Positions 1 through 64,000 of a stretch of 64,000 nucleotides of DNA are shown here, piece by piece. How positions within the stretch are numbered: the first letter of the stretch is position 1; each line of letters begins with the position of its first letter. The translations under genes were made by a program, and so were the position numbers. Below the pieces are notes generated by a model. That model was not told where the DNA came from, ran no database searches, and saw nothing but the letters and a program-made list of their open reading frames with translations. The stretch comes from Hyaloraphidium curvatum SAG 235-1 (taxonomy: Eukaryota; Fungi; Monoblepharomycota). Location of the stretch: the NCBI GenBank assembly GCA_025558095.1, contig JAIVFI010000036.1, positions 62,001-126,000 of the forward strand, written 5' to 3'.

Positions 1-71
1 AGCGTCCCCGTCGCCGACAGGCCGTCAACCGGCACCGACCCGCGCGGCCCCCCAGCGAAGTCCGCGCCGCC

Positions 72-2387
72 ATGGCCCGCCGCGCCGTCCTCACCGCCGC
101 CGTCGCGCTCGCGGCCCTCGCCGTCCTCTGCACCGTCGGGCGGGCGACGGCCTCCCCCCGCCGCCCCCTTCCGCCCACCCACGTGGCCGATCAGGAGAGG
201 CTCAACAAGCGCCGCGGCGCGGCCCTCGGGCCCCGCGCGCCCGCGCCCAGGCCCGACAGGGGTCAGGGCGGCGCCGGCGCCCCGCCGGCCATCTACGGCG
301 GCACGAACGTAGACTCTGTCGACAAGTACCCGTTTTTTGTGTCGCTCTACGCGGACCTTGGCGAGGTCGACGATGGCGGGAATCCCGTGCTTCAATTGTT
401 TTGCGGCGGCACGCTGATACAGCCCCGCGTCGCCCTGACGGCCGGTAGGGCTCGCAACGGCCCGGTGCACCGCATCGCGTCCTCATGCTTCGGCAGCCCA
501 CTGTGTCGACTTCTGGGAATCCGCAGGTGTCATCCGTAGCGTCGTTCAAGTCGGCCGCGTCAATAGGACCAAGACCGTCCAAGAGGAGGGCGCTTGGGAG
601 TTCAACGTCACCAGCGTCGACATCCATCCCGATTACGGCCAGGGGGGCTTTAAGACCAACGACGTCGCCCTCTTGTACCTTTCCGAACCCACCATCAGCG
701 GCTCTGGGAGCCTCGCGACTGTCGCCATTAGCTATTCGGAAGACGACCCGGCACCCAACACGACCACCACGGCGATTGGCTTCGGTATGGCGAACACCAC
801 CGCCAACGGCTTTTTCGAGTCCCCAGCAGTTGGGTTTCCCATGGTGCGTCGTCCCTGACCTGCAACGAACTGTCCCGAGTCAAAGATATCCGCTCGTCTA
901 CAGATCCTGCAGGAGGTCAATTTGACGGCAAGATCGAACGATGACTGCATCACGAACTTCTTCCAGTTCTACATCCCACAAAACATGCTTTGGACAGCGG
1001 AAAATCACCACCCCAGCTACCTCTGCGCCGGTGATCCCCCCAAGGACACATGCCAGGGCGACTCGGGCGGCCCTTTGCTGCAGTACTCGGACAGCGGGGT
1101 GCTTGAACAGGTCGGAATCACGAGCTGGGGTCCCACGTGCGGCCTGACGTACACTGTCTACTCGCGGCTGTCCTACCTGCGGCCGTGGATCGAGTTTTCC
1201 CTGAGCGTCGCAAACGGCTCCGTGACCGCGACGACGCAGACCACCGCCACGACGACGTCCTCGGCATCCAGGACGCCCTCGGTGAGGCTGCTTCTTGTTC
1301 GCCATCCTGTCCCGCTGACCACGCTTCCGTCTCAAGGCCACCTCCACGACGTCGCCCACCGAAACCAGGACCTGGGTATGGCTGCTTCTTGTTCGCCGGC
1401 CTCCCCTGCTGACCCAGCTTCCGTCTCGAGGCCACCGCCACGCCAGACCCGGGAGTCGCGCGCTACTGCTCAGTCGTGGATGCGGATGTGTTCTCGTCCG
1501 AGCCCCGTTACTTCGTGCTTCTTGTTGAGAACACCGACCCGGTCGGCGGTGTGAGGAACGTGGAGCTCTACTTCGACACGCCTTCCCTGCCCTCGGCAGA
1601 CGTGGGGATATTCAGCAACCGCTCCATCGTCGCGGGGTTTCCCGAGGGGTTTCTCTTCCGGTCGGCACCGGCCAACGGCTGCGGAGCTCGCCCCGCCAGC
1701 GAGCCCCTGGTCTTTACCGACAGCGCGGTTCTCCCCTTCGTCACCGACATGGTCATTAACTTGGTCAATGACTTGGGCCTGACTGTCGATGAAGCATGTT
1801 TCGGCGACAGCTACCGTCCCACGAACCCTTTGGCGCTGCTCCTTCCTGACCGGGCGAGCGGTGCAGTCGGCACTTATGTCCTCAGCGTGACGATCAGAGA
1901 CGCCGAGGGTTTCCTGCATCTGAACTCGTGGTGCATCTCGTTCGGCCCGTTCGTGCCGGGAACCTCGGCTATGCTCCCCACCATCACGGAGACGGTCACG
2001 GACTTTGAGACTGTCACGAACTTTGTTACCACGACCTCCGTCACGACCTCCGTCACGACCTCGGTCTCGGTCTCGACCTCGATCTCGACTTCCATCTCGA
2101 CCTCGGTCTCGACCTCCGTTTCGACCGTGGTCTCGGTCGTCAACGGGGCCATCGTCACCTCGACGCTCGTTCTACCCCCGGTCACCGCAACCGTGACCTC
2201 GGTCCCGCCGCCTGTTACGGTGGTCCCGCCGCCGGTGACTCTCACCAAGTCGGTCACCACGACCAAAGTCGCCACAAGGACGGTCGCCAAGACCACCGTG
2301 TTCCGCACCAGGACCTCCACCACGGTCAAGACCGTTGCCAGGACCACCATCCGAAAGACCATCACGATCCGGGCCAAGCGGGGGTGA
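72..2387 (+). CDS. Secreted trypsin-like (S1A) serine protease with C-terminal beta-rich (P-domain-like) region and Thr/Val-rich tail; multi-exon
   Basis: Signal peptide; IYGG mature N-terminus; CGGTLI; LTAAHC (across the intron starting at ~445); NDVALL; DTCQGDSGGPL. Catalytic triad intact. Confidence 0.85.
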
Positions 2388-3081
2388 AGCTGGGCGCCGG
2401 AGGGGGAGGGGGCTTGGGCGGGAACCGAAAACGCCATCCATCATCTTTGGGAGAAGGAGGACGAAGAACGTAGTTATGTACTGAATTGGACGCTGGAAGG
2501 AGCACAAGATGGCCTGTCGGGACTCGCGCTCCTCGCAGTGATGCTTCTCGGCCGGGCGTCCGAGTGTTTTCGATCGTGACGTCTGGTCACCGTAGGAGAT
2601 TGCCATCTGGTCCGCAGTGTCCAACCTCTTGAAACTGCTCTTCCTCGATGGGATATGTGGATTCACAGCTCGATTTCAACAAGTGCGACGAAGGCGTCGA
2701 GCACGTCGTCGCGGCGTGATTGGTCGTGCGTCCCCGGCCGCTGGGGCGGGGGACCAGACTGGAACCGCATATGTCTTGCATGCCACGCTCAGGTACTTCG
2801 TACCGTTCGTACGATGCCTCGCCAGAAAGGCGGCGCGGACTCTGTTGGACGCCCGCGGCGATCGGGGACGCCTGCGCAGGCGGTGACGGCTGGGGAGGGC
2901 TTGGACGCGGGAGGACTTCGGTATCGCAGCACACGGCCACGAAGGGGCCGGGCCGATGAGCGCGATGGACATGCTGAGCGCGCGATGCGCAAGCGGAGGC
3001 GGGCAGTGGTCGTATGGATGGATAGCGCCATCGGGCGCAGTGCGGGCGTACATGTAGTCGGATCCTTCGGGCCGGCCCTCT

Positions 3082-4201
3082 AGGGCCCCCCTGACCCCGT
3101 TGCTGCTATCCCATCGCCAATATGTCCAAACAGACGCCCGCAAAGGCTCAAATTTTCGAAATATAGGCCGTACAGGTTGATATAGGCTGATATAGGCCGA
3201 TATATAGGGGGACCAAGGCCGCGAGCAGCAGAGGGGGCAAAGGGTGCCATAGGCTGGAATAGGCCGCTATAGGCCGGCAAAGGACGATAAACGACGGCAA
3301 AAGACGACACATGAGGACAAAATGAACGATTCTGGAGCGTTTTCAAAGAGCTGTTTACGTGGGTGTGTTGCCGGTGGAGACATTCGGCCGAGCCCGGCCG
3401 ACCCGGGTCGGCGGTCCCGCCGGCTGTCCGCCTCATCGCGGCGGCGGCCCGCAGAGCGCATGTACGGCAAAACAGGTCTAGGCGAGGAGCGCCGTGGAGC
3501 GCAGATTGTCGCAGGAAGTTGGACCGATGTGCTGAGTTTGCGCGACTCGCGCGCGGGAGCGGAGTTCGACGCGCGTTCGGAGTTCGCGTCGCTCAATTCC
3601 CACCGGGTAACGCGGAAACCATGGAGCTGCGCCGGTCCTTCCACGCAACGCGTGCTGGTGCAGAGCGCTTTTAGGTTGGAGGATCGCGGCGTTCAGTTCT
3701 GGCCACCTCCTGGAGTTAGCCGGACCTCCCGCCCAACGCCGGGTCGACATTCCTGGTCTACATTCCTTGTCCACATCCCATTACCCTGGGCACTCTCCGG
3801 TAGAAAAAGACGGAAAACATCAGGTAGAAAACGCCTTGCGAGGCGCGTCGCGCCCTCGCGGGAGCGGTAGGAATGGGTGGTTCGGACTTCGGACATTCGT
3901 TACCAACCGGCAACATTTGCCGCGAGAAGTCCGATGAGCGAGACCGGTCCCCGGACGTTGGAGAATGCTCGTAGAACCATTTTGGATTGTAAAGGTGTAA
4001 TATAGGCAGATATAGGCAGCCATAGGCGCCATAGGCCGGCAAAGGGGGTCCAAAGGGCACCAAGGGCGGAACAGGCCGGCATCGGGAAATCCCGCGAGCG
4101 GTCGATATACGCAGCCATAGGCGGTCATAGGCGGGCCATAGGCTTGACATAGGATGCCATTGGGCCACAGGGGATAGCAGCAACGGAGTCAGGGGGGCCC
4201 T
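3082..4201. mobile_element. Non-autonomous TIR DNA transposon (MITE-like), 1120 bp
   Basis: 31-bp TIRs at 3082-3112 and 4171-4201 (30/31 identical, AGGGCCCCCCTGAC[C/T]CCGTTGCTGCTATCCC); flanking direct repeat CCTCT at 3077-3081 and 4202-4206; no credible ORF; subterminal ATAGGC arrays. Confidence 0.9.
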
Positions 4202-4590
4202 CCTCTCCATCGAGCAATCGAGATACTGCCCTGCAGACGTAGCGTCGCCGTCATCCTGAGCACCCCTACCCGAGGTGGGAGGCTGCGTCGCCATCAGACG
4301 CCGCATCGAGGCCGCTCCTGGGTCCTAAATCCAGGCGGTGGCAGCGCTCCGACGATCTGACGCTCCACGAAAACTAAGGATCGCCGGCGTGGTTTGCGTG
4401 ACTTCTGCTCACTCTTGTCTCGCTTCACCAAATGGTTGGGAAGTGCGCCCTGCAAGCTTCAAAGCAGACCTTGCGATACAGGATCAAAGCCAACGATCCG
4501 GGCATCACCGCAGCGGGCGGCAACCGCGGGGGCGCACTCCGCGGAACCCCCGCCACGGCGCCTCGCCCCGCCCTTCTCCCGCCCGCGGAG

Positions 4591-5667
4591 CTAGGAGTCC
4601 GAAGTCGGCGGCGGCGGCTCCGCCGTGGGCTGCCACTCCCCGATCGCCGGGGGCTCCGGCGGTTCCGGCAGCCCGGCGAGGGCCCGCCACGCGGCGTGCT
4701 CCGGGCCGCTGCCCTCGATGTCGACGATCGATACCTTTCCCACGCGTTCCCTGACGGAGGCAATGACGCGGACGAAGGCGGTGTCGGGGATGCAGGGGCG
4801 GAGGTCGCGGAGCTCCAGCAGTTCGGCGCGCGGGATGCCGCGGAGCAGGGCTGCGGTGGGCAGGCGGCGGAGGGCCAACCTCCTGAACCGCGACCGGAGG
4901 AGCGCATCCCACAGATGGTCCGGCACCGTTTCCGCGGCGCCGCAGAAATGCAGCTCCAGGTCCTCGGGCGGAAAGTCCGGATGGTCGGCCAGCGCCTCCG
5001 GGACGGCCCCCGCCCGCGCGCGGAGGCGGCAGAGCTTCTCCACGAGACGCGGGTGGTTCCCGACAAGCTGGCCGAGGAAGAACCCCAGCGTGCCCTCGTG
5101 GGGCGACAGCAAGAGCTCCAGCGTCTCGAGCCGCGGGCACCCCCGGTCGATCCTGTCCAGCACCTCGGGGGAGGGATCAAAGGCCTGCGAATCGATCATC
5201 TCGATGGAAACGCGCCGCAGCGAGGGCGGCAGCTCCATCCCGTTGAGAAACCCCGTGCCGGGCCCGTCGTCGCAGAGCACCTCGAGGTCCTCCAGGCCCT
5301 CCAGCGGGGCGAGACACCCGCGGTCCGGGAGCAGCCTGCCGTACGCCAGCCGGATCCGCAGCTTCCTCGTCGCCGTCGCAAGGCGGAGGCACGTCCCGGC
5401 GTGGGTCCGCCCGAGCATGCCGCCGAGGTCGAGCTCCCTGACCATCCGCGCGAGGCGCGGGTTGGCCAGCGCGCGCTCCAGGGCGGGGAAGTGAGGCCGG
5501 GCGGGGCGCAGCGTGCGCAGCAGGACGGGCATCGCGGCGGCGTGCAGGGCGCGGCACGCGGCGGCGCAGCGGGCGAGGTCGCGCGGGCGCAGGTGGCGGA
5601 GGACGGCGGGGAGCAGCTCGGCGGGGAGCGTCGCGAGCGTGGGCGGCGGAGGCTCCGCGGCGGGCAT
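4591..5667 (-). CDS. F-box protein with leucine-rich repeat-like region
   Basis: LATLPAELLPAVLRHLRPRDLARCAAACRAL F-box motif; LxxLxL repeats downstream. Confidence 0.75.
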   Translation of the reverse strand: MPAAEPPPPTLATLPAELLPAVLRHLRPRDLARCAAACRALHAAAMPVLLRTLRPARPHFPALERALANPRLARMVRELDLGGMLGRTHAGTCLRLATATRKLRIRLAYGRLLPDRGCLAPLEGLEDLEVLCDDGPGTGFLNGMELPPSLRRVSIEMIDSQAFDPSPEVLDRIDRGCPRLETLELLLSPHEGTLGFFLGQLVGNHPRLVEKLCRLRARAGAVPEALADHPDFPPEDLELHFCGAAETVPDHLWDALLRSRFRRLALRRLPTAALLRGIPRAELLELRDLRPCIPDTAFVRVIASVRERVGKVSIVDIEGSGPEHAAWRALAGLPEPPEPPAIGEWQPTAEPPPPTSDS

Positions 5668-5816
5668 AACCGGGTCCGCCGGTGAGACGGCGCCCTCCTC
5701 GATTTGCATCGGCGCGTTTGGGACGCGTCAGAGGCCGATGGTCGCCCCGCGTGCGTGCGTCTGGTTGTTTGGGCGTCCGATCGCTGCCACTCCAACTCCC
5801 GGTTTAACTCCCGCCA

Positions 5817-6808
5817 ATGGCCTCCGTCTCCGCCGCGGCGTACTTCGACGGCGCATCGTCGCCCAGCTCCGCCCGCGCCGGCTGGGGCGTGCGCCTCCTG
5901 GCCCCGTCGAGGCCGGGCGGCCCGCAGACCGGGACCGACCACCGCGGCGCCCTGGGCGAGGCGGCCCCCGCCGCAGCCGACTACGCCGCGCTGATCGAGG
6001 CGCTGTACCTGCTCGCCGGCCTGGGCCCCGCCGTCGACGCCGTCGTCTGCGGCGACTCGGAGCTCGTCGTGAAGCAGATGGCCGGGACCTATGCCCCCGG
6101 GCCCGAGCACCGCGCGTGGCACCTCGTCGCCGGCGCCGCGGCGGGCAAGCTGAATAGCGTGGAATTCAGACACGTCGCTCGCGATTTGAACGTCGCCGCG
6201 GACGCCCTGGCCAACGCGGACGACCCCGCCGCGACGCTGTACAGGCCCAACCTCGCCCAGATCGCCTGCCTCAAGGTCGACGGCAGGGCGACGGTGGGCT
6301 CGAACGACTTCATGGCCATGAACTCGACCGAGCCGTACCACTTTGTCGACGCCGGCTTCCTCCTCCCCCTGCCCTCTGGCCCGGACCTCCTCCGCACCTC
6401 TTCGACCAGGCCCCCGACTCGCTTGCTCCGCGGCAAGGCCAGCATGACCGTCATCTGCGCCCTCCCGGAGCTGAACGTGCGCCTGTATTCGCCCAAGGAC
6501 CGCCGCGCGCGAGGCGGCTCCATCCCAGTCCTGCTGAAGGGCGTGCTCGTGGTCGAGAACTTCCCCGTGCCGGGCACGTATCCTTCCGCAAGGCCGCAAA
6601 GGACGGCGAGGCCTGGGCGGCGGCGGCGCTGGGGATGGGCGCGTTCGGGCCCGGTTCGGCGGGCTACGGCTTCATGGACGCCGAGACGTCGCTCGAGCCG
6701 GAGAAGTTCCCGGTCGAGTACAGGAGCAGGCCGTTCTGGGCGTCGAACGACGTGGTCATCGGCGCGCCCGCGCCGCACACCGGGAACGGCAGGGTGTTGG
6801 CCTTGTAG
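5817..6808 (+). CDS. RNase HI-like domain protein with C-terminal extension (probable 1-bp frameshift near 6573)
   Basis: YFDGAS...AGWG, ADYAALIEAL, VCGDSELVVKQM, FRHVARDLNVAADALAN match the prokaryote-type RNase HI pattern; C-terminus continues in another frame to TAG at 6806-6808. Confidence 0.7.
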
Positions 6809-7025
6809 GCATTGTGCTCACGGGGCGGCAAGAGGTCGATTCCCTGTCGAAGTACCGAACGATGTATCTATTTCTTGCTACCCATATCATCGACGGGGTC
6901 GCTGGAAGGATCTTCGCCGCAGGCTTTCGCCGCTCGAGAGGGTTGGACCCGTCGCCGCGCGACCGGCCGGGAGACAAGCATCCGTTCCGCTCCCCATCTC
7001 CCTCCCCTCGCCCCCCTCATCCGCG

Positions 7026-8047
7026 ATGAAAGCGGCGGTCATCGACGCGTTCGGCGGCCCCGACGCGATCCGCATCGCCGACGTGCAGTCGCCCACCCCG
7101 GGCCCGGGCGAGCTGCTCCTCCGCGTCTCCCACGCGGGCGTGGCCGTCTGGGACCCTCTGGAGCGAGAGGGCGCTTTCGCCGGGCTGTACAAGCAGCTCA
7201 ACGGGCGCGATGTGACGTTCCCTCTCGTCCTCGGGTCCGAAGGCACGGGGAAGGTGGTCGCCGTCGGCGAGGACGTGTCGGGGTTCGCGGTCGGCGACGA
7301 GGTGTACGGCGGCGCGCTGGTCATCCCCCAGGGCGGATTCTACGCCGAGCACGTGGCGATCGATGCCAAGGTCGTCGGGAGGGTGCCGCGCGGGATGCCG
7401 GGGGAGCAGGCGGCGGCGATCGGGGGGGACGCGACGACGGCGGTCAGGGGCTTGGAGGACGTGCTGAAGGTGAAGGAGGGGGAGACGGTGCTGATCTTTG
7501 GTGCCGGTGGGTCGACGATGGCACGAAGAACGTGTCTGTTGCTCATCTCATTTCGCGGCGGACAGGCGGCGGCGTGGGCCACATGGCTCTCCAGTTTGCG
7601 AAGCGCCTCGGGTGCCGCGTCTTCGCCGTCGCCTCCCGCCCCACCGGCGTCGCGCTCGCCCTCCGCCTCGGCGCCGACGCCGCCGTCGACGGCCGCGCGG
7701 AGGACGTCGTCGCCGCCGCGGCCAGGTTCGCGCCGGGGGGCGTCGACGCGGCGCTGTTCACCGCCGGCGGCGCGGCGGCGCAGGAAGCCGTCAAGGCCGT
7801 CAAGCCCGGCGGGAGGATCGCGTGGCCCAACGGCGTGGACGACCCCCCAAAGGCGCCCGAGGGCATGCGCGGGGACGTGTTCGACAACGAGATTGACCCG
7901 GCACTGATGGCCCGCGTGAACGAGGTCGTCGAGATGGGGCCGTTCGAGGCGCACGTGGCCGAGGTGTTTGACCTGGAGAGGGTGGCGGAGGCGCAGAGGA
8001 GGGTGCTGGAGCACCACCTCGGCAAGATCGTGCTCAGGATACCGTGA
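7026..8047 (+). CDS. NADPH:quinone oxidoreductase / medium-chain dehydrogenase (MDR family); 1 intron
   Basis: MKAAVIDAFGGPD, FPLVLGSEGTG, VLIFGAG|GGVGHMALQFAK (intron ~7508-7565), HHLGKIVL. Confidence 0.9.
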
Positions 8048-8107
8048 TCTTCATTCTGTACAGCTTCTTCGCGACTACCACAGTCTGCTTTCTCTTCTCC
8101 CTGAACG

Positions 8108-9218
8108 TCAAAGCGCCACCCTGCACATGGGACAGTCCGCCCTCGCCTCCAGATGCCTCCTGAGGCACCCTTCGTGGAACGCGTGCCCGCACGGCATCCC
8201 CGCCGCATCCGAGCCAACAGCAAACTCATCCCTGCATATCGCGCACGGGTCACCCGCGGGGGCGGGCACCCCGACGATGCGGGCGAGCTGCGCGGGGTGG
8301 CGCCGCGGGATGGGGTCGGGTCGGAGTCGAATTGGGAATTGAGCGCGGAGATGCCGGCCCCCATGTCGGAGACGGCGCCGCCTGGAGAAGGGCCGCAGCT
8401 TTAGCTCACGAGGCGGAAGAAGACAAGGACGGGGGCGGGCCGGGACCCACCGAATTGAAACGCCATGGTGCGGAGTGCGTTGGCGAAGGTAACAGCGAGC
8501 AGGTTGGCCGAGGGCAGCAGGATGGCCGCGTCGCGGACGTGCGATCCCGGGCGGTCCGAGTGCGCGGCGACGTAGAGCGTCAGCGACGACACAAAATTGG
8601 TCAGGATACGGAAGCATGCCCCGAATATCTTGACCACGCGCGGGGTGAAAAACCTGCCCGTCCCGAGCTCCGGCCCGGCGATGTACCCTTTGCCGACGCT
8701 GTATCCGCACGCGAACTGCGCGTATCTCGCAAGGATTCCAAGCACCGCCAGGATGCCGAGCCATGGGCCGCAGCCGGATCCAAAGAGGTTGCGGGCGACC
8801 GAGAGGGAGTACCAGTTGGCGCCGACGAGGCGAGGCACGCGTAGGACCAAAACAGGTTGGCCGAGTCAATGAGGTGCCCGGGAGCGTCCGCGAGGTTGGA
8901 CACGTGCGCGTGCGGAGGCGGGGCGTCGCCGTCCTCGGACGGGGCATCGGCATCGTCGTCCTGGCCGCCCTCGGCGCCAGCGGACGCGTTCGGTCGCCGG
9001 CGGACCACCGCGATCGGCTCATCAGAAGTATCCTGGCGGATTTCGGTGGACCGCTGTGCCTGCGGCGTGGCGGCCGGCGTCGGCACTCCGTTCGCCAGCC
9101 GCGTCCACGCGGGCGGGCTGTCGACCCTTTCCACCCGGGACACCGTCACGGGATTCGGCGACGGCCTGAATAAAATGGTGAGGCCCTCGGAGCCGCGGGA
9201 GGAAGGCTGGGCGGACAT
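8108..9218 (-). CDS. Membrane-associated RING-H2 E3 ligase-like gene, apparently frameshifted
   Basis: C-terminal CAIC...CGHAFH..C...CPMC RING-H2; hydrophobic segments in ORF 8401-8850; the coding frame switches at least twice. Confidence 0.6.
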
Positions 9219-9334
9219 CGCTGCGGCGCGAAGGAAACGAGAAACGAAAAGGAGATTCGACAACTGGGCCTCTGAGACGACTTGACGCGGCCCGGCGGCA
9301 CGATCAGCGCCCGTCGCAGACCGAATTCGCCGCG

Positions 9335-10849
9335 ATGTCAGTCGGAAAGCTGTCATACAAAGCAGTTTCTTCTGTTGCGTCGTCGGACGGGGCGGTCGAG
9401 CGGCCACCGTGGCCCGCCGGCGAGCTCATCCGCTTCCTGCACACGTCTCCCGCGGATGGCGTCTTCCCCGGCGTACGCCGCGAGGTCACCGTCTACGTAC
9501 CCGCGCAGTATGCCGGATGTTCGCCCGCCTGCGTTTTTGTCAACCAGGACGGCGTGCTGTGGGACGCGCCGGCGCAGCTCGACCGGATGGTCCACGAGCG
9601 CCGGGTGCCTATACAGATCGGCGTGTTCGCCACCGCGGGAATTTCGATGGCGGAGGACAAGGAGAGGGAACAGCACACGTTCGCCCGCTCCCTGGAATAC
9701 GACTCGCTGGGGGACGCCTACGCGCGCTTCCTCCTCTCCGAACTGCTCCCCCTCGTCGAGACCCTCCGCACCTCGGACGGCCGCAAAATCCTCCTCTCGC
9801 GGGACGGCAAGGACCGTGCCATCGGCGGCCTGAGCAGCGGCGCCGCGTGCGCTTTCACCGCCGCGTGGGAGCGCCCCGGCGATTTCTCGCGCGTGTTCTC
9901 GGCGTGCGGGTCGTTCGTCGCGCTCAGGGGGATGCACGTGATGCCGCTGCTGCTGCGCAAGCATGAGCCCCGGCGGATCAGGGTCTACATCCAGGGGGGG
10001 ACCAACGATCTGAACAACGACTACGGAGATTGGTGGATGGCTAACCAGGCCATGGTGCGGTCGCTCGCCTACGCGGGCAACGAGGTACGGCACGACTTTG
10101 GGGAGGGCGGGCACGATGCGATCAGGGGGACCGAGGTGTTTGCCGAGGCCATGGAGTGGCTTTGGGCGGGATGGCCCGCGCCGGTCGGGTTCGCGGCCCC
10201 GACGCGGAACGAAACCCTGCGTGCGATCCTGATCGACGGCGAGGACTGGACGAGATCCCCGCTCACGCTTGAGGACGTGCGAAGGGGCAAGCAACGCGCC
10301 GCCGACGGCCTCCCCACCGCCGACCCCCGCCTCGCGGCGCTCGGCCCGCCCACCGACATCCTCCGCGCCCACTCGGGCCACACGTACCTTACCACCCCCT
10401 CGGGCCTGTACCACCTCCCCCCCACCGGCCCTGCTGTCCTCGCATCCCCGCACACGGGCCGCCTGGCAATCTCCCCGGACCATTCGAGGCTGTTCCTCTC
10501 CACGCGTTCGGACACCCTGAGCTTCCGCCTCCGCGACGGGGCACCGTGCGAGCCGCTCCCGTATTTCTCACTGCACGGCGCCCCAAACGCGGGCGGAATC
10601 TGCGTCGATCTGACGGGTCGGGTGTACGCAGCAACACCGATCGGCGTCCAAGCGTGCGACCCCGTGGGCAGGGTCGCCGCGGTGCTCCCGCTCCCGTCGG
10701 GTGGGGCCGGTGCGGAGGACGTGGGGTGGGCGGAGGGCGGGAAGATGGTGGCGGTGGCGGCGGACGGGGCGGTGTGGGAGAGGAGGGTGAAGGCGACGGG
10801 GGTCAGGGCGTGGGAGGGGGGGCGGAAGCCGCCGATGCCGAGGTTGTGA
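9335..10849 (+). CDS. Enterochelin-esterase-like alpha/beta hydrolase fused to SMP-30/gluconolactonase-like propeller; intronless
   Basis: VYVPAQY, VNQDG, RSLEYD, GGLSSGA nucleophile elbow, AAWERP, GEGGH; C-terminal GICVDLTGRVYAATPIGVQ. Confidence 0.8.
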   Translation: MSVGKLSYKAVSSVASSDGAVERPPWPAGELIRFLHTSPADGVFPGVRREVTVYVPAQYAGCSPACVFVNQDGVLWDAPAQLDRMVHERRVPIQIGVFATAGISMAEDKEREQHTFARSLEYDSLGDAYARFLLSELLPLVETLRTSDGRKILLSRDGKDRAIGGLSSGAACAFTAAWERPGDFSRVFSACGSFVALRGMHVMPLLLRKHEPRRIRVYIQGGTNDLNNDYGDWWMANQAMVRSLAYAGNEVRHDFGEGGHDAIRGTEVFAEAMEWLWAGWPAPVGFAAPTRNETLRAILIDGEDWTRSPLTLEDVRRGKQRAADGLPTADPRLAALGPPTDILRAHSGHTYLTTPSGLYHLPPTGPAVLASPHTGRLAISPDHSRLFLSTRSDTLSFRLRDGAPCEPLPYFSLHGAPNAGGICVDLTGRVYAATPIGVQACDPVGRVAAVLPLPSGGAGAEDVGWAEGGKMVAVAADGAVWERRVKATGVRAWEGGRKPPMPRL

Positions 10850-10988
10850 TTCGACCGTGTGGGTCTTGGAGTGCGCATGTGTGCATTGATGGCTCCTGCT
10901 CATGGACACGCTCCATTCGATTCCTCGTGAAATGGTATTCTGCGATTGTGTACAGCAAAGAGGAGAATATGGGGCTCCCACGAGTCCA

Positions 10989-12267
10989 TCACGCTGCCTT
11001 CCCAATGCGAACCTTGTTCAGCAAGTCCGCGAGTTCTTCCTCCGCCGCGTCCGAAGCCGGCTCCGGCCGCACCAGCACCTGGAGCTCGGCCAGCGCGGCC
11101 ATCGCTGACCTCTCACCCGCCGGATCGCCCAGGAGGAGGTTGACGAGCTGCATGGCCTTGGTCGCGGCTTCCATCTCGCGGGTCGTGGACACCCGGCCCA
11201 GTTCGCGCTGGAGCCGGTCGGGATGGAACCGGAGGCGCAGCTTGTCGGCATCCGAAGCATGCAGCTTTCCCACCGCATCCATCATCTGCCTCCAAGAAGG
11301 CGAGGCCGGCAGCGGGGCAGAATCAGGGCGTGCTGCCTTTGCCGTGATCCGAAGGGCAGAGAGAACGTCGAACGTCGACGAGGGGGCTTGGGGCACGGGA
11401 TCCGAGGAACGGTTGCCGCGGCGAGCAACATCGAACAGGGCCTCGAGCTTGCCCATGACGTTGCACTCGATGATGGATTGCACCATGTCGACTGCAAACT
11501 CGTGGATCTCAACCTTCTGGAACCGGGCATCGCCGAGCTGCGACCTCGAGATCCATTCCAAACGCTTGGCGCCTTCCTTTCCGGCGGTCCGAATGTCCAC
11601 GTCGGCGTCGAGCTCATCTGTCAGCTCGTACAGGTGGAGCACGTACTTGGACCTGGCCGACCAATGGACGAGCGGGAAGCCATCGCGGCGCATGGCGGCG
11701 ATCGTGTCACGCCTGAGCGCCCCCACGGTCTCCTTGTCGAGCTTCCCGATCGCCACGTCCTCAGATTTCTGCGCGATTAGGTTCCGCTTCCCTCCGACGA
11801 AGTCGAGCTTGTCCCCGCCGGCACCGTCGTTCACCCGCTCGCGGAACTCGGGCGCCATGAGCAGCTCGACCTCGCCGCCCCGGCGGCGGAAGAGCAGGAC
11901 CCCGGCCGCAGCGAAACCCGCTTCATCCTCCGGCTTCAGCTTGGTGTCGACGTAGCTCGAGAAGGAAACGCCGCCCTTGAGCGCGCGGAACCTGCCGCAG
12001 TCGCGGCGGACCTCCTTTCCGGCGACCGGGTCCTTACCGGTGCACCAAGCACACCCGCTGCAAGCGTTCCTTCCGAATTGTGGTCTGTAGCCGGCACTGG
12101 CACCTCTTGTCAGGACGGGGCGCGGGGGACCCGTAAAGACCTGTGTTGACGACGTTGAGGAGTCACTACACAGCACTGCGCCTAGTCTTCCCTCGCCGGG
12201 GACCACCGTCCCCCTTGCCCCGACGCCGGCGCGTTACACCTCTCCCGCGGAAGCTGCCTCTGTTCAT
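10989..12267 (-). CDS. Nudix-like domain plus J-domain-like (HPD) protein; 5' end uncertain
   Basis: AAGVLLFRR...LDFVGGKRN...A.GKLDKET (degenerate Nudix box); LRLRFHPDRL...ATKAMQLVN; N-terminal CSGCAWC. Confidence 0.5.
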
Positions 12268-12478
12268 CTTGGCGAACGCAGGAACACCGACGGGGTTTGT
12301 GTAATCTGGGGCGCTGAGTTGTACTGAGCGGACAGAATGCGGACAAACACCAAACATGCGCACCTATCTCTTCGTGCCGGGGGTCTCCCGCACCCTATAG
12401 CCCTCTCCGCGTTCCATCCAGCACCGTACAGTGCGTCTGCTCCCGAACGGAGTGACTCAAAAGCTGATGGATGCGTCA

Positions 12479-13195
12479 TCAGTTGATTCCTCTTGCCACT
12501 GGGATCAGTTCATTGTCTTCGCCATCCTCCACGCTCCCGTCTTCTCCACCCTCTCCATCATCCTCGTCGACATCATCCCACTCGTCCTCCGAATCTTCCC
12601 CGTTGCCCTCCTCTTCCAACGCGAGCTGCGCCGCCAGCTGCTCCGGGAGCGAGGTGTCAACATCGGCCCCGGCCGCCTTCAGATGCTTCAAAAGGTCCGT
12701 TGATAGGAAGGATGAAAGCATTTGCCCGCCAAACTTCCACAAGACCACGCAGTTGTTCCTCGACAAGGCGTCGATTGCCTTTTTTTTAAAATGCTGTGGT
12801 CTCAAAGGTACAAAGGTGTCGGCCGACAGCTGCAAAGTCCGCAAGGGCAATCTGTAGATCGGCGACGGACGGTCAGCTCAACGACAAGAGATCACTTCCA
12901 GAGCGTCCACCGTTTCCTTTTCGTGCTGCACGCCAAGGAAGCGCACCATGTGCCGGCACGAGATGGCGCCGTGCGGGAACCACGGCAGCCCGACGGAGAT
13001 ATCGCGGAGGAGCTGACATGCGCTCTCGACGTGCAGACGGGTTCTGAAAGCGGCGCGAGCGCGGGGAACGGCGTCCTCATCGGGCAGAAGCATGTCGGAG
13101 AACGCGGCGGCCAGGATTTTGGCAATGACTTCCGTCGGAAGGGCGAGGAGCGCGAAGAGGTGCTGCAGATGTCCGGAGTCGGACAAGACGGGCAT
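12479..13195 (-). pseudogene. Internally deleted paralog of the 15569-17140 F-box-like gene
   Basis: Both ends are similar in protein (LPTEVI.K.LAAAFSDMLLP; VDTSLPEQLAAQLALEE), but the middle ~0.9 kb is missing and the halves are out of frame. Confidence 0.7.
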
Positions 13196-13697
13196 TTTTT
13201 TGGGCTTCCGAGCAAACGGCGGTCTTTGCTGGCGTGATGGGTGATCCTGGAGGACAGAGAGTTTGCATGGAGGGGCTTTCGCGCGTCGTCGCGTTCTCCG
13301 TCGCTTTCCCGTTGTTCGGGCTCCGCGTCACCTCGCTTCATCCACCTAATCTTAGGCGCTTTATTCGTCTTGCAAAGAAGGAGATTCTGTTGCAAAACAA
13401 CATCCCTTGGCCAACATCCCCATTTCCTCATCGCCATCGTTGTACAGACCAAAGGCAGATTTATTCCCCAGCAATTGTCATTGTGGATCAGTCTATGGAC
13501 GATTCATCCACTGCCTCCGAGTTTCCGTCTTCTCCGGCCTCCGGCGTCTACTTCTCCGTGGACAGGAAGGCGAGAGCAATGGGCAGCAGAACTTCCACGA
13601 GACCACGCTTGAGTGAGGAGAGAGGAGATAGGCCCAGCATATAGGCGGCGCCAAGCTTAGCCACCGGGTGGGCACCGAAACCGCAAACCACCCAACG

Positions 13698-15489
13698 ATG
13701 CCCGACGGCGATGCCTCTGCGCCCAGCGGCGGCGACGTGCCCTACGTCCAGCCGACGACCTTCCCGCCTCTTCTCGAGGTGCACGGCGGGCGTCACGGCA
13801 ACATCTACCAATGTGCGGCCTCCCGTGTCTCCCGCCGCGCCGCGAGTGCCAATCCGACCCCGCAGGGCTCGCCGACCGCGCGGATTACAATTCTAGTCAC
13901 GGGGCTAATGGACTTTGGAGGGTGCACGACGGATTGTATGATTTGAACGAGTTTGTCGACAAGCACCCAGGTGGGAAGGAATGGTTGGAGCTCACGAGGG
14001 GGCACGACATTACCGAGGTGGGGGGGCCGCAGCCGGCAACGAGGGGGTGCCGAAAGGGCGCATCGGCTATCCTGTTGGCTCGGGCGGAGGTCTGACCAGC
14101 ATTCTGCCAGCTCTTCGAGTCGCACCACCCCGACATCGAGCCCGTGCGCAAGATACTGGAGAAGTACCGCCGCGGGACCGCAACCTGGCCGCGCGAGTCG
14201 CCTCTGACCTTCAAGGTGATTACCTTATCCTCCCCTCGACTCGAAGCCGGCTAACGGTCTGAACAGCCTGACGGCTTCTACTCCGTCCTCCGCGAGCGTG
14301 TCGTCAAGACCATCAAGGAAAAGGGCACCGCTCCCAAGCTCTGGAGCAAGCTCTTTGTCGACGCCCTAGTCATCTCCTACCTCGCCTGCGTTATCCGCTC
14401 CGCCCGCCGCGGCTCTCCCGCCTTCGCCGCCCTCGCGGGGCTGCTGGGGGGATTCATCGGCTTCGCGGGACACAACTACCTCCATCAAAAGAACAATTTC
14501 AGGATGTGGTACGAGGAGCTGACGGGGGGCAGCCATGAGACGTGGCGGATCCACCATGCCATCGCGCACCATCCCTATCCCAATTGCTCGCTCGATGTCG
14601 AGTACACCATGTTCGAGCCCGAGCTCTTGTTCTTCCCGACCCTCGCGCGGCGGAGCCCGGACACGCCGGTGCTCAACTTCCTGCGCGTGCAGAAGTTCTA
14701 TCTGGGCCTTGGGGCCAAGAGTGCCGTTCTGACGCTCCTGGGAATGCTGATGGGGAAGGTGAAGCCGAGGAGTTGGCAGAGCTTGTTGACGTACGCGACA
14801 TGGGCGGCGATGATCGCCATCAGAATGAGGTCGCCGGGAGCGAATGGGTGGAAGGGGGCGCTGCAGGCTACGTGCGTGTCGTGATGCTGGTTGATCTCCG
14901 CGCGCTGATCGTCTTCCTGGCTTGAATCCAGCGGACTCTACTTGCTCATGAGGACCGTCGCGAGCTACTACGGCATCTCCATGGGTCTCTATGCCGGTCA
15001 GTCTGCTCTCTACCCCAGCGGAACCCCAGACCTCCAGCTCACTTGTTTGCCCCACCCCCAGGCCATCACTCGGACTTCATCTACCGGCAAGACGACGCGT
15101 ACGCCCCGCCCCTTGACTTTGGCCTGTACCAGCTCGAAGCGACGGCCGACCGCGTGGAGGTCTACTCCTCCACCTCGGTCCTCTCCCTCCCCGGCGTCCT
15201 CGTCACCCTGGGCGACCACACGATGCACCACCTCTTCCCGACCATCGACCACGCGTACCACCGCTTCCTGTACGCCGACCTCGCGCGGACGTGCAAGGAG
15301 TTTGGGGTCAGGTTCGAGTTCACGACCCTGTGGGACATGATCAAGGGGTTCTACACGTCGCAGTCGAGGACGGAGCTGAATTCCGAGCCGAGGCGGGTGG
15401 GGAGGAGGGGGGAGGGGAAGGCGTACAAGGGGTGGGTGGACCCGAAGATGGGCGGGGTGGAGGGGTGGGCCGACGGCTTGCCTGAGTGA
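13698..15489 (+). CDS. Cytochrome b5-fused fatty-acid-desaturase-like protein; multi-exon
   Basis: [21 protein letters not shown] (b5); His boxes [21 protein letters not shown]. Confidence 0.85.
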
Positions 15490-15568
15490 GAGGGCCTGGC
15501 TCTGGGTATCGCTTATCTTTGGATCACATAGAACGGAACTCGGATTCGTGCGGCAAACATCTTCGAGC

Positions 15569-17140
15569 TCAGTTCACGGTCGCATCCTCCACGCTCCCGT
15601 CTTCGTCAGCTTCATTCTCGTCGACGTCCTCCCACTCGTCCTCCGAGTCGACTGCGCTAACCCCCTCTTCCAACGCCAGCTGCGCCGCAAGCTGCTCCGG
15701 CAAGGAGGTATCGACATTGGCCCCATCTCTCCTCAGCTGCTCCAAGAATTCGGCAGCCAGGAAGGATGACATCCTGTTGCTGCCGAGCTTCCAGACGACG
15801 GCGCAATCACCCCTCGACACGACCGCGATCGCCCTTTCGAACCGCTCGTAGAGAACCAGGTTCGCCGGATCGACGCCGCGCCCAGCGTTTAGCAGCTCCA
15901 CCGTGGGCGTGCACGCGATCGACAGGGTCTCGAGGCCGCCACGCACGAGCGCTTCCAGCTCCCGGTCACCGTGCACGAGCAGCCCGGCCTCGAGGACGTT
16001 GGTGAAGCCGTTGCTCATCAGGTGGCGGAGCTTGGGGCAATGCGCGCGTAGCTGACCGAAGCGCGGCAGGCCGGGCCCGTGCACGGTGAGGATGTCGAGC
16101 GAGGGGAACAGCGGGCCGTGCGTGGGATCGACGAGGTCGAACGAGGAAGGCGAGGCGAAGGCGACGCCGCCGTGCTGGTCGGGGCAGAAACACGGGGGGT
16201 AGCGCAGGCCGATCTTGCGGATCTCGGGGAACGGGGCGATGGGCTTCCGGGGAGCTGTGACGCGGATGTTGTCGGTCTCGAGATTCCAGAGGTGCCGGCC
16301 GACGGCTGCGAGGTCCGCGAACGGGATCTGGTGAGGCCGACAGTTAGGTGAGCTGCCACACTGGAGCCGTGTCGACCATACCGTGGCCTTGTTCGTGCAC
16401 GGCGCCATGATGTGGTTGATCTTGAGCTCGCGGAGCGCCTCGCTTCCCCTGAGCCCGCCCAGCGCAGCGCCGATCGCCTGCTCTACAAAGCGCCCGTCGT
16501 CCCCGGATCCGTTCCCTCCGATCGCCAGCTTGAAGGAAACCATGTCCTTGGCGCAGGCCGCGACGACGTCCGCGAGCTGCTGGTGCGACATCTCTTCGTT
16601 GCGCCTTTCGAAGTCCAGGTAGACGTACTCGACCGACCAGCCCCTGATGAGCGGCTCGTACAGGGCTTCCTCGCAGCTTGTGATGGTCAGCGACCGGATG
16701 ATCGGCAGCGTGGCTCCTGCGGGCGTCTTGATATCCCTCGCCGCCTCAATCAGCCTCGCGGCAACGTCCTTCCGGCAGCGTATCCCGAAGTCGAAGCCTT
16801 GCACACCGCGGAACCTGCGCGGCTCGCCAATGAAAAGCACTTCCATGGCCTGTGTGGTCCTCTTCTGACGGCGCTGGTGCAGAAGGCGGAGCATCTGGGG
16901 GAACGAGATGTCCCCGTCGGGGAACCACGGCAGCCCGACGGAAATCTCTCGAAGGAGCCGACACGTGCCCTCGACGCGCAGGCGAGTCCTGAAGGCGACG
17001 CGGGATCGCGGGATGGCGTCGTCGGTGGGCAGGAGCATGTCGGAGAACGCGGCGGCGAGGACCTTGGAAATGACCTCGGTCGGCAGCAAGAGGAGCGGGA
17101 AGCCGCAGCAGAGACCACAGGAATCGGTCGAGTTGGACAT
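15569..17140 (-). CDS. F-box-like / LRR-like protein with acidic tail
   Basis: LLLLPTEVISKVL N-terminal motif; LRELKI, LDILTV, CPKLRHL repeats. Confidence 0.6.
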   Translation of the reverse strand: MSNSTDSCGLCCGFPLLLLPTEVISKVLAAAFSDMLLPTDDAIPRSRVAFRTRLRVEGTCRLLREISVGLPWFPDGDISFPQMLRLLHQRRQKRTTQAMEVLFIGEPRRFRGVQGFDFGIRCRKDVAARLIEAARDIKTPAGATLPIIRSLTITSCEEALYEPLIRGWSVEYVYLDFERRNEEMSHQQLADVVAACAKDMVSFKLAIGGNGSGDDGRFVEQAIGAALGGLRGSEALRELKINHIMAPCTNKATVWSTRLQCGSSPNCRPHQIPFADLAAVGRHLWNLETDNIRVTAPRKPIAPFPEIRKIGLRYPPCFCPDQHGGVAFASPSSFDLVDPTHGPLFPSLDILTVHGPGLPRFGQLRAHCPKLRHLMSNGFTNVLEAGLLVHGDRELEALVRGGLETLSIACTPTVELLNAGRGVDPANLVLYERFERAIAVVSRGDCAVVWKLGSNRMSSFLAAEFLEQLRRDGANVDTSLPEQLAAQLALEEGVSAVDSEDEWEDVDENEADEDGSVEDATVN

Positions 17141-17453
17141 TGTTTTCGGTTTTCGAACGAGCGGTGGCCCTTTCTGGCGTGATGGGCGGTTCTGGAGGTC
17201 CGAGAGTTTGGAGGCGCTTTTCTCTTGTCCGCGGAGGTATAGTCGGAGGGCGCAGGCTGAACAGCGACACCCATCAAGGCGCTCTATGGCGCGCGACAGA
17301 AAGAAACATGCAGCAGTGTCATTTGCAGAACGGCGCTGACTCTCTTCGTATCGCGTATCACAAGCAATTTTCCTTACATCGCGCCACGTCCGCAGCTCCT
17401 CCATCGCGACACGAGACAATCCGTAACTCCGTCACTACGCTGCCAATTCCCAG

Positions 17454-18224
17454 CTACTGCGGTGTCTTGCTTTCGCCAGGGCCGGCACCTCCTCCCTCCG
17501 AACCATCGCTGCCTCCCTCATCGTTGTCCGATCCTTCCGAACCATCTTTGATGCTCTCGGCGTCGGAGACGTCCGATCCTTCGCCGCACGCCTCTCCGAA
17601 AGTGAAACCAGCAACGTCCTTGCCTTCCAGCCACTCCTCGGAAAGATCGAGCCTTTTGAAGTCCTCGTATGAGTCCGCCATCCACTGTTTCGTCTTCATC
17701 AAGAGCCTCATGGCGTGGGGCTTCGTGCGGGCGCGGATACAAGGGCGCTCGCCGCAAGCAGGGCAGATGTTTGCGATCCGCCAGAGAGCTTCCTGGGGAT
17801 CGAAACCGGCCTCCACGAACGCTGCCGTGGCTTCCGCGCAGAGTGCGCCAGCCGCCTCCAGGCTCTCGGCAAGTCGCTTGACGCTGTGCCTGAGCATCGA
17901 GAACCCGATCTCCACCCAGTCCCTGCGCGCTCCCCGAACAAAGGCCGCGTCGTATGCTTCGCGAAGGAACGTCTCCGACTTGAGCTCGAAGCGCAGCTCT
18001 ACCTCCCTCTTCGCCAGGCCCGCGAGCGTTTCGGCCATCCTGCGGCGCGACGGTTCTCCCACAGAAGTGCGGATTGCTTTGCAGGTCCACAGGAAGGGGG
18101 CGAGGTCCTTCAATGGCAGCCTGTCCGCGATTTCGCAAAGCAGCTCTGGGGCGAGCCCGTCGAGGCGCAAAACGTCGTCGGCCGGCGCGGGCGCGAGCGG
18201 CGCGGCGGTTGTCGTGGTCTCCAT
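17454..18224 (-). CDS. F-box protein with CxxC motif and acidic tail
   Basis: LDGLAPELLCEIADRLPLKDLAPFLWTCKAI; CPAC. Confidence 0.65.
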   Translation of the reverse strand: METTTTAAPLAPAPADDVLRLDGLAPELLCEIADRLPLKDLAPFLWTCKAIRTSVGEPSRRRMAETLAGLAKREVELRFELKSETFLREAYDAAFVRGARRDWVEIGFSMLRHSVKRLAESLEAAGALCAEATAAFVEAGFDPQEALWRIANICPACGERPCIRARTKPHAMRLLMKTKQWMADSYEDFKRLDLSEEWLEGKDVAGFTFGEACGEGSDVSDAESIKDGSEGSDNDEGGSDGSEGGGAGPGESKTPQ

Positions 18225-18567
18225 TGCCGATTCGCGAGGTGCCCGAGCGGAGGCCTCTTTAGAGTGATGGGCCGTCCTGGATGTCCGAGAAATGGAGGCG
18301 CTTTTGTTTTCCCCGAAGTCCGCTCATCCATTGTTGCTGTTTCGGCCACGATCTCTGACACGGATCATTGGAAAGAGCCCACTGACCGGGATGCCATTGG
18401 TACGCCAGCTTGGGACAGCCCTGCTGCGGGCAGCGGCGACTACGAACGGCGATCTATCTTTGCACCCATCAGCGCTCTATTTTCCATGCGAAAGAATGCA
18501 ACAGTGCAGCCGTGTACCCATACAACAACGCGCTGCTTTCCTCCCTTGTCGCCGAACTACCACTCGA

Positions 18568-20067
18568 TCACTTGCGCCCGCACGTGGCCCTACCCGCCCC
18601 GCACCTCCTCCTCAGCTTGGGCTGCTCCACCGGGATGCTCCCCTGCCCCGTCGCGTCGCCCTCGCGCACGTGCGTGCGCAGCAGCACGTACTCGTCCGCG
18701 AACGCCTTGGGCACGCCCGGAACGCCGTCGGCCTCGTTGGACGACACGGAGCGGGCGGATTCGTGGATCGGGGGGGCACCGTCGCTGAGCGGGGGGCCGC
18801 CGATGGCGGGGCGTTCGAGCTTGCCGGTGGAGACGTGCTGCGATCGGATGTCAAGCAGATGGAGGAGGCGGGCGGTCCGAAAGACGAACCTGGAGGTTCT
18901 GCAGCTGGAAGGGCACCTTGGCGCCGTTGTTGTCGTAGTTGGTCTCGGGGAAGGTGCGGTCCGGGTTGACGGTCACAGAGAGGATGTACGTCTTGCGGGC
19001 GTCAAGATTGGCGTCCGTAATGTCGATCCACTGTGTGCCAGGCGATGGGTGTTTAACTTCCATCCGCACGACCTCGACGGCCTCAAGACCCACCTGGCAA
19101 GCCAATCCGTCGTCGTAGTAGTCCGAGCAGCCAGTCGTAATGCCCTGCACCACGCAGTCGTGGGTGCCGTTGGTCCCGGCGGGGCAGATCGAATCCATGA
19201 GGCAGAAGCCGTTCTTGTGGCCGGTGACGACGGTCGCGTTGGTGTCGGGGTTCGTGATACTGTAGTCCGCGTAACCTGTACGGGAGCGTGAGCTCTCAAG
19301 ACGACACGACCCGAATGTCCGCCCTCACCGACGCTGCACCCCGGCGGGAACGGGCAACGAGCGGAGCGAGGAAGGGAAGGGAGCGGCGGATTAGTGATCA
19401 TGTCGTGAAACGCCGAATCCGCTTGGACAATCACTAATGGAAATGTTGATGGCAGGTGCTGTAGACGAACCACGGCGGCGCCGGGGAGGTCGGCGTGGCC
19501 GGAGTCTCGCCTACGACCGCGTTGCCGGGTCCGAGATTGTGAATGAGCGTGCCGAAGCGGAGGACGGTGCGCATTCCGGTTCCCGAGAGGCATTTCTGGA
19601 TGAGAGAGATAGAGAGATGGACGAGAGAGTGTGTGAGGGGTGGAGAGGGAGAGAGAGAGAGAGAGTGAGGCGCCCCGGACCGGTGTGAGTCAGCGAACGA
19701 AGACAGCCCGACGTCCCTCGCAAACGCCCACCTCCTCAACCAAGCACGGGTCGGCAGATCCGTTGACGATGTCGACGTACATGGTGTAGTTCAGCCACGG
19801 GCCAGAGACGGAAAAGTCGGGTTTCTCGGCGCCGTCGGCGATGGGGATGACGAAGGGCGTCGAAGCAGCCGCCGCCTGAGTCGACGTAGCCTGAGCTCCC
19901 TGTCTCGGGGCGGGCGGACACGTGGCTCCCGCGTGCGGCACGCACGACGGCGACCAGCCGCCCAGGAAGCTGTCTCCGGCGACCTCCTGCGCGACCGCCG
20001 GCCCGGCGAGGAGCGCCGCCGCGACAGCGAGCGCCGCGGCGGCGCCGAGGAGGGAAAAGCGCACCAT
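18568..20067 (-). CDS. Secreted lysyl oxidase-like protein; multi-exon
   Basis: Signal peptide; LRFGTLIHNLG; CHQHFH Cu site; GHKNGFCLMD; QGITTGCSDYY...CQ|WIDIT; VNPDRTFPETNYDNN. Confidence 0.85.
19601..19668. repeat. (GA)n-rich microsatellite inside a lysyl oxidase intron
   Basis: gagagagatagagag...gagagagagagagag. Confidence 0.8.
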
Positions 20068-20119
20068 AGTGGGAGCAGAGGGCGGCCGATGCGAAGTGCG
20101 AGGTGCCTGAGGAGGTGAG

Positions 20120-22137
20120 TCAATGAGCAGTCCGCCGTCGAGGGCGCCGGCAGCGGGCCGCCAGCTCGAGAGCCGCGGTCGAGCCAAGCTCACCGGTGAG
20201 CTCTCGAGGTCTTGCCGGTATCCGTGGGGCAGGAGCAGGCGCGAATGTGTTTTCTGCGTCGAATGGGCTGGGGTTCGGCAGAACTTCTGGGCTTTCGTGC
20301 GGTGACTGTTCCGGTGGCAAGTGCACCTCACGCGGGAATCGCTGGCGAAACAGCACGGTGCCACCACTCGCATAAAAGTAAAAGAATGGTTTGTCGTGTC
20401 CTTCGCTGCACGATGGAACCGAGTGGAAATGATTGTGTATTTGCCTTTCCGGGGTATCGCTAGTCGGCTCCCACTTCCGACGGGCTCGTGAAGGAGAGAA
20501 AAAGAGCAACGGCAAAGACATCCACCGCCGAGAAATCAGTCCAGAACATTCTACGTAGCACTGCACGAGCGCCTCCTCGTAAGCCTCGTCAAAGTCGATC
20601 ACCTCGACCTTGGACGGTAACGCCATGATCTGCAGGGTCATGCGCGACAAAAAGTCCGCGGAATCGTCCCGGCAGGTGTCGTCCGACCGCAAGCTCGAGC
20701 CTGCGCCGGCCGGTTTGCCCCCGGCTCCGTGAACGACAGCGCTACGCGGCGGCTGCGCCGGCGGGGACGGCGTAGGGTGTCCATCCGACTCGAGATCCAT
20801 CGACTGGGCTTCCGAGCTCGGCGGAGACCCCGTCGGGATATGGATGGGTAAGGGAGCGACCGTCCGCTGGGCCAGCCAGGGAGCCGCGGGCGTCCGAACC
20901 GGCAAGGGCACGTCCGCGGCCCCGGGCGCCGTAGGCACGGGCGACCGATCGAGCAGCCTCCATTTCGAGTCCGCCCCGAGCGAGCAGCAATCCCCGTGCT
21001 GGTGCACCATCTCCCACGCCATGTCGAACATGTGCCCGTCCGGCCAGACGTCGAAGTACAGCTCGCCCAGCGTTGCCGTCGAAACAGGGTACTTGGGGGG
21101 CAGCAGTAGGTGGATGCGGTCCTGGAAGCCGGGAGTGTCGAGCTCCCCGAGGGTCGCGTGGCGCGTCAGGAACAGGGGTCCGTCCGGGTTCCTCACGACG
21201 CGCGGGCGGTCGCGCTCCTCGGTGATCTTCTCCAGGTAGCGGGAAAGCGTCTCCAAGAACGCGACAAAGTCACTGCTCGGCTCACGGGAACGACGAAGAC
21301 GGAACTGCTGTTTGCAGAGCAGAGTTCGAAAAGATAGTCCAACGGGACGAAGATCGAACGCGACCTCAACGAAACAACGACGGCCTCCACCAATTCGTCT
21401 GGCAGAGGATCCGGGGCAATCCCGCCATTGATCACCGGGTTTGGCTCTGGCACAGCTCGCCGATCAGGTGACGGTGAGCGAACCCTCTTGGTTCCTCGGG
21501 GGGATGCCGCTGGGGGATCCGCACTATCCGCTGCCGGCTTAGGAGGAAGAGGCGGGGCCGGCTTCTCCTTCCGCAACTGGGCAGCGTCTGGAAATCTGCC
21601 AAGCACAGTCCATCTTCCGTCGGGGTTCACGCGGCAGCACCCTCAGTGTATCTTCGACATGCCCTCCTTGAAGAAAGGCAGCCCTTTGCGCTCGCTGGGC
21701 CACATCATCCTGAACATCTCGTAGAGAACTTCCACCGGCAATGTAGACCCCGGCACTATCGTATGTATCCTTTGCCGGAAGCTCGTGTTCCGCAATTCCG
21801 CTTTCGTAAAGTCTCGCGTCAAGTACGACCAACTGTGGGAGAAGACAACGACATTCAAATGCTTGGGATGTCGCATCCCGTATTTGTCCACGAACGTCCG
21901 GAAGGTTGACCCTGTTGCTTCCATGAGACTTCGAAGGTCTTTGTCGCTTCCATATCTCTTCTTGTAGCGGACCAAGGCTTCGCCTCCGAGCGTGAAGGGC
22001 AGCTTCGCAACCTTCGCCAGCTTTCCTAACACGTGGTCAAGCTCCTTTTCGTCTGGTATTCCCGGTCCGGAGTCCTCGCTCTCGCTATGTTCGCTCTCAT
22101 CGATCTGGTTCGGCGAGGCCGGTGGAGACCCGGCCAT
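20120..22137 (-). CDS. Hypothetical multi-exon protein with an in-frame TGA at 21643-21645 (possible pseudogene); 3' end uncertain
   Basis: ORFs 21643-22158 and 21193-21630 are in the same frame, separated by one TGA; a third ORF, 20120-21256, follows. Confidence 0.4.
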
Positions 22138-22465
22138 CGATGGAGAGCAGGATCCCAAAAGAGCGACGGCACGCGCTCCGGTAGTTCACGATAAGATTGC
22201 TCAGTCTAAAGCCGTCGCGTTCATGGAGGTGGCCACTGCATATCGGGTCTCCACATCGGCGTCAAGGGGTTGCGCGCGCGAGAACCGGCTTCGGCACGAC
22301 GAGCTTCCCGGGACGTTCGCCATCCCCGACGTCCGAGACTTCTTGACCACCGCAACCTGCAGTAGTGAAACCGGAGAGCAAAGGTGGACGGGACCGAGCT
22401 CGCGGTCGCACGTCAGGTTGCTCAAGCACGCCTGTCTCCACCTCGTGTCGACCACGCGGAAACAG

Positions 22466-24069
22466 ATGACGGCGCCTCTGAAGGGTATCAAAATCATCGA
22501 AATCGCGGGCATTGGGGTGCGTTCCGTCGCTCTCGGTCGTTTGTCGGTCTGTACAATTGCTGACATGTCGTTCCAGCCCGGCCCGTTCTGCGGCATGGTC
22601 CTTGCCGACTGTTGGTGTCATCCGCACCTTCTGACTCCGTCAACAAACTCACCTTCTTTGTGTTTTCTTCTCTTCTCCAGACGGTGCCGATGTTGTCAGG
22701 GTCGAGAGGGTTGGCAACCAGCCCGGACCTAGCATGCAGCGGTGGGTTTATCCGGAACCCGGAAGCTGTTCTTGCCGCTAATCCGACCGTTCAGCGGCAA
22801 GCGCTCCATCGAGGTTGACCTCAAGTCCAAGGAGGGCGTCGAGCTCGTGCTGAAGATGTGCGAGAAGGCCGACGTGATCCTGGAGCCTTACCGTCCCGGT
22901 GTCATGGAGCGCCTCGGCCTCGGGCCCGACGTCGTCATGAAACGCAACCCCAAGATCATCTACGCGCGGATGACCGGCTTCGGCCAGCAGGTCCGTGCCA
23001 GATTCTCGACGCGATTCGTTGTTCTGACAAACTTCGCTCTCCAGGGCAAGTACGCCAACATGGCCGGCCACGACATGAACTACGTCGCGACCTCCGGTCT
23101 CCTTTCCGCCATGGGTCACCCGGCCGGTCCCCCGTCGACCTCGCTCAACCTGGTTGGCGACTTCGCGGGCGGCGGCCTCATGCTCGCCTTCGGCATCACC
23201 ATGGCGCTGTTCGAGCGCGACAACCAGAAGACCGGCAGTGGAAAGGGCCAGGTCATTGACTGTGCCATGTGCGATGGCGCCGCCGTGGGTTTTGGTCCGT
23301 GGCAAGGGTTTCTGCCGGATAACGATTCCGCCTGTTGGACAGTACGTGGCCACCTTCCTCTACCAGGCCCGCTACAACGGCGGCTGGGGTGAGCGCGGCA
23401 CCAACATGCTCGACTACGGGGCTCCTTACAGGTGAGGCTACCTGGACGAACGTTTTGATAGGCAATCGGCTAACCCTTTCCCCCCAGCCAATCGTACGAG
23501 ACTGCCGACGGCGGCTTCATGTCCGTGCAGGCCATCGAGCCCCAGTTCTACGCCGAGCTGCTCCAGCTCCTCGGCCTCCCCGAGTCGATGCGCAAGACCC
23601 AGAACGACCGCGCGACCTGGCCCGAGACCAAGCGCAGGATCGCCGGCGCCTTCCTCGGCAAGACCCGCGATGAGTGGGAGAAGATCTTCATGGGCAAGGA
23701 CGCCTGCACTGTGCCGATCTTCTCGCTCGAGGAGGTGCTCCCCATCAAGGGCAAGAACGGCCGTGACACGGACATCGCCACGCACGCCGCCGAGAGGCAG
23801 CTGCTCGGCAAGCGCGAGGGAACCGACGGCAGCCAGCCCAGCCACGTTAGTCGCTGCCGTCCTCCCCGGCGAGAATGGTCCTCTGACATCTTGCTGCGCA
23901 GTGGGAACCCCGCCCGGCCCCGCGTTTCTCGCGCTCGGCCCACATGCCCATCCGTCCTGCCCCGGTCACCGGCGCGCACACTAAGCCCGTCCTCCAGGAG
24001 TGGCTCGGCCTCGCCGAATCGGACCTCAAGGCGCTGCTCGACCGCAAGGTTGTCGTTTCGCGCCTGTAA
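22466..24069 (+). CDS. AMACR: Alpha-methylacyl-CoA racemase (CaiB/BaiF CoA-transferase family III), peroxisomal; multi-exon
   Basis: PLKGIKIIEIAGIG|PGPFCGMVLAD, GKRSIEVDLK, EPYRPGVMERLGLG, AGHDMNY, NLVGDFAGGG; C-terminal SRL* PTS1. Confidence 0.92.
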
Positions 24070-24205
24070 GCGGGCGAAGCCTCCCAAGCCTGGACTTCGA
24101 AATAATGCCCTTCCGCGCCGGTCCGAATAGTTCGGATGAGTAGGCGAGAGGATATCTTTGGCTCTGAACTAGAGACACAGATCAAAATTCAGGGTATCGT
24201 GTCCA

Positions 24206-25162
24206 TTACACCATTAGCCGCTCGATTTGGTTCTTCACGTTGAGGATTTGCGACTTCAGCTCGGAACCCTCGTTGGTCGTCACAGAGCAGGCAATGACTG
24301 GCCGCGAAACCCCACAGGCACGGCCCAGGGCGGCCTTCGAGGGAACGAAAACGTACGGGACGTTCTGCGCAAAGGTCGTCGTGAGCATTCGACCAAGCCA
24401 GCGCGCCCGACGGATGCACCTTATCCTCGCACAGGAGCGGGAGGTGCAGCAGGATCTCGAGCGGCTCCGTGTCCGCCGTCAGCACGATGAACTCGGCGAT
24501 ACCACGGTTGAGCGTCTTGGTCGCTGAAAGGGCATGGATCAGCCGCGGGTTCTCAGGCCAAAGCCGTCATCGAAGGCTTCATTTCCCAGGAGGGAGGTGA
24601 GCGATGCGAGACAAAGTGTGCCGGATCCAAATCCCCGTTTCCATGCCGCTCCTTCCAAGGCATTTCTTCAAGCACCGCTCTCGCTCAGCACGCACCTTCG
24701 TTCGCGCCCTTCTTGAGCTGTTTGTAGTGGCTGGCCTGCTGGACCAGGTCCATGATGGTGTTGGTCAAGGCGGCATCGGCCAGCGGGAACGCTTTCGGGT
24801 TCGGTGCAGACTGTAGGAAGAGAAGAGAGTGAGCAAAGGTCTCGCAGCAGGAGCCGGCCGACCGCGGACAGAGTGTCCAGAGTCTTGGGCAGGAAGCAGC
24901 GCCCGGCGGTCTGTCGGCCCACACCCCACCAAGGCCGGTCCACCGACGTCAAACATGTGACCGCAAGGTGGTAGGCAAAGTGCTCCGTGGCCTCCGAGAT
25001 GTCCACTCCGTTCCTGGCGCTCCAGCGGGCGAGTGCGCGAGCCTCTTCTGCGCAGCTTCCCCCACCACCCATCGCGCCCCAACCGCCCCAATCGAGGAGG
25101 GCAAAGGCACCATCGTGCCATCGAACGCGTGTTCTGCACGGCCGCACTCTTCTACTGACCAT
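24206..25162 (-). CDS. SNU13: Snu13/15.5K K-turn-binding protein; 4 exons (ATG-only first exon inferred)
   Basis: [17 protein letters not shown]|[27 protein letters not shown]|[24 protein letters not shown]. Confidence 0.95.
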
Positions 25163-25424
25163 TCTGGCGCAGATGTCCCTCCCGGCTCTTTTCTTTGTTG
25201 TGTAGGCCCGGCCTTAGCGCGCCGCGTCTATTTGGGTCTTCTAAAGGCCCAGCTTCCGATCCCCCTCGCGATCCTGTCGCGGAGGGGTCTCCTTGCCTCG
25301 TTTTCCCTCCTCCGCATCTTTCTTGGGACCGCGACCCTCTCGGCCGGCCGATTGCTACGTTTCCCTAACTCGACCGGAGTCTGGTTCCGGGGATCGCGAA
25401 TCTGGACGTTTCCCATCTCCCACG

Positions 25425-27017
25425 ATGCTTCCTGCGGACATTCTCATAATGGTCCTTGACATGCTTACGGCGGAGATCCATGGGCTCAAGTCGATTCCGC
25501 CCCCTCGCGAAGAGAGGTCAACACACCGCCGCCCGAAGCCGGACGCGTCTCCCAGCAAGTCGGATCGACGCGCTACCACCTCTCCGGACCCGACCGCCCG
25601 ACGTGAGCTCGTGCACAAGGTCAAGGAGCTCAAAAGCACGCGGCTGAATCTCCTCGTCGCTGTCTCCAAGAGCTACCCGGATGTCCGCGCGCACTCCAAC
25701 ACCTTGGGCCATGGCATCCTCAAGCTGTGGACTCCGCCCTTCTCCGTACCTGCTACCACGGGCCCACAGACGTCCCACGTCGATATGCTGCACAGCGACA
25801 GTGCGAACGAGAGGCTAATGGTCATCGGATACACCACCCCGTTCGACTCACACAACCCGATCGACCACGCCTTCGAATTCTACCCGACACCGGCCGTGCA
25901 CGTCGACGGCATGCAACCTGCACCGTGGTCGGCGCGCACGTGGGGAAACGACCACGCTTTCGGCTCTTTCTTTCGAAGGCTCGGGTCGTGCCATCCTGCG
26001 CCCGATGTTCGGGATCGGATCCTCAGGCGGACGGTCGAATCGCACTTCGCGAGGGGCGGCTCCGTACAGCCCGAGGACTGGCCGGCGTTAGTGGTATGGT
26101 CAAGCTATTGCGGCTACCATGGGACGCTCCTGCACGTGCTGGGAATGGAACCAAACGTATCCGGTTTCCACTTTTGGTCGTCGCCGCCGATTGGAGATCC
26201 CAAGATTGTCTTGCGCTGCTTCCGCGGGCGGACGGCGCTCCTGTCCGCTGTTTGGACGGGCGAATTGCCGGCAGTCGAGATCCTGCTCGCCTTTGCCGCG
26301 CACCACTCAGGATCGGACGGCTTCGAACTGCTCGGCGCCATGCTGACGACTTCTTCGAGGGTGTCATTCAGGCTGAAGGGCCACTTCAAGTACCGGCGCT
26401 GGCAGATCTGCATGCTGCTCCCCCTCGGCGCGGCCATCCTCCTCGGCTACGAGGACATTGCCCGCATCCTCCTGCGCGCGGCACTGCAGGCCGGCCACGC
26501 TCCCCGCGAAGAGTCTTCCAAGTTGGCAGCCGCGGGCGACCTCTTTCTCTCCCTGGACCTCCCCTCCCTGTCGGATCTCCTCACCGGCCCCGACGAGGAC
26601 TCGGAAATCACCTCCTTCCTCCTGGAACGCCTGCACCGCCTCCTCCGCTCCCTCCCCCTCGCCGCACCGCTCCACGACGCCATCGACGGCGACTGCCAGG
26701 TCGCCGCCGCCGTGCTCCTCTCGCACCCCTTCGGCCACCTGTTCGGGCCCCTCCGGCGGGAACCCCGATCCCAGGACGGCGGCGGCAAGCAAATGGGAGT
26801 GCTCCCTTTGCACCTCGCGATCCAAAGGCGGAGGCTGTACCTCGTTGGCGCGCTGCTGGCGGATCCGAGGTCCGCGGCGGCGCGGGAGGCGTTCGCGGAG
26901 GGGTTCTTCGAGAGGAGGGGGGACGGGGAGTTTTGGGGGAGGATGCTGGAAGGGGCGGGGGGGATGGGGGACACGGAGGTCATCATGGGGCTTGTGAGGA
27001 ACTGGGTCGGGAAGTAG
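25425..27017 (+). CDS. Hypothetical protein with ankyrin-like repeats
   Basis: GRTALLSAVWTGELPAVEILL, PLGAAILLGYEDIARILL, PLHDAIDG, PLHLAIQRRRLYLVGALL. Confidence 0.65.
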   Translation: MLPADILIMVLDMLTAEIHGLKSIPPPREERSTHRRPKPDASPSKSDRRATTSPDPTARRELVHKVKELKSTRLNLLVAVSKSYPDVRAHSNTLGHGILKLWTPPFSVPATTGPQTSHVDMLHSDSANERLMVIGYTTPFDSHNPIDHAFEFYPTPAVHVDGMQPAPWSARTWGNDHAFGSFFRRLGSCHPAPDVRDRILRRTVESHFARGGSVQPEDWPALVVWSSYCGYHGTLLHVLGMEPNVSGFHFWSSPPIGDPKIVLRCFRGRTALLSAVWTGELPAVEILLAFAAHHSGSDGFELLGAMLTTSSRVSFRLKGHFKYRRWQICMLLPLGAAILLGYEDIARILLRAALQAGHAPREESSKLAAAGDLFLSLDLPSLSDLLTGPDEDSEITSFLLERLHRLLRSLPLAAPLHDAIDGDCQVAAAVLLSHPFGHLFGPLRREPRSQDGGGKQMGVLPLHLAIQRRRLYLVGALLADPRSAAAREAFAEGFFERRGDGEFWGRMLEGAGGMGDTEVIMGLVRNWVGK

Positions 27018-27075
27018 ATGATTCCGAGGAAGTCGCTGTATCGCACTGCTGCACAAACACAAAATCGATTTCATT

Positions 27076-28355
27076 TCAAGCGTCGAGGATATCGTTGAGG
27101 GCGCGGATCAGACTGCAAAGCCAAAGTCAGGCGCGAATGGGCTCGATGGCAATCGCCCTTACCGGCTCATCGTCCCGCAGACCCGAATTACCTCGTCCGC
27201 GAACCCCGGCGCCGCCACCTCGCTGTCCTTGAACTTCTTCCCAACCGTGAACGACTTGAGCCTCAGCAGCTCGATGTCCTTGTGGTCTTTGGGATACCCC
27301 CTCGGCGCGGTCTTGAGCTTCTTGCTCCCACCACCTTCTTCCCCTTCGTCCCCCGAATCCGTCAGCGATGTCCCGAACACGCCCCGAAACTCGTCGTCCT
27401 TCTTGGCGATCCGCCGCAGCGCGCGGCCCTCGTCGGTCTTGCGGTCGATGTGGTCGCGCAGCTTGGCGAGGACGGGGCCGCCGGGCTGCCACAGGCCGCC
27501 GCCGACGAAGGAGCGGTTCCCGGGCTGGATGTGCTGGAGGATGGCGGTGAGCATGTGGGAGGGCTAGGGAAAGGAGGGTGACGCACGACGTAGTAGACCG
27601 CGGCTTCGCCGTTGGTCTTGCGCCCCTCGCGCGAGAGGGCGAAGGAGATGTTGGGCTTGTACGGCGGGCCGCCGAAGCGCACGTCGCGGCTGCGCGACAG
27701 TCAATCGCGTGCCGACAAAGGCGAAACGAGAAACCCACTAGATGCGGAAGACGGCGTCCTTCCCCTCCTGGTCCCTGACCGTGGGGTCGTGCTCCCGCCG
27801 CACGCCCTGGATCACGTACGACGCGAACCGGACGAAGGCGTCCTTGATGGCGTCGAACTCGGGCTTGCGCGGATGGAACCATTCGCGGTCGTTGTTCTTT
27901 TCCAGTTCGGCGAGGAAGCCGAGGGTCTTGTCCGAGATGGCGGGGGCGCCCGAGGAAGAGGCGCGGCCGGCGTTGCTGCGCGACGGGGTGGAGGACTTCT
28001 TGGATTTGGCCTTCTTGCGGGGCTGTTCGTCATCCTCCGAGGCGGCGTCGATCTCGTCTTCGTCTCCCGAGTCGTCGTCCGACCCGGAGTCGGGGCGCGA
28101 CTTGCGCTTCTTGCCCGACGACCTGCCAGTCGCCTTCTTGCCCTCGCTCTTCTTCGATCGCGACTTTGATTTCGGCCGCTCCTCCTCCCCTTCTTCGTCC
28201 GCAGATCCAAAGTCGTCCGAGTCTTCCGAGTCTTCCGACGCGTCCGACGCGCCATCGAACGAGCCGTCGGCGTCCTCTCCCGCCGAGGACGCGTCATCGC
28301 GCTCCTTGAGCTTAGATTTCGCCGCCGAGGCGGCCTTGCGTTTGCTGGCAGACAT
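27076..28355 (-). CDS. DUF2461 (TIGR02453) family protein with acidic/basic N-terminus; multi-exon
   Basis: TLGFLAELEKNNDREWF, FRI|..RDVRF..PYK, GGGLWQP, LKTAPRGYPKDH..IELLRLKSF. Confidence 0.88.
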
Positions 28356-28435
28356 CAGAGCAGCTGCATCCGCAGGCACTCGAAGGGTCTCTGAGACGCG
28401 CCCGAAGACGACGACCACTCCCGTTTCTCCCCGCC

Positions 28436-31084
28436 ATGCCGCCGAAGGGCGCGTCCGCGGCCGACGAGCCCGCGCTGATCGCGGCGCCGACGTACTCCGA
28501 CGGCACGTCCGCCGCGCCGCACTCGACGACGGCGCGCAGCGGCGACAAGGCGACCAAACGCCTCAACTTCTACGAGCCGCTGACCGGCGAGAACGGCACG
28601 CTGCGCGTGTGGCTGCTGAAGCTCGGCGCGCTGCTCGCCGACCACAGGAAGGACAGGAACGCCGCCGGCCGCGCAGGCGCCAAGCTGGGTGCGTAACCCC
28701 CACCGCGTTTCTCACGTCTTCTAACGCCCATTTCCTACCCCAAATACAGCCTGCCCCGCCGATGCCTTGAAGCGCAACCAGATGCTGGCGCAGCTGCCCA
28801 CTGGCTTCGGCCTGTACATGCAGCACTTTACCCCCAGCACGTCGGACGCTGCCAGCACTTCAAAGGACCCCGTGACCGGCTGGATGGTGCGCACGGACCC
28901 CTACATGCTGGGCCACCCGCACAGTGCCAGCGACAGGTGGGTCTCTCCTTTTGTAGCTCACCTGGACGTCATGTTGACCAGATCTGGCCTCCCAGGTACC
29001 GGAGCCCGAACGAGTTCGCGCCCCATCTGCTGTGGCTCGAGGACGTCGCCAACGGCCACATCACCGACCCCGACGGCGCCGGCCGCGCACGGTGCCAGTG
29101 CAAGCCGTGCCAGAAGATGAGCCGCTCGGGCAGCGCCGCCGGCACGCCGAACCCGCGCACGCCCAAGGCCGCCGCATCTTCCGCCAAGACCGGCCGCTCC
29201 GCCAAGTCGGGCAAGTGGGCGGCCGCCGCGACGCCCGTGTCGCCGGCGGCGCGCAAGGGCAGGAAATCCCGCGCATCCGAAGCCCCCGACGAATCCGCCG
29301 ACGACGCGCCCGACGATACCCCCGCCGCGCCGCCCCAGCGCGGCCGCCCGCCCAAGAAGCGCCCCGCCGACGACGACTCGGAGCCCGAGCCCGATCCCCT
29401 CCGCCCCGTCTCGAAAGCGAAGCGGTCCCGGCTCTCGGCCGGCGCCGCGCCGGCCAAGAAGTCGGCCGCGCAGCTGATCCGATCCCCGTCGCCGCCGCCG
29501 CCCGGGGAGAACGCGCCCACGTGGAAGGTCCTCGGCCTCGCGGAAAACAACCAGTTCACGACGGGGGACTACGTCTACGTGCCCGTGTCGATCGCCAGCC
29601 AGGAACCGCACCTGGTGCTCACCTACGCCGAGTTGGACGTCGACTCCGCAGACACGGCCGGGCGCGAGGTGCTCTGGTGGCCTGCCAAGGTCAAGACGAT
29701 GATGCCGACGACGGACAGCAACACGCAGGAGAAGCGCTGGAAGTACAAGCTCATCATCCTGCCCTCGGCCGCGCCCGACGCGCCGCAGCCGATACCGTTC
29801 GCGATCTTTGACGAGGCCAAGGACGAGTACGTGCCCGTCGAGACGTGGCCCGAATTCGAAGAGCACCAGATCCGCCCCGCGCTGCGCTTCCTCCCTGGCA
29901 CCACGGACCCCTGGCTGCCCTCGGAGGGCGTCGCCAAGCTGGATCCCGCCAACAAGGAGACCTACGAGCGCGGCGTGCACGAGGTCCAGAGCGACCGATA
30001 CAAGGTCACGGACCTCAACTCGGAAAAGAAGGATGCCGGGCAGAAGCCCAAGTGGGTCATCGTCTGGGGGCCTGAGCTGATCCGCATCGGCCACGCGGTG
30101 CGGCTCAAGCTCCCCGGCGCGCAGCCGGGCGACATGCCGTGCGATGTCATGGTCATCCGCGACATGAAGCTGGACCAGGAGACGAGGGAGGGCACGCTGG
30201 TGGGGAACATCTTCAAGGGCAGCAAGAACGCCGAGGGCGGCATCACCTGGACGAAGGAGAAGCACCCGTACCCCGTGCACGTGCCGTCGCCCGACATCCA
30301 GGGGAGGTTCTACTGGCGCATGGAGGACGACCTGCACGCGCTCGGGAGCTGGTCCAGGGACACGAGCTTCCAGCCCGCCCCCGGGCTGCCCGAGGACCGC
30401 GCCGAGGAGCACGAGCAGACGCCCGAGCTCTCGGGCGACCTGGTGCCCGAGACGCCCGAGGCGGCGGGGGACAACTTTTGGACGCAGGAGATGGAAGGCA
30501 ACGGCAACGGCGCGGGCGGGCCCGGGGCGAACGAGGCGGCGGCGGACGAGGGCGGCGACGGGCCTGCGGGGGACCACGACCAGACGCAGGCCTTCTTCGA
30601 CGCACAGTCGCAGACCCCCGTTACGGCGGTGGCGGCGGCCCCGGTCGAGGTGCACTTCGACGCGCACGTGCCCGAGAACCGCGCCAACGAGGACGACAGC
30701 AAGCTCCCCGTGCTGGACCTCGACTCGAACCGCCGTGTGCTGCTGGACCTGTCGAGCAGGAACGTCAGCGAGAGCCCGCTGCACCTCGCCATGGAGATCG
30801 TCCGCGCCTTCTCCAAGATCCCGCCCCGCGGCGATCCCGAGGTGATCCTGCCGCAGCAGCTGCGGAAGAAGCTCAAGAACGAGGAGGTGATCCTGCCCAC
30901 GGACATCGGCCTCTGCTTCGTCAACTTCCAGGGCAACGTGGAGAGCGTCAAGAACAAGGGGCCCGTGACGCCCAAGGCGCAGGACGCGGAGATGCAGAAA
31001 GTCTTTGCCAAGGCCATGTCGGCTCGCGTGCGGCTCGGCGGACAGAGGTGGCATGCGGAAGAGGTCAAGCTTGAGGACGATTGA
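28436..31084 (+). CDS. Cryptic loci regulator 2 (Clr2)-like chromatin silencing protein; multi-exon
   Basis: DPYMLGHP...RYRSPNEFAPHLLWL...CQCKPC (Clr2 N-terminal pattern); WWPAKV; IVWGPELIRIGHAVRL (BAH-like C-terminal pattern). Confidence 0.75.
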
Positions 31085-31199
31085 ACGTGGCGGCTTTTCC
31101 AAAAGCGGCCGAGGACACGGACGAAGTGCGATCTTTGGGGGGGGGGCAAGAAGCCCGGGGATCTTCATCTGCTTGCCTGTACAATACGACAGCAATCTG

Positions 31200-32899
31200 T
31201 CAGACTTTTGTCACGTCCTGGTTGCCACTTTTCGCGGCGCCGTCTTCATCGCCCAACTTCGTGTACGCTTCGTCGTCGATGATCTCCTTTCTCCGCAGAG
31301 TCCGATCTGGCGATTCTCGAGCTCAGCAACCGTCCTATGGCGAAGCAGTTCGGCAACTCACCTCCAGCAAACGACACGCACGTCCCTGCAAAGAGCGCCA
31401 TTCCCACCGTCACCCAATAGACGATGGTGTACGATCCCGTCCTGTCGTAATCCACGGCAGCGAGGTACGTCCCGGCAAAGAAGCCGAGCTGGTGCACGCC
31501 GAACATGATTCCGGTGATGGTCCCCAGCCAGCGCGTGCCGAGGATGGAGGCGACGAGTGACGTCGTCGGCGGCACGGTCGACAGCCACGAGAGGCCGAGG
31601 ATGGTGCAGATGACGAAGAACGCTACGGCGTTGGCCGGGATGACGATGAGGAGTGTGACGAGAAGAGCGCGGGAATACTGCATGCGGAGGCGTCAGGATC
31701 GGCGAACTATCGGGTAGAAGGAGCGAACGTACGTAGATGCCGGCCAACATCCACTTGACGCGGAGCTTCTTGATCACCGTAGGAAGGAATCCTGCCAGAA
31801 ACGTGCCGACGGTCGACCCTATCCCCACGCAAGATAGGCACCATGCTGCAAGCTCCGGGCTCAATCCGCGATCCTGCAGATCCGCAGGAATGCTGGAACC
31901 GAGGAAGCCAATGTGCCCTGTATGCCAGTATCAGTTGGCTGACGGATTCAACCGACGACAGCACTCACATCCGCAAGTGAAGTACGCCAACGAAAGGAAG
32001 ATGATTGGCGTGTGCGTGAAGGCCTCCTTGATTGCCTGTGCGGCCGTCGGCGGCTCGGGTACCGCGACGTACTGCGGTCCAACTGCAAAGGCTTCCGCCA
32101 GCGGCTGTGGTCTCGGCTGAGGTGCGTCGGCCGGTTTGGATGCCGGGGAGTTGGATGCGGAGTCGTCCGACTTGAGCTCAACCGGTTTGTCGATAGAGTC
32201 CGACGGGAGCTCCTCTGCCGCAGCTGGCGGAAGCGCGGGCTTGCTGCCGCCGCGCGCCAACATGGTCTCCAAAGACGGCGGCGTCTTTCGCCGCACGAAA
32301 AAGACGAGGGGAATGAGAAGGAGGGACTGATAGCCGAGGATCATCGCCGCGGTGGTCCATCCGAACGACGAGATGAGCGCCCTCGTGATGGGAGTGTAGA
32401 TGAACTGCCCCGTCTGCCCGATGCTGGGAACGACCCCAAAGAGAAGGCTGCGCTTCCGCTGGGCGGCGGGATCCTGCGCGGGGTACAGCCTGCCCACTTG
32501 GGCGAGGAGGTTGCTCATGCCCATCCCGGCCGAACCGGTCCCGACGAGCAGTCCGACGCCCACGACCCATCCCGCCTGCGAGATGTACGGCGCAAAGGCA
32601 AAGAGAAAGTTCCCAGCGATGAGCAGGCACGAGGCCGCAAGGAAAGCAAGGCCGGGGCGGTGGAACGTCTCGATGAGAGCGCCCCAGAAAGGAGCAATGA
32701 GCCCCATGAGAAGTCCCGAGATGGCAAGCGAGAGCGAGAGGACGCTGCGCGGCCACCCCATGGACTGCTGAATGGGAACCTGGAAGACCGCATAGGAAAA
32801 ACGGCCGCCGATGGTCTGCAGGCCGATCAGGCACACCGCGATTGTCGTGCCAATGGGGCCGTCGACGAACGCCCGGAACCGGTTCCACGCGGTGGCCAT
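31200..32899 (-). CDS. Major facilitator superfamily transporter; multi-exon
   Basis: About 12 hydrophobic segments; LAYFTCG..IGF, WLSTVPPT, MFGVHQLGFFAG. Confidence 0.88.
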
Positions 32900-33186
32900 G
32901 TTGTCGCGGTCAAAACTCCGCTGCCACCGGCTACGGGCCGACGGGAAGGCTCCCGTCCCGCAAGCTACGCCGCGAAGATCCGCAGACGACCAGGATGGCG
33001 CTGATTCTCGGCGAGGGAGAGGGAGCGGAGCGGCGGCCGAGGAGTTTCGAGAGTGCGGCGGAATCTCGGAAACCGCGCCTCGCCGCCGAAACCACCGGCG
33101 CTCACTCCACGCCACCAGATGATTTCGAATCATCCTTGCTCCGCACGCGAATCAGAGGTGGATGTCTTCGTTCTATCCCTCTCCAG

Positions 33187-34230
33187 CTACTGTTCCGAAG
33201 CTGCGAAACCAGCCACGTACTCGTCGATCTCGTTCAGGTACCGATCCCTCTCCTCCTCCGGTATCCAAGCGATCTCGAACGAGTTCCTCGCCAGCTCCAC
33301 GATCTGCCCGGGCGTCATCCCCGCCTTCTCCGCCAGCGCCTCGAAGTTCCTCGCGGCATAGGCCCCGAGCATGTAGGCCGGATCGTCCGAGTTGACAGTC
33401 ACTTTGACGCCGGCTTCCATGAGCCGCAGCATCTCGGGCGCCTTCATCGTCGGGGTGACGAACGAGTTGCTGACGGGGCAGCAGGTGAGCCCGATCCCCT
33501 TGTCCGCGAGGTACCGGACCAGGGCCGGGTCCTCGACGACGTTGGTGCCGTGGTCGAGCCGGTCCACGCCGATTTCGAGCAGCGCCTGGCGGATGTGCTC
33601 GATGCTGTTGGGCTGGTCGATGTCGGCGTGCGCGGTGAGCTTCAAACCCAGCTCCCGCGCGCGGGTGTACACGGCGGCAAACTTGGCGGGCGGATTCCCG
33701 CGCTCGTCCGAGTCCAGTCCGATTCCGAGCAGCAGGTCGCGGAAGGGGAGGGCGTATTCCAGGGTCGACATGGCGCTCTCGGCAGATTCCTCCCTCAGGA
33801 AGCACATGATCAGCGCGGCCGAGAGTCCGTACGAGGCAGCGTCGGTGCAGGCGCGGTGGTATCCCCGAATCACTTTCTCGATGGGTACTCCGCGACGGGT
33901 GTGGGCTTGCGGATCGAAGAAGGCTTCGACGCGGCGCAGGCCTTCGCGTTCGGCCGCGCGGCGGAAGAAGGACGACGCGAGGTCGTAAAAGTCCTGCTCC
34001 TCGACCAGCAGGTCGATGCCGCCGTAGTAGACGGCCAGGAAGCTCGCCAGGTCGTGGAAGCGGTACGTCGCCTTGATGTCCTCGACGGTTTTTTGCACGA
34101 GGTCGATGCCGTTCCGCGCGGCGAGCTGCAGCTTGAGCTCCGGTTCGAGGCAGCCTTCCAGGTGCACGTGGAGCTCGGCTTTGGGAAGTCCGGCAATGAA
34201 GCTCGGCGAAACCGAGGACGGAAGAGGCAT
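33187..34230 (-). CDS. Adenosine/adenine deaminase; intronless
   Basis: LPKAELHVHLEG, FFDPQAH, IGLDS.E, TAHA, RLDHG, CPVSN, TVNSDDPAY. Confidence 0.93.
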   Translation of the reverse strand: MPLPSSVSPSFIAGLPKAELHVHLEGCLEPELKLQLAARNGIDLVQKTVEDIKATYRFHDLASFLAVYYGGIDLLVEEQDFYDLASSFFRRAAEREGLRRVEAFFDPQAHTRRGVPIEKVIRGYHRACTDAASYGLSAALIMCFLREESAESAMSTLEYALPFRDLLLGIGLDSDERGNPPAKFAAVYTRARELGLKLTAHADIDQPNSIEHIRQALLEIGVDRLDHGTNVVEDPALVRYLADKGIGLTCCPVSNSFVTPTMKAPEMLRLMEAGVKVTVNSDDPAYMLGAYAARNFEALAEKAGMTPGQIVELARNSFEIAWIPEEERDRYLNEIDEYVAGFAASEQ

Positions 34231-34435
34231 GCTCCGGCCTTCTTCGGCGTGCCGATTCGAGAGAGAGGCGTGTCTCCCAGATGAGTCTCCCCCCAATGAC
34301 ACGGTCGCGAATCTCGGTCTCGCGCGAAATGTCAAGTCGGTGACTATAGTGTACGCGCGTTCTACGGTTCGGACGAGCCAGAGACGCGACCTGCGGGCGT
34401 GCGATTGGATGCAACTGGACCGGAGACGCTGAGAG

Positions 34436-36184
34436 GTGTCAAAGTCAGCGATCATCGTCGGCCGCGATGGGCAGCCCGTGGACCTCGATGGCCTTTACTC
34501 TCGTTTTGTGCGGCGCTTCCGCGAACGGATCGCGGTGGCCTGGGCTCTTGGCGTCGCGGCCCACCTCCAACACTGGCTTCAGCTGTGCACCGAAGCCGCC
34601 GCTGTCAACGCTCCGGCCCCCGCGCCGGTCGCTTTTGGTTTGAATGTAGATGAGGAGCTGATTCTTGGGGCGTAGGGGGATTTCTACGGTGGGATTGCTA
34701 GCTCCTCATTACATACAGTCAGCGATTGTCAAACGCCGATCTGATCGCGGCTCTCAAGTCGCGGAGCCGCCGATGTGCGGCCCTGGGCGAGATGGCGCGC
34801 GCCAGCAAGTACTCTCGTGCGGTTCTCGCCGTCGAGGGCCACGACAGCCAGATCACGCGCATCGAGCACCTGCGCGACGCCGACATACCACCGAACGACA
34901 TCTACATCGAGCTGGGCGACGTGCTGGGGGGCGCCGCGCCGGTCAACGTGGTGCAGCCGTCCACGGGGGAGAAGGAAACCGCCCGCAAGGCCGCCGCCCG
35001 CCGCAATGTGCTCAAAGTGCTCCATTCTGCGTCGACCGCGGGATACCTGCGGAAGAAGGCCGCCATCGAGCGTGCTAGGCCGCCGAACCAGCATGTCAAA
35101 CCCCGGCACCTGGAGGACGCGGTGGAGAATCTGGTTTCGGGGGGATGCCTCAGGAAGGAGAAAAAGGGGCAGAGCGGCTGCCTCTACTGACCGATTCGTC
35201 TCCTTCCGTGACTTCGCCCGGCCTTTCCGCCCGCGCTCTATCATTCTCCTCCGATGAGGGCTCGGAGGACAAAGAAGAGGAAAGCGAAGACGAGAACAGG
35301 ACGAGGTCATTCCCCTTGCGGACGATGACGACGACGTGGTCATCTTCAGCGAGGGCCCCACATCGCCCGTCAAGCCCGCGCGTCACGAAGGTGACGGTAG
35401 CGACCCCCGCTCGCCCATCCGAGCTTCGGAGCCCCCTCAACCCGCCACGGGCCCGGCAGACGGAGCACCCGGCCCGGCGGATCCCGTGCAACCCCCGACG
35501 ACCAGCGACGAGGAACTCGCGCGGATCCTGCAGGAGCAGGAATACGTGGCGCACGACTGGCCCGTTCCGGCGTTGAACCCGCTCGTTCGCCCTTACATCA
35601 ACCCGCTTTCGTTGTTCAATCCGTTCCTACCACCCCCAACGCCCGGCGCTCGGCCCCAAGCGGCATTGGCATTCGCTCCCAGACACGTGGGGACGGGGTC
35701 GCCCCGCAAGCCCGGGCCGGCAAGAGGGAAGGGCAAGGAGCGGCGGCCGTCGGGCGCCGCGGCTTCTCCGCCGCCTTCCGCGGACCCTGCTCCGGCTGAT
35801 CCTCCTGACCCGCTCGAGGATGCCCAAGAACCGGATCAACCCGAACAGCAGCAGGTTCCAGATCAGCAGCAGGCACCCGAACCGCAGCCGGCGCCCGCAC
35901 AGCAGCAGGCACCGCTCAAGCCCGATCCCGCCCCCATACCGGCACCCGCAGCACCCTCCTCCATCGCGGAACCCTCGATCGTCGTCAAGTCCGACCCCGC
36001 GATCAAGCCCGACCCCGCGATCAAGCCCGACCCCGCGATCAAGGCGGAACCTGCACCGTTCCCGGCTGCTCCCGTCGTGCTGATCCTCGACGGCCCGGTG
36101 CCGGATGCCGAGCCGCTCCTCGTGAAGCAGGATGTCAAGGTGGAGGTGAAGCGGGAGAGGGAGCTGTTCGTGATCGACGATTGA
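34436..36184 (+). CDS. Hypothetical nuclear protein with UIM-like motif, SUMO-consensus array and SIM-like motifs; exon structure and start uncertain
   Basis: Three consecutive + ORFs separated by intron-like gaps; SDEELARILQEQE; (DPAIKP)x3; C-terminal LFVIDD. Confidence 0.5.
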
Positions 36185-36209
36185 GGCGCCGTGCCGGAGG
36201 ATAGCCGGT

Positions 36210-36852
36210 TCAAGTGCCGCTGGCAGCCGTGCTGTACTCTGGGGCCAGGTAGAGGCCGACGGCCGGCCCGTGCGCCGAGAGGAAGGTCACAAGCCACGAA
36301 GCCCGCGCGGCCCCATCCGCAGATGGTTCCACGGAGGATCGCATGGCGTCCACGAGGTCAGCAGTCCCGCAGGGGTGCACGAAATAGTAAGGGGTGCCGT
36401 AGATTGGATGTTCCTTTGGCAGGGGTGAGAAGAGGAAAGAAGGCTCGAGTAGGGCCGGCGGACCCACAGTCTGCGAGACAATGACATCGCCGCCTGGAAC
36501 TGATTCTTTCCCTTCCGTCTTTGGTCGCAAGAGCAGGTCGTCCGCGTGCCCGCCCCCGTCTGGACGAGACGGTCAAACGGTGATCCTGAACGCGCCAAAC
36601 GCGACCCGCACCGGCACTGCACACGTTGAGCAGCAGCATGGGCACCGCGAACGAGCTGCTGAACACGACGTGGTACGTCCAGGTCCGGACGTCCCCCGAT
36701 TCCGCGGTCCGCACGACCTCCTTCGCCAAGTGGCCGTCGGGCCCGCCGCGGGGCGACGGACGCGTCGGGATCCACTTCCACCCGTCCGCGAGGGAATCGG
36801 ACACGTCGATAAGCAGCTTCGCGTCGCGCTTGAACTGTTCCAAGGGCGTCAT
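36210..36852 (-). CDS. ATG10: Ubiquitin-like-conjugating enzyme Atg10; multi-exon
   Basis: YHVVFSSSFAVPMLLLN, VSQT|EHPIYGTPYYFVHPCGT (catalytic HPC), WLVTFLSAHGPAVGL. Confidence 0.85.
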
Positions 36853-36942
36853 ATGAGGGCGCGCGCCGATCAACATGTCAACAAAGCTGCCTAGTCGCAC
36901 ACATCGCCTCTGCTACTAGCTGTTTCCGCCGGCAGCGCCCCA

Positions 36943-38050
36943 ATGCCAGTGGCCTTGGCATCTCCATCTGCAAACTCTGCGCCTCGGGCTTCTTCACAAC
37001 TACCTGTGCCCCGGACGCCAATGTTGGTGGACGGCCCCGCCATCGCAACTCGGCTCAAGCAGACTGGGAAGCTGAGCTCGGCGGAGATTTCTGCGTCGTT
37101 GGGAGTACATCGCACGACCTATTTTCGTTGGATCAAGTGGGCATCGCTGCCCCCGGCATCGAGAGAGGGAGTTCGCAAGGTCCGGAGCCGCCGCAAGGTC
37201 ACGGACCAGATGGTCCAGGACATCGTACACGAGGCAAAAAGCCAGGTCAGGGTCACCCAGCAGGAGCTAGTTCTTTTTCTGGCAGAAAAGTACGGGATCC
37301 GCGTCTCCCAGCAGCACGTTTCGCGGCTGCTGAAGGCAAATGGCGTCACTAGGAAGAGGCTCACCGTCAAGTCTTCCGAGGCCTTACGGCAACCGGAAAG
37401 GCATCTTCTGTTTCATAGTCGCATCGAGAATGTGCCTATGGAACGCATGGTCGCACTGGACGAAACGGCTTTCGAGCTCAACGACCCGGGCAGCCACGGG
37501 TACTCGGACCGCGGAAGCCGCGCTGTTGTCTACCTCCCGCGGAATAGAGGTCCAAAGGTGACTCTGTGTCTCGCAGTGTCACCAAGTCCTCGTCCGGGAG
37601 CAGTTGCTGGAACGGTGATCTCGTATGTGATCTACCGTGGCAATATGAACACGGAGCGATTCTGCGCTTTCTTGAGGTCTGTTAAGGCAGACGGACAGGG
37701 CCCCAAGAACGCGCTGAACATTGTGATTGACAATGCTGGTTACCATGGATCCCCTTTGAGGGCAAAGAAGACCGCAAATGGTACTGCGATTGTAGAGAAC
37801 ACCTCCGGCAAATCGTTCCTCGCGGTTCAGGCGGTGGCGAAAGCCAACAACCTCAACCTCGTGTACCTGCGACCCCGTACTCCCGAGTTCAATGCGAGTG
37901 AGCACGTGATAGGGCGGTTGAAGCGCCTTGTCCGGCGAGACTGTCCCTCCACTGTGGCCGATCTGATTGACGCTGTCGAGAGGGCGATACGAATTGTTGG
38001 GGAGAGCGATCTCTGTCCCACTTTTCGGCACTGCATCAAGCTCAGCGCGG
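36943..38050 (+). other. IS630/Tc1-like transposase module (two HTH + DDE_3)
   Basis: ISASLGVHRTTYFRW, GIRVSQQHVSRLLKANGVTRK; ALDET (D at 37459), IDNAGYH (D at 37729), TPEFNASE (E at 37900). Confidence 0.92.
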
Positions 38051-41000
38051 AAGAGAAGGCGCGCATTCAGCGGGAGATGCTTCGGTCCGACAACCTTGGT
38101 TCCACGAGCGGGTGCATACAACCGGAAACGGCAACTGGCGAGATCACGGGAGACACAAACTCGACCCGCATGGACACCGGACCGGGTCCCGGGGCCGCGC
38201 CCAGGAACGCGGTGGACGACGGCATCGCTGCTCGAGAAGCGGCCCGCCTGCTGCAGGAGGTGGGGAACTCGTCGCCGTCGTCATTGACGCGTGCCGACCT
38301 CCGTTTGACTTCCCAGGCCCGGGAACTCGGAGTGGCCGAGGTCGACGTCCACAAGGCCTACGATGTGAACCAGCTCTATGGCCGACTACGAGGACTCAGT
38401 AATGGAGGTGCTTTCGGATCGGCGTGGAACACGTTTCTGGACGAGCTGCAGAACGCCCGCGCCACCGCCTCCAAGGACGTCATCGGCACCCTCACCTCCC
38501 TCCCTCCCGACCAGTTCCGCGGAATATGCTCCGCAGTCGAGAAAGGCAAAGGCAAGGAGGTCCGCGCGGCCCTCTGCCGGAAGCTGCGGAACTTCGTCGA
38601 GCGACGTCGGCTCCCCGCGCCCGTCGCCGACGAACCATCGCCGGCCACCGCGGGCACCCCTTCCGGCCTCTCGCCGCCTCCGCCGCTCTTTCCAACTGTT
38701 TTAGCGAACCCGATTTTCGCTCCAGCCGTTGTCGGAGCCCCGGGGGCGCAGCTGGACGCTCTGCTGGACTACGCTCTGGAGCCGACCGTGCCCAAGGACC
38801 TGCGTGAGGCTGTCAAGTACGCGTGCTGTGCCGGGCTTTCCGACCTGGACCAGGGTCGTCCGGACGGCAGTTACTCGTCCCTCTCCGCGACGAGGAAGGA
38901 ACGACTTTTTGTCTCGCGCCTGGTGGCGGTCGACCGTGAAGGAGGCTTCCACCGCTGGACGGCAGCGACCGAGATCCGTCTGCGTGGGCGGCTGATGGCG
39001 AGTGATGCGGCTCGTTTGGATGATTTCGTCCATTCCGTATTCCTTGCTCGAGTGCGGCACTTCGTTCGCCAGCCGGAAGCCGGGCTCATACCCGTGGAGG
39101 ACTTCGAGCTCCCAGCCCAGACCCACCTCCGCCGGCCGCAGAACTGGCGCAAGATCCTGGAGGACGCCCTCGGCGCGCTCAAGAACGCGTCCGGGAAAGC
39201 CCTGTGGGATCGGAGGAGTCGTTCGCTCGAGGTTGCGCTCGCCAGCCTGACTCTGGAAGAGCGCATGGCGCTCGTTGTCCGCACGGACTTGCCCAAGGAC
39301 ATTGCCTTTCAGCAGGCTGAACAGCGCCGCATCTTCTTCGAAACCTTCCTCTGGGGCCCCATGAAGGCCAACGAGGCGCTCCTGGGCATACCGGATCGTG
39401 GTCCGGTGCCCGCGCTGGTGAGCAACGTTCTGGCTTCCAGCTCCAGCATTCTGGGCTGACGGTGCACTCCTCGCAGCCGCTGACCTTCTACGAGATCTTC
39501 CAGCCCACGAAGGGGCTAAGAGGCGTGAGCGAAAGGGCGGACGCGGACCTCGGCTCGTTCTTCGACAAGGCTTTGGCTGCTGTGCACGGAGAGGAGGGGC
39601 GCTCGGTCCTGTTTGAGTTGATCTTTTCTGGCCACCCGATGCGCGACCATTTGCTGGACTATTGGGGGTTCGATTCGCTCGTGAACCCTGTCAGCGACGC
39701 CGCCCGTCGCGCGAGCGTCGCGTTCCACCTGAAGTTGGACGCGCTCGAAAAGGCCTTTGACGCCAAGCGCGTCGACATCTGTTCCCTCGGATGCCTTTAT
39801 TGTCCCTTCACAGTGGCGGTCGAGGGCCGGGTGCCGGCTCGGAACCCGGAGCGGAAGAGAAAGGACGCGAACGGCGCTACGGCCGGCAAGTCGTCGGATC
39901 AGCGCCAGTACGACGCTGGCGTGCGGCTCGGGCATCACGTCGCGGGGAAGCACTTTACGTGCCAGATCTGCCGCAAAGACGGCAGGCGTGTCACGTTTGC
40001 GTTCGAGGCCAAGTACCGGGAACACGTGGAAACCCAGCATGCAGATGCTCCTCTCCAGTAGGTCTCCGCAAGAGATCCACACGGGGTCATTACTCATCCT
40101 CGCTGTCCCAGCCTCGTCATCCCCCGGGCCTTCACATCACGGCGCGGACTGCTGCTCGCCCAGGTCAACTACATTGTGCCGCACGCCTGCCGCACTCAAG
40201 CAACGGAAGCGGAGAGTGCTGCCGCCGGAGCAACGGCGATGGACGTAGACGGGGCGAAGGACGAAGGTTGCGCGGCAAAGGAGCCCAGGTGCCACCTCTG
40301 CCTGTCGACAACCCGGGGACACCGGCGAGGATGCCGGCCGGCTTTGCGGCAAGCTGCGGAGAATGCGTACAAGGCCGTCGGGGATGCGGAGCACGAGCGG
40401 CACGTGACCGAGCGCGCCATGTCGACAACCTGGTTCTTGCCCGAGGAGGCCCTCCACCCCTGGGCGATCGAGCCGCTCAAGAGCGTGGGGCTGCTCATTT
40501 CCCGCGCCGCAACCGGTGCGGCGTCCTTTGCAAAGCTCGTCTGGACCTCGGCGATGCTGGCAGTATACAACGGTCTGCTGGACAACCGCTCCGTTCCCCC
40601 TGCCATCCTGCGCAAGTTCCCACCTTCCGTCGTAGCGAACATGGCGATGCTGGTGGTTTTGAACGAGGGGGCGCTAAACGCCAACGCAGGCACACGCCGG
40701 AGGAAGAAGCCGCGCGGGGACATCGGCACGGATCCGGGCGTGGAGATCACCGCAACTGGCGCGGGACTCGGCACGGTCACGGAAATGGCGGAGGACGATG
40801 ACGAGCCCGCTGCCGAAGATGGGGAAGAAGAAGAGGAGGGCGGAGATTTCGGTGAATACGCCGGGTTCGCGGACTTCCTGGCCGGCGAGGGGGAAGCCGA
40901 CGGACCTGAACACGCGCTGGAAGCTCTGGGCGCCGGCTTCGGTGGCGACGGGATGGCCGACGACGGCGAGGTTTTTGACGGTCCCGGCACCCTCTCCGTG

Positions 41001-44000
41001 GAGGAGCATAACGCGGCGGCTGCGGTTCTGCGGGCGGTAGTCACCGACGCCTACCACGAGCTGAGGCCGGACCTGGCTTCCGAGTTTGCCGACTGGCACC
41101 ACTACCTGCTGCGCGGCCCGCTGCTCGGTTACTTCAGGAATCTTGCCGCAGGACGCCTCCGCACCGTCCCCATCCAGCTGCGCAAGGAGCTTTCGGACCT
41201 GATCCGCACCTTCCTGAAGGAGGAGCTGGACAACGCCGTGAAGCGGCAAAAGATTGGCCACATCTTGCGCTGCGTGCTGGCCAAGCTCGGGACGGGTGAT
41301 ACGAACTTTTTCGGCACCAGCTTCGCGGCCTTTGGCTGCAGCCCCGAGTTTGACGCGGAGGCTCGGCTTCGCCTGACCTGGCTACTCCTGCCGCTATCCG
41401 GACGCTCGCTGAATACGATCATGGACCTGCGGGAGCCCCGCGACCGGCCAAAATGGCCAGCGACTGTCCTACAGCGCGTGATGCTTTCGCTGAGGAAGCG
41501 GGACGTGGAGCTGAAGCGGTCGGCGATGGCGACGCGTATCCGCAGCGTCGCCATATCGCCGCAGAAGGCGCGCGGCAAGTCGCAGGACGAGGAGGACGCA
41601 AAGGCGGCGTACCTGCTGGATCTGCGCGACCGGGCCCAAGCCGAACTCCGCCGGATGCCGCCTGAAGCGATCAGGCAACTGCAGGAGGAGGAGCGGCACG
41701 AACTGGTCGAGACGTATGTGGCTGACAAGCTGCAGTTGCGTGGCATCCCCGTCGAGATCCCCTCCGTGCAGGGGGTTGGCATCCACCCCACAAAGAGCCG
41801 CTTTTGGGGGCCGGAGTGGACGGAGGGCCTGGACAAGGAGGCGCTGTTGCAGCGCTACGAGAGGGAGCTGCTCGATGAGAGGCAGAGGGCGCGTCAGCTG
41901 AGCACAGCTGAACTTCGCCTCGCGCAGACGGGCAAATGCGCGGACGCGGACGCGTTTGGCTCCGAGGCTCTCTTTCAGACTATGCGGCTGCGGGAGGAGC
42001 AGATCGCGAGGCTCAAGATGCGGCGATCGTCAAGCGTTGCCTCGACCGGATCTGAACCAAGCCCGACGGCCTTGCCGCAAAGCTCGACACCGACACCTTC
42101 ATCATCGAGTGCGGCGGACAGCGCTCGGCGCGTCGCCGCCAGCTTCACCACCGAGGCCGCAATGGACGTTGACCCTGCGAACGAGGCGGAGGGTGGTGGA
42201 CCCTCTGCGACTCTGTTCCGCGGAAGTGCCGCCGTGGACCTGCTTTGCGCGGACATGGAGTGCTCCGACTCGGAAGACGGCAATGTTGAGGCTGCTGACG
42301 ACTTCCCCACGATCGGCGGCGGGAAGCAGAAGTCGAAAAAGGGCCGACCGATCCGAGTGGACCCCAAGCCGTGGCCGAAGAACGGGGCACCCAAGCGATT
42401 CCATGGCTACGTCACGACGGGGAAGAAGCGGGCGCCGCTGTCGCCCGAGGGCAAGGTGAAGAAGCGATTGGGGAAGTCACGTGTGGCGGCTCGCCGATGG
42501 TCCAGCGCGGCCGGAGGGAGCGGGGAGAAGAGCGTGGGTGACGCGTTCTCTCCCGTGGTGAGGTCGTCATTCTGATACGTTTCATGAACAACAGCAGTCA
42601 AGGACCCAAGGCGGCACCACCGGAGGGACCTGGGCCGCGGGCGGGATCCGGCCGCTCTTGACCAGGATTTCCCTCACCCCCATAGCCCTGTACATAACCG
42701 CGAGCGATCTGCCCGACCTCTTCAAGATGCTCGGTGTTAAGCTCGGCCCCTTGGCACCGGACGTGGCCAAGATCAACCCCGATTACCTGTTTGGACACCT
42801 GTTCAACAATGGCAACAAAATTGTTCAGGACGAGCGTCTTTTCCGCCTCCATCAGGAGGGGAAGCGCTCCCCGGCAGGGCACGCGGACGCCTCACGGCCG
42901 ACCCTTCGCCGGTCGGGCGATGCGCTGCACTGCTCGTGCATTGCTGGCATGGTTCTTCGTGGCCCAACCTTTGCCATTGTCGAGGAGCACATGGCCGTCG
43001 TGCCCAGGGCTTCGAAGCCGAAGGCACCGCAGCAGCAGTGGACGGAATCTGAGCCCAAAGTGACGCCGCCCTTGGATTGTAGGTCCCCGTTCTTTCATCG
43101 GAGCTTCCGCGCCTAACCTGCTTCCCAACAGTCTTCCTCAGCGCGCCATCGCCCGAGCCGTGTTGGGAGTGTACGGAGCCAGAACAGCACGCCCACTGGC
43201 ACGACTTTTCGGCCCAAGATTCGTTCGGGATGCCCGCGGTCCTCGTGCCCACCCTTCCGCACGGTGCTCCGGACCCCCCGCCGGGCATGGCCGTCGTTGA
43301 TGGTATGTCATCCTTGCCGCTGCACTCAGCGCTGCTGATGTGTTCATCTTCAAGCTCACGGCTGGCTCCATGCTGGCGGGACCGTCTTCTTCCCCCCGCC
43401 CGCCATTACCGACGATGCCGAGCACTTGCTGGTAGATCCCGACTCGACTCCTTTCACGTGGATGGACGTGGATCAGGATTGGATCGGGCTCCCGCCTCCC
43501 GCCTCCATCCCCCCCGAACCCCCACCCGCAACATCACCGAACTCCTCCACATCGGTACCTTCCGAGTCTCCATCCTCCTTCACTCCCACCCTCGCTCCTC
43601 CGCCTCCTCTTCCCATCCCGACGGCCTCGCCTGTGGGTGCCGCAGGATCTTCTCCGCTTCCGCCCTCGTCTCCACCTGCCCCTGCTCAGCCTCCAACCTC
43701 CGCTCCTCTCCCACCGCACCCTCGCTCTACGTGCTCATCGATACCTCGTCCGCCTGTTGACTGGAAGACCTCTATACCGTGCTACAACTTTAGCCGGAAG
43801 GCGGACGCGGAGAAGCTAATGCCGCACTTCCTAACAATGGCAACGGAAGAGGAGATGTGGGATGCCGCCCAACGGGGCCTTCCCGTTTCTGGTGGCGTTG
43901 TCTTTTGCGATCCAAATCGCTGGTTCTATATGCAGGGCGGTCGACGACTTGCACCCGCGTTTGTGGCCCGCTGCCTGGACCCCGGCCCGGGGAGACGGTT

Positions 44001-45524
44001 CGACTTCGCCAACACCCACCTACCCGAGCTTTCGGAGAAGATCGTCGTCACCAACCCGGACGGCACCACATCGACATACATTCTTGTGCGCGCCAACGTG
44101 CCCAAGGGGTGCATCTCTGCGGGCCGCATCAAGGACATCCGGCTCGAACACTCCTGCGACGAGACGGCCCGCGTTGCGCGGGCGACGCAGGCGGCGCCGC
44201 GCAACATCCGCTGCCGACACCACCCGGACGGCGCCGCCAAGCTCTCGGCTCACCGCCCGACCAACCGCGGGCATGCGAACCGCGACGAGAAGCTGCGGAA
44301 GGCCGAACGGAACTGGACGCTTTTCCCCAACCCCGACGGCGGGTCCGATGCCGACGGGGACAGGTTCTGGGGTGGTATCGCCGGCTTTGGGCGCGCCGGC
44401 GTCCGCCAGCTTCCGGAGCTCATTCTCGGCGTGCCTGGGGACCTCGATCGCCGGATGTGTGGTTACCAGCACGCTTCTAGGAAACTGGCGTCGCTGCGCA
44501 AGTCGCACACCCTCCCCTCCGGCCTGACAATCGAGGCTTGGGAATCGGCACTGCCTTCGCAGCGGACGACGAGCTGCGAGCAGTTTCGCAAGTACGCCCA
44601 TGCCATCACGAAGGAGCTCTGCTCCGTCGTCAAGTTCTACTGCAATGATGAGATATGGTTTGTTCACGGCCAGCCTGCGTGATTGGGATGCAGCCTTCCT
44701 GACGCCTTCTTTTGCAGCCGCGACCGCGTCCGTACCATCCGGAGGCGTCGGCAGGTGCTCGACTGGATCGCCCGCGACCTGTGTCGCAACCCGTACTCGG
44801 GCAAGTTCGATTCCCAGACCACCTTCGCCTATGGCGCCGCCCGCTTTGGTCACGCAAGCAAGGGCGGTCCGGCTTCTCGGATTGTGCAGTTCAGGGCCGC
44901 GCTCGCGGCCGTTGGAATCCTCGTTTTGATCAACGAGTACCTGACGAGCCAGATGTGTTCAAAGTGAGTTTTCCCTCGTACTTCGCGCCTGATTTCGCGG
45001 CATTGATCGCCCTCTCGGCAGGTGCCTGACGACCTACGTTGTCCCCATCACCAACCCCGGGTGCCGTGGCGAGATCCGGGGCGCCAAGTACTGCCCGACC
45101 TGTCGCACGTACTGGATGAGGGACGTCAACAGCTGTCGGTCCATCGGGTACCTGTTCTGGTTCGCGATCGCTACCGGTGGCGAGCGCCCCTGGCCGTTCA
45201 AGCCTGACACCAGGAGGCGCAAGCCGTCGAAGCCGGCCGCGAAGTCCGCTGGTACGCTGATTTTGCTCGCTTTGGAGCGTGTGAGCTGATGGCGTTGCAG
45301 GCACCACTCTTCAGACCGGATCCGTTCCCACCGTGCCCAAGCGTCCTGGTGCGGTGGCGCGGGGACGCGGCTCTGCCAAGAAGGTCAGGCTGGACGGCCC
45401 CGGCCGTGGGTCTTCTTATCTTTCTTCTCTACAAATTGGCGGGTGGTGCGAGCCCTCGCCTGTGCCCGATTGTGGGCTTGATCGAGGTGGAGTCCGAGAG
45501 GACCGCCTTTTTGGTGGCAAGTAG
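36943..45524 (+). CDS. Predicted single ~2,711-aa transposase / zinc-finger / Fanzor1 fusion protein, 9 exons
   Basis: Introns 39418-39476, 40058-40111, 42534-42594, 43079-43131, 43303-43354, 44658-44717, 44964-45021, 45252-45300. All are GT-AG and 49-61 nt, and each splice links adjacent ORFs in frame. Exon total is 8136 nt. Confidence 0.75.
43960..45210 (+). other. Fanzor1/TnpB RuvC + Zn-ribbon nuclease module (split by 2 introns)
   Basis: RCLDPG (RuvC-I, D at 43978); KFY...RRRRQVLDWIARDL bridge helix; FAYGAARFGHASKGGP; INEYLTSQMCSKC (RuvC-II, E at 44935); YCPTC..YWMRDVNSCRSI (RuvC-III, D at 45122); GERPWPF. Confidence 0.9.
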
Positions 45525-45559
45525 CATTCCATATGTGTGTAGCCACCCATTTGGAGACT
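45428..45559 (+). ncRNA. Candidate Fanzor omega-RNA (scaffold plus adjacent guide)
   Basis: Directly 3' of the RuvC exons and at the element end; hairpins GTCC-GAGA-GGAC and GCCC-GATTGT-GGGC; long-range pairing CAAAT/GGGTGG with CCACCC/ATTTG. Confidence 0.55.
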
Positions 45560-45565
45560 GCCGCC

Positions 45566-47467
45566 ATGGCCATGACGGCACCGGGCCTCGCTTCCGCCCT
45601 CCTGAGGACTGTGTTGCGGACTTCACCTTGCTATTCTTCTCCTGCACGGACATTCGCTGCCTCTGCTGCCGCCCGGGACGGGGCAGCCTCGGGCGGACCG
45701 CCGCCGGAACGCTTCGACGCCGACAACGTCCACAACATCTACCTCCCCCTGTCGGCGTTCCTCGCGAACGATCCCGTCCCTTGGCAGCGCCGCAACCGCC
45801 CGTCGATGGCGGTGCTGGGCCACGACTCGTGGCACGAACCCGTGGCGCTCCAACCGCTGCAGCCCAACAAGATGCCGCCGGTGCCCAAGCAGTACTACGG
45901 CGCGCTGCCGACGGATACGGCACAGCAGTTTGCGCAGCTGAGGGTGCTGCTGAGGACGAGGGGCGATCCGGCGCTGGCGTGGGCGCTGTTCCGGTTCGCG
46001 ACGGAGAGCGAGGGCCGCGCTTCGTACGCGGCCCGGAAGCGCCGCCCGAAACCCGGCGATCCTTCCTCGGCGGATGACGCGGGCCACGCAACGAGCACGG
46101 CGGCCGAACGGGCCCGCTCGCCGGCCACGAGCCTCCAGCCCGACGACCGCACCGGCATGCTCGAACTCCTCCTCCTGCACCCCAACCCCCTCTTTGCCGT
46201 CCTCGCCGCCATGTGGGTCATGGCCTGCCCCGCCTACGCCCCCGTCGGCGATTCCTCCACCCCCGTGCCGCTGGACCGCCGCGACCTGCGGCTGCTCCTG
46301 TCCGTGCTCGCGAGGGGGGCGCAGCCGGACTACGCGCGCTACGTGTACGCGAAGCATTTCATCGGGCCCGAGGACGAGGAGGGGGCGGCATCGCGGTCGG
46401 TGCAGGCAAAGGGGAAGGCCAAGCCCGACCTGGTGGCCGCAAAGGCGGTGCTTGCTGCAATGGTGGACGGCGACCTGCGCCGCGCGGAGGGGCACGAGGA
46501 GCTGGACGCACCCAAGCGCTCCAAGTGGCTCGCTGAAACGGGGTTCTCCCGCGACTCCGAGTTCGACGGCGTCCTCGGCTGGTGGTCGTGGATGTGCGGG
46601 GACCTCGACGCGGCGCTGTCGGAATCCACCGCGGACCAGGGCAGCGGTTCGCCCGCCGCCCGCCGGCAGAAGCTGTGGCGCCAAGGAGACGGCGAAACCT
46701 GGGCGCTCCTCCTGACCTGGCTGGCCAGAACGGACCGCCGCACGGCGTCCCGCATCTGGGACTTCCTCCGCCTCCCCGGGCCCGAAGGCGACGGATGGCG
46801 GGACCGCCTCCTCCGCGACCGCCGCGTGTGGGAATCCGCCTTCCCGCTGTACCTCCAGCCGACATCCACGCAGTCTGCCCTCGCCGACGCCGCCCTCGCC
46901 TTCCTCGAGGAGATGCTCCCGCGGTGCCCCCCCGCCGAAACCACGCACGACGCGATCCTCTGCGGCATCGTCGACGCCACCCTCGCGTCGGCGGAGAAGG
47001 GCGCCAGGGAGGGCGTGCAGGCCGCCGAGTGGGCGTGGCGGGAGCTCGTCCTGCGTCCGCTCGTGCCCGGCGGGCCGGTGAGGCCGTTCCACAGCTCCGG
47101 CGAGGCGATGCTCAGGTTGTACGACCGCTATTCTGCCTCGGCGGCGGATGCGGAGCTGGAGGAATGCGCCGGGCGCGCGTGGGAGGTCTGGCAATTGATG
47201 GACGGGGAGCTGCGGCTCAAGCCGACGCTCGAGGCCGTCAACCGCGCTCATGCGGTGCTGCGAAGGGCGGCGAGGAGGCTCGGGGGGGAGGTGTGGCCGG
47301 GGAGGAGGGACGAGGTGGAGGCGATGCGGAAGGCGCTGGTGCTGAGGAGGGCCAAGGAGGAGGACAGGGAGGTGGAGCGGGCGAGGAGGCGGGATGGGGG
47401 TGGGAGGGGGGCTAGGCGGTATTCGGGGGCGGATGGAGGGGCAGGGCGGGGTGGACAGCGATATTGA
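45566..47467 (+). CDS. Hypothetical helical-repeat (PPR-like) protein, possibly mitochondrial
   Basis: Arg/Ser/Ala-rich presequence-like N-terminus; DGETWALLL, AWEVWQLM...LKPTLEAVN PPR-like segments. Confidence 0.5.
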   Translation: MAMTAPGLASALLRTVLRTSPCYSSPARTFAASAAARDGAASGGPPPERFDADNVHNIYLPLSAFLANDPVPWQRRNRPSMAVLGHDSWHEPVALQPLQPNKMPPVPKQYYGALPTDTAQQFAQLRVLLRTRGDPALAWALFRFATESEGRASYAARKRRPKPGDPSSADDAGHATSTAAERARSPATSLQPDDRTGMLELLLLHPNPLFAVLAAMWVMACPAYAPVGDSSTPVPLDRRDLRLLLSVLARGAQPDYARYVYAKHFIGPEDEEGAASRSVQAKGKAKPDLVAAKAVLAAMVDGDLRRAEGHEELDAPKRSKWLAETGFSRDSEFDGVLGWWSWMCGDLDAALSESTADQGSGSPAARRQKLWRQGDGETWALLLTWLARTDRRTASRIWDFLRLPGPEGDGWRDRLLRDRRVWESAFPLYLQPTSTQSALADAALAFLEEMLPRCPPAETTHDAILCGIVDATLASAEKGAREGVQAAEWAWRELVLRPLVPGGPVRPFHSSGEAMLRLYDRYSASAADAELEECAGRAWEVWQLMDGELRLKPTLEAVNRAHAVLRRAARRLGGEVWPGRRDEVEAMRKALVLRRAKEEDREVERARRRDGGGRGARRYSGADGGAGRGGQRY

Positions 47468-47578
47468 CGGTCGGGACCAGGGCTGTTGCCGCGACTGTGT
47501 TCCCGAAGGCGAGCAATCATGATCCGATTCCCCTTCTCTCTGCCCCTGGCGCGCTTCACACTCTCCATGCACCCGCGA

Positions 47579-49681
47579 CTAGATCAGCAGCGCCTTGATC
47601 AGCAGCTTGATCGACGCCCCCTCGATCGACTCGGTCTGCTTGTTCTCGTGGTTGATCTCCCACGTGCTCACGGTCGGCAGCGTGCCCAGCAGCGTGACCG
47701 TGTTGCCCGACCAGAAGCTCACGTACCCGTCCTCCTGCAGCAGCATGATCGCGTTCGAATTCCCCCCCGTCCCGCTGTTCCACAGGCCGTACTGGTACTC
47801 CGACCCCGCGTAGATGGCCAGCGCGCCGTCCTGCGTGAACATCGCCTTGCACTTGCTCCCCGCAGCGACGGCGGTATCCGACTGCCACACCCACGAGCCG
47901 TCCATGCGGTACATGATCAGGTCGCACGCCGTCGTGAAGTTGAGCGTGTACTGCGAGTCCGGGGTGCGCAGCATCTGTCCCGGGTAGAGCACCGAGCCGC
48001 CCGTCATGCTTGACCCGCGGACGACGTCGGTGGAGGTCTGCCAGGTGCGCTGGCCGGATTGGCTGGTGATCATGAGGTTGCCGTGGTCCGTCAGGGACAG
48101 GGTGTAGTTGCCTTGCGGCCCGGGCGTCCCGGCGATCCACACCGTGGTGCCGTTGGGCGCCACGAGAACCAGCTCCCCCGTCCTCTTGAGGACGAGGGTC
48201 GAGTTGGGGGCGCCGACCTCGTAGTAGTACATGGCTTCGGCGTAGTAGTTGTACTCCTGCACCAGGGGGGGAGCCGTCCAGAGCGGATTGACCGGGTTGG
48301 GGTTGTTCTGGTACAGCCAGAGGGAGCCCGTGGTCGGGGACAGGTAAAGCTTGTACAGGCCGTTGGAGGATTGGAGGAACCGCCCCGGGCGGAGCGCGCC
48401 GCCGGCAGAGATGCGGTTGTTGGAGCTCACGACGGGCCCGATCTGCCAGACACATTGGTAGTCGGCCGTGAACATCATCAGGTTGCCGTCGTTGGTGACG
48501 ACGACCTCGATGCCCCGGGTGTTGGAGGTGAAGGACTGCCACAACGTCCTGTTGCCCGCTTTGTTGAGCACGACGAGGTTACCGTCCCCCAGGAACTTCA
48601 TGTACGCGCCGGGGTTGCCCCAGGTGCCGGTCTGCCAGATGGGCGTCGAGGTCGGGGCGAAGTAGAGCGCGGCGTTGCCGTTCGGCAACATGGTCAGGCG
48701 GTAGAAGCCGTTGCCGGACACGAGCTGCTGGCCAGCCCGCAGGATCGACTTGGTGCCGTCGTTGGCCCTCAGCTGCGAGTTCTGTGGGTTGCTCGTGTAG
48801 GTCTGCCAGTAGAACCTGGACGGGTTGGTGCGGTTGAAGATGACGAGGTTGCCGTCCTCCTGCATCTGCAGCACGTTGCCCGCCGTCGGCCCGGGCGTCG
48901 AGGTCCAGAGCACCGTGCCGTTCGGCGCCCGCACCGACAGAACGCCCTGGAGGAAGCGAGCCGACGAGCCGGCGACCTCGGTCCTCGTCTCCCAGAGGAA
49001 GATTCGCGCGCCGGTCGAGGGTGTCTGGGCAAAGAGCTGCAGCGCCCCGTTGGCGTTCATCTGCAGCCAGTAGTACCCGTTCTTTGACCTGAGGAAGTAT
49101 CCCGGGCGGAGCCATTCGCCGGGGAGCAGGTTGGGCTTTGCCGAGCGCTTGGCCGCGATGCGCGTCGACCAGATGTGCGGCCGCTCGGGGCCGTAGCCGA
49201 CGACGGCGTTGCCGCTCATGAGCATGTACAGCGCGGCGCCGGGGTTGCCGGCCGTGCCCGCGGCGGACCACAGCGCCGACGCCCCGCCCGAGGCCATCAC
49301 GCCAAACATGCCCGAGGAGGTGACGGTGGCGTAGGCGCCCTTGCCGGTGGTGTTTGCCTGCCACAGCACGGCGCCGGTGGCGATGCGCGTCAGCGCGAGA
49401 TTGCCCGTGGAGGTCATGGCGAGCATGAAGGTGATGCTGGGGTCGCACAGGCAGTGGCCGCCGATGGTCAGCGTCTGGCCGGCGACGAGCGAGTCGTCCC
49501 AGCCGGGCTGCCACTGCGAGCCGCCGCAGCAGTTCGGCGCCGCGCCGGGGTCGGCCGAGGCGGGCAGCAGCAGCCCGGCGAGGAGCAGCAGCGCGAGTCC
49601 GAGGCGGGGCATTCTCCGCGGCGCGCGGTTCCACGCCATCGCCCCGGCGGGCGGCAGCGAAGCGGGTCCGGAGCGGGCCAT
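47579..49681 (-). CDS. Secreted multi-domain bulb-type (GNA/B-type) mannose-binding lectin; intronless
   Basis: Signal peptide; repeated L.SxNG.Y.L.M, QEDGNLVIF, GDGNLVV, NDGNLMM, QDGALAIY, W[QE][TS]xT motifs. Confidence 0.88.
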   Translation of the reverse strand: MARSGPASLPPAGAMAWNRAPRRMPRLGLALLLLAGLLLPASADPGAAPNCCGGSQWQPGWDDSLVAGQTLTIGGHCLCDPSITFMLAMTSTGNLALTRIATGAVLWQANTTGKGAYATVTSSGMFGVMASGGASALWSAAGTAGNPGAALYMLMSGNAVVGYGPERPHIWSTRIAAKRSAKPNLLPGEWLRPGYFLRSKNGYYWLQMNANGALQLFAQTPSTGARIFLWETRTEVAGSSARFLQGVLSVRAPNGTVLWTSTPGPTAGNVLQMQEDGNLVIFNRTNPSRFYWQTYTSNPQNSQLRANDGTKSILRAGQQLVSGNGFYRLTMLPNGNAALYFAPTSTPIWQTGTWGNPGAYMKFLGDGNLVVLNKAGNRTLWQSFTSNTRGIEVVVTNDGNLMMFTADYQCVWQIGPVVSSNNRISAGGALRPGRFLQSSNGLYKLYLSPTTGSLWLYQNNPNPVNPLWTAPPLVQEYNYYAEAMYYYEVGAPNSTLVLKRTGELVLVAPNGTTVWIAGTPGPQGNYTLSLTDHGNLMITSQSGQRTWQTSTDVVRGSSMTGGSVLYPGQMLRTPDSQYTLNFTTACDLIMYRMDGSWVWQSDTAVAAGSKCKAMFTQDGALAIYAGSEYQYGLWNSGTGGNSNAIMLLQEDGYVSFWSGNTVTLLGTLPTVSTWEINHENKQTESIEGASIKLLIKALLI

Positions 49682-50313
49682 CGGCGCCGGGTGTTCGAGG
49701 CGCAGCACCTCCGCGCTGGAAGAGTTTTCCGGGAAGAAAGGGCCGGGGCTGTGTGGGGGGGCGAGGGACAGCAAGGGACGACGACGTCAGCCACATCCAG
49801 GATCGGCCGGCCGCACCGATCCCGCCCGCACCCAGCGGATCCTTCCCTGCGGCCATTCTGCAGGCATCGTCGCCTTTTGATCCATTCGGCTCTTCAGCAG
49901 GGTGGTCCGGCGCCAACAGACGCAGGGCTGCGGCCAGTGCGGGGTGCAACCTGGAAAGCCTCCAAATAGGAATGGTCCGCCGTGTCCTGGCCGCCGTGCC
50001 CCGGCTTTCCTCTGACACGCTCCGCTTCGGCGATGAGCATGCCCAGCGCACCCTGTGGTCTATTCTGGAAAGCGTGCCGCCCGGCGTCCGGGAGCTGGAA
50101 CCTCGATCTTGAAGCCCCGCGCGGCGGACTACATTCCCGAGGACCTTCTCGGGTCCATGAAGGGCCGTTGGACGTGGATCCGAAGCTGATCTCATGTTTC
50201 CGCGGCCGAATCGGCCATCGCGCACCCAAAAGACGTGGGTCATGCTGCTCTGTCTCTCTGGGCCTATTGGATCCCTTGCTTCAATCTCCCCTCCCGCCCG
50301 TCCGCTCGCCGCG

Positions 50314-51858
50314 ATGTCCCTCAAACTCGCCGCGACCGGTGCGCATCGCGTGCTCCACGCGGTTCCCGGCGGAACCTGACGCGCCCCCGCCCCCGGCAGC
50401 GCTGGTCGTTGTCCCGTGGACGCTCGCGTCGGTCCCCGCCCGCCGCCTCCTCGAGTCGCTGGGCCTGCTCCCGCGCGACAAGAAGACGGGGCACTGGAAT
50501 CTCGTACAGGACCTGCTCAATGTGGGCAGACCCGGCGGCCGTAGGGGCGCGGAAACCTAAACGCGTGCCCGCCCGCCGGCAGACAATCATGCGGCGGCTG
50601 CTCGCCTACGCCAACGTGATGCGCCCGTCCGGCGCCGTGCCAAAAAGGAGAGCCCGGATCCACGGCTCGAAGGCCCGCCTCCCGGACGGCCTCGGCTACG
50701 CCACGGCGCTGGTCCCGCGCCGCAAGTTCGACGGCGACCCGCTCGAGGGGCTCGAGGACCCGATACAGGCCGAGATCGTAACGAGCGCCGGTCTGGAGGG
50801 CGTGCCGAAGGACGAGCAGATCGTGGTGCTGAACTTCCACGGGTGAGGTCGCATTTAGCGGATCTGCCGCGAGTTCCCATTCACGACGTCGGGTTCGTTC
50901 CAGAGGAGGCCACACGGTCGGCGACCCGACCCAAGTCCGTCCGACGAACGTAGAATTCGCCAAGCTGTTCAAGACGGCAAAGTGCGTAGCGCCGACCTAT
51001 CGGCTGGCGCCGGCCGAAAAGTACCCGTGCGCGCTGCACGACGCCGTGTCGGCCTACCTCGTGGGTCGCTGGCGAGCGTTTTCTGCCTGCCCCGCCGCTC
51101 ACTTCCTCGCCTTATTGCAGTGGCTCACGGAAACCGAAGGCTACCCGTCCTCCCGCATCGTCGTCGCCGGCATCTCCGCCGGCGGCAACATCGCCGAATC
51201 CCTCGTCCTCTACCTCCTCCAAAATTCCTTGCCGCTCCCCCGCGCCTGCATCCTCTTCACGCCGACCATGGACCTCACCAATTCGTCCCCCTCCCGGCGC
51301 ACGGCCACCAGCTGCATCCTGCCCGGCTGGCCCATCACCAGCGTGCCCGACGACCCGCCCTTCCTGCACCCCTACTCCCCCTCCCTCGCCGCCTCGACCG
51401 ACCCGCTCGTCTCCCCGCTGTTCGCGAAACCGGACCCGAGGCACCCGCCCACCTACCTGCAGACCGGCGACGTCGACCGCCTCCAGGACGAGGTCCTCAT
51501 CCGCTTCGTCCAGCTCGCCACCTCGGGCGTCCCCGCGGCCTGCGAGATCTACGGCGGCGGCACGCACACCGTGTCCAACGAGCTGCGGTTCAACCCGCAG
51601 GCGAGGAGGATCCACGAGCGGGCTGCTGCGTTCGTGAGGGGGGTGTTTTCGGGGGAGGCGGTGGGGGGCACGCTGAGCTTCGTGGATGGGGAGTGCAACG
51701 CGACGGATTTGGAGGGGTTGAAGGGGGCCAGGGAGTGGTTGGTCAGGGACCTGGACGAGTACGCCGGGCACGTGGAGGGGGGCAAGGAGAGGATCCGGAG
51801 GGCCTGGGAGCAGAACGGGTATCTGAAGGTGTGGGAGGCCGCGGTTGGAAGCGGGTGA
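50314..51858 (+). CDS. Hormone-sensitive-lipase-family alpha/beta hydrolase; multi-exon
   Basis: VLNFHG|GG, YRLAP...YPCALHD, VAGISAGG, SPL, QTGDVDRLQDE, GGTH. Confidence 0.85.
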
Positions 51859-51942
51859 TTGTTGCGGAAGCTTCGGTTTCTGAAGCGAGTAGAAGCGGGG
51901 TCGAGGTGACGTCACACCAACTCACCAACGGCCGAACGGGCG

Positions 51943-52560
51943 ATGGAGGAAGAGCTGGTCCCCGACCTCCCTGCCGAGGTCCTCTACCACATCGCGGAGT
52001 ACCTTCCGCGCCGGAGCGTGCTCGAGTTCGCCCGCGCCTCGCGGGCGACGCTGGGCCTGCTCGCCCCCGTGCTCCCGCAGATGGCCGCGTCCGCGGCCGT
52101 CATCATCGCCACCGAGCTCGTCGGCATCGTCGTCTACGTGTCCACGGGGGTTTGCATCCCCGCGTACACCCTGGGGGTCGCAGGGCTCGGGCTGATCGTG
52201 ATGGGGTATGTGCTGACCAACGCCGTGGTGGGCAACGCGCGCATCGCGCACCTCGGCTCTGCTCCTCTCCGCCTCGCTCTCCCTCCGGAAGCTCCTCTCC
52301 TCCCTCGAATCCTCCCCGCCCTCGCCGGCCGGGAGAGGCTCGCGCGCCGGCTCGCGGCGCACGCGGCCGTGCTGGACCGCATCGCGGACGTCCGCGGCGC
52401 CGGGGCGCGGCTGCTCGGGGCGCCGGTGACGGCCGGGCTGGCGAGGAGGCTGCTGGCGGGGGGGCTGACGGCGGGGTTCGCGGCGTGGACGGTGTTGAGG
52501 GCCACTGGGGTCGCGGTGACGATGCAGTGCGTGTGCCCGTCGCAGGGGGCGGCGGTGTAG
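51943..52560 (+). CDS. F-box protein with hydrophobic segments
   Basis: DLPAEVLYHIAEYLPRRSVLEFARASR; two TM-like stretches. Confidence 0.6.
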   Translation: MEEELVPDLPAEVLYHIAEYLPRRSVLEFARASRATLGLLAPVLPQMAASAAVIIATELVGIVVYVSTGVCIPAYTLGVAGLGLIVMGYVLTNAVVGNARIAHLGSAPLRLALPPEAPLLPRILPALAGRERLARRLAAHAAVLDRIADVRGAGARLLGAPVTAGLARRLLAGGLTAGFAAWTVLRATGVAVTMQCVCPSQGAAV

Positions 52561-52949
52561 CGCGGGTATGGATGGTGGGAGCACGGCGCAATCGGATGCT
52601 ATTTTGGGGGCGACGTGTCCGATCCCGTGAACGCTGGTGGTTCTTTGCTGTCAACGCTCCCGAGCTTGGAAACAGAGTAGTCGGGACACTCCTGCTTGGA
52701 TGCTTTCCAAGTTGCGAGGGGACTTCGGCGCCCCGATGCATTGATCCGCATCATCTACGACTTGATGTCGCAGTAGCGTATGCCCACCTTGCCTGCATGG
52801 CGGGACAACTGACGGAACTGATCGAGCGATCGACCCACGGCCGGGCGAGCAGCGCGTCTGGGAAATGCCGAGAAACTCAACTTCAATAAGCAAATCAATC
52901 GATTAGATTACATTTTTCACTCCATTCCCAGAGCCAGAGCCCGTGTCCA

Positions 52950-54275
52950 TCACGCCCACCCCGCGGTGCTGCAATCCGCGCCCGTCCAACCCGGCGAGCA
53001 CACGCACGCGCCGGAGACGCACCGCCCTGTGGCCCAGTACACGCCCTGGCCGCAGCCGGTGGGGCAGCCGGCGGCAGCGGAGGTGGTGGATGTGGTCCGG
53101 GAGGTGGTCTGCGTCAAGGAGGTGGCTCTGCGGGTCGTCGAGGAGATGGCGGTCGTCGAGGTCGTCGGGGACGAGAGGGTGGTGCTGGCTGGCTTGGTCG
53201 TCGTGGATGCGGAGGAGGAGGAGACTGAGGAGGTGGCGGAGGTGGCGGAGGTGGAAGACGACGAGGCGGTCGAAGAGGGCGAGGCGCTGGTAGTAGGGCA
53301 CTGAGTCACCGTCGTAGTCTGCGGAGGAATGCACCGTCAGTCAAGCAGTCCGACGAGAGACACGATCGCACGCACCTTGGTGACGTAGACGGTGATTGGC
53401 GAGCCGGTGACAGTGGCACTCGAGGCCGTGCTCATCGCCGAAGAGCTCGCGGCCGTGCTCGTCGAGCTCGCGGTGGCCGTTGTCGAAGAGCCGCCGCCAA
53501 ACATCGACCCCTCCTTGTACGCCTTGGCCCCCGTGCACTCCTCCATCGTCACCAGCGTGTACCCCTTCTTCCTGATCTCCACAATGACGTCCGCTGCGGC
53601 GTCCACCGTCCACGAGTTGATGTCGTGCATCAGCGCGATCGGCCCGCCCTGCGTCCCGGGCGCGGGCAGCGCCTTGGCCCACGACACCATCGCCGCGGCG
53701 GACTGGTCCCGCCAGTCGAACGAGTCCTGGCTCCACACGGAGATCGAGAGGTTGAACTTGCGGACGGCGGCGCCCGTGGGGGCGTCGATCTCGCCGTACG
53801 GCGGGCGCATGGTGGCGGGGCGGCGGGAAATGGCGGAGAAGATGGCAGTTTCGGTGCGGTTGAGCTCGGAGGTGACGGCGGAGGCGGAGATGGTGGGGAG
53901 GTACGGGTGGGTGAAGGTGTGCGAGGCGATCTGTCGCGCGGGGAGCGAAAGGTGAGCGCCTGCAAGGAGACGTCGCGGCAGCAATCTCACCTGATGGCCC
54001 TCGGCAAAGGCGCGGGCGACGACTGCGGGGTAGTCCTGCACGTTCTGGCCGATCACAAAGAAGGTGACGTGCGCGGCGGCGGCCTTGAGAGTGTCGAGCA
54101 GGCGCTCCGTGTGCTGGGCGGGGCCGTCGTCGAAGGTGAGGGCGAAATGCGCGGGGTTGATGCACTGCTTGAAGTCGAAGACGCCGGTGTCGGCCCAGTA
54201 GGCGCGCCGGGCGAGGGGGGCGGCGGCGGCGAGGGGCAGGGCGGCGAGGGCGGCGGCGGCGGCGAGGAGCTTCAT
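52950..54275 (-). CDS. Secreted chitin/polysaccharide deacetylase (CE4/NodB) with Ser/Thr linker and C-terminal EGF-like domain; multi-exon
   Basis: ALTFDDGP, HQ|IASHTFTHP, MRPPYG, DSFDW, IALMHD; CVSGACVCSPGWTGADCS. Confidence 0.92.
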
Positions 54276-54945
54276 CTTCGCGGGTGGTGGTTCGGTCGGA
54301 GTGTGAGTTGATGGCGATTGACGTCCGGGAAGGCCGTGCTTTATACCTCGATGCGCGGTCCGTGTGACGGTACACGAGCGGAGTTTGGAGGGCGGTTACA
54401 CAAGCGACTCCACCGCGCCTGCACCGGACCACGCAGCCGGCTCCGGCCCTCCCGGCCCCAAGCATTCCCCGCACAATCCTTGTGTTTCTGCCTGCCAACG
54501 ACGTTCCATTTCGGTCTTTGAGGAAGCGTGAGGGGCACGAAGTTATTGCGCCGTAGCGGGTCGGATACACGGCAAGCTACCAATTGCAGAGTCAGAATCT
54601 ACTGCCACTGACTAACCAGGCACACGACATGCCGCCCATTAATGGCAGCCGACAGGGCCCTCTCCTGGTGCCTGATGTGTCCGACTTCGCGCCTCCAAAG
54701 CGCGTGCAGCGCCGCATGGGCAGCTTCGGGAGTCCCCCGTTGCCTCAACCGTGGATCACCCCACGGCTGCGGGTCGCTTTCGTTGCTCTCGTCGCTGCGA
54801 GGCAGTTGGCGGTCAAATTCGGCCGCGGGCACCGCGCGGCAAGCCCACCTGTCTATGTCCGAAATGGATGGTATGTCGTCGTCCGAGATGGAGTTGGCGT
54901 TGGCAAGGGGAACCTCGCTGGTCTCTACGTGGCGCATTCCTTCGT

Positions 54946-55722
54946 CTAGTTCACCGCCGCTGTGGATCCCAGATGAAGGAACTGAGGGCTTTTTGCGTTA
55001 CGAGGAGGAGGTGCAACCCACCCGTCCGAAGAAGCGTCCGAATCGTCGTCCCCGAGGTACATGCCCACACGGTTGTCCTTGTTGCCAAAAGCTTCGCTCG
55101 TGCAGAGCCGCGCCCTGCTGTAGAACTCCCCGAACGCGCCCTTCATGTCGTCCATGCGCGCCTTCAGGATCTCGCATGCCACTTCCGGCGCGACGGCGGA
55201 CACGAGCCCGGAAGCACACTCGAACGGGCCCTGCCTGGCGGCCCGCAGCTTTTTCTTCAGGACGGCCAGCGTCCTGTGCAGGTTGTGCTCCGCGGCGACG
55301 GCCAGGAGCTCCGCTGCCTTCCTCGGAAACCCGCGTAGCTGCGACGCGGGGCCGAGGAGCACCCGGTCGGCCTCCTCGGGAAGATCGGCGACGCCGTACT
55401 TGTCGGCTACCTCGAGCAAGGCTCGAAGCTCTGCGTGGCCGAGATCCTCCATCCTGAAGGCGGGGTCGCGGTACATGAACCTGAGCATGAGGAGGACCAC
55501 CGGAGCCTCATCCTCAGGAAGGGTGCACCGGCCCGAGCGGCCGTCCTTGAAAGAGCCCCCGGCTGCGGCGGCAAAGAAGGGCGAGAAGCGGGAGAGGAAG
55601 ACGCGGTGCACGCGGAACTCGGCTGCGGCGGGTCCGCTGCCGACGACCAGCGTGAAGTCCGGGTGGCAGCCGGGCACGGAGAGGAAGGCCGGAGCAGCGT
55701 CGGATGCCGGGACCGGTTCCAT
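54946..55722 (-). CDS. BTB/POZ domain protein (may splice on into 54959-54540, see findings)
   Basis: PDFTLVVG...FRVHRVFLSRFSPFF...LPEDEAPVVLLMLRFMY...ADKYGV. Confidence 0.85.
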   Translation of the reverse strand: MEPVPASDAAPAFLSVPGCHPDFTLVVGSGPAAAEFRVHRVFLSRFSPFFAAAAGGSFKDGRSGRCTLPEDEAPVVLLMLRFMYRDPAFRMEDLGHAELRALLEVADKYGVADLPEEADRVLLGPASQLRGFPRKAAELLAVAAEHNLHRTLAVLKKKLRAARQGPFECASGLVSAVAPEVACEILKARMDDMKGAFGEFYSRARLCTSEAFGNKDNRVGMYLGDDDSDASSDGWVAPPPRNAKSPQFLHLGSTAAVN

Positions 55723-55989
55723 CGCGTTTTGGGAAGCGAGCGGCAGAAAGGGGTTGAGAGGGGTTGAGAGCTCCGCGAGGGGGGACGACACCCACCTCCG
55801 CGTCCGGTGCCGCAATCGACTTCTCCACTATCGAAGCTGCGATGAGAAAGCCCTGTCTCCGACATCTGTGCATCGGAGGCCTCCCGATGCGTTTCCGAAT
55901 AGGGACCGTGCACTTGATTGATTCACGGGTCCAGACCCGCTGCGCGTTTCACGCAACCTGCTCCTACGACGACCTGAGCGGCATTCAAG

Positions 55990-57115
55990 ATGATGTCCGC
56001 CGAAGGAGCTCCGGGCACCGAACTCGAGGGCGCCCGCTCCGAAACTGCCGATCGCATCGCCGACCGAGAGCGCGCGCTCGCTGGAGGACATGGGCGTGGA
56101 GGTGAGTCCGCGTCCGCGCCGTCCCACCGCGGGCCCTGACCGCCGCCACCCGGAACCCAGGCGTTCTTCGCACGGCCGGCCCCCCGCGCGAAGAACGCGC
56201 AGACAGCCTGCTGGCCGCGGAGATCGGCGCCATCCGCGAGGACGCCCGCGCCGCGCTGGAGCAAGCGCGCAAGGCGCTCGAGGAGGGGCGCGCCGCCCGC
56301 GAGGAGGCCGTCGCCGCCCGTTCGCACGCGCTCGCAGGCACCGGGTCGGCCGAATCGGACGGCCCAGGAGGTGCCGCGGGCGGTCCCACGATCCCGTCTG
56401 CCGCTCCGCCCGGCCAAGCCGCCGGAATCGATGGACCGGAAGCCGACGCCCAAGCCGAAGATCACGAGGCCGATCCTCCCCCGTATGACGATGAAGGAGA
56501 AATCATGTTGGCGGAGGCCGTGACGGTACGACTGCTTGTTTCCCCGGATCGGAGCGGATTGCTCACGCGATGCAGACGCTGCACGCCTACACCGAGGCCG
56601 TGGCCGAACGCGCCCTTGTCGAGACGGCCCTGCGACACTGCAGCCTCGGTCGTCCCGAAACGGACTACGCCGCCAACGCCCACGTGGCCGAGCTCAGGGA
56701 CAACCACATACCCCGGCTCAGCCGCCAGTTCCTGGAAATGGTCCCGGCGGGGCAGCGCGGGATCGCGCTCGAGATCCTGCGCGAGGTCAGGGAGCACGCC
56801 GAGAAGCTGGGCGAGGCCAAGGGGTTCATGGTCTGCATGCCCGTGACGATCCGCGGGGCCGCCGAGGAAGAGGGCCCGGCGGCGGGGGATGCTATGCTGC
56901 GGGCTGCCGCGGCCGTGCAGATGGCCATCAACGTCGAGGGCGCGGCGGTCGACCGGATCATCACCATCGGCATCGCCCGGATCGCCACGACCGTCAGGTC
57001 CGCGGAGGATGTTGTGCACGATGCGATCAATTTCGCAGTAGTGCTGCTGAGCATCATGAAGCGGCGCGATGAAGGCGACGGCGACGGCAACAGCGACGGC
57101 AGTGAGAGCAACTGA
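55990..57115 (+). CDS. Hypothetical protein; multi-exon
   Basis: Coding-like exons separated by GT-AG introns near 56102 and 56526; final ORF 56570-57115. Confidence 0.45.
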
Positions 57116-57928
57116 GGCAAATGGAAGAAGAAGGCTCGGGCATGCAATGAGGGCATGTCTGGCTGCTGAGCAAGGAATGAGCCGACCGAACACATCCCTA
57201 CAGCGCGGTCCTCCGGTAGCATTGGAAGCCAATCATGTAATCATCAAACGTGCAGCTGATAAGGCCCATGGAAGCGGTCGGCAAAGGCCGGAGGGGTATA
57301 GTGGTGATCTCGTGGTTCGCCCGTCCCGCGTACTCAACAGTTGAATGAGACGGGTGGGGCAACGGCCGTAGATACTGGCGTAGAACGAGACCGTGGGGGC
57401 AAGCCATCGCAAAGGGAGACAGAGAAGTAGCAGCAGAGCGTGAAATGGGATCGTTAGGGTCCACCTGACGGGTCCACTTCCGCCCATCACTGTTCTCTTG
57501 CGGCTCCGCTGGCCCCGCGCCCGCCTGGAATGCGAAACGGGGCCCGATTCCAGAGGAACTCGGCGTAGCCGAAGCATAGGTGGGCCCGTGCCTGGCCGTA
57601 GCCTGGACTCCTGGCGGCGCGATTCGGTGCGGCACGCGATGCCCATGCGGCCGCACTAGCCGCCCGGGCGCATAGCTCGGAATGTTCCGGGGTCCGTAAT
57701 GAATTGCCGCGTGAAACGTCGGCCTTTCATAGTTGACATGTTCGTCTTTGCCGACTGTAGCGTATCTGGATTTTGAAGGACCCGAATCGTCTCTCGCCGC
57801 GCGAATCGGTGCAAAGCGGGTCAGCCAGGCGGGCGGGGTGGGTGGCCGGTGGTGGAATTGCACCGCAAGTCAGCTGATCGCCTCCATACGGCCACGACAG
57901 TCTCACAAGCGCCCCGGCGCCTCCCGCG

Positions 57929-58831
57929 ATGCACACGCGCCTGATCATTATCGCCAGCACTGCCGTGCTACTGTCAGCCCTTCTTGGCGCGGCCGGGAGG
58001 TTGGGCCGCGGCTGCGATCCATTTGCGATGCCATGCTGAAGGAATGCCTCCCACGCGCAGCCCCGTCGAGACCGGCGCCGCATCGGCCGTTTTCAAGCGC
58101 TCCTGCGGCGAGTGTGTCGCAACTTCACAGTTCTGGTTCGCGCTCCTGCCGCGGTCCGTCTTCAGCCGATGGTTGATCATCACGCCGTCCTTCCCGACAC
58201 GCTCTACAGCGAGTTCACCTACCCCGGAGCCCCCGAAGGCCACGTAGCATGCGTCACATATAGTTCCTACCGCGAACTGTACCGCCGCTACGCGCCACCC
58301 CAACCGCCGGCCGCCGTCCTGGGGCAGCCCGACCTCCAGGCAGTGATCACCAACGGCGCGACCCTGTCGAGTAACGGCGAGAGAGTCGTGGCCGGCAGCT
58401 TCCAGACCCCTGCCAGCGGCAGGCTCAGGGTCGTTTCCGTCTCGATCATCGTCGGGATGGATTCGGCGGCCGGCCCTTCGCACACCGTGACCGGCCGTGG
58501 CTTCATCTCCCCCATCGGCGGCGGCACCCCTTCCATCGTCGGGGCCCTGACGACCTTCCCCCTATCGTTCACGGGCAGCGGGCCCAGCGTCTACACTCTG
58601 GAGGCGAGCCCCCCGATCACCCTTGATCCGTCGACGTCGTACTGGATGGGGGTGGATTTCGACGACACCACCTATGCGGCCTATTTCTACCAGGGCACAG
58701 CCGATCCGGCCGGACTCAACGATTCCGGCTACTCCTTCACCGGGTGCAGGGTATCGACCAACGGAGGATCGTCGTGGTCCAATTTTGGCACAACCTTCTG
58801 CCGCGTCGGGTTCCAGCTCCTCGCCGTCTGA
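57929..58831 (+). CDS. Hypothetical secreted beta-rich protein; multi-exon
   Basis: Signal-peptide-like MHTRLIIIASTAVLLSALLGA; PITLDPSTSYWMGV and STNGGSSW motifs typical of extracellular beta-sandwich domains. Confidence 0.55.
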
Positions 58832-59239
58832 ATGAGGTGCTGCTGAGGAGCTACATGGTGCATCAATAGCAGTTTTGTGGCGCTTCGTTGACTTGACGAG
58901 GTGAATTGGGCGAGTCTTGTATATCTATCTTGCCGTTGGGGTCGACCACTTGTGAGACAACCAGAGTTGGGGGACGACTGAATCCCGCGAGAGCTCTACG
59001 CGTGAATATAGTCTCTTTCTCTTATTCGATGGAATGAAATTGCTGCTATCGTTCGGTCCCTGCCGCCTCTCATGTCGACTCTCTCGCCCCCAGCCAGGGC
59101 TTGCGTCACAGCGCGCAGGCGCCGGTCCCCAAACACAGTCGCCCTCCGAGAATCGCAACGCCGGACAAAGGTTTCGGCACGCTCGCTCACGGGCCTTTCT
59201 CCGCCTGTCCCCCCGGCCGGTTTTTGGAGCTGTGCCAGC

Positions 59240-60100
59240 ATGCCCGGAGGTAGAGGTCGCATGGCGCCGGGCGCCAGCTCTGCCCCCCGCAGAAAGTCCG
59301 CGCCGCCAAAGAAGCCGACCGACTACCCTCCTGCGGAACGCAAAGTTCTGGTATTTGCCGACGTCCGCCCTCCGGCCGCCGCCGACGCCGTCGCTGAGGT
59401 CTTCCTGTTCCCAATACGGGTCTATGGGAGCCTCCTCCGCTCGCTGCTGGGCATGGGATCGAATTCGAACGTTTCTCTTCCCGCGGGCTCCTTGGTCGTC
59501 ACAAACCCTGCCGCCACCTCGGCATTCAAGTTCCCCCCCGGCCACCCCGTGATGAGCAACGCGTACGTGCTGCATCCGCTTTCGAAGGACCGGTACATTC
59601 CGGCCGCCGCGTTCCACAGGGCCTTATTCGAGGAGAAGGTCTCGGAACTCATCACGCTGCTCGCGGCGCTCGGAGCTACCCGGGTCAGGGTGGCCGCGAA
59701 GCAGGGGTACAACAGCGCTGGCGGAATCAGCATCGGCATCTCCACGCCAAGAGGAGACCCTGCTGCCGGACAGCAAACCAAAAGCTCGAATTCGTCTTTG
59801 GCCATCTTCGAGGAGAGGTTCACTCCAAAGGGCTCGGCCAAGGTGCCTTCGAAGCTCTTGTGGTTCGAACACGAGCCGACGTGGAAGCACCTGGCCCAGC
59901 GGAGGATGAAGTACAAAACGACGACCTTCCAGGCCGAGCTCCGGTACGAGGACAGCTACGGGATCGACCGTAACCTGAAGGCGGGACTGAAAGGATTCGG
60001 GATCGAGTTTGGGCAGAACTTCACCGACTTCCAAACCACGGTATGGGAGTTCGAAGGAGAGTTTTCGGAACTGAAGAAGGAGGACTGCACCGTGATGTGA
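59240..60100 (+). CDS. Uncharacterised globular protein with C-terminal CAAX box; intronless
   Basis: FPPGHP, YVLHPL, FEEKVSELITLLAALGA, LLWFEHEPTW, WEFEGEF; ends CTVM*. Confidence 0.7.
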   Translation: MPGGRGRMAPGASSAPRRKSAPPKKPTDYPPAERKVLVFADVRPPAAADAVAEVFLFPIRVYGSLLRSLLGMGSNSNVSLPAGSLVVTNPAATSAFKFPPGHPVMSNAYVLHPLSKDRYIPAAAFHRALFEEKVSELITLLAALGATRVRVAAKQGYNSAGGISIGISTPRGDPAAGQQTKSSNSSLAIFEERFTPKGSAKVPSKLLWFEHEPTWKHLAQRRMKYKTTTFQAELRYEDSYGIDRNLKAGLKGFGIEFGQNFTDFQTTVWEFEGEFSELKKEDCTVM

Positions 60101-60126
60101 CACTGTCTGTTTCAATGGGCATGGAA

Positions 60127-61143
60127 TCACATCTTGGCCTCCTTCTTCGCCGCGACATCCTCCCTCGCCTTGGCATACCGGTCGTAGAACGACTGGTCAT
60201 ACATCTCCAACGGCGTCCGCCGCACCTCGGCGTCCAGCCACTCCGCGTCCTCGCCCACCAGGATTCTCCAATCCCCGCGCCGCACGCCGTTGAGGATAAT
60301 GGCAGCGGCCTGGTCCGGCGTCAGCCCCGACTTCTCAAAGTCCTCCATGGTCTTCTTGGAAACCCTGTTGCCGTACGCCTTGGCGGTGTTCTCGACGATC
60401 CTGGTGCCCACGTGGCCGGGCATGACGATCGCGGCCTTGACGTGCGGAGCGTTGATGCGGAAGTCCACGATCAGCGCCTCGGTGAACGCCTTCACGGCTG
60501 CCTTGGCCGCGCTGTAGCTCGTATGCGGAAAGATATCGTGGCCGTGGGAATGGTAGATGGCGTTGATCGAGGCCGTGTTGATTATGCGCCCGGCGGGGGA
60601 GGCGACGACCAGGGGGAGGAAGGTGCGGCACCCATAGTAGACGCCGTACCAATTGACGGCAAAGGTCCGTTCCCATTGCTCGCGCGAGGTCTTGTCCGTG
60701 AAGAAGCTGGTCGGCGGAGATCCCGCGGGAGACAGTCCATTCACGTTTCGCCAGCACATCGTGGACACCGAGAACCGTGGTCAGAAGACTTCGGACCCTC
60801 GAGACAACGATGCCGCCCACCTCCAACCCGCAGCAACACCCGCATTGTTGAAAATCAGGTCCACCTTGGACGCACGGTGCTTCGACACCACCTCGTCCCG
60901 AAACCTCTGCCAATCGCTCTCCTTCGCGACATCGCAGCCGTGTCCCGTCACGAGCACCCCATTCGGCGCGACCTCCATGGCTGCCTTCGCCGTTGCCTCG
61001 GCCGCAGCGGGGTCCAGGTCGCACGTGGCGACGGAGCATCCGTCCCGCGCGAGGGCGAGGACCAGGGAGCGACCCATCCCCGAAGCACCGCCGGTAACCA
61101 CCGCGAGCTTGCCGGAGAACGAGTACGGGGCCGGGGAAGACAT
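60127..61143 (-). CDS. Short-chain dehydrogenase/reductase; multi-exon
   Basis: VVTGGASGMG, FNNAGV, NTAS, YSAAK; ends AKM* (PTS1-like). Confidence 0.92.
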
Positions 61144-61335
61144 GGCGGTACGCGATTGCGTCCGTGGGTGACAGGAAGAGCTCCCGGATTTGCCGCCGGT
61201 GCTCTCGCTTTTGATACAGCCGCCCGAACCGAAGTGACCTGTTCGAGCGCGGCGGTTCGACCGAAGAAAGCCTGAAAGCGGACGACGCAGTCGAAAGAGC
61301 TTGTCGGAACGCGCTTGAGGGGACCCCGCGGGATA

Positions 61336-62376
61336 ATGGAGGCGGCGAGCGACTCGGCCGGCGGACACGAACTCGACCCGCCCCCGGAAGTCGTCCTCGA
61401 GCCGCCGGGCCTGACGCGTCGGATCCCTCTCCTGCCGCACCAGATGACGGAGCGGATTACGCCCGCCGCGGATCTCTTCGTGCTCGCGCACCTGGGGGTC
61501 GCCCGCGCTGTGTCGCCGGAGTCGTGGACGCTCGACGTCGTTGGACTTGTTTCCAAACACCTACGGCTTTCCGTCGGGGAACTGAATGAAATGCCGAGGA
61601 CCCGCATCGAGGCCGTGCATCAGTGCGCCGGTTCTCCGCTCGAACCGACAGTGCCGACCCGCCGCGTCGCGTGCGTGGTATGGGAAGGCGTGCTGCTTTC
61701 CCGCGTCCTGGAACTCGCAGGAGCGCACGCCTCCGCGACGTACATCTGGGCAGATGGTGCCGACGCCGGCGAGTTCGTCCTCCCCGGCGAAGCCGCGCCT
61801 CGCCGCGTGCCCTGTTTCCGCAAGGACATCCCGATCTCCCGCCTTCCGGAGGACGTCCTGCTGGCCCTGTCGCTGAACGGGGCCCCGCTCCCGTCGCGGC
61901 ACGGCGGGCCGCTGAGGCTCGTGGTGCCGGGGTTCTACGGCACGTGTTCGGTCAAGTGGCTCACGAGGCTGACGCTCGCCGACCGGCGCGCGGACGGGCT
62001 GTTTGCCGCGGAGCTGTACAACGATCCTGTGCCGGGGGGTCGGAAGCCGGTGTGGAACCTGGCGCCGGAGGCGATCGTCGTGTCGCCGGCGCCGGGGGCG
62101 GTGGTCGGGCGCAGGACGCGCGTCAGCGGGTGGGCTTGGTCCGACTCGCCGGTCGTTCGGGTCGAGATCAGCAGCTCAGATGGGCGTGAATGGGCGGACG
62201 TGGAGCTTGAGCCTAGGAGGGAGCGGGAATGGCAGGCGTGGAGCGCCCTCCTCGACCTCGATCCGGGGGAGGTTCGGCTGATGGTCCGAGCGACGGACAA
62301 CTTGGGGAACGGGCAGCCGCTGGAGGGACAGCGGAATGCGGTGCACTCGGTCCAGGTGCTGGTGGAGGATCGATGA
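61336..62376 (+). CDS. Sulfite-oxidase-family molybdopterin oxidoreductase (no heme domain); intronless
   Basis: FVLAH, HQCAG, WEGVLL, LNGAPLPSRHGGPLRLVVPGFYGTCSVKWL, VRATD..GNGQP. Confidence 0.9.
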   Translation: MEAASDSAGGHELDPPPEVVLEPPGLTRRIPLLPHQMTERITPAADLFVLAHLGVARAVSPESWTLDVVGLVSKHLRLSVGELNEMPRTRIEAVHQCAGSPLEPTVPTRRVACVVWEGVLLSRVLELAGAHASATYIWADGADAGEFVLPGEAAPRRVPCFRKDIPISRLPEDVLLALSLNGAPLPSRHGGPLRLVVPGFYGTCSVKWLTRLTLADRRADGLFAAELYNDPVPGGRKPVWNLAPEAIVVSPAPGAVVGRRTRVSGWAWSDSPVVRVEISSSDGREWADVELEPRREREWQAWSALLDLDPGEVRLMVRATDNLGNGQPLEGQRNAVHSVQVLVEDR

Positions 62377-62571
62377 AATGCTTTCGGCGCCTGCTATAGA
62401 GGTCTGACAGCGTTCAGGCGTGGGAGACGACCGTGGCGCTCAAGGGTCCGGCGGAGTCTATCCGTGTCTTTCCGTGGCGCTCTCCAAACCTCACCCTCCT
62501 GCACCTTCAAAAGACCTCATTGACCGGCGAATCGCGAATCGCGTTCCGAGCCGCCTCTTTCCACTGCCAGC

Positions 62572-63176
62572 ATGAAAGTCTCCACGACCTGCTTCTGCAA
62601 ATCGTGGGCACCCGCTCGGAGCGCGGCGCGGGCAACGCTCACGCGGGGCGATTCGCAGGGTTTCCGTGACGGCGGACGGCGACCCGGCTCTCATGTTCTA
62701 CTGCTGGTGCAATTCGTGCTCCAAGGCGCGTGGAGCGCGTCGGAGGTGGCGCGCGGCGGTAACGTCTCCAATGGCAGGCTTCGAGCGGCACTTTTGCGAC
62801 AATGGCCCTCTTTCCCCAAGAGGCCGTCACCATCGAAGGTCCGTCTTCTGCACGACTCCCGTCCCGACTGCATTGACACCACCGCTCCGCAGGACCCGTC
62901 GAAGAATCCAAAGTCACTGACCGCCCGACGGGCAACACGCGCCTCTCGTGCGCCAGATGCCACGCCCGCGTCTCGGCGAAGCCCATGAACGACATGCCGA
63001 TGCGCGTTGTGTTCCCCATTTTGACCGTGGGCGACGGGTCGTGGTTCAAGCCCGAGATGCACGTGTTCTGCGAGGACGCGCCGCCGTGGGCCAAGCCGAC
63101 GGATTTCAAGGACGGGCTGCCAAAGTTTGCGGACCTGCCGAAGGCGTTCGGGGGGACGGACAAGCTCATGGAGTGA
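62572..63176 (+). CDS. GFA/CENP-V (Mss4-like) Zn-binding protein; multi-exon
   Basis: TCFC, FYC.C..C, RHFC..C, FKPEMHVF, DGLPKF. Confidence 0.75.
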
Positions 63177-63376
63177 AACGGAGTTCGGAGACTGGGACAG
63201 TTTGCTCCGCAGGGTCGACGACGAGAACCCGGGAAGCTGGCGATGTGTAGCATCGGGCGCATGGGGAGCAACGAATCGTGTTCGCCGCGGTCAGAACCGA
63301 TACCCGCTCAGGGGCCGTACAAGGTTCTTGAGGAACCAGTTCTCCCACCTGTCGGCGACGGTCCGTCAGCCACGAA

Positions 63377-64000
63377 TCACCCCGCCGCCACGGGACCGAC
63401 CCACCTGTAGAGCGCCAGCCACCCCCTCCCGTCGAGCCACGGCCACGCCCTCTCCCCCGAATCCCAGCACCACAGCCACACCCTCGTCCTGCACAGGACC
63501 CTGTACGCTTTGCCCTTCCTGGGCAGCGGGTACCGCGCCATGTAGGCCGCGATGGCGGCCGGGTGCCACTTGTACTGGTGCACCCACGCCTGCACCTCCC
63601 CGCGCTGGTTGACCAGGTCGCCCCACGCGTTCTGCCAGTAGTGCGGGTTCGAGCCGACGGTGGCGCCCATGCCGAGCTCGTTCGAGTGCACGGTGACGTT
63701 GTGCGGGATGAGGCACGTGTAGTACAGGTAGTTGAGGATGCCCTGGTCGTTGCACCCCGTGCGCTCGATCTCGGAGGCCATCATGCCCACCAGGGAGGCG
63801 GCGGCGGCGCGGTAGCCGACCAGCATTCCGGCGCAGATGCGGGGGTACGGCTTGAGGCGGAGCATGGTGCCCGCGCCCCACCAGGGCTCGCCGCAGAGGA
63901 GCCATTGCCGGTGGTGGGAGCAGTCGCCGATGGCGAAGGAGGACCATTCGGTGGAGAGGGCGATGCCGTTCTCCGGGACGGGGTAGTCGAGGAAGGGGTG
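63377..64000 (-). CDS. Partial gene, GT-A glycosyltransferase-like C-terminus
   Basis: HPF..., RICAGMLVG, NDQGILNYL, WVHQY; runs off the window edge. Confidence 0.55.
   Translation of the reverse strand, partial: HPFLDYPVPENGIALSTEWSSFAIGDCSHHRQWLLCGEPWWGAGTMLRLKPYPRICAGMLVGYRAAAASLVGMMASEIERTGCNDQGILNYLYYTCLIPHNVTVHSNELGMGATVGSNPHYWQNAWGDLVNQRGEVQAWVHQYKWHPAAIAAYMARYPLPRKGKAYRVLCRTRVWLWCWDSGERAWPWLDGRGWLALYRWVGPVAAG

Follow-up and report, generated by a model that had tools for sequence, protein, structure and literature searches.

CASTs are bacterial, multi-protein systems that use a dead nuclease and a TnsC spacer and leave 5-bp duplications. IS911 and IS30 favor targets similar to their own termini and insert a few bases from such an end-like site. 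The RNA-guided transposons described so far are all bacterial, multi-protein Tn7 derivatives (PMC11406308), and the role of Fanzor in transposition is still called unknown (PMC10530073). The Fanzor1-carrying Tc1/mariner elements PGv-1 and PUl-1 (Bao and Jurka 2013, PMC3627910) and the IS630-linked TnpB branch DDE-6 (PMC10691335) combine a 5' DDE transposase with a 3' Fanzor or TnpB gene ending near the right end, and have TIRs and a 2-bp duplication; the two proteins are separate, and the Mariner cases show TA duplications. SpuFz1 (Spu-1; PMC10432273; PDB 8GKH) lies alone in a 2.1-kb locus of which many ghost copies exist; its TAM, CATA, is directly beside the left end, and a candidate RNA lies at the right one. 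For p-MULT/TnGBS (PMC3942029), insertion has been reported to be oriented and anchored to a motif with no RNA involved; these use other transposase families and carry no Fanzor; p-MULT elements insert upstream of sigmaA promoters.

The window, i.e. the whole 64,000-nucleotide stretch of Hyaloraphidium curvatum DNA analyzed, contains a transposon with the gene order, right-end position of the nuclease, TIRs and 2-bp duplication of PGv-1/PUl-1 and DDE-6, but here both activities reside in one 2,700-aa protein and the duplications are variable. It is further set apart from those elements by its DD56E spacing, by TIRs that are short and imperfect, and by a target motif lying at a distance. Its features are listed below.

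36862-36871, + strand: family-A target motif, consensus CGCGYCGATC, in host flank, at -32 to -23 relative to the initial G of the left TIR
36890-36891, no strand: left 2-bp target-site duplication CC, repeated at the right side
36892-45545, + strand: whole transposon, family A copy, 8,654 bp (ends set by comparing 5 copies)
36892-36906, + strand: left end, imperfect TIR starting TA-GTCGCAC (copy comparison)
36943-39417, + strand: exon 1, transposase and ~440-aa helical extension in one open frame (sequence comparison)
37021-38088, + strand: Tc1/IS630-fold transposase, two HTH modules and DD56E core (Pfam, alignment, fold)
39477-40057, + strand: exon 2, linker carrying a pair of C2H2-like zinc-finger motifs (39% identity to family B)
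40112-42533, + strand: exon 3, Cys/His motif, expanded REC-like helical region, acidic and Ser/Pro insertions (profile and homolog matches)
42595-43302, + strand: exons 4-5, REC/WED-like Fanzor1 segment, with intron 43079-43131 (profile match)
43355-45251, + strand: exons 6-8, Fanzor1 nuclease lobe (RuvC motifs, fold of a homologous copy)
45301-45524, + strand: exon 9, low-complexity tail and stop codon (splicing, spliced frame)
39418-39476, 40058-40111, 42534-42594 and 43079-43131, + strand: introns 1-4 (GT..AG joints in run X1 contigs)
43303-43354, 44658-44717, 44964-45021 and 45252-45300, + strand: introns 5-8 (GT..AG joints in run X1 contigs)
45476-45545, + strand: candidate omegaRNA scaffold, extending to the right end (DNA-level conservation between families A and B)
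45533-45545, + strand: right end, imperfect TIR ending GTAGC-CA (copy comparison)
45546-45547, no strand: right 2-bp target-site duplication CC, repeat of the left CC

The preliminary description had joined separate reading frames into a single gene of about 2,700 aa through eight in-frame GT-AG introns of 49-61 nt, and this structure held throughout: every joint was read spliced in the contigs of run X1, which are presumably RNA-derived (a guess backed by the spliced joints), the bin depths imply zero X1 coverage of the intron interiors, and script-based removal of the introns leaves an uninterrupted frame of 2,711 aa that opens at 36943 and ends with the TAG at 45522-45524. The more likely start codon is Met27 (37021), giving a predicted 2,685 aa, since the first ATG is lost in one copy and the homology to family B starts at Met27. 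The proposed mapping of the junctions to RNA was thereby borne out for all eight joints, and the span of the transcript was covered over 39330-45329, the region compared, rather than over 37000-45500.

A search for other genomic copies of the same fusion had been proposed, and such copies were found: family A has five near-identical copies in H. curvatum (differing 1-4 nt in 2,600) and the sister family B has ten. The transposase of B is 64% identical to that of A, and its single predicted frame of 2,653 aa has fewer introns, exons 3-5 forming one intron-free frame. Most copies were read at their ends and first 2.5 kb, where the exon 1 frame is open for 780-930 aa in 15/15. A stop between the modules in sister copies had been named as evidence against a fusion; none follows the DDE domain in these 15 copies, nor in the family D/C relatives, and the fusion is kept in at least three families. 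The 15 full-length copies across A and B are young, and no non-autonomous copies (MITEs or ghosts) with A or B ends were found in the genome. The TIRs match at 9/13 positions in A and 11/15 in B, and the terminal dinucleotides TA/TC/CA are part of the element and inherited with it, TA versus TC left ends tracking lineage within family B. The window copy, which sits between two head-to-head genes, shares with the C25 copy the absence of 9 nt just after 36924.

The assignment of the N-terminus to the IS630/Tc1 group was upheld. Profile, homolog and fold searches, run per exon or with an unspliced natural locus as query, gave a Pfam DDE_3 match (E=3e-12) and, as top fold matches, Mos1 (E=9e-7, Z 12-13.6), Metnase and Sleeping Beauty, and both the HTH modules and the RNase H-fold DDE/D domain of IS630/Tc1/mariner are present. 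The catalytic triad is intact (codons at D 37459, D 37729 and E 37900), with 56 residues between D263 and E320 in place of the typical DD34-35E; the stretch leading from the second D to the E contains a conserved insertion of ~22 aa, common to all relatives in this genome. The transposase is conserved, with a pN/pS of 0.35. Transposase relatives outside this genome were absent from length-limited homolog searches, the last of which returned only an own-genome fragment, and from metagenome, viral and prokaryote scans, which weigh little for eukaryote genomes.

The linker is homologous across families and, with a pN/pS of 0.66-0.74, under purifying selection. Pfam, the ESM Atlas and fold searches based on a low-confidence model yielded neither an identity nor a known DNA-binding fold for it, and exon 2 has a weak match in the unrelated sample L052. 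Exon 3 bears a weak profile match (E=0.01) to the region of the Fanzor1 TAM-reading helix, the Q/N residues of which are absent in family A, and has a homolog in the metagenome locus L055 (E=4e-6); the contigs of both giant Fanzor relatives, in L052 and L055, end before any transposase. In exons 4-5, the REC/WED-like Fanzor1 segment likewise has a weak profile match, in exon 4 (E=3e-4).

The RuvC active site was intact in four families. RuvC-I corresponds to the D-P-N at 43909-43917 (D2230), invariant in these families and the counterpart of SpuFz1 D383/N385 (PMC10432273), and it takes the role previously given to LDPG, which was rejected as a catalytic motif owing to its variation as LNPG, LDPR and LDSS. 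The RuvC-II E lies at 44935 (E2552) and the aspartate of the RuvC-III RD at 45122 (D2595). The Fanzor1 arrangement of an E six residues ahead of a C4 finger (PMC13565253) is thus found here within a D, E, D triad and followed by RD, the finger (first Cys 2559) being interrupted by intron 7. The distance of ~325 aa from the RuvC-I D to the finger exceeds the 125-275 of PMC3627910. Exon 7 has a pN/pS of 0.18 between A and B. SpuFz1 shares the D-x-N, E, D active site and the position of the E, and is the best fold match (E=5.7e-6) of the homologous C2 copy; a profile from that copy's normal-length relatives yielded 8e-45 for SpuFz1 versus 4e-8 for Fanzor2. The nuclease lobe is accordingly predicted to belong to the Fanzor1 clade rather than to Fanzor2/TnpB, in agreement with the Fanzor1 signature originally recognized from sequence motifs, for which a structural match now exists. 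The Fanzor part here spans ~1,500 aa. Taken together, splicing, the single frame of the sister family and the folds support a covalent joining of transposase and Fanzor1 in which each keeps an intact triad.

The insertion sites depart from those of Tc1/mariner elements. Variable 2-bp duplications occur in 12/12 copies with an intact left junction (CC, CG and CT in A; CC, AT, AC, CC, CG, TG, GC, AG and TG in B), which rules out both the TA duplication and long duplications, and TA specificity is lost in families A and B, the two in which duplications were read, the D/E-type right ends being truncated or missing. The remaining 3/15 copies carry junction deletions. In A and B alike, the element inserts with the left end first and at a constant spacing downstream of a motif particular to each family, i.e. 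in the oriented, fixed-distance manner that characterizes CASTs. The A motif is found in 5/5 copies, three in exact register and two shifted by junction deletions (p = 2e-4 without shifting), and that of B beats all 10,000 nulls (p <1e-4), these targeting statistics resting on 15 insertion sites. Conservation lies 21-34 nt upstream, the positions adjacent to the junction are not conserved, and no conserved TAM was found directly 5' of the insertion point, where SpuFz1 has its CATA. Flank-derived guides were rejected as a means of aiming new insertions, since 16-nt right flanks match the left flanks of other copies only randomly. The geometry of ordinary Fanzor homing fails here on these two grounds, and the lack of a TAM beside the insertion point also weakens donor-site re-cleavage, which had been entertained as the alternative role of the fusion.

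In both families, the target motif, at 29 nt upstream, includes a stretch similar to the left end of the element itself. In B, the left-TIR 11-mer ranks 2 of 17,238 element 11-mers at the 29-nt register, and flanks match the left TIR at 53/99 positions (null maximum 43); in A the match is 18/33 (p = 0.008), with a rank of just 172-298 of 17,310. The flanks of every copy match the left TIR of their own family at least as well as that of the other. IS911 and IS30 likewise choose targets like their own ends, at a few bases versus 29 here, but come from other transposase families and have no Fanzor. Degenerate target positions show R opposite a putative guide G and Y opposite U, which would fit wobble pairing. 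At seed positions 5-6, family A targets hold an invariant AT versus CA in the left TIR; the B motif matches a hairpin 40-50 nt inside the right end slightly better than the left TIR; and pairing with the left TIR is poor beyond 4-5 nt. Both motifs are partly palindromic. At the right end, where SpuFz1 also has its candidate RNA, ~37 nt are conserved at the DNA level even though they belong to the coding sequence in A and to the 3' UTR in B; a 19-mer is exact in 15/15 copies and occurs nowhere else, and an 8-nt core recurs in families C and E. Folding z-scores of the candidate omegaRNA were not significant.

We propose, at somewhat less than even probability, that the Fanzor module anchors the transposase within one polypeptide in a CAST-like manner, choosing the site by motif. 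An active cut-and-paste transposon would encode one protein comprising a DDE transposase, a long linker and an expanded Fanzor1, with target choice handed from TA reading to the tethered module. This module would bind a GCGC-like motif in A and an AAGGG-like one in B as TAM, beside which a short, loosely paired guide seed would lie, and would hold the transpososome 25 nt past the seed start, so that the fused DDE domain would integrate the 8.6-kb element in fixed orientation through a 2-bp staggered joint. The likeliest guide would be a fixed one, not one taken from the flank: if an excised element circularised, an omegaRNA transcribed through its right-end/left-end junction would start with the left TIR, the sequence that the targets resemble. 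The stronger form, a natural single-polypeptide RNA-guided eukaryotic transposase in which TAM and guide seed pick the site and a change of RNA would retarget it, is tentative and rather unlikely. The earlier suggestion that the fusion couples recognition to integration gains real support from the fixed-distance, fixed-orientation motif and the lost TA duplication; right-flank guides match no target.

Motif significance, the shared 29-nt register, the agreement of the flanks with their own family's left TIR, the wobble-like degeneracy and the lost TA preference count for this Fanzor-anchored model, as does the absence of MITEs and ghosts, expected of a cis-acting machine. The retained nuclease would account for breaks scarred into left ends: three independent deletions in B overlap ~18-26 nt inside the left end, near the 16-21 nt cut window of SpuFz1 (PMC10432273), and support the model, against which stand the inner deletions of A at +32 to +49, outside that window. 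Neither a circle junction nor a small RNA was seen, and the insertion sites available number 15. Further points against it are the invariant AT of A, which a TIR-derived guide cannot explain, the low rank of A's left TIR, the slightly better match of the B motif to the right-end hairpin, the poor pairing beyond 4-5 nt, the partly palindromic motifs, which suit a protein dimer, the RuvC, intact here unlike in Cas12k, and the failure of engineered dTnpB or dFz2-TniQ fusions to target (10.1101/2025.08.27.672191).

Targeting by protein only is the likeliest rival, itself rather unlikely: the helical extension or zinc-finger-like motifs of the linker, or a transposase HTH, would read a TIR-like, partly palindromic site and set the distance, and the fused Fanzor would cleave vacated donor sites again, using a guide from the flank and, instead of a neighbouring TAM, the same remote motif. 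It accommodates targets resembling the left TIR and, in B, the subterminal hairpin, the quasi-palindromic motifs with the invariant AT of A, the conserved linker, the intact RuvC and a right end that abuts variable flank like that of ordinary Fanzors; it meets difficulty in a linker lacking a known DNA-binding fold in our searches and in a remote TAM for which no precedent was found, and by itself leaves the fusion in at least three families unexplained. Tethering to host factors at promoter motifs, p-MULT-like and with no part for Fanzor in target choice, is improbable: the motifs of the sister families differ and covary with their own left ends, and the B 12-mer is not enriched (23 genomic occurrences versus 18 in the control), even though the window copy lies between divergent genes and the A 10-mer occurs 437 times, ~3x the base-composition expectation (estimated at about 130).

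Very improbable is a continuous frame giving separate working products, whether by translation from a start inside the frame (Met410, for example), by early polyadenylation or by proteolysis; the element would then be a conventional transposon that carries a Fanzor and whose transposase is the unusual part. Contig depth climbs toward the 3' end, the linker has methionines, and no single read or contig was seen to span the whole gene, the X1 comparison covering 39330-45329; these points are opposed by the absence of stops after the DDE domain, the homologous linker under purifying selection and the single predicted frame of B. That the element enters as a patch at a break which Fanzor makes next to the TAM, with no integration by the DDE domain, is more improbable still: the A junction does lie 18-20 nt past the motif end, near Fanzor cut distances, and deletions mark some junctions, but the precise 2-bp duplication in all intact copies is a Tc1-type strand-transfer signature and the DDE residues and transposase are conserved.

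No described example of such a transposase-Fanzor fusion was found in the literature searched. Its parts are of known kinds, while the fusion and its targeting geometry fail defining tests of Tc1/mariner, OMEGA homing and CAST. Like type V-K CASTs (Cas12k-TniQ-TnsC-TnsB), the element unites a TnpB-family protein and a DDE transposase with oriented, fixed-distance insertion; it differs in being eukaryotic and one chain, in an intact RuvC instead of a nuclease-dead effector and in a distance of ~25 nt, with putative guide dependence, and no TnsC or TniQ Pfam domain was detected in any exon scanned. In this element the Fanzor is an integral part of the transposase protein, and an altered rule can be read from the insertion sites: no TA, one orientation and a fixed distance from a family-specific motif. 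With two young sister families using different motifs, the targeting question is directly testable by domain and RNA swaps. Because it always lands in the same direction and equally far from a short motif, the element is a candidate example of gene insertion aimed by RNA in a eukaryote under natural conditions. Should RNA determine the target, this would be the first CAST-like system from a eukaryote, and a single gene would suffice for targeted integration of large DNA; should protein determine it, a Tc1-type transposase that selects its sites and is fused to an active nuclease would still be undescribed.

The preliminary description had proposed that the separate plus-strand frames between 36943 and 45524 are exons of a single gene, and this structure was confirmed: all eight GT..AG joints were found in contigs of run X1 (presumed RNA) aligned over 6 kb (39330-45329), and the frame after intron removal is free of stops from 36943 to 45524 (2,711 aa). 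X1 bin depths in this interval drop in step with intron length, leaving no signal from unspliced RNA or from DNA. The X1 contig carrying joints 1 and 2 (6,636 nt) extends past the upstream edge of the interval, which is compatible with continuity of the gene and is no proof of one full-length mRNA. Since the first ATG is absent from one sister copy and homology with the sister family B begins at Met27, a product of 2,685 aa is likelier.

Homology and fold searches used single exons or natural loci as queries. As previously suggested, the N-terminal 360 aa comprise a Tc1/IS630-fold transposase (catalytic D173, D263 and E320), whose DD56E spacing is due to a ~22-aa insertion common to its relatives in this genome. 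Next come a helical extension and zinc-finger-like motifs, which are homologous across families and were not identified by any library searched; exons 3-5 gave weak matches to the REC/WED region of Fanzor1. The nuclease lobe of a homologous copy on contig C2 was predicted at pLDDT 80 with SpuFz1 as its best fold match, in agreement with the earlier Fanzor/RuvC assignment. The RuvC triad consists of D2230 (D-P-N), E2552 and D2595 and is preserved in four families; the SpuFz1 counterpart of the D-P-N is D383/N385 (PMC10432273). LDPG, formerly counted in the Fanzor1 signature, varies and was rejected as a conserved catalytic motif, the RuvC-I aspartate being D2230 instead. We regard the transposase-Fanzor fusion as real with high confidence.

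Searches with the transposase, the exon-1 extension, exon 6 and exon 7 returned the same 15 loci. Family A, which includes the element in the window, has five copies (1-4 nt differences in 2,600), and family B has ten (0-8 in 2,400). Family B is collinear with A and retains a single predicted frame of 2,653 aa; it has six introns, positioned as in A, and lacks introns 3 and 4. The parts follow one another in the same order in two more distantly related copies on C2. Identity between A and B is 37-84% per exon, with uncorrected pN/pS of 0.18-0.74 at near-saturated pS, lowest in RuvC-II and the transposase. The fusion is thus of old origin and conserved, and it has moved recently. A genome search found no MITEs of these elements.

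The H. curvatum genome (G000) holds at least 56 Fanzor-like matches, other long-ORF families among them, and in C2:358000-436000 several transposase and Fanzor elements are nested together. At C15:545136-553761 (L009, L025, L042), a family-B copy is nested in a related D-type transposase element, and that element is itself missing ~100 bp immediately internal to its left end. The long-spaced DDE transposase is also present in relatives at C23:297263-315274, C15:359125-378749, C13:321446-344218 and C3:874419-890460, followed 16-23 kb downstream by a same-strand Fanzor; in one of them an 822-aa first frame with a comparable extension survives. They may be larger members of this group, and several are broken. 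Other samples contain related giant Fanzors, whose 5' ends are missing there. An Amoeboaphelidium occidentale locus (L057, KAI3659768.1) encodes a 1,366-aa Fanzor-like protein with no adjacent transposase among the hits.

Comparison of copies placed the element ends as follows.

Ends of the family A and family B transposons
Window 36892-45545: family A transposon; left end TA-GTCGCAC, right end GTAGC-CA
Family B transposon: left end TA- or TC-GTTTCAC, right end GTAGC-TA

The terminal dinucleotides are inherited with the element, the TA-ended B copies forming one lineage. Outside them, a variable 2-bp duplication occurs in 12/12 copies with an intact left junction (for C35 it was judged by eye, across a 2-nt loss in the right terminal inverted repeat, TIR); in the remaining three the left junction itself has lost bases. 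The TA specificity that characterises the Tc1/mariner superfamily (PMC13565253) is gone from both families. All nine copies with a TA left end bear a deletion at or just inside it, one shared by two A copies, against a single additional base among the six TC-ended copies. A motif of ~37 nt near the right end is kept between the families, although in A it is part of the coding sequence and in B it is not translated, and it is the likely omegaRNA core; folding tests gave no statistical support to its candidate fold.

Two head-to-head host ORFs, 36358-36852 (-) and 45566-47467 (+), flank the element, and one looks Atg10-like by eye. An empty site would leave only ~60 nt between the start codons; transcription of the host genes may therefore begin within the element. 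Elsewhere in the window, 3082-4201 is a 1.1-kb stretch bounded on both sides by 31-nt inverted repeats (97% complementary), probably an unrelated small DNA transposon, and a tandem duplication at 12523-17210, diverged to 73-78% identity and spaced at 3.0-3.9 kb, probably represents paralogous genes.

With positions counted from the TIR's first G, family A left flanks carry CGCGYCGATC at -32 to -23 and family B left flanks AAGGGRYTK at -34 to -26, with no copy shifted (p = 2e-4 and <1e-4, respectively, including nulls from their own flanks). Right flanks are at most weakly conserved (p = 0.03 and 0.008 in the two families), which indicates oriented insertion, and the bases adjacent to the junction show no conservation, which leaves no ordinary TAM. 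Such motif-anchored, oriented, non-TA insertion is almost certainly real in B and very probably so in A. Right-flank guides matched other copies' targets no better than chance. From position -29 on, targets resemble the left TIR of their own family, strongly in B (rank 2/17,238; 53/99 matches against a null maximum of 43) and weakly in A (p = 0.008), where targets carry an invariant AT missing from the TIR. These tests were post hoc, the likeness having first been spotted by eye, and their independent element is the register common to both families. A D-type copy on C23 (L016) has a near-perfect family-B motif in its left flank, set 5 nt farther out from the end than it is in B; either the motif is common to both or it is the footprint of an old B excision.

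That the 2-bp duplication is precise speaks for DDE strand transfer, which is established for the Tc1/IS630 fold; something else sets the place and direction of insertion. Our best reading, held at somewhat below an even chance, is that the tethered Fanzor would bind the motif as a TAM plus short seed and, so anchored, position the transposase 25 nt beyond. A fixed guide could derive from RNA transcribed through the end-to-end junction of an excised circle. Such a guide would begin with the left TIR, matching the register found in targets, and does not account for the invariant AT of family A. Also against this reading, the nuclease, whose triad is intact, is not predicted to be dead. RNA-programmable integration in itself we consider less likely than not.

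The main rival, rather less likely than the best reading, is that protein reads the motif, through the linker or an HTH, with the Fanzor serving as a homing nuclease that uses the remote motif. Tethering to host factors would also direct insertion and appears improbable, separate products from the one frame more so, and repair into a Fanzor cut very improbable.

A Fanzor1 gene adjacent to a separate Mariner transposase gene, with TA duplications, has been described before (PMC3627910), as have IS630-linked TnpBs (PMC10691335). Text searches covering a 2026 review and the survey papers on Fanzor turned up no natural transposase-Fanzor fusion, and no paper found names Fanzor together with the genus Hyaloraphidium, most subscription journals and Repbase lying outside these searches. 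Unlike Tc1/mariner, the element has neither TA duplication nor the usual DDE spacing; unlike OMEGA homing, it has no TAM adjoining the junction; and it has neither the dead effector nor the adaptors of CAST. The closest likeness to its working is that of a CAST made as a single chain, or of an end-targeting IS.

Follow-up and report, generated by a model that had tools for sequence, protein, structure and literature searches.

The question raised by this locus is whether the DNA at the right end of a transposon, just downstream of exons with RuvC motifs, specifies the RNA that would guide the encoded nuclease. The window, a stretch of 64,000 nucleotides from the fungus Hyaloraphidium curvatum SAG 235-1, contains one complete copy of this transposon, together with its transposase gene and the traces of its insertion:

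36892–45545, + strand: family-1 transposon (8,654 bp, ~8.65 kb), termini TAG...CCA, one of five near-identical genome copies
36943–39459, + strand: open reading frame with a DDE_3 (IS630/Tc1-type) transposase domain (PF13358, E = 3.4e-12, 46.9 bits) and HTH domains
45516–45545, + strand: imperfect right terminal inverted repeat, assigned from the end sequences; would form the 3′ part of the scaffold
45546–45547, no strand: right copy of the target-site duplication CC (left copy at 36890–36891)

The boundaries were set by aligning the five family-1 copies (on C36, C25, C4, C16 and C5), in which copy-to-copy identity starts at 36892/3 and ends at 45545. The five differ from one another at 16 single bases, 15 of them SNPs and one a 1-nt insertion in C4; none of these differences lies past 44010. 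A sequence-only reading of the locus had ended the element at 45539 or the scaffold at 45557, both of which are contradicted by the point at which copy identity stops, and so neither of its proposed guides is correct; by analogy with known systems, the first guide base would be 45546, or 45548 with the duplication counted as scaffold. A second family of 10 copies (family 2) has RuvC exons ~72% identical to those of family 1 and is mostly barely alignable with it downstream of these exons. Matching dinucleotides flank four of the five family-1 copies and nine of the ten family-2 copies, and these 2-bp duplications are variable in sequence (CC, CT, CG, GG, TG, AC, AT, GC, AG). Consistent with membership of the Tc1/mariner-IS630 group, the element has imperfect terminal inverted repeats of ~30 nt, the right one matching the left end at 19 of 31 positions in a hand alignment; the TA target-site duplication that is also a trait of this group was rejected as a model owing to the variable duplications. 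A comparison of both families' copies revealed no conserved motif before the insertion sites, and hence no TAM can be proposed from them. Recurrent indels occur just inside the left end in both families.

Four exons precede or enter the candidate region:

43426–44657, + strand: Fanzor exon with RuvC-I motif FCDPNR, from the spliced contig; 43426 is a provisional upstream limit
44718–44963, + strand: Fanzor exon ending LINEYLTSQMCSK (RuvC-II Glu and first zinc-ribbon Cys), from the spliced contig and alignment A7
45022–45251, + strand: Fanzor exon with the remaining zinc ribbon (CPTC) and RuvC-III motif RDVNSCRSIGYLFWF, from the spliced contig and homologue alignments
45301–45524, + strand: last Fanzor exon, with an NLS-like basic stretch and a 45-codon tail through the candidate scaffold; TAG at 45522–45524

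By transitive homology, these exons are assigned to a divergent TnpB/Fanzor nuclease, in agreement with the sequence-only reading, which had also correctly placed the region at the right end of a mobile element. Protein searches were run exon by exon, the exons never being joined into one protein, and singly the family-1 exons returned nothing useful from Pfam, NCBIfam or PDB; nuclease identity was therefore reached via paralogues and a profile. With tblastn, the exons hit paralogues in the same genome and a homologue in a Logan assembly at E values of 1e-5 down to 4e-28 (for exon 43426–44657, 3.9e-28 with L156 and 5.5e-23 with L158). Against PF07282, two homologues exceed the cut-off (L156 with 32.2 bits, L168 with 35.9 bits), and the family-2 protein, at 20 bits, falls below it. 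Profile A7 matches LaTranC, mimivirus TnpB-like L79, Guillardia Fanzor1, TnpB and Cas12f (PDB; E down to 1e-6). The motifs DPNR (kept across alignment A5, RuvC-I), NEY-x5-CxxC...CxxC and RDVN are all intact, and the zinc-ribbon signature characteristic of Fanzors, N-E-YLTSQM-C-SK-C, is read across the spliced-out intron. Adaptation to a eukaryotic host is evidenced by three GT..AG introns (44658–44717, 44964–45021, 45252–45300) and by the basic stretch PKRPGAVARGRGSAKKVRLD in the last exon, which is NLS-like by inspection only. The lineage is isolated: a word-based protein search with 43780–44679 gave zero matches, and a full HMMER search found only three relatives among 1.84 billion representative proteins. 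One of these equals paralogue L158, and the other two lie on contigs (L167, L168) that stop before any 3′ region and thus add no lineages for covariation.

The candidate region is transcribed, and the transcript continues into the flank. A public transcriptome contains the spliced Fanzor transcript as a contig of depth ~2,800 from which all three introns are absent. The last exon had been predicted to read through the candidate region and to stop inside the inverted repeat, and the contig (45301–45524) confirms this, with its TAG in the ~30-nt right repeat. RNA contigs run past the element end into at least two flanks, those of C36 and C25, and junction 31-mers spanning 45545 have depths of 550 and 330. 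Assembled contigs past 45545 fit a guide extension, mRNA read-through and the 5′ UTR of the neighbouring gene alike.

Between the RuvC exons and the right inverted repeat, the following parts were recognised:

45430–45441, + strand: conserved block A, TACAAATTGGCG, shared with family 2 at 11/12 positions; likely marks the 5′ boundary of the scaffold
45438–45460, + strand: stem-loop 1, 9 bp with one bulge and a GCGA loop
45464–45477, + strand: stem-loop 2, GCCC-GATTGT-GGGC, in family 1 only and absent from family 2
45485–45512, + strand: stem-loop 3 and U5 run, AGGUG-GA-GUCC GAGA GGAC-CGCCU

Hairpins reported earlier are present as described, namely GTCC-GAGA-GGAC (45492–45503) with its extension AGGTG/CGCCT (45485–89/45504–08), and GCCC-GATTGT-GGGC (45464–77). 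The motifs of a proposed closing stem (TCT/CAAAT/GGGTGG with CCACCC/ATTTG/AGA) also exist, but this stem borrows flank 45546–45557, which differs in the other four copies, and is therefore copy-specific; the alternative stem GGTGGC/GCCACC likewise needs flank bases C45546 and C45547. UGUAG at 45538–42 is able to pair with CUACA at 45429–33, giving a closing helix with P ~0.2 in family 1 and ~0.99 in family 2. The folding score of 45428–45557 (z = −2.58) depends on the flank-borrowing stem. The description of the region as unusually self-complementary is only partly true: it fits 45429–45512 (84 nt; z = −2.27, with 5/300 shuffles folding as well) and its family-2 equivalent (z = −2.30), but not for the whole in-element stretch 45429–45545, where z = −1.08 is unremarkable and near coding controls. 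Pairing of flank to scaffold is at chance level in 14 of the 15 copies, and the lone outlier, L015 (3/300 shuffles), is approximately what chance would produce in 15 tests.

Comparison with family 2 places the conservation at the level of nucleotides. The family-2 reading frame stops ~20 nt upstream of the conserved block and, as it ends before block A and the stem-loops, conservation there is non-protein-coding; the candidate scaffold is wholly 3′ UTR in family 2 and in family 1 also takes in the final 31 codons of a C-terminal tail that is not conserved. All nine pairs of stem-loop 3 are identical in family 2, as are 33/33 bases of its arms and flanks, the loop alone being altered, by an indel (GAGA to GUCAG); the U-run is U5 in family 1 and U4 in family 2. 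Stem-loop 3 has exactly 15 genome occurrences, every one within a full element. In stem-loop 1 the basal GGCG/CGCC is kept and three upper pairs are changed on both sides. The earlier proposal to look for conservation and covariation among copies thus yields conservation and these three compensated pairs, but the covariation score was reached by 20/500 shuffles, stem-loop 3 pairs being invariant and the two independent lineages providing weak statistics. When trained solely on family 1, a covariance model detects family 2 at 42 bits. Over the whole genome it finds the 15 known copies only, with zero solo copies, contrary to the short 'ghost' copies envisaged earlier, and the motif is absent from seven other Fanzor-like loci of the genome. 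Searching Rfam yielded no match, only noise. A metagenome scan for the stem-loop 3 arms, a pattern that is too short, gave at least 120 stretches, all of which, judging by their flanks, looked like chance matches, mostly on unrelated contigs.

The candidate lies on the nuclease strand, overlaps the 3′ end of the Fanzor gene (exon end 45524) as well as the transposon right end (45545) and inverted repeat, and is conserved in sequence and structure across five identical copies and family 2, all of which are traits of omega-RNAs. We posit with moderate confidence that 45430–45545 is a right-end non-coding module, most likely the scaffold of a Fanzor omega-RNA (fRNA). The omega-RNA idea in general is upheld by gene type, transcription, position, and two main helices conserved outside the family-2 frame.

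The alternative that survives best, which we nevertheless regard as unlikely, is that the stem-loops form a guide-free 3′-UTR element of the Fanzor mRNA acting in 3′-end formation, stability or translation, the hairpin and U-run serving to terminate or process the transcript. A GC-rich hairpin followed by a U-run does resemble a terminator or processing signal, and depth, ~2,800 in the transcript body, drops to ~880 for 31-mers across the junction; however, about one-third of the depth still passes the element end, conservation extends to block A and stem-loop 1, which such an element would not require, poly-U stretches also occur in published Fanzor scaffolds (PMC10530073), and the RNA partner expected of a Fanzor whose catalytic motifs are intact would lie exactly here. 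Less probable still is a role for the conserved island at the DNA level, for instance as a sub-terminal stretch bound by the transposase or by some host factor in right-end transposition, as might be inferred from its position 8–30 nt inside the right inverted repeat and from a stem sequence that is invariant between families beyond what pairing demands. This sits poorly with the lack of any inverted or direct counterpart of stem-loop 3 near the left end by blastn, with a spacing to the inverted repeat that is not kept (~85 nt in family 2 versus ~4 nt in family 1), and with stem-loop 1, which alters its sequence yet retains pairing. It is very improbable that the C-terminal tail of the protein, or chance, accounts for the conservation, with folds ordinary for 65% G+C: the family-1 reading frame spans the region and the whole-stretch z resembles coding controls, but the family-2 frame end and the conserved-arm comparison largely refute a coding explanation, the indel in the loop would cause a frameshift, and 33/33 identity at a ~72% background is very unlikely (0.72^33 ~ 2e-5).

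As an omega-RNA, the module would operate in three steps. The spliced Fanzor transcript would continue past stem-loops 1 and 3, the U-run that follows the latter and the 30-nt right repeat into the flank, as the RNA contigs do; it would then be trimmed to a ~116-nt scaffold with a short copy-specific 3′ extension from 45546/45548; and the nuclease would bind this RNA and be guided by the extension to DNA with the same flank, for example a vacated insertion site, a step proposed by analogy with SpuFz1, other characterised Fanzors and TnpB.

45546–45565, + strand: predicted guide, if the RNA acts like known Fanzor omega-RNAs; first copy-specific sequence, with RNA contigs spanning the junction

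Native guides are 11–21 nt in known Fanzor systems (PMC10432273, PMC10530073). The earlier view that the second of its two guides would cover the neighbouring gene's start codon needs qualification, as the ATG at 45566–45568 is reached only by a guide of at least 19–21 nt; with a length of 14–20 nt, a guide would end before it.

TnpB and characterised Fanzors take their TAM from the transposon's target site. Here the duplication varies in sequence, and no conserved motif adjoins the insertions. It is conceivable, if improbable, that the guide RNA of this Fanzor therefore cannot draw its TAM from the target site and relies instead on a very relaxed TAM or on recognition of an excision footprint, which would consist of terminal bases left at the donor site. 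The indels just inside the left ends of the two families might then have arisen from activity of this sort. If true, this would constitute a different logic for telling vacated from occupied sites.

The mechanism itself is already known, and an omega-RNA system here is of a known type. What the locus would contribute is a Fanzor system that is expressed naturally, has moved recently and belongs to a very isolated lineage of proteins. Its 15 near-identical copies at different sites would represent 15 natural guide/target pairs, which could be used to test the role of Fanzors for DDE-type transposons, and the corrected element boundary supplies scaffold and guide coordinates for experiments.

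Published Fanzor RNAs have a layout matching the candidate (PMC10432273, PMC10530073, PMC13565253). Like the omega-RNA of SpuFz1, the Fanzor1 of Spizellomyces punctatus (PMC10432273), it extends across the right inverted repeat of its multicopy element, is conserved among the copies, may overlap the stop codon, and belongs to a transcript that enters variable flank, which in SpuFz1 is the guide. The scaffold predicted here from sequence is longer (~116 nt, or ~170 nt in family 2, versus 75 nt), the two proteins show only remote similarity (profile E ~1 to 8GKH), and the host element, unlike that of SpuFz1, is 8.65 kb long and also encodes a DDE transposase. CrFNuc-1 and KnFNuc of green algae and Mariner/Tc1-associated Fanzors (PMC10530073) likewise combine multicopy elements and a nuclease with introns and an NLS with a 3′-UTR RNA that abuts the right end and overlaps the repeat. 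The candidate has no sequence or Rfam similarity to CrFNuc-1/KnFNuc-type fRNAs, and differs from these systems in its target duplication, 2 bp of variable sequence rather than TA, and in having no extra solo RNA copies, compared with ~20 in C. reinhardtii (PMC10530073). ISDra2 TnpB differs in that the gene here is spliced and eukaryotic, its transposon has inverted repeats and a target duplication, and a target-site motif fit to serve as TAM was not seen. The ISDra2 omega-RNA (reRNA) nonetheless shares the right-end position of the scaffold and its overlap with the nuclease gene at the 3′ end, and its guide consists of the first flank bases, the same placement as is predicted here.

Five copies of the stretch around the candidate omega-RNA scaffold are present in the 31.9 Mb genome (~65% G+C), on contigs C36, C25, C4, C16 and C5, and they are identical through 45545 and unrelated from 45546 onward; the window itself covers C36:62001-126000. 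The point at which copy conservation stops, proposed in the sequence-only reading as a way to locate the scaffold/guide boundary, is thus placed at 45545 by the family-1 alignment; with identity on the left bounded at 36892/36893, the family-1 element is 8,654 bp long. The copies differ at 16 single bases, 15 of them SNPs and the other a 1-nt insertion in C4, and none lies after 44010. Comparing left and right flanks in all copies revealed a target-site duplication, 2 bp long and variable in sequence, with matching flank dinucleotides in 4/5 family-1 copies and in 9/10 copies of the related family 2 (10 copies, ~8.6 kb, ~72% identity to family 1 across the RuvC exons). The family-1 termini are TAG...CCA, within imperfect inverted repeats of ~30 nt.

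Features of the family-1 element (window positions)
36890-36891 and 45546-45547: target-site duplication CC of the window copy
44658-44717, 44964-45021 and 45252-45300: introns, all GT..AG, absent from the spliced transcriptome contig
45430-45441: block A, likely 5' edge of the scaffold; family 1 TACAAATTGGCG, family 2 TACAAGTTGGCG
45438-45460: stem-loop SL1 (RNAfold), GCGA loop; base GGCG/CGCC in both families
45464-45477: stem-loop SL2 (RNAfold)
45485-45508: stem-loop SL3 (RNAfold), GAGA loop (GTCAG in family 2), then U5; arms and flanks GCTTGATCGAGGTGGAGTCCG ... GGACCGCCTTTT, identical in family 2 (33/33 bases)
45516-45545: right inverted repeat

Both families encode a DDE_3 (IS630/Tc1-like) transposase, yet their duplications (CC, CT, CG, GG, TG, AC, AT, GC and AG) are not the TA expected for the superfamily, and the left-end terminal dinucleotide also varies (TA or TC in family 2). 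These 8.6-kb copies are otherwise near-identical; their sole indel hot spot sits, for both families, just within the left inverted repeat (36924-36944 in the window; ~14-35 nt inside the left end in family 2, L163-L166 and L169-L174). Changes there include an insertion of 9 nt, a 15-nt deletion split into gaps of 9 and 6 nt, deletions of 5-20 nt and one of ~150 nt. A separate repeat of ~265 bp (34454-34718), possibly MITE- or SINE-like, occurs on many contigs in at least 35 copies that are 95-98% identical.

The transposase occupies the left part of the family-1 element (PF13358, E = 3.4e-12), and a split gene makes up the right part; the spliced form of this gene was recovered as a 1,905-nt contig (depth ~2,800) in run X1, a public 2018 transcriptome stored as contigs. 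This contig stops at 45545, a branch point of the assembly graph. Read across the splice junctions, the gene encodes a RuvC-I motif (FCDPNR), a RuvC-II Glu shortly before a CxxC...CxxC ribbon (LINEYLTSQMCSK, then CLTT...CPTC) and a RuvC-III motif (RDVNSCRSIGYLFWF). Searched exon by exon, single exons had zero matches in Pfam, NCBIfam and PDB; tblastn linked them to two paralogues in the same genome, L156 and L158, and to L168, a Logan contig, with best E-values of 3.9e-28 (RuvC-I exon) and 4e-12 (RuvC-III exon). The PF07282 (Cas12f1-like TNB) cut-off is exceeded by L156 at 32.2 bits and by L168 at 35.9 bits, and the family profile matches LaTranC (1.1e-6), mimivirus TnpB-like L79 (2.1e-6) and Guillardia Fanzor1 (0.003), as well as Cas12m, TnpB and Cas12f. 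Judged by these sequence matches, the gene is a divergent Fanzor/TnpB; its relatives place it at that level, without a choice between Fanzor1 and Fanzor2. Only three relatives were found among 1.84 billion representative proteins.

The paralogue L156 (G000:C2:394554-399694) is an intronless Fanzor-like ORF of 686 aa (2680-4740, minus strand) that scores above the PF07282 cut-off. At its 3' end, the stop codon and the following ~200 nt are single-copy, a different repeat family adjoins ~200 nt past the stop, and no SL1 or SL3 motif was found downstream. Two 151-nt records in run X2, RNA-seq of a mud metagenome from 2023, match the element exactly (44844-44994 and 45039-45189), one spanning part of intron 2 and hence from unspliced RNA or DNA; these records hint at the habitat of the organism.

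Every motif listed in the sequence-only reading was found where it had been placed, and RNAfold recovers three local hairpins across the candidate scaffold. Folding z-scores were -2.58 for the 130-nt version of that reading, -1.75 for a 150-nt version, -1.08 for 45429-45545 with the flank removed and -2.27 for the 84 nt ending at the U-run. The closing stem proposed earlier falls away, since copy identity stops at 45545 and its 3' arm (45546-45557) is therefore flank, different in every copy. Pairing between flank and scaffold is no better than chance in 14/15 copies; the lone outlier, L015 (3/300 shuffles), is about what 15 tests would yield by chance. A closing helix within the element is possible in family 1 (CUACA 45429-33 with UGUAG 45538-42, pairing probability ~0.2) and in family 2 (AGUUACA with UGUAGCU, ~0.99); as it is invariant between the families, this putative helix is unproven.

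Past the coding part the two families are scarcely alignable except for islands, namely block A, the SL1 base and SL3. A covariance model built on family 1 alone recovers every family-2 copy (41.6-42 bits) with no match beyond the two families in the whole genome, the exact SL3-arm pattern occurs at exactly 15 genomic sites, and neither search found solo 'ghost' copies. When the two families are aligned by the model, both partners are exchanged in three SL1 pairs (G.U to U.G, G-C to C-G, G-C to A-U) and one SL1 pair is broken, and SL3 is invariant at 9/9 pairs; the covariation score was matched by 20/500 shuffles. SL2 is specific to family 1; in family 2 the U-run is separated from the inverted repeat by ~55 additional nt, which include a different hairpin.

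Transcripts cross the right end: in run X1, 31-mers over 45516-45546 reach depth 550 for copies with C next and 330 with G next, and contigs extend from 45517 into two flanks, those of C36 (depth 119) and C25 (depth 852). DNA carry-over is an unlikely source of this depth, because no intron-containing contig was found among the run X1 contigs, in which RNA ends are not resolvable and guide extension, mRNA read-through and the neighbour's 5' UTR look alike. The right end stops 20 nt short of the ATG (45566) of a neighbouring gene in the same orientation, and a further in-frame ATG (45533) sits inside the inverted repeat. As one run X1 contig links the element end with this gene, read-through transcription from the insertion may enter it.

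On architectural and comparative grounds, we posit that the right-end module is probably an omega-RNA scaffold. The main rival, a 3'-UTR processing or stability element, is rather unlikely; a DNA-level binding site is more doubtful still, and no SL3 counterpart was found at the left end. A protein-coding or chance origin of the conserved island is largely excluded by the family-2 frame, which, given the same splice pattern, stops ~20 nt 5' of block A, so that conservation of block A, SL1 and SL3 is not protein-coding. The family-1 frame does read through the scaffold region, as had been predicted, continuing for 45 unconserved codons to a TAG at 45522-45524 within the right inverted repeat; this C-terminal tail looks like unconstrained read-through of the RNA module. 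The family-1 protein outruns that of family 2 by these 45 codons (45301-45524 versus L011:2118-2193), the latter stopping just after a basic KK(V/L)(R/K) stretch common to both.

In contrast to characterised Fanzor cases, the left flanks of the copies here have no motif in common, and the TAM is thus unreadable from insertion sites. Published Fanzor RNAs derive from the 3' region adjoining the right end, inverted repeat included, can extend over the stop codon and include poly-U tracts, and reach into variable flank (14-15 nt in SpuFz1; native guides 11-21 nt overall) (PMC10432273, PMC10530073); solved structures treat the 3' target duplication as part of the scaffold (PMC13565253). On this template the guide would start at 45546 or 45548 (CC, then CATTTGGAGACTGCC...), so both earlier proposals, starting at 45540 and 45558, are off, and it would end short of the neighbour's ATG unless at least 19-21 nt long. 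In its place next to the gene's 3' end and across the right inverted repeat, the family-1 module shares the layout of published Fanzor RNAs, and the candidate scaffold would add a member to an already known kind of system.
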